Part shown: positions 1 through 13,332 of the stretch, in pieces
Numbering within the stretch: the first letter of the stretch is position 1
How the letters are laid out: every line of letters begins with the position of its first letter
Source of the DNA: Octopus sinensis
Lineage: Eukaryota
Reading direction: 5' to 3'
DNA length: 13,332 nucleotides
NCBI RefSeq assembly: GCF_006345805.1
Contig: NW_021826149.1
Location: forward strand, 1-13,332
Position numbers and translations under genes: made by a program
The notes under the pieces: model-generated
What the model was told of the DNA's origin: nothing
Seen by the model: the letters and a program-made list of their open reading frames with translations, nothing else
Database searches by the model: none

Positions 1-30
1 CACACACACCACACACACATATATTACATA
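1..30. repeat. (CA)n/(TA)n microsatellite at window start
   Basis: Directly visible dinucleotide runs. Confidence 0.9.
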
Positions 31-815
31 TACAAATAAGAAATGGAGGAACAGTTTCCTTTCAATCATCAACTTACAGATAATACAAATTCATATAATT
101 TATTAACTAATTAAATAGAAACATCCAAATCCAACAGAATAAAACAGAATAAAACAATATACATCAATAAGTAAGATAATACCTTAAAAAATATTACATA
201 TAAAATGGATCTTACAGCTGTTTCAGCCTGTAGATAAAGGTAACATTTTACCTTCGTCCATCTAATACAATAAATGAACTAATTGCATTGCAGTTGTAAG
301 CATTTATGTATTAGCCTTTTGGGTACTTCACTGGCAGTATATTGGATAACTGATATCCCATAGTGGGTTACACTCATAACCCCTATCTCACTTTGTACTT
401 TTATATATACATATACATATATATGTATAGCTAAATAGATAGATATAGATATATAAAAGTAAGATCCAAGAATCAAGGAGCAAGAAATTACTTATCTTTA
501 AGCAGTCCATAGATATATAAAAAGACAACTTTCGGGAACAGTAATGGTTTATTGGCGGGGATGATTGTTAATTTTCCCCGCATCGAATTAAGATAAGCTG
601 AAAAAAGTTTATTTTATAGCTCCTGTTACGAACTGGGGTTGTTTTATATGCGAATAAACATCCCAAAATTAGGGAATGGAGTAGATAAAATCCAGGCTAG
701 ACGTTTTAGAGCTAGCGGAAACTCGGAAATAGTAATTATCCAAACGAGGAGTAGACCTCAAACTACACTTCAGGCTAAGAATATCTTGATTATACGAAGT
801 TTCCATTGTTATTGG

Positions 816-877
816 GAGATCCCGTGTTAACTCGCAGGGGAATCGATCGAACACCCAGCGAATTAACACGGGACCTC
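816..877. other. ~62-nt imperfect hairpin
   Basis: tcccgtgttaa (820-830) is the exact reverse complement of ttaacacggga (863-873). Pairing continues with gag/ctc outside and tcgc/gcga and ggg/ccc inside. Confidence 0.8.
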
Positions 878-974
878 ATCGAGAGTAGTAATTGCACCGC
901 TTGCTTTGAAACATATGTAGCCTGGGTTGTTGTATCTACTCTATTCCTTAATTTTTGTGTGTATATATATGTGA

Positions 975-1162
975 CCGCGTGTGTACTGTTGACAATTTTT
1001 TTCCCTCTGTCTTCCCTTCTCTGGGTCTTTCCTTCTCCTATGTTTCCGACGAAGGGCTCTGCTGGAAACGTTTAAACCCTCCTTCTTTCCTTCTTTGCTG
1101 AGCGTCCAATAATACTATTTGTTCCACGTCCTCGCGTTGTTGTGTTTTTTTGTTTGGATTAA
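975..1162 (+). mobile_element. Putative Penelope-like element (PLE) terminal/pLTR fragment
   Basis: Pyrimidine-rich segment containing a decayed minimal hammerhead motif typical of PLE pLTRs and ending at a (CA)n tract. No RT or GIY-YIG ORF is seen, and the boundaries are approximate. Confidence 0.4.
1042..1077 (+). ncRNA. Decayed minimal Type I hammerhead ribozyme motif
   Basis: gttt-CCGACGA-a-gggc-tct-gctg-GAAAC-GTT-t-aaac. Stem I is gttt/aaac and stem III is the palindrome ACGT. U4>C and a stem II closing mismatch suggest inactivity. Confidence 0.5.
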
Positions 1163-1164
1163 CT

Positions 1165-1179
1165 ACACACACACACACA

Positions 1180-1210
<31 letters not shown>

Positions 1211-1223
1211 TACATACATACAT

Positions 1224-1262
<39 letters not shown>

Positions 1263-1287
1263 CATACACACACATATATATATATAT
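1165..1287. repeat. Compound (CA)n/(CATA)n/(TA)n microsatellite
   Basis: Directly visible. Confidence 0.95.
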
Positions 1288-1803
1288 CTTGAAGTTGTTT
1301 TCATTATCGTCGATGTAACTCTTTAGTCCCGGATAATGGCGTACTATTAGCAATTAATTCTCTTAACCATATATACACTAAGACTACATTCTTCAGTTTG
1401 TTCATGCGTTTTAAGGGTGTGGCATTGTAGGGATTTTGTGTCTATTACTGACAGGTAAGCAATAATTATTTGGCTCAATTTACTCCTCATGTGTACCATC
1501 AAAATCCTTCTTCATGAAGAGCTGTGAGCTGTATCTGCTCCTAACGGAACGGACGAGCAAGTGCTTTCCATAATGCGATAATAACCTCGTAACAATAATA
1601 AAGATTTTTTCAGGTACAACCTAAAGGGAAATTCCCGTGGATTAAACGTAAGGACTATTAACACAACGAAGCAGGGTGTATGTTTATTAAACGTATCCAT
1701 ATGGACTTTTCACAAATTATCGACATACATGCAATCTCAGACTTTAGTCTATTTAAGACACACTTCCACTGAATGTATGCATGTATTTATGTATGCATGA
1801 AAT

Positions 1804-1866
1804 ACACACACACACACACACACACAACACACATAGAGCGAGTGAGAGAGAGAGAGAGAGAGAGAG
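1804..1866. repeat. (CA)n followed by (GA)n microsatellite
   Basis: Directly visible. Confidence 0.95.
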
Positions 1867-2035
1867 CAGAAAGAAAAAAGGATACATACATATGTCTAAC
1901 TATATCATTATCTATCTATCTATCTTTCTATTAGAATTCTGTATCTAGATATATACATACATGAACATATATGTGTGTGTGTGCATGTGGTGGTGTGTGT
2001 GTGTTTGTATATGTGTGATTTTGTGCATGTACACG

Positions 2036-2069
<34 letters not shown>

Positions 2070-2070
2070 A
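2036..2070. repeat. (TA)n tract forming the left flank of the ribozyme array
   Basis: Directly visible, with one interruption. Confidence 0.95.
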
Positions 2071-2482
2071 CAATAAAATGGTAAATAATTTTCCTGTGGG
2101 TTTTCATGTAACCAACAATTATTTACCGGTAAATTTCGGTATGTAAATACGACAAAATAATTGTCAAGACCTTGTAAGGTTCAGTATATAGTAAAGAAAA
2201 TAAGTTGGCTAGCAGCAAGCTGTTTCGCCTCATACCGAAGGAATTAGAAATGGCAGTCAAAGACCGTTTTTTCCATTTCTATAAGTGGAGATTCCAAAAA
2301 ACGAAGGCCCTTGCGGCTCACATACACAAAAACGGAGTGGCAAATATACGAATTCAGTCACTTACCGTTAATAGCGAACACGGTGTTTCTGGATCACAAA
2401 CATATAAAAAAAGGGGAGTTTGAATTCCGTCATCAGCGCTATATTCGATAGCTTTATCAAATGCCACCCAGCCCTCACTTCT
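2068..2482 (-). repeat. Inverted partial copy (~415 bp) of the unit
   Basis: The reverse complement matches ~2942-3356 apart from a few substitutions and homopolymer indels. Confidence 0.97.
2363..2450 (-). ncRNA. Type I hammerhead-like ribozyme, copy 1 (intact core)
   Basis: The minus strand reads tatcg-aat-atagcg-CTGATGA-c-ggaattcaaac-loop-gtttgtgatcc-a-GAAA-cac-c-gtg-TT-cgctat-taa-cggta. Confidence 0.75.
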
Positions 2483-2971
2483 GTGTTCGCTATTAACGGT
2501 AAGTGACTGAATTCGTATATTTGCCACTCCGGTTTTGTGTATGTGAGCCGCAAGGGCCTTCGTTTTTTGGAATCTCCACTTATAGAAATGGAAAAAAAAA
2601 ACGGTCTTTGACTGCCATTTCTAATTCCTTCGGTATGAGGCGAAACAGCTTGCTGCTAGCCAACTTATTTTTCTTTACTATATACTGAACCTTACAAAGG
2701 TCTTGACAATTATTTTGTCGTATTTACATACCGAAATTTACCGTAAATAATTGTTGGTTACATGAAAAACCACAGGAAAATTATTTACCATTTTTATTGT
2801 ATTACCATGTGGATTCCTCATTCCATTACGATTACCCAGATGGCGCGCATGGCAGAAATTTGGAGGGAAAATTTACGTTCCCAGTCGTTACTTGGTTTTA
2901 ACATCTGCGCACTTCCCCCCACTATCTGATGTCGCGGGGTCAGAAGTGAGGGCTGGTGGCATTGATAAAGC

Positions 2972-3059
2972 TATCGAATATAGCGCTGATGACGGAATTC
3001 AAACTCCCCTTTTTTTATATGTTTGTGATCCAGAAGCACCGTGTTCGCTATTAACGGTA
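2972..3059 (+). ncRNA. Type I hammerhead-like ribozyme, copy 2 (GAAA>GAAG at 3036, likely impaired)
   Basis: CTGATGA at 2986-2992 with the same stems as the other copies, but position 15.1 is G instead of A. Confidence 0.6.
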
Positions 3060-3526
3060 AGTGACTGAATTCGTATATTTGCCACTCCGGTTTTGTGTAT
3101 GTGAGCCGCAAGGGCCTTCGTTTTTTGGAATCTCCACTTATAGAAATGGAAAAAACGGTCTTTGACTGCCATTCTAATTCCTTCGGTATGAGGCGAAACA
3201 GCTTGCTGCTAGCCAACTTATTTTTCTTTACTATATACTGAACCTTACAAAGGTCTTGACAATTATTTTGTCGTATTTACATACCGAAAATTACCGGTAA
3301 ATAATTGTTGGTTACATGAAAAACCACAGGAAAATTATTTACCATTTTTATTGTATTACCATGTGGATTCCTCATTCCATTACGATTACCCAGAAGGCGC
3401 GCATGGCAGAAATTTGGAGGGAAAATTTACGTTCCCAGTCGTTACTTGGTTTTAACATCTGCGCACTTCCCCCCACTATCTGATGTCGCGGGGTCAGAAG
3501 TGAGGGCTGGTGGCATTTGATAAAGC

Positions 3527-3614
3527 TATCGAATATAGCGCTGATGACGGAATTCAAACTCCCCTTTTTTTATATGTTTGTGATCCAGAAACACCGTGTT
3601 CGCTATTAACGGTA
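3527..3614 (+). ncRNA. Type I hammerhead-like ribozyme, copy 3 (intact core); predicted cleavage after U3600 (GUU)
   Basis: Stem I is atagcg 3535-3540/cgctat 3601-3606, extended by tatcg/cggta beyond a 3x3 internal loop. CTGATGA is at 3541-3547, stem II at 3549-3559/3576-3586, GAAA at 3588-3591 and stem III is ACAC-C-GTGT. Confidence 0.78.
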
Positions 3615-3784
3615 AGTGACTGAATTCGTATATTTGCCACTCCGGTTTTGTGTATGTGAGCCGCAAGGGCCTTCGTTTTTTGGAATCTCCACTTATAGAA
3701 ATGGAAAAAACGGTCTTTGACTGCCATTTCTAATTCCTTCGGTATGAGGCGAAACAGCTTGCTGCTAGCCAACTTATTTTTCTT

Positions 3785-3787
<3 letters not shown>

Positions 3788-3820
<33 letters not shown>

Positions 3821-3846
3821 ATGTATGTATATATATATATATATAT
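3788..3846. repeat. (TA)n tract forming the right flank of the ribozyme array
   Basis: Directly visible. Confidence 0.95.
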
Positions 3847-4248
3847 CTATGCGTGCACGTGTGCTAATACGCCAATAACCAAACATGTGTATATAAACTA
3901 TGTAATTAAAGGTATATCACAGCTTAATATATACGAATGTATCGGAATACACACCGGATGTACTGCAGATGTTAGCCATATTGTGTTCTGTTTCACATCC
4001 ACTTAGTCCCTCTAACATACATACATACATCCGTCGAATACCTGCATGAATAGAATGATAACGGGAATGAATTTCTTTTATATAACCTCCTCTGATGTAT
4101 ATATAGACACATACAAATGGACGCTCAAACTCACACTCCAAACACACGCGCGCGCACATTCGCTTATTTAGCAAATAGAAAATGTAGGTTGCAAAATCTA
4201 AGAAAGAAAAGTGTAATCGACATCTGTTGAAACGGAAACAGTCTATCT

Positions 4249-4482
4249 TATGTATGTATGTATGTATGTATGTATGTATGTATGTATGTATGTATGTATG
4301 TATGTATGTATGCATGTATGTATGTATGTATGCATGCATGTATGTATGCATGTATGTATGTACGCATACATGCATGCATGTATGCAAGTATGTAAGCATA
4401 TGCATGCGTGTATGGTTGTATATATATATATATATAATATATGTATGTATATATAGAGAGAGATATGTATGTATATGCATGC

Positions 4483-4513
<31 letters not shown>

Positions 4514-4546
4514 TAATATATGTGGTGTGGTGTGTGTGTGTGTGTG
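4249..4546. repeat. Compound (TATG)n/(TA)n/(TG)n microsatellite
   Basis: Directly visible; it explains ORFs 3917-4555, 4227-4547 and their overlaps. Confidence 0.97.
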
Positions 4547-4866
4547 AAGGCGCATGGCTCAGTGGTTAGAGAGTCGAGCTTACGATCGTGTGGTTGTGAG
4601 TTCGATTGTTATGTGTTCTTGAGCAAGGCACTTTATTTCACGTTGCTTCAGTTCACTCAGCTGTAGAAATGAGCTGTGATGTCACTGGTGCCAAGCTGTA
4701 TCGGCCCCTTTGCATTTCTCTTGGTTAACATCAGTTGTGTGGAGAGGGGAGACTGGTATGAATGGGCGACTGCTGGCCTTCCATAAACACCTTTGCCCGG
4801 ACTTGTGCCTCGGAGGGTAACTTTCTAGGTATAATCCCATGGTCAGTCATGATCAAAAGGGGTCTC
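4546..4866 (+). mobile_element. tRNA-derived SINE with CORE-like central domain
   Basis: Box A TGGCTCAGTGG (4555-4565) and Box B-like GAGTTCGATT (~4598-4607), followed by ttgagcaaggcac...cagctgtagaaatg, which resembles the CORE domain. Confidence 0.85.
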
Positions 4867-4960
4867 CTCCTATATATATATATATGGCTGAATGTATGTC
4901 ACATCAACATATGTCTTTATGTGTATCTGTTTACATGCACACTTATCTATATAAATATAT

Positions 4961-5189
4961 ATTTCTTTACTACCCACAAGGGGTTAAACACAGAGGGGAC
5001 AAACGAGGACAGACAAACGAATTAAATCGATTACATCGGCCCCAGTGCGTAACTGGTACTTAATTTATCGACCCCGAAAAGATGAAAGGCAAAGTCGACC
5101 TCGGCGGAATTTGAACTCAGAACGTAACGGCAGACGAAATACGGCTACGCATTTCGCCCGGCGTGCTAACGTTTCTGCCAGCTCGCCGC
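4961..5189 (-). mobile_element. tRNA-derived SINE (family A), full length
   Basis: The minus strand starts gcggcgagcTGGCAGAAACGTTAG and has Box B GAGTTCAAATTCC. It is homologous to 9271-9476, 12731-12891 and 12959-13156 in this window. Confidence 0.85.
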
Positions 5190-5195
5190 ATACCT

Positions 5196-5276
5196 ACACA
5201 CACTCACACACGCACACACAAACACACACAACACACACATACACACACACACACACCACACACACACACACACACA
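5196..5276. repeat. (CA)n microsatellite
   Basis: Directly visible. Confidence 0.95.
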
Positions 5277-5603
5277 TTTTATACTGATTAGAAGCGCTAA
5301 CCAGTGATTGAGAGAAACATATACTTGTTACCAGTTCAAATATGTTTTTGAGATATTTGAAACCGAGCTAATCAAATGCACATAAAACAGCAGATGCTTC
5401 GGGACAGGGGTGTGCAAATATAACAAGGAACCAGAAGCATAGATGGCCATCTGGATATGTGCAGCGGAATATGTTGCTTCAGATTTCTTAAGAAACGTAG
5501 ATAATTTTACAAAAGTTCTTAGGTAAATGCTCTAATACCCCTATATGAATGCATGTATATATGTATCTGCACGTCTATGCCAAACTATGCCTGCGGATGA
5601 GCA

Positions 5604-5611
5604 TGTGTGTG

Positions 5612-5672
<61 letters not shown>

Positions 5673-5706
5673 GTCTGTCTCTCTCTCTCTTCCCCTCTCT
5701 GTACTG

Positions 5707-5749
<43 letters not shown>

Positions 5750-5813
5750 ATATATATATATTATATATGTATACACACACCACAACAACACAACACACAC
5801 ACACACATATATA
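5604..5813. repeat. Compound (TATC)n/(TC)n/(TA)n/(CA)n microsatellite
   Basis: Directly visible. Confidence 0.97.
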
Positions 5814-6199
5814 TCTTCTAGAATCGACACACCCTCTTGAAAAACAAAAAAAAAATCATCTTTTTGCATTTCTCTAGATATATAGGTAACGTCATTGAGT
5901 TACACGAATGCATTTATTGTCCATCAGTATCATATAAATACAAATAACCTCGCTAGAAACATGCTAGAAAAATTCAATAAACAGTTATAGTAACATAGTT
6001 AACTCATTCCCATCCTTACCAAACTACGCAGTTTGAAATTCCTTAATAGAATCTAATAACTTAACAAACATTCAACTTTGGTCTGATCTGTACTGTGTGA
6101 CCAACAGATTTATCTACATTTTTGTGGGGAAATCTTAAACAAATAAAAGGCAACATTTTATACAAAGAATAATATCGTAACTTGAATGTCACACACCTA

Positions 6200-7451
6200 C
6201 GAGAGTCGGCTGCAGATTTCATAAGCTGACTAAGTTTGTCTCATGTAATGTGACCAAATGATGTTTATTTTTAAGCATAGTCCCCCTTGCATCGTTGCTT
6301 GCATAGTCCATCTCCCATCGGTGCTGCACTACTTGGATCTTGTTGGTAAAAAACTTTCTTCCTGTTGATCAAAAACCGTCAACAGCAGATATGACATCAT
6401 CATCACTGTAAGATTGGTTCCAACCAAGTTTTTTTGTTTTTCATATTGGGGAAGATATGATAGTCAGATAAGGCCAAATCAGGAGACTAGGGAGGGTGAT
6501 CAACCAGTTCAAAGCCACAGTCAGTAAGGCAGCCATTGAAAGCATGGACTTGTGTGCTGGAGTATTGCCCTGATGAAACAAGAACCCTTTTGTCAATTTC
6601 CCAGGTCGTTTGGTCTTGATAGCCATTCGCAGCTGCCTCAGCAAGTGATGGGCGATCCTTTTGAAGATAGTCAATAAACATAATGTTTTTTGCATCTCAA
6701 AAAAATGAGACCATCGCCTTCACTGCAGATGAAGCAAGCTTGGCATTCTTTGGAGCAAGTGTAGAGGGGTGTTTCCACTGCATGGATTGTCTCCTTGTCT
6801 TAAAGTGATGACGCGAACACTCATCCTGGCTTAGGAAACGTTCAAGGAAAGCAGCTGGATCAGCCTCAAGCAATGTCAGATTTTCTTGAGATGTGGTCAG
6901 CCTGTTGCGTTTTTAATCGAGTATCAGATGCGGTGCACAACGAGCAAAAACCTTCGTCATGTCAAGTTCATCATGCAGAATATTTTCAATTCCTTTTATT
7001 AGCATTGGCTATTTAATCTATAGTCAGTCATCTGTCATCCATCACCATGTGAGGAACACAGTCAATGTTTTCCTCGGTGGTGGGAGTTGCAGGACGTCCT
7101 GACCTTCAAGACTCTCCCTTCCCATGCTAAATTCAGTTGCCCACAACTGTACTGTTGATAAAGCAATGAGCGTCATCACTTAATGTAGCAACTATGTCAG
7201 AATGAATGTCGTTGGGAGATAAACCTTTTTTCTGCTTGTCCTTGATACCACCACAATGCCAAGTCTCTTGTCCGTTTCAAGAGGGGTCGCAACAAGTTAC
7301 TTTTGAAGTCTTCACTGAACAGTCAGATGTCAGTTTGTCTGGAAAGAAAACATGCAGTTATTAAGAAGAGTTGAAAATAATGCAAGCAAGATTTCGCAGA
7401 TCAAGCATCAATCCTTCATAGGCAGCCTATCAACTTTTAAGCCCACCCTTG
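6200..7451 (-). mobile_element. Decayed full-length mariner (Tc1/mariner) DNA transposon, ~1.25 kb
   Basis: Degenerate TIRs: tacgagagtcggctgcagatttcataagctgactaag at 6198 versus the reverse complement of the 7453 end, tacaagggtgggcttaaaagttgataggctgcctatg, give 26/37 matches. TA dinucleotides flank at 6198-6199 and 7452-7453, and there is an internal transposase relic. Confidence 0.92.
6265..7275 (-). pseudogene. Mariner transposase pseudogene (stops, frameshifts)
   Basis: Pieces translate to ESLE..SGRPAT, TKVFARCAPHL (WVPHL motif), SQDE (first catalytic D), FIDYLQK, LLRQLRMAIKTKRPGKLTKGFLFHQGN (second D>G), P*SPDLALSDYHIFPNMK (YSPDL motif) and GDYA*K* (GDYVEK end). Confidence 0.93.
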
Positions 7452-7959
7452 TAAATTTGACACATCTGTTTATAAAAGTTAATTCCCCACTTGACTGAAC
7501 CCTAAACTATAAAAGATTCCTAAATCAAACCCAAATAAATCATTTCACCATAACCTATCAACCAAAAATCTACAAGCATACTTTCTTCCTATCCTCCTTT
7601 ATCCACCTTACTACACAACCACTTCTTTGATCTACTTACGTCACACGTAATTAATCATTTTATATAGCTCCGTCTACCTATTTCATTATGCCGGCTACCG
7701 TCTAATGATATTGACTAGCTAGATTGGCCTTCATACTGGCAAGAAGGGAAAAATATCCCTCAGTGATTCATCCAATAATGCAGTATCCCTTGATGAAATG
7801 AATCAATGATAATGATCAACCGGATGCCCACGGATAATACGGACTATGCTCTATTAATCCCAAGATACTGACTCTGATGTGAAAATCATGTGATTTGTGG
7901 AAACGTGCGTAGCAATGTATGAAATATTTACAAATTCCATCATAGAATTATTGTCATTA

Positions 7960-8020
7960 TATTCTTTTATTCTTTTACTTGTTTCATTCATTTGACTGCG
8001 ACCATGCTAGAGCACCGTCT
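7960..8020 (-). mobile_element. 3' fragment of SINE family B
   Basis: cttttacttgtttcattcatttgactgcgaccatgctagagcaccg matches the tail region at ~10630-10678. Confidence 0.85.
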
Positions 8021-8115
8021 GTATATATATGGGGCAGCTGGTGATGGAAGTATGCTGGATTGTTGGTATGGCTGTTTTTGTATATGTAGAATAGTGTTAT
8101 AATACATCCTTTTGA

Positions 8116-8158
8116 ATATATATACATACACACATATGTATATATATATATATATATA

Positions 8159-8201
<43 letters not shown>
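8116..8201. repeat. (TA)n-rich microsatellite
   Basis: Directly visible. Confidence 0.95.
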
Positions 8202-8584
8202 ATAACGTAAAGTATACTAGCCATCTCAATATGGCTAACCACTAAGGGTGGGTGTTACTGTAGCTTTTAGCCCCAGGAGATCATCGTCTCCAGCTGGCTT
8301 TAGGCACACTTTCTGTGCTCTTATGGTATTTGCAAAGGGAGGTCATCCCTCTCTCGTAAACCTAAGTGATACGCACGGACTGCAGTTTCGAGGTATTTGC
8401 CTCTTGCAGACAGTTTTTCGAAATCAGTGACAGAGGTTACTGGGAAAAACATTATATAGATATTTGCAAACATCGAAAACCGTTGATTACCGTACGTTGA
8501 CAAGATCTCCTGGGGCTAAAAGCTACAGTAACACCCACCCTTAGTGGTTAGCCATATTGAGATGGCTAGTATACTTTACGTTAT
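8202..8584. mobile_element. Element with perfect 81-bp inverted arms (8202-8282 / 8504-8584) and a 221-bp spacer; MITE or fold-back retro-insertion
   Basis: The arms are exact reverse complements when compared base by base. One reading is 78-bp TIRs flanked by TA at 8203-8204 and 8582-8583. Confidence 0.7.
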
Positions 8585-8626
8585 CGAGCGGTTACTGTTT
8601 ACATCTCGTTCAGAGATTTATTATTG

Positions 8627-8631
<5 letters not shown>

Positions 8632-8657
<26 letters not shown>

Positions 8658-8733
8658 AAGAAGAGTATGTACCCTGTCCCCACATATATATGCAAGTATA
8701 ATACGGTTTTGTATCTCTCTCTATATCTATCTA

Positions 8734-8774
<41 letters not shown>

Positions 8775-8805
8775 ACACACACACTTACATATATGTGTGT
8801 GTGTC
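8632..8805. repeat. (TA)n/(TATC)n/(CA)n/(TG)n microsatellite cluster
   Basis: Directly visible, interrupted by short unique stretches. Confidence 0.85.
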
Positions 8806-9060
8806 GGTGTTTGTTTTCTTGTAATTTTTTTATACATGCATATGTTTTTTTCAGCATCCTCGGAAATAACCTGCAGGAAGGAAACGACGTAGATGTTTGC
8901 GTATCTCCGCCTCAATCACAAAGCAAAAAGCATTACAAAACAAAATAAGGAAAGGAAAATATTTAAAAGCAAAAGAAAAGAAGAGAAACACAATTAAGTG
9001 TTAGCAGTAACTATAATTACTTCGGTTTATCACAGATTATATAAGATTTCTTATCTAACG

Positions 9061-9140
9061 GAGTGAGAGAGAAAGAGAAAAGGAGAGAGAATGAAAGAGA
9101 GTGAGAGAAAGAAAGAAAGAGAGAAAGAGAGAGGAGAGAA
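9061..9140. repeat. GA-rich purine tract
   Basis: Directly visible. Confidence 0.85.
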
Positions 9141-9270
9141 AACGTCTGGGCGAATGTATGCGTAGGTGCATGCAATCTATATAACGGCCATCTTTAACAG
9201 ATATTGGCGGATTAAATTTCGCATTTTCCTGTCCGGAGCTTTTGATAGACTTATATGAAAATATATTCAA

Positions 9271-9476
9271 GCAGGCAGAATCGTAAAAGCGTCGTCGGTA
9301 AAATTGCTTGGCGGCATTTGTTAATCGACTCTTTACGTTCTGAATTCAAATCGCGCCGAGGTCAATTTAGTCTTTCATCCTTTCAAGGTCGATGAAATAA
9401 AGTATCAGTAAAATACTCGAGTTGTATCGTCTACTGCCCACCTCCTTCGAAATTGTTGGCCTTGTGCCAAAATTTC
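9271..9476 (+). mobile_element. Degenerate SINE family A copy
   Basis: ggcagaatcg...tttacgttctgaattcaaatcgcgccgaggtcaa...tttcatcctttc..ggtcgat aligns with the 4961-5189 family, and its tail ggccttgtgccaaaattt matches 12959-13156. Confidence 0.8.
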
Positions 9477-9529
9477 AATGCATCGTTAATGTTGAATTCG
9501 TATTCAGATCTAGCACTGTTGTGAGTGGT

Positions 9530-9632
9530 TGTTTACTTGTTTGTTTGTTTGCTTCTTTCTTTCTTTCTTTCTTTCATTTTTTTCTCCTTTCCTTTCGTTT
9601 TTCTTTCTTTTGTTTTTTTTTTCACTTTCTTT
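9530..9632. repeat. T/C-rich low-complexity tract
   Basis: Directly visible. Confidence 0.8.
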
Positions 9633-9686
9633 ATAGATAAATTAATTTCTTTTAAGAATGTGGTAAATCATTCTTTGGTGGAATTT

Positions 9687-9689
9687 ACA

Positions 9690-9722
<33 letters not shown>

Positions 9723-9750
9723 ACACACATACACACATACACACACACAC
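9687..9750. repeat. (CA)n-(CG)7-(CA)n alternating purine-pyrimidine tract
   Basis: Directly visible; the CG run is at 9706-9720. Confidence 0.95.
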
Positions 9751-9903
9751 TGCAACTTTTCCCCCCTTTATTTTCATATGGGTATTCATTATGTTTGCCT
9801 GATGAAGTTTTGTCAAAATGTGAAGAAAAGAGCTAATAAGTTTAGTTCGTTATAAATATTTATTTAGTTGAATTATACACAAGTACTTCCGTGCAATTAG
9901 TAT

Positions 9904-10095
9904 AGAGTGACTGTGTTGTAAGGAGCTTGCTCCGTAACCACATGGTTTCCTTTCAGTCCCACTGCATGGCACGTTAGGCAAGTGTTTCTACTATAGCCTG
10001 GGGCCGATCAAAACCTTGTGAATGGATTTGGTAGACAGAAACTGAAAGAATCCCGTCGTGTATATATATATATATATATATATAGATATATATAA

Positions 10096-10130
<35 letters not shown>

Positions 10131-10171
10131 AATTTATATATATATATACATAAATTATATATTTATATATA

Positions 10172-10214
<43 letters not shown>

Positions 10215-10425
10215 ATGTGTGTGTGTGTTTGTCTGCCTGTGTTTGTCCCCCCTCGATTGCTTGGCAACCGATGTTGGTGTGTTTATGTCCCCGTAACTTC
10301 GCGGTTCGGCAAAACAGACCGATAGAATAAGTACTGGGCTTACAAAGAATAAGTCCTGGGGTCGATTTGTTTGACTAAAAGTGGGGCTCCAGTCAAATGA
10401 CTGAAACAAATAATAGAATAAAAGA
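9904..10425 (+). mobile_element. tRNA-derived SINE family B with an expanded internal (TA)n (10061-10211)
   Basis: The two halves are reverse-complement homologues of 10612-11020. Confidence 0.88.
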
Positions 10426-10611
10426 ATGAAAGAATATATATACTTCGCTTTTCTATCTTTGTATTTAGTTTGCAAGATTCTTTATGTGAAGTCGTGTGTT
10501 GAAACAAATTTTCTTGTTTCTAGGAAGTCATTATGCCAATATAATCAACACTGGTTCAGTTTCACTCCTTCATTATTAGTCATTTTGTTAAACAGTCAGC
10601 TAACTAATTGA

Positions 10612-11020
10612 TTACTCTTTACTCTTTTACTCTTTTACTTGTTTCAGTCATTTGACTGCGGCCATGCTGGAGCACCGCCTTTAGTCGAGGAAATCGACCC
10701 CGGGACTTATTCTTTGTAAGCCCAGTACTTATTCTATTGGTCTTTTTTGCCGACCCGCTAAGTGACGGGGACGTAAACACACCAGCATCGGTTGTCAAGC
10801 AATGCTAGGGGGACAAACACAGACACACACACATACATATATATATTTACATATATACGACAGGCTTCTTTCATTTTCCGTCTACCAAATCCACTCACAA
10901 GGCATTGGTCGGCCCGGGGCTATAGCAGAAGACATTTGCCCAAGATGCCACGCAGTGGGACTGAACCCGGAGCCATGTGGTTGGTTAGCAAGCTACTTAC
11001 CACACAGCCACTCCTGCGCC
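10612..11020 (-). mobile_element. tRNA-derived SINE family B, well preserved, with (AAAAGAGT)-like tandem 3' tail
   Basis: The minus strand starts ggcgcaggagTGGCTGTGTGGtaag and has Box B GGGTTCAGTCCC, followed by ttgggcaa (CORE-like start), an internal CA/TA repeat and a tandem tail at 10612-10640. Confidence 0.9.
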
Positions 11021-11139
11021 GATTGTTTAATTTCTGTTTTGTTTTTGTTTGTCAAAGCTGTGTCATTGCTACATGCAACGTTTTCAATGACTATTGACTT
11101 AGTCTGTTATAAAGACCGCGTTTGTCTGCTTGTGATCTT

Positions 11140-11538
11140 GTTGCGTGCGTGTGCATACGTACCAGCGTGCACATGTGCTTGTCTATGTATGCATGTATGT
11201 ATGTATGTATGTATGTATGCATGTATTCTGCATATTCATGTGTTTGTGTGTATTTGCGCGCTTGTGTGTTTCTGTTTGTATGTATATAGGTATGCGTGTG
11301 TGTGTTTGTGTGTGTATTTGTGTGTGTGTACCTCTGCTTCTTTGTGCATGCGTGTTTGAGTGTGCCTATGCGTATGTTTGTGTGAGCATGTACGTGCACC
11401 TATTATGCATGCATGTGTGCCTGTATGTGTCTTTGTGTGTGTGCGTGTGTGTGGAGTGTGTGTATATAAGGTCATGTGTTTCTGTCTCATGTGTGTGTGT
11501 AAGTCTGTGTGTGTGCTTCTCTGTCAGTACTACCTACG

Positions 11539-11615
<77 letters not shown>

Positions 11616-11616
11616 G

Positions 11617-11683
<67 letters not shown>

Positions 11684-11700
11684 GTCTGTCTGTCTATCTA

Positions 11701-11731
<31 letters not shown>

Positions 11732-11736
11732 TTATC
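11140..11736. repeat. Large compound (TATG)n/(TG)n/(TATC)n microsatellite
   Basis: Directly visible; it explains the long ORFs at 11145-11807 and overlaps. Confidence 0.95.
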
Positions 11737-12091
11737 TTCTTACTTGTCTTTTTACCTACCTATTAGTTTGCCTATCTTCCCACCTATCTACCTACATTCA
11801 TAATTAAGTAACTAACAATCTATATAACCTAACCATCTAAAATCTGCCTACCGACCGACCGACCTACCTGCCTCCCTACCTACGAATAACTTAATAAAGA
11901 AATAACTTAATAAAGAAATACCTACTTACGAATGTAGTTATGTTTTGCAGATATTAGACAATATTAGACAATATCTGCAAAGTATTTTTATATGATAATT
12001 ATAGTGTAAAACTTTTCACAAATATTCTCAAAGTATCTCAAAGATAAAATTTGTATTCACTTATTTTAATGAAAATAATAGGATAGACGCG

Positions 12092-12093
<2 letters not shown>

Positions 12094-12142
<49 letters not shown>

Positions 12143-12157
12143 AGAAAGAGAGAGAGA
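12094..12157. repeat. (GA)n microsatellite
   Basis: Directly visible. Confidence 0.97.
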
Positions 12158-12376
12158 CGGAGCTATTGCAATGAATGAGAATTAGCTCTGTGGTTAAAGT
12201 GTGCGGTTGAATGTTCGATACCAAATGAAATTTTAAAACCTCATATTAATAAGAATATATTAAAACTAAAATTTATGACCATATCTCAGACATTTTAGAA
12301 TATTATAAATGCTTCCATCTAATAGAACGCCAATTGATTAAAAAGCAGCTTTCGTCATTAAAGTAGAGATACGTTT

Positions 12377-12653
12377 GTGGAGGCGCAATGGCCCAGTGGT
12401 TAGGGCAGCGGACTCGCGGTCGTAGGATCACGGTTTCGATTCCCAGACCGGGCATTGTGAGTGTTTATTGAGCGAAAACACCTAAAGCTTCACAAGGCTC
12501 CTGCAGGGGGTGGGGGTGAACCCTGCTGTACTCTTTCGCCACAACTTTCTCTGTGGAGTGCTCAGCCACTTGCACGTTAATTCCACGAGCAAGCTGTTCC
12601 GTTGATCGTATCAGCTGGGACCCTCATCGTCGTAACCGACGGAGTGCTCCTTA
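12377..12653 (+). mobile_element. tRNA-derived SINE (family C) with a 12-bp target-site duplication
   Basis: Box A TGGCCCAGTGG (12389-12399) and Box B GTTTCGATTCC (12433-12443). AGAGATACGTTT occurs at 12365-12376 and 12654-12665. Confidence 0.9.
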
Positions 12654-12730
12654 AGAGATACGTTTCGGACGCCGAACTGGGAGAATTGTTAAAGCAACAG
12701 AAACAAATGCCTTTGAGGTAAATGTTACAA

Positions 12731-12891
12731 CTCTTTACGTTCTAATTCTGCGGACATTAACATTGCAATTCAATTTATGGGGGTGGGGAAAATTAAGTAA
12801 GGTACCAGTCAAGTACTGGGACACTTAAATGATACTATTTACTTGATTAGCCAACCCCGTCGAAATTGTTGATCTTGAGCCTAAGTCAGAA
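12731..12891 (+). mobile_element. Highly degenerate, 5'-truncated SINE family A copy
   Basis: ctctttacgttct...aattaag..gtaccagt..gtactggg...gaaattgttg.tcttgagcc aligns loosely with the other family A copies. Confidence 0.6.
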
Positions 12892-12958
12892 CTCATTTGG
12901 TATATACGTAAGTATATATACACTTACAATTCTGTATGTATCAATGTATATTCATATA

Positions 12959-13156
12959 TTGGTTTCAAATTTTGGCACAAGGCCAGCAGTTTTAGAGGAG
13001 TAAGTCGATTTCATCGACCCAGTGTTTAACTGGTAATTATTTTATCGACCCCAAAAGATAAAGCCGACCTCAGCAGAATATGAACTCCGAACGTAAGGAC
13101 GGTCGAAATGCCGCTAAGCATTTTACCCGATGTGTTAACAATTCTGCCAGCCCGCC
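12959..13156 (-). mobile_element. SINE family A copy
   Basis: The minus strand reads gggcgggctggcagaattgttaaca...cttacgttcggagttcatattctgctgaggtcggc...ggccttgtgccaaaatttgaaacc. Confidence 0.85.
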
Positions 13157-13300
13157 CTCTTAATGCATATTCATTTATCAAGTCTATTCATTATACCTTT
13201 CAATTTTATCTTCTTTCGCTTCAGTGTACCTGAGATCTTCCAGCTGCAGTCTATTTTTACTTTTGTTCTTTGTTCTTGTTTAACGAAGTTAAAAATTATC

Positions 13301-13303
<3 letters not shown>

Positions 13304-13332
<29 letters not shown>
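13304..13332. repeat. (TA)n microsatellite at window end
   Basis: Directly visible. Confidence 0.95.

Follow-up and report, generated by a model that had tools for sequence, protein, structure and literature searches.

The repeat array at positions 2068–3793 of the window (the whole 13.3-kb stretch of Octopus sinensis DNA analysed here) is, with moderate confidence and as judged from its sequence, a single and fairly recent insertion of a non-coding, non-autonomous element of ~555 nt that would belong to the animal retrozymes or Penelope-like element (PLE)-dependent retroelements. The element is probably a new member of this class. If this is confirmed, hammerhead-bearing retrozymes extend to cephalopods, and one cleanly readable insertion ties a retrozyme to the integration mechanism of PLEs, in that both strands were primed, the target is a microsatellite, and more than one unit was copied. 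Until now, the link between retrozymes and PLEs has rested chiefly on their co-occurrence and on similarity of pLTRs. If, on the other hand, the hammerhead-like motif of the unit is inactive, the locus would be an ordinary non-autonomous repeat of PLE type.

Structure of the locus and mode of insertion

An earlier note on this DNA described near-identical tandem units accompanied by an inverted copy. Inverted-repeat search, blastn, and alignment bear this out: the array opens with a 416-bp partial copy in inverted orientation, after which come units of 558, 555, and 193 bp, with 98–100% identity among the copies, and its plus-strand portion runs for ~2.4 tandem copies inside a (TA)n microsatellite. 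The left (TA)n flank, which is the presumed target site (2036–2070; tandem-repeat detection with TRF and sequence reading), shares ~3 nt of TA microhomology with the end of the element. It is followed by the inverted, 5'-truncated partial copy (2068–2483, minus strand; blastn, inverted repeats I1–I8, and alignment), which is the reverse complement of unit positions 450–555 joined seamlessly to positions 1–318. At the junction between the inverted and direct copies (2483–2487, plus strand; sequence reading and alignment), G2483 is common to both and constitutes a 1-nt microhomology. The plus-strand array then opens with GTGTT|CGCTAT, in which the first five letters (2483–2487) are the last 5 nt of a unit, so that the array begins 5 nt upstream of a predicted ribozyme cut. 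Two full units come next, both identified by blastn and alignment: one of 558 nt (2488–3045, plus strand), with a longer A-run and other private variants, and one of 555 nt (3046–3600, plus strand), which is non-coding and serves as the reference monomer in the cut-to-cut register. A 3' partial unit (3601–3793, plus strand; unit positions 1–193; sequence reading, blastn, and alignment) ends without poly(A) in a TATATA microhomology with the right (TA)n flank (3788–3850; TRF), and TATA-like microhomology is thus present at both outer ends of the insert. With the unit as blastn query, no further copies were found in the rest of the window.

PLE insertions are noted for causing assembly trouble (Craig et al., 10.1101/2021.04.23.441226), and homopolymer length accounts for 8 of the ~14 sites that vary among the aligned copies, a pattern often left by errors in long reads. 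The inverted copy might be the product of a chimeric, folded-back read, or the array might have been inflated where a repeat was mis-collapsed. However, the inversion is no simple fold-back, as its arms are offset by 101 nt (unit position 450 is joined to 551), the inverted-repeat search and alignment place private substitutions as well as indels in the copies, and the (TA)n tract is continuous on both flanks. An artefact of assembly or reads is consequently very improbable.

The insertion reading draws on what is known of PLEs, which leave partial tandems, an adjacent inverted and 5'-truncated copy, and a bias towards microsatellites (Craig et al., 10.1101/2021.04.23.441226). As far as the sequence can be read, the octopus locus, where a partial tandem and an inverted copy truncated at its 5' end lie in a (TA)n target with neither poly(A) nor ORF, has the layout of this published signature, and the involvement of PLE machinery proposed in the earlier note is upheld to the extent that the insertion architecture is of PLE type. 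Comparable layouts were found at bona fide PLEs among control loci taken from a search with the RT/EN of Poseidon_Ac (4594 matches). Two of these, L002 and L003, share the partial tandem with an inverted truncated copy; at L002, a weevil PLE, the inverted-plus-direct arrangement is the same and the direct copy opens at the hammerhead cut, TT|AGGAAGC. No cephalopod PLE was present among the best 120 of the 4594 matches.

The unit boundary 555|1 is passed seamlessly four times within the insert. When the insert is split at its inversion, the left part proves to be minus-sense on the top strand: from unit position 318 it leads back across one 1|555 boundary as far as 450. The right part, minus-sense on the bottom strand, leads from position 193 back across three such boundaries as far as 551. 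These observations fit a template exceeding one unit in length, copied into cDNA for which both DNA strands supplied primers. The two start points lie ~125 nt apart (193 versus 318), which fits independent internal initiation but does not correspond to the 30–40 bp "tail" described at one end of PLE insertions and attributed to an internal start of reverse transcription (Craig et al., 10.1101/2021.04.23.441226). In published biochemical work, a PLE protein in purified form cut both DNA strands, extended them, and started reverse transcription internally on RNA (PMC11167929). Under the proposed mechanism, a PLE-type endonuclease/reverse transcriptase would have opened the (TA)n target on both strands, with each 3'-OH then serving as a primer for cDNA internally on element RNA (twin priming), and the two cDNAs would have been joined through microhomology. 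The template may have been a circle or an uncleaved multimer. The earlier suggestion that the insert of more than two units came from rolling-circle reverse transcription is therefore sound as regards a template exceeding one unit, but copying of an uncleaved multimeric transcript fits equally well.

A mechanistic analogue is twin priming by L1, in which cDNA is started on the RNA from the two 3'-OH ends at a broken target, and joining through microhomology leaves an inverted and a direct segment. The octopus locus differs from it in having no poly(A) and a template longer than one unit, and in that a GIY-YIG enzyme of a PLE is proposed instead of an APE-type LINE. Given the (TA)n target, the putative helper would be a PLE of Naiad or Neptune type. 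Naiads have a (TA)n bias, are present in Octopus spp., and are devoid of hammerheads (Craig et al., 10.1101/2021.04.23.441226).

The same arrangement might also have arisen through DNA rearrangement alone, bypassing any RNA intermediate, by slippage or unequal exchange in a satellite together with a fork-stalling/template-switch inversion at the fragile (TA)n tract. The junction microhomology of only 1 nt, the liability of (TA)n tracts to breakage and hairpins, and the single locus known would all suit such an origin. Nevertheless, it requires a pre-existing 555-nt source, which is absent elsewhere in the window, and it leaves the hammerhead motif without explanation. Moreover, both outer ends lie in TA microhomology of a single microsatellite, as insertion predicts, and the tandem plus inverted truncated layout recurs at bona fide PLE loci. 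A DNA-level origin is accordingly regarded as improbable.

The hammerhead-like motif

Three hammerhead-like folds had been noted at identical positions of the unit, and the descriptor scan recovered all of them. They are located at 2371–2442 (minus strand, in the inverted copy; CUGAUGA from 2436, predicted cut after 2377), 2980–3051 (plus strand; also sequence reading and alignment), and 3535–3606 (plus strand, predicted cut after U3600; also folding). The first and the last are intact, and PLE-type core boxes (CUGAUGA-C...GAAA) are thus found in two of the three motifs. The motif at 2980–3051 has GAAG for GAAA owing to G3036 (A15.1->G), a change absent from the earlier note, by which its core is predicted to be impaired. 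CUGAUGA, a helix I of 6 bp, a long helix II, and a helix III of quasi-palindromic sequence are common to all three.

The motif at 3535–3606 begins with a 6-bp helix I (AUAGCG/CGCUAU), which folding prolongs into an internal loop and closing stem. CUGAUGA and an extra C follow, then a helix II (9 of 11 positions paired, two mismatched internally, and a loop of 16 nt), an extra A before GAAA, and a helix III formed by ACA-CCG-UGU. Helix III is a quasi-palindrome, ACAC-C-GUGU, with a 5-nt insertion (ACCGU) and a duplex energy of −10.6 kcal/mol. The extra A lies between helix II and G12, so that GGA/UCC is parted from G12 and a C·A 1x1 loop occupies the base of helix II. This C·A pair stands where G10.1-C11.1, a pair highly conserved in PLE and canonical hammerheads (PMC4209133), should abut the core. 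The bona fide PLE hammerheads recovered, four distinct ones, were all of class (1,0) and had no extra A before G12; examples are at 5308–5342 of L002, 5425–5459 of L003, and 4662–4697 of L005. The boxes, helix I, and helix III speak for the earlier assignment to Type I hammerheads, and the extra A before G12, A15.1->G in one copy, and the lack of an Rfam match speak against it. The motif is a PLE-like variant and not a canonical type I retrozyme hammerhead, and its reading as a hammerhead is partly supported. The variant would provide a test of how much is tolerated at the junction of helix II and the core.

An Infernal search with hammerhead covariance models had been suggested as a check, and it did not support the motifs: Rfam reported no hammerhead or other ribozyme, either for the whole window at gathering scores or for segments of 1.85 kb and 131 nt at E<=10. 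The same search overlooked every PLE hammerhead in L002 and L003, and because textbook PLE hammerheads are missed as well, the silence of Rfam is uninformative. The sole Rfam matches in the window were microsatellite-driven, miRNA-like noise.

The frequency of such motifs was estimated from 200 Mb of composition-matched random sequence with a relaxed descriptor, which had been widened after the candidate was seen so as to admit its extra A, and which gave 0.105 matches/Mb, or 0.005/Mb when only matches as good as the candidate were counted. The corresponding expectations per unit, on both strands, are ~1e-4 and ~5e-6. Because equally good motifs occur at only 0.005/Mb, an origin by chance is unlikely. 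For the monomer, the hammerhead fold (−15.1 kcal/mol) is not the minimum free energy (MFE) structure (−17.1 kcal/mol), and the z-score is only −0.5. In contrast, the dimer MFE of −41.8 kcal/mol (versus 2 x −17.1) corresponds to a complete double hammerhead, a fold that was obtained for none of 106 random descriptor matches drawn from 800 Mb.

It is conceivable, though rather unlikely, that the hammerhead-like motif plays no part, as an inactive remnant or a chance resemblance in a PLE-mobilised, non-autonomous tandem element (for instance, a dependant of Naiads), the multimers of which would come solely from copying by the PLE reverse transcriptase. Naiads, which occur in Octopus spp., target (TA)n and have no hammerheads, and PLE insertion in vitro proceeds with no need for hammerhead cleavage, with unprocessed RNA as the main substrate (PMC11167929). 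In addition, the motif strays from the conserved core layout, Rfam does not recognise it, and at 0.005–0.1/Mb tens to hundreds of chance motifs would be expected per multi-gigabase genome. However, a single 555-nt unit would contain such a motif by chance with a probability of at most 1e-4, helix I runs on into the internal loop and closing stem, and the complete double-hammerhead fold of the dimer is without counterpart among the chance matches. The array boundary also falls 5 nt away from the predicted cut, and a randomly placed junction would come that close, on either side, with a probability of ~11/555, or 2%.

Coding capacity and predicted RNA cycle

Retrozymes have been described as pLTR-derived dependants of PLEs (bioRxiv 10.64898/2026.07.22.740005), and their traits include low GC (below 45–50%), no ORF, and a stable self-paired circle (PMC7229834, PMC7761336). 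The unit has a GC content of 40.2%, and its predicted circular form has an MFE of −151.3 kcal/mol, with a z-score of −4.2 relative to dinucleotide shuffles, none of 200 of which was as stable. The absence of an RT/endonuclease ORF, as originally noted, was corroborated by protein-database search and Pfam: the six-frame ORFs of the unit, joined as a chimera, had no homologues in a database of 5.8 billion proteins, and no Pfam family scored above its threshold. The unit thus has no RT plus GIY-YIG endonuclease ORF, as would characterise an autonomous Penelope-like element. Similarly, exact look-ups of the unit ORFs in public assemblies gave no match, and 22–25-mer exact scans of metagenome contigs, viral contigs, and prokaryotic genomes gave no matches to the unit. 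ARAGORN detected no tRNA-like part, as would form the head of a SINE. A Helitron, a LINE-dependent SINE, and an LTR retrozyme were also considered and rejected, as the element has no Helitron ends, no poly(A), and no LTR/PBS/PPT.

No RT-like ORF was suggested among the long non-repetitive ORFs of the window, a mariner remnant aside. The remnant is a decayed fragment with 64% local identity to an Octopus bimaculoides protein, and with 70% DNA identity to two contigs.

In the proposed cycle, each unit would encode a type I hammerhead of the PLE-like kind, the helix III of which is short and quasi-palindromic. Within a multimeric transcript, this motif would pair with a neighbouring motif to form a double hammerhead and cut after GUU, yielding 555-nt monomers, bearing 5'-OH as well as 2',3'-cyclic phosphate termini, that a host RNA ligase could circularise. 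The predicted fold of the monomer or circle buries the GAAA box, and the circle may therefore be shielded from re-cleavage. It had been proposed that cuts after 3045 and 3600 would release a 555-nt monomer from this locus. The unit size and the predicted sites agree with this, but the upstream motif carries A15.1->G. Because of this substitution in the middle motif, release of the 3046–3600 monomer in single-ribozyme mode is presumably compromised. If the motifs act as a double hammerhead, the 3045 site would be served by the intact core nearest the 3' end, and the 3600 site by the mutated one.

A more elaborate proposal, which we put forward only tentatively and consider doubtful at present, is that the element represents an undescribed family of cephalopod retrozymes. 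The hammerhead of this family would represent a novel form of the core, with the C·A 1x1 loop between helix II and the A9/G12 layer and the 5-nt palindromic helix III insertion, and would function only in the double-hammerhead state. The family itself would be mobilised by a PLE of Naiad/Neptune type that targets (TA)n, and would thus be a parasite that bears a ribozyme although the PLE clade on which it depends has no hammerheads. The locus would then be a twin-primed snapshot of a circular RNA copied for more than one unit, with an array boundary set by the cut site.

Comparison with known retrozymes, PLEs, and hammerhead repeats

The searched literature contained no cephalopod retrozyme. 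The octopus unit is similar to metazoan non-LTR retrozymes in that it forms head-to-tail non-coding repeats of low GC with one type I hammerhead-like motif per unit (PMC7229834, PMC7761336). Additional similarities are a helix III whose weakness implies action as a dimer, a predicted circle that is stable and paired with itself, and a presumed dependence on PLEs. However, it is longer, at 555 nt, than the usual 170–400 nt of animal retrozymes (Cervera & de la Peña 2020, PMC7229834). Its motif also differs from metazoan retrozyme hammerheads by the extra A before G12, and is nearer to the minimal PLE type than to the canonical retrozyme type, which has a 4-bp helix II and loop-loop contacts.

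In the minimal hammerheads of PLE pLTRs (Cervera & de la Peña 2014, PMC4209133), A9 is followed by an extra nucleotide, helix II is long, and helix III is palindromic. The octopus motif resembles them in having CUGANGA plus one extra nucleotide, a longer helix II, and GAAAC...GU with palindromic 15.x/16.x positions, and its GUU cut triplet is that of the weevil PLE. Nevertheless, the PLE minimal hammerheads retrieved have a perfect helix II of 6–7 bp with G10.1-C11.1 adjoining G12, whereas the octopus motif has 9 of 11 helix II pairs, a 16-nt loop, the C·A 1x1 loop, and the helix III insertion. Furthermore, unlike hammerhead-bearing PLEs, the unit has no attached RT/EN ORF. As for Naiad and Neptune insertions, the locus is similar to them in its partial tandem with an adjacent inverted truncated copy, its (TA)n target, and the absence of a recognisable target-site duplication. 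Naiads themselves are 3.4–4.4 kb long, encode EN-RT, and have no hammerheads, in contrast to a non-coding unit of 555 nt with a hammerhead-like motif.

Finally, newt satellite 2 and Schistosoma Sm-alpha are likewise tandem or SINE-like repeats that give rise to multimers, with type I hammerheads, a short helix III, and double-hammerhead cleavage. The hammerheads of both repeats differ from the octopus motif in having canonical cores that match Rfam RF00163 and are experimentally active.

Structure and inferred insertion of the repeat array

Read from left to right on the top strand, a (TA)n tract (2036-2070) is followed by an inverted partial copy of 416 nt (2068-2483, minus strand), a plus-strand array (2483-3793) and a right-flanking (TA)n tract (3788-3850). 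The reference unit was taken as 3046-3600 (555 nt, 40% GC), with position 1 as the base 3' of the proposed cleavage site. In reverse complement, the inverted copy corresponds to unit positions 450-555 running without a break into 1-318, and the array comprises the last 5 nt of the unit (GTGTT, 2483-2487), a 558-nt unit (2488-3045), the 555-nt unit (3046-3600) and a 193-nt partial unit (3601-3793). G2483 is common to the inverted and direct parts. At either outer end, the copy stops in a TATA-like string of the unit and shares 3-6 nt with the flanking (TA)n; no target-site duplication is recognisable within the flanking microsatellite, and poly(A) is absent from the element. About 14 sites vary among the copies, some 8 of them in homopolymer length, and private variants are present in each copy; that the array is a misassembly is considered less likely. 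Copy coordinates and alignment thus bear out the near-identical tandem units and inverted copy described in the earlier note, and no further copies of the unit occur elsewhere in the window. The unit has neither a protein homologue (chimera of all six-frame ORFs against 5.8 billion proteins) nor a Pfam family above threshold, in agreement with the claimed absence of an RT/endonuclease ORF. No relative was retrieved from the protein, metagenome, viral and prokaryotic collections searched, nor by ORF look-ups in public assemblies.

Partial tandems, an inverted 5'-truncated copy beside the 5' end and a microsatellite bias are hallmarks of Penelope-like element (PLE) insertion, and Naiads, a PLE clade present in Octopus spp., have (TA)n as their preferred target (Craig et al.). 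Judged from its sequence, the locus appears to match this published pattern exactly, and its tandem and inverted layout and (TA)n target support the suggested use of PLE machinery. In the left part, the top strand is cDNA-sense and runs from unit position 318 back through 1|555 to 450; in the right part, the bottom strand is cDNA-sense and runs from 193 back through three 1|555 boundaries to 551. We infer that a break in (TA)n supplied two 3'-OH ends, each of which primed cDNA synthesis on the element RNA at a TA microhomology, and that a microhomology of 1 nt served to join the two cDNAs. Purified PLE protein cleaved and extended both DNA strands and started reverse transcription internally on RNA (PMC11167929). 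None of the four 555|1 boundaries shows a break, so the template was a circle or an uncleaved multimer; an origin of the array at the DNA level is less likely. The rolling-circle origin previously claimed for the insert of more than two units is compatible with these boundaries, but an uncleaved multimer fits equally well, and DNA alone does not distinguish the two.

The hammerhead-like motif and a proposed RNA cycle

The motif occurs at an identical unit position in three copies (3535-3606 and 2980-3051, plus strand; 2371-2442, minus strand) and reads, 5' to 3', AUAGCG / CUGAUGA / C / GGAAUUCAAAC-(16-nt loop)-GUUUGUGAUCC / A / GAA / ACA-CCG-UGU / U | CGCUAU. Helix I consists of 6 bp followed by a 3x3 internal loop and a closing stem, helix II is paired at 9 of 11 positions, and helix III has 3 bp and a triloop, or alternatively can be read as the quasi-palindrome ACAC-C-GUGU. 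Cleavage is predicted 3' of GUU, after 3600 (plus strand) and after 2377 (minus strand). The earlier note placed the three folds correctly but missed two departures from consensus. One is an extra A separating G12 from the 3' strand of helix II; combined with an extra C after A9, it puts a C·A 1x1 loop in the core-adjacent place expected for G10.1-C11.1. The other is GAAG in the middle copy, with G at 3036 (A15.1->G). Since the A15.1 position is invariant in hammerhead mutagenesis, the G3036 core is probably impaired.

The covariance-model search proposed in the earlier note returned no hammerhead or other ribozyme in Rfam, either at gathering scores or at E<=10 on 1.85 kb and on 131 nt. For calibration, bona fide PLE loci were fetched with the published Poseidon_Ac protein (PMC11167929 supplement). 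Rfam (release 15) found no hammerheads at E<=10 in these control loci (L001-L003), although a simple descriptor located textbook minimal PLE hammerheads adjoining their ORFs (for instance CCU-CUGAAGA-U-GCUAGC...GCUAGC-GAAAC-GUU|AGG at 5308-5342 of the weevil locus, L002). Therefore, Rfam silence says little about PLE-type motifs. In these loci, minimal PLE hammerheads form a class not seen by routine annotation with this release.

The descriptor, widened to allow the extra A after the candidate had been seen, tolerates 0-1 extra nucleotide on each side of helix II and, within the window, has no matches besides the two intact motifs. Composition-matched random sequence (200 Mb) gave 0.105 matches per Mb, and 0.005 per Mb equal in quality to the candidate, with about 1e-4 and about 5e-6 matches, respectively, expected per unit. 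By chance alone, a scan of a whole genome would turn up tens to hundreds of such motifs, so the motif by itself is not proof. It gains weight from three independent observations: fold cost, dimer fold and array start. Adopting the hammerhead fold costs only 2 kcal/mol relative to the MFE. Two motif copies are predicted to co-fold into a complete double hammerhead (-41.8 kcal/mol vs 2 x -17.1), with helix II intramolecular, helices I and III intermolecular and both cores unpaired; none of 106 random descriptor matches (800 Mb random sequence) had a hammerhead-compatible monomer or dimer MFE. Finally, the plus array starts 5 nt upstream of the predicted cut, and a randomly positioned junction would have a ~2% chance of lying within 5 nt on either side. 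The leading reading, which is somewhat likely, makes the element a new member of the retrozyme, or PLE-dependent non-autonomous, class whose candidate hammerhead is a variant and may be weak. The main rival, an element of the same kind whose motif is dead or coincidental, is rather unlikely. Overall, the original observation was confirmed and its interpretation partly supported.

For a PLE-dependent element with a functional motif, neighbouring motifs in multimeric plus-strand transcripts would form double hammerheads and cut after GUU, and a host RNA ligase could then ligate the 555-nt monomers. Ligation of this kind has been demonstrated for other retrozymes (PMC7229834). The circle has an unusually stable predicted fold (MFE -151.3 kcal/mol, z = -4.2), and the GAAA box is sequestered in the predicted monomer and circle folds, which would shield circles from re-cleavage. 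The window locus appears partly crippled for predicted cleavage. If neighbouring motifs act as a double hammerhead, cutting at 3045 would fall to the intact 3'-most core and the 3600 site to the G3036 core; in the single mode, the intact core would act on 3600 and the G3036 core on 3045. Monomer release by cuts after 3045 and 3600, as first suggested, would in the single mode be compromised at this locus by A15.1->G. The locus is a clear illustration and holds no new principle, unless the core variant is active or the helper is a hammerhead-less Naiad.

Other features of the window

A 383-bp element (8202-8584) has perfect 81-bp terminal inverted repeats (8202-8282 / 8504-8584) and adjoins a (TA)n tract (8116-8197). 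It may represent a MITE or else a further small PLE-type (inverted-plus-direct) insertion into a TA microsatellite; no hammerhead motif was matched there by the descriptor. An interspersed ~300-nt repeat is present in at least three copies with 85-89% identity (7960-8023; 9986-10392, minus strand; 10620-10930, plus strand), the minus copy being interrupted by a (TA)n tract (10061-10211). It looks SINE-like, and ARAGORN found no tRNA-like part in it. A decayed mariner/Tc1-type transposase (PF01359; 6437-7262, minus strand) is interrupted by frameshifts and stop codons; at the protein level it reaches at most 64% local identity, with an Octopus bimaculoides SETMAR-like protein, and at the DNA level 70% identity to two public contigs. 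Microsatellites are very dense (30 TRF rows in 13.3 kb), with types that include (TA)n, (AC)n, (TATG)n, (TATC)n and (AG)n, among others at 1165-1274, 4249-4521, 5196-5773, 9061-9750, 10061-10211 and 11539-11737. These tracts yield spurious long ORFs and miRNA-like Rfam noise.

Comparison with known systems

No description of cephalopod hammerheads or retrozymes was found in the searched literature. The candidate hammerhead seems closer to the minimal PLE type (PMC4209133) than to canonical retrozyme hammerheads, sharing with the former an additional nucleotide after A9, a long helix II and a helix III that is palindromic. However, the conserved G10.1-C11.1 adjacent to the core of the minimal type is not found in the window motif. 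The Sitophilus oryzae PLE (L002; 2189-2860, 5226-5398) has an inverted 5'-truncated copy upstream, with an 11-nt duplication (ggtatacggta) at the inverted/direct junction. Like the plus array in the window, which starts 5 nt from the predicted cut, its direct copy begins at the hammerhead cut site, to within 2 nt (TT|AGGAAGC), whereas that of the lamprey PLE (L003) does not. The element would work like an animal non-LTR retrozyme, and its insertion resembles a PLE product, a combination that agrees with the recent claim that retrozymes are pLTR-derived dependants of PLEs (bioRxiv 10.64898/2026.07.22.740005).
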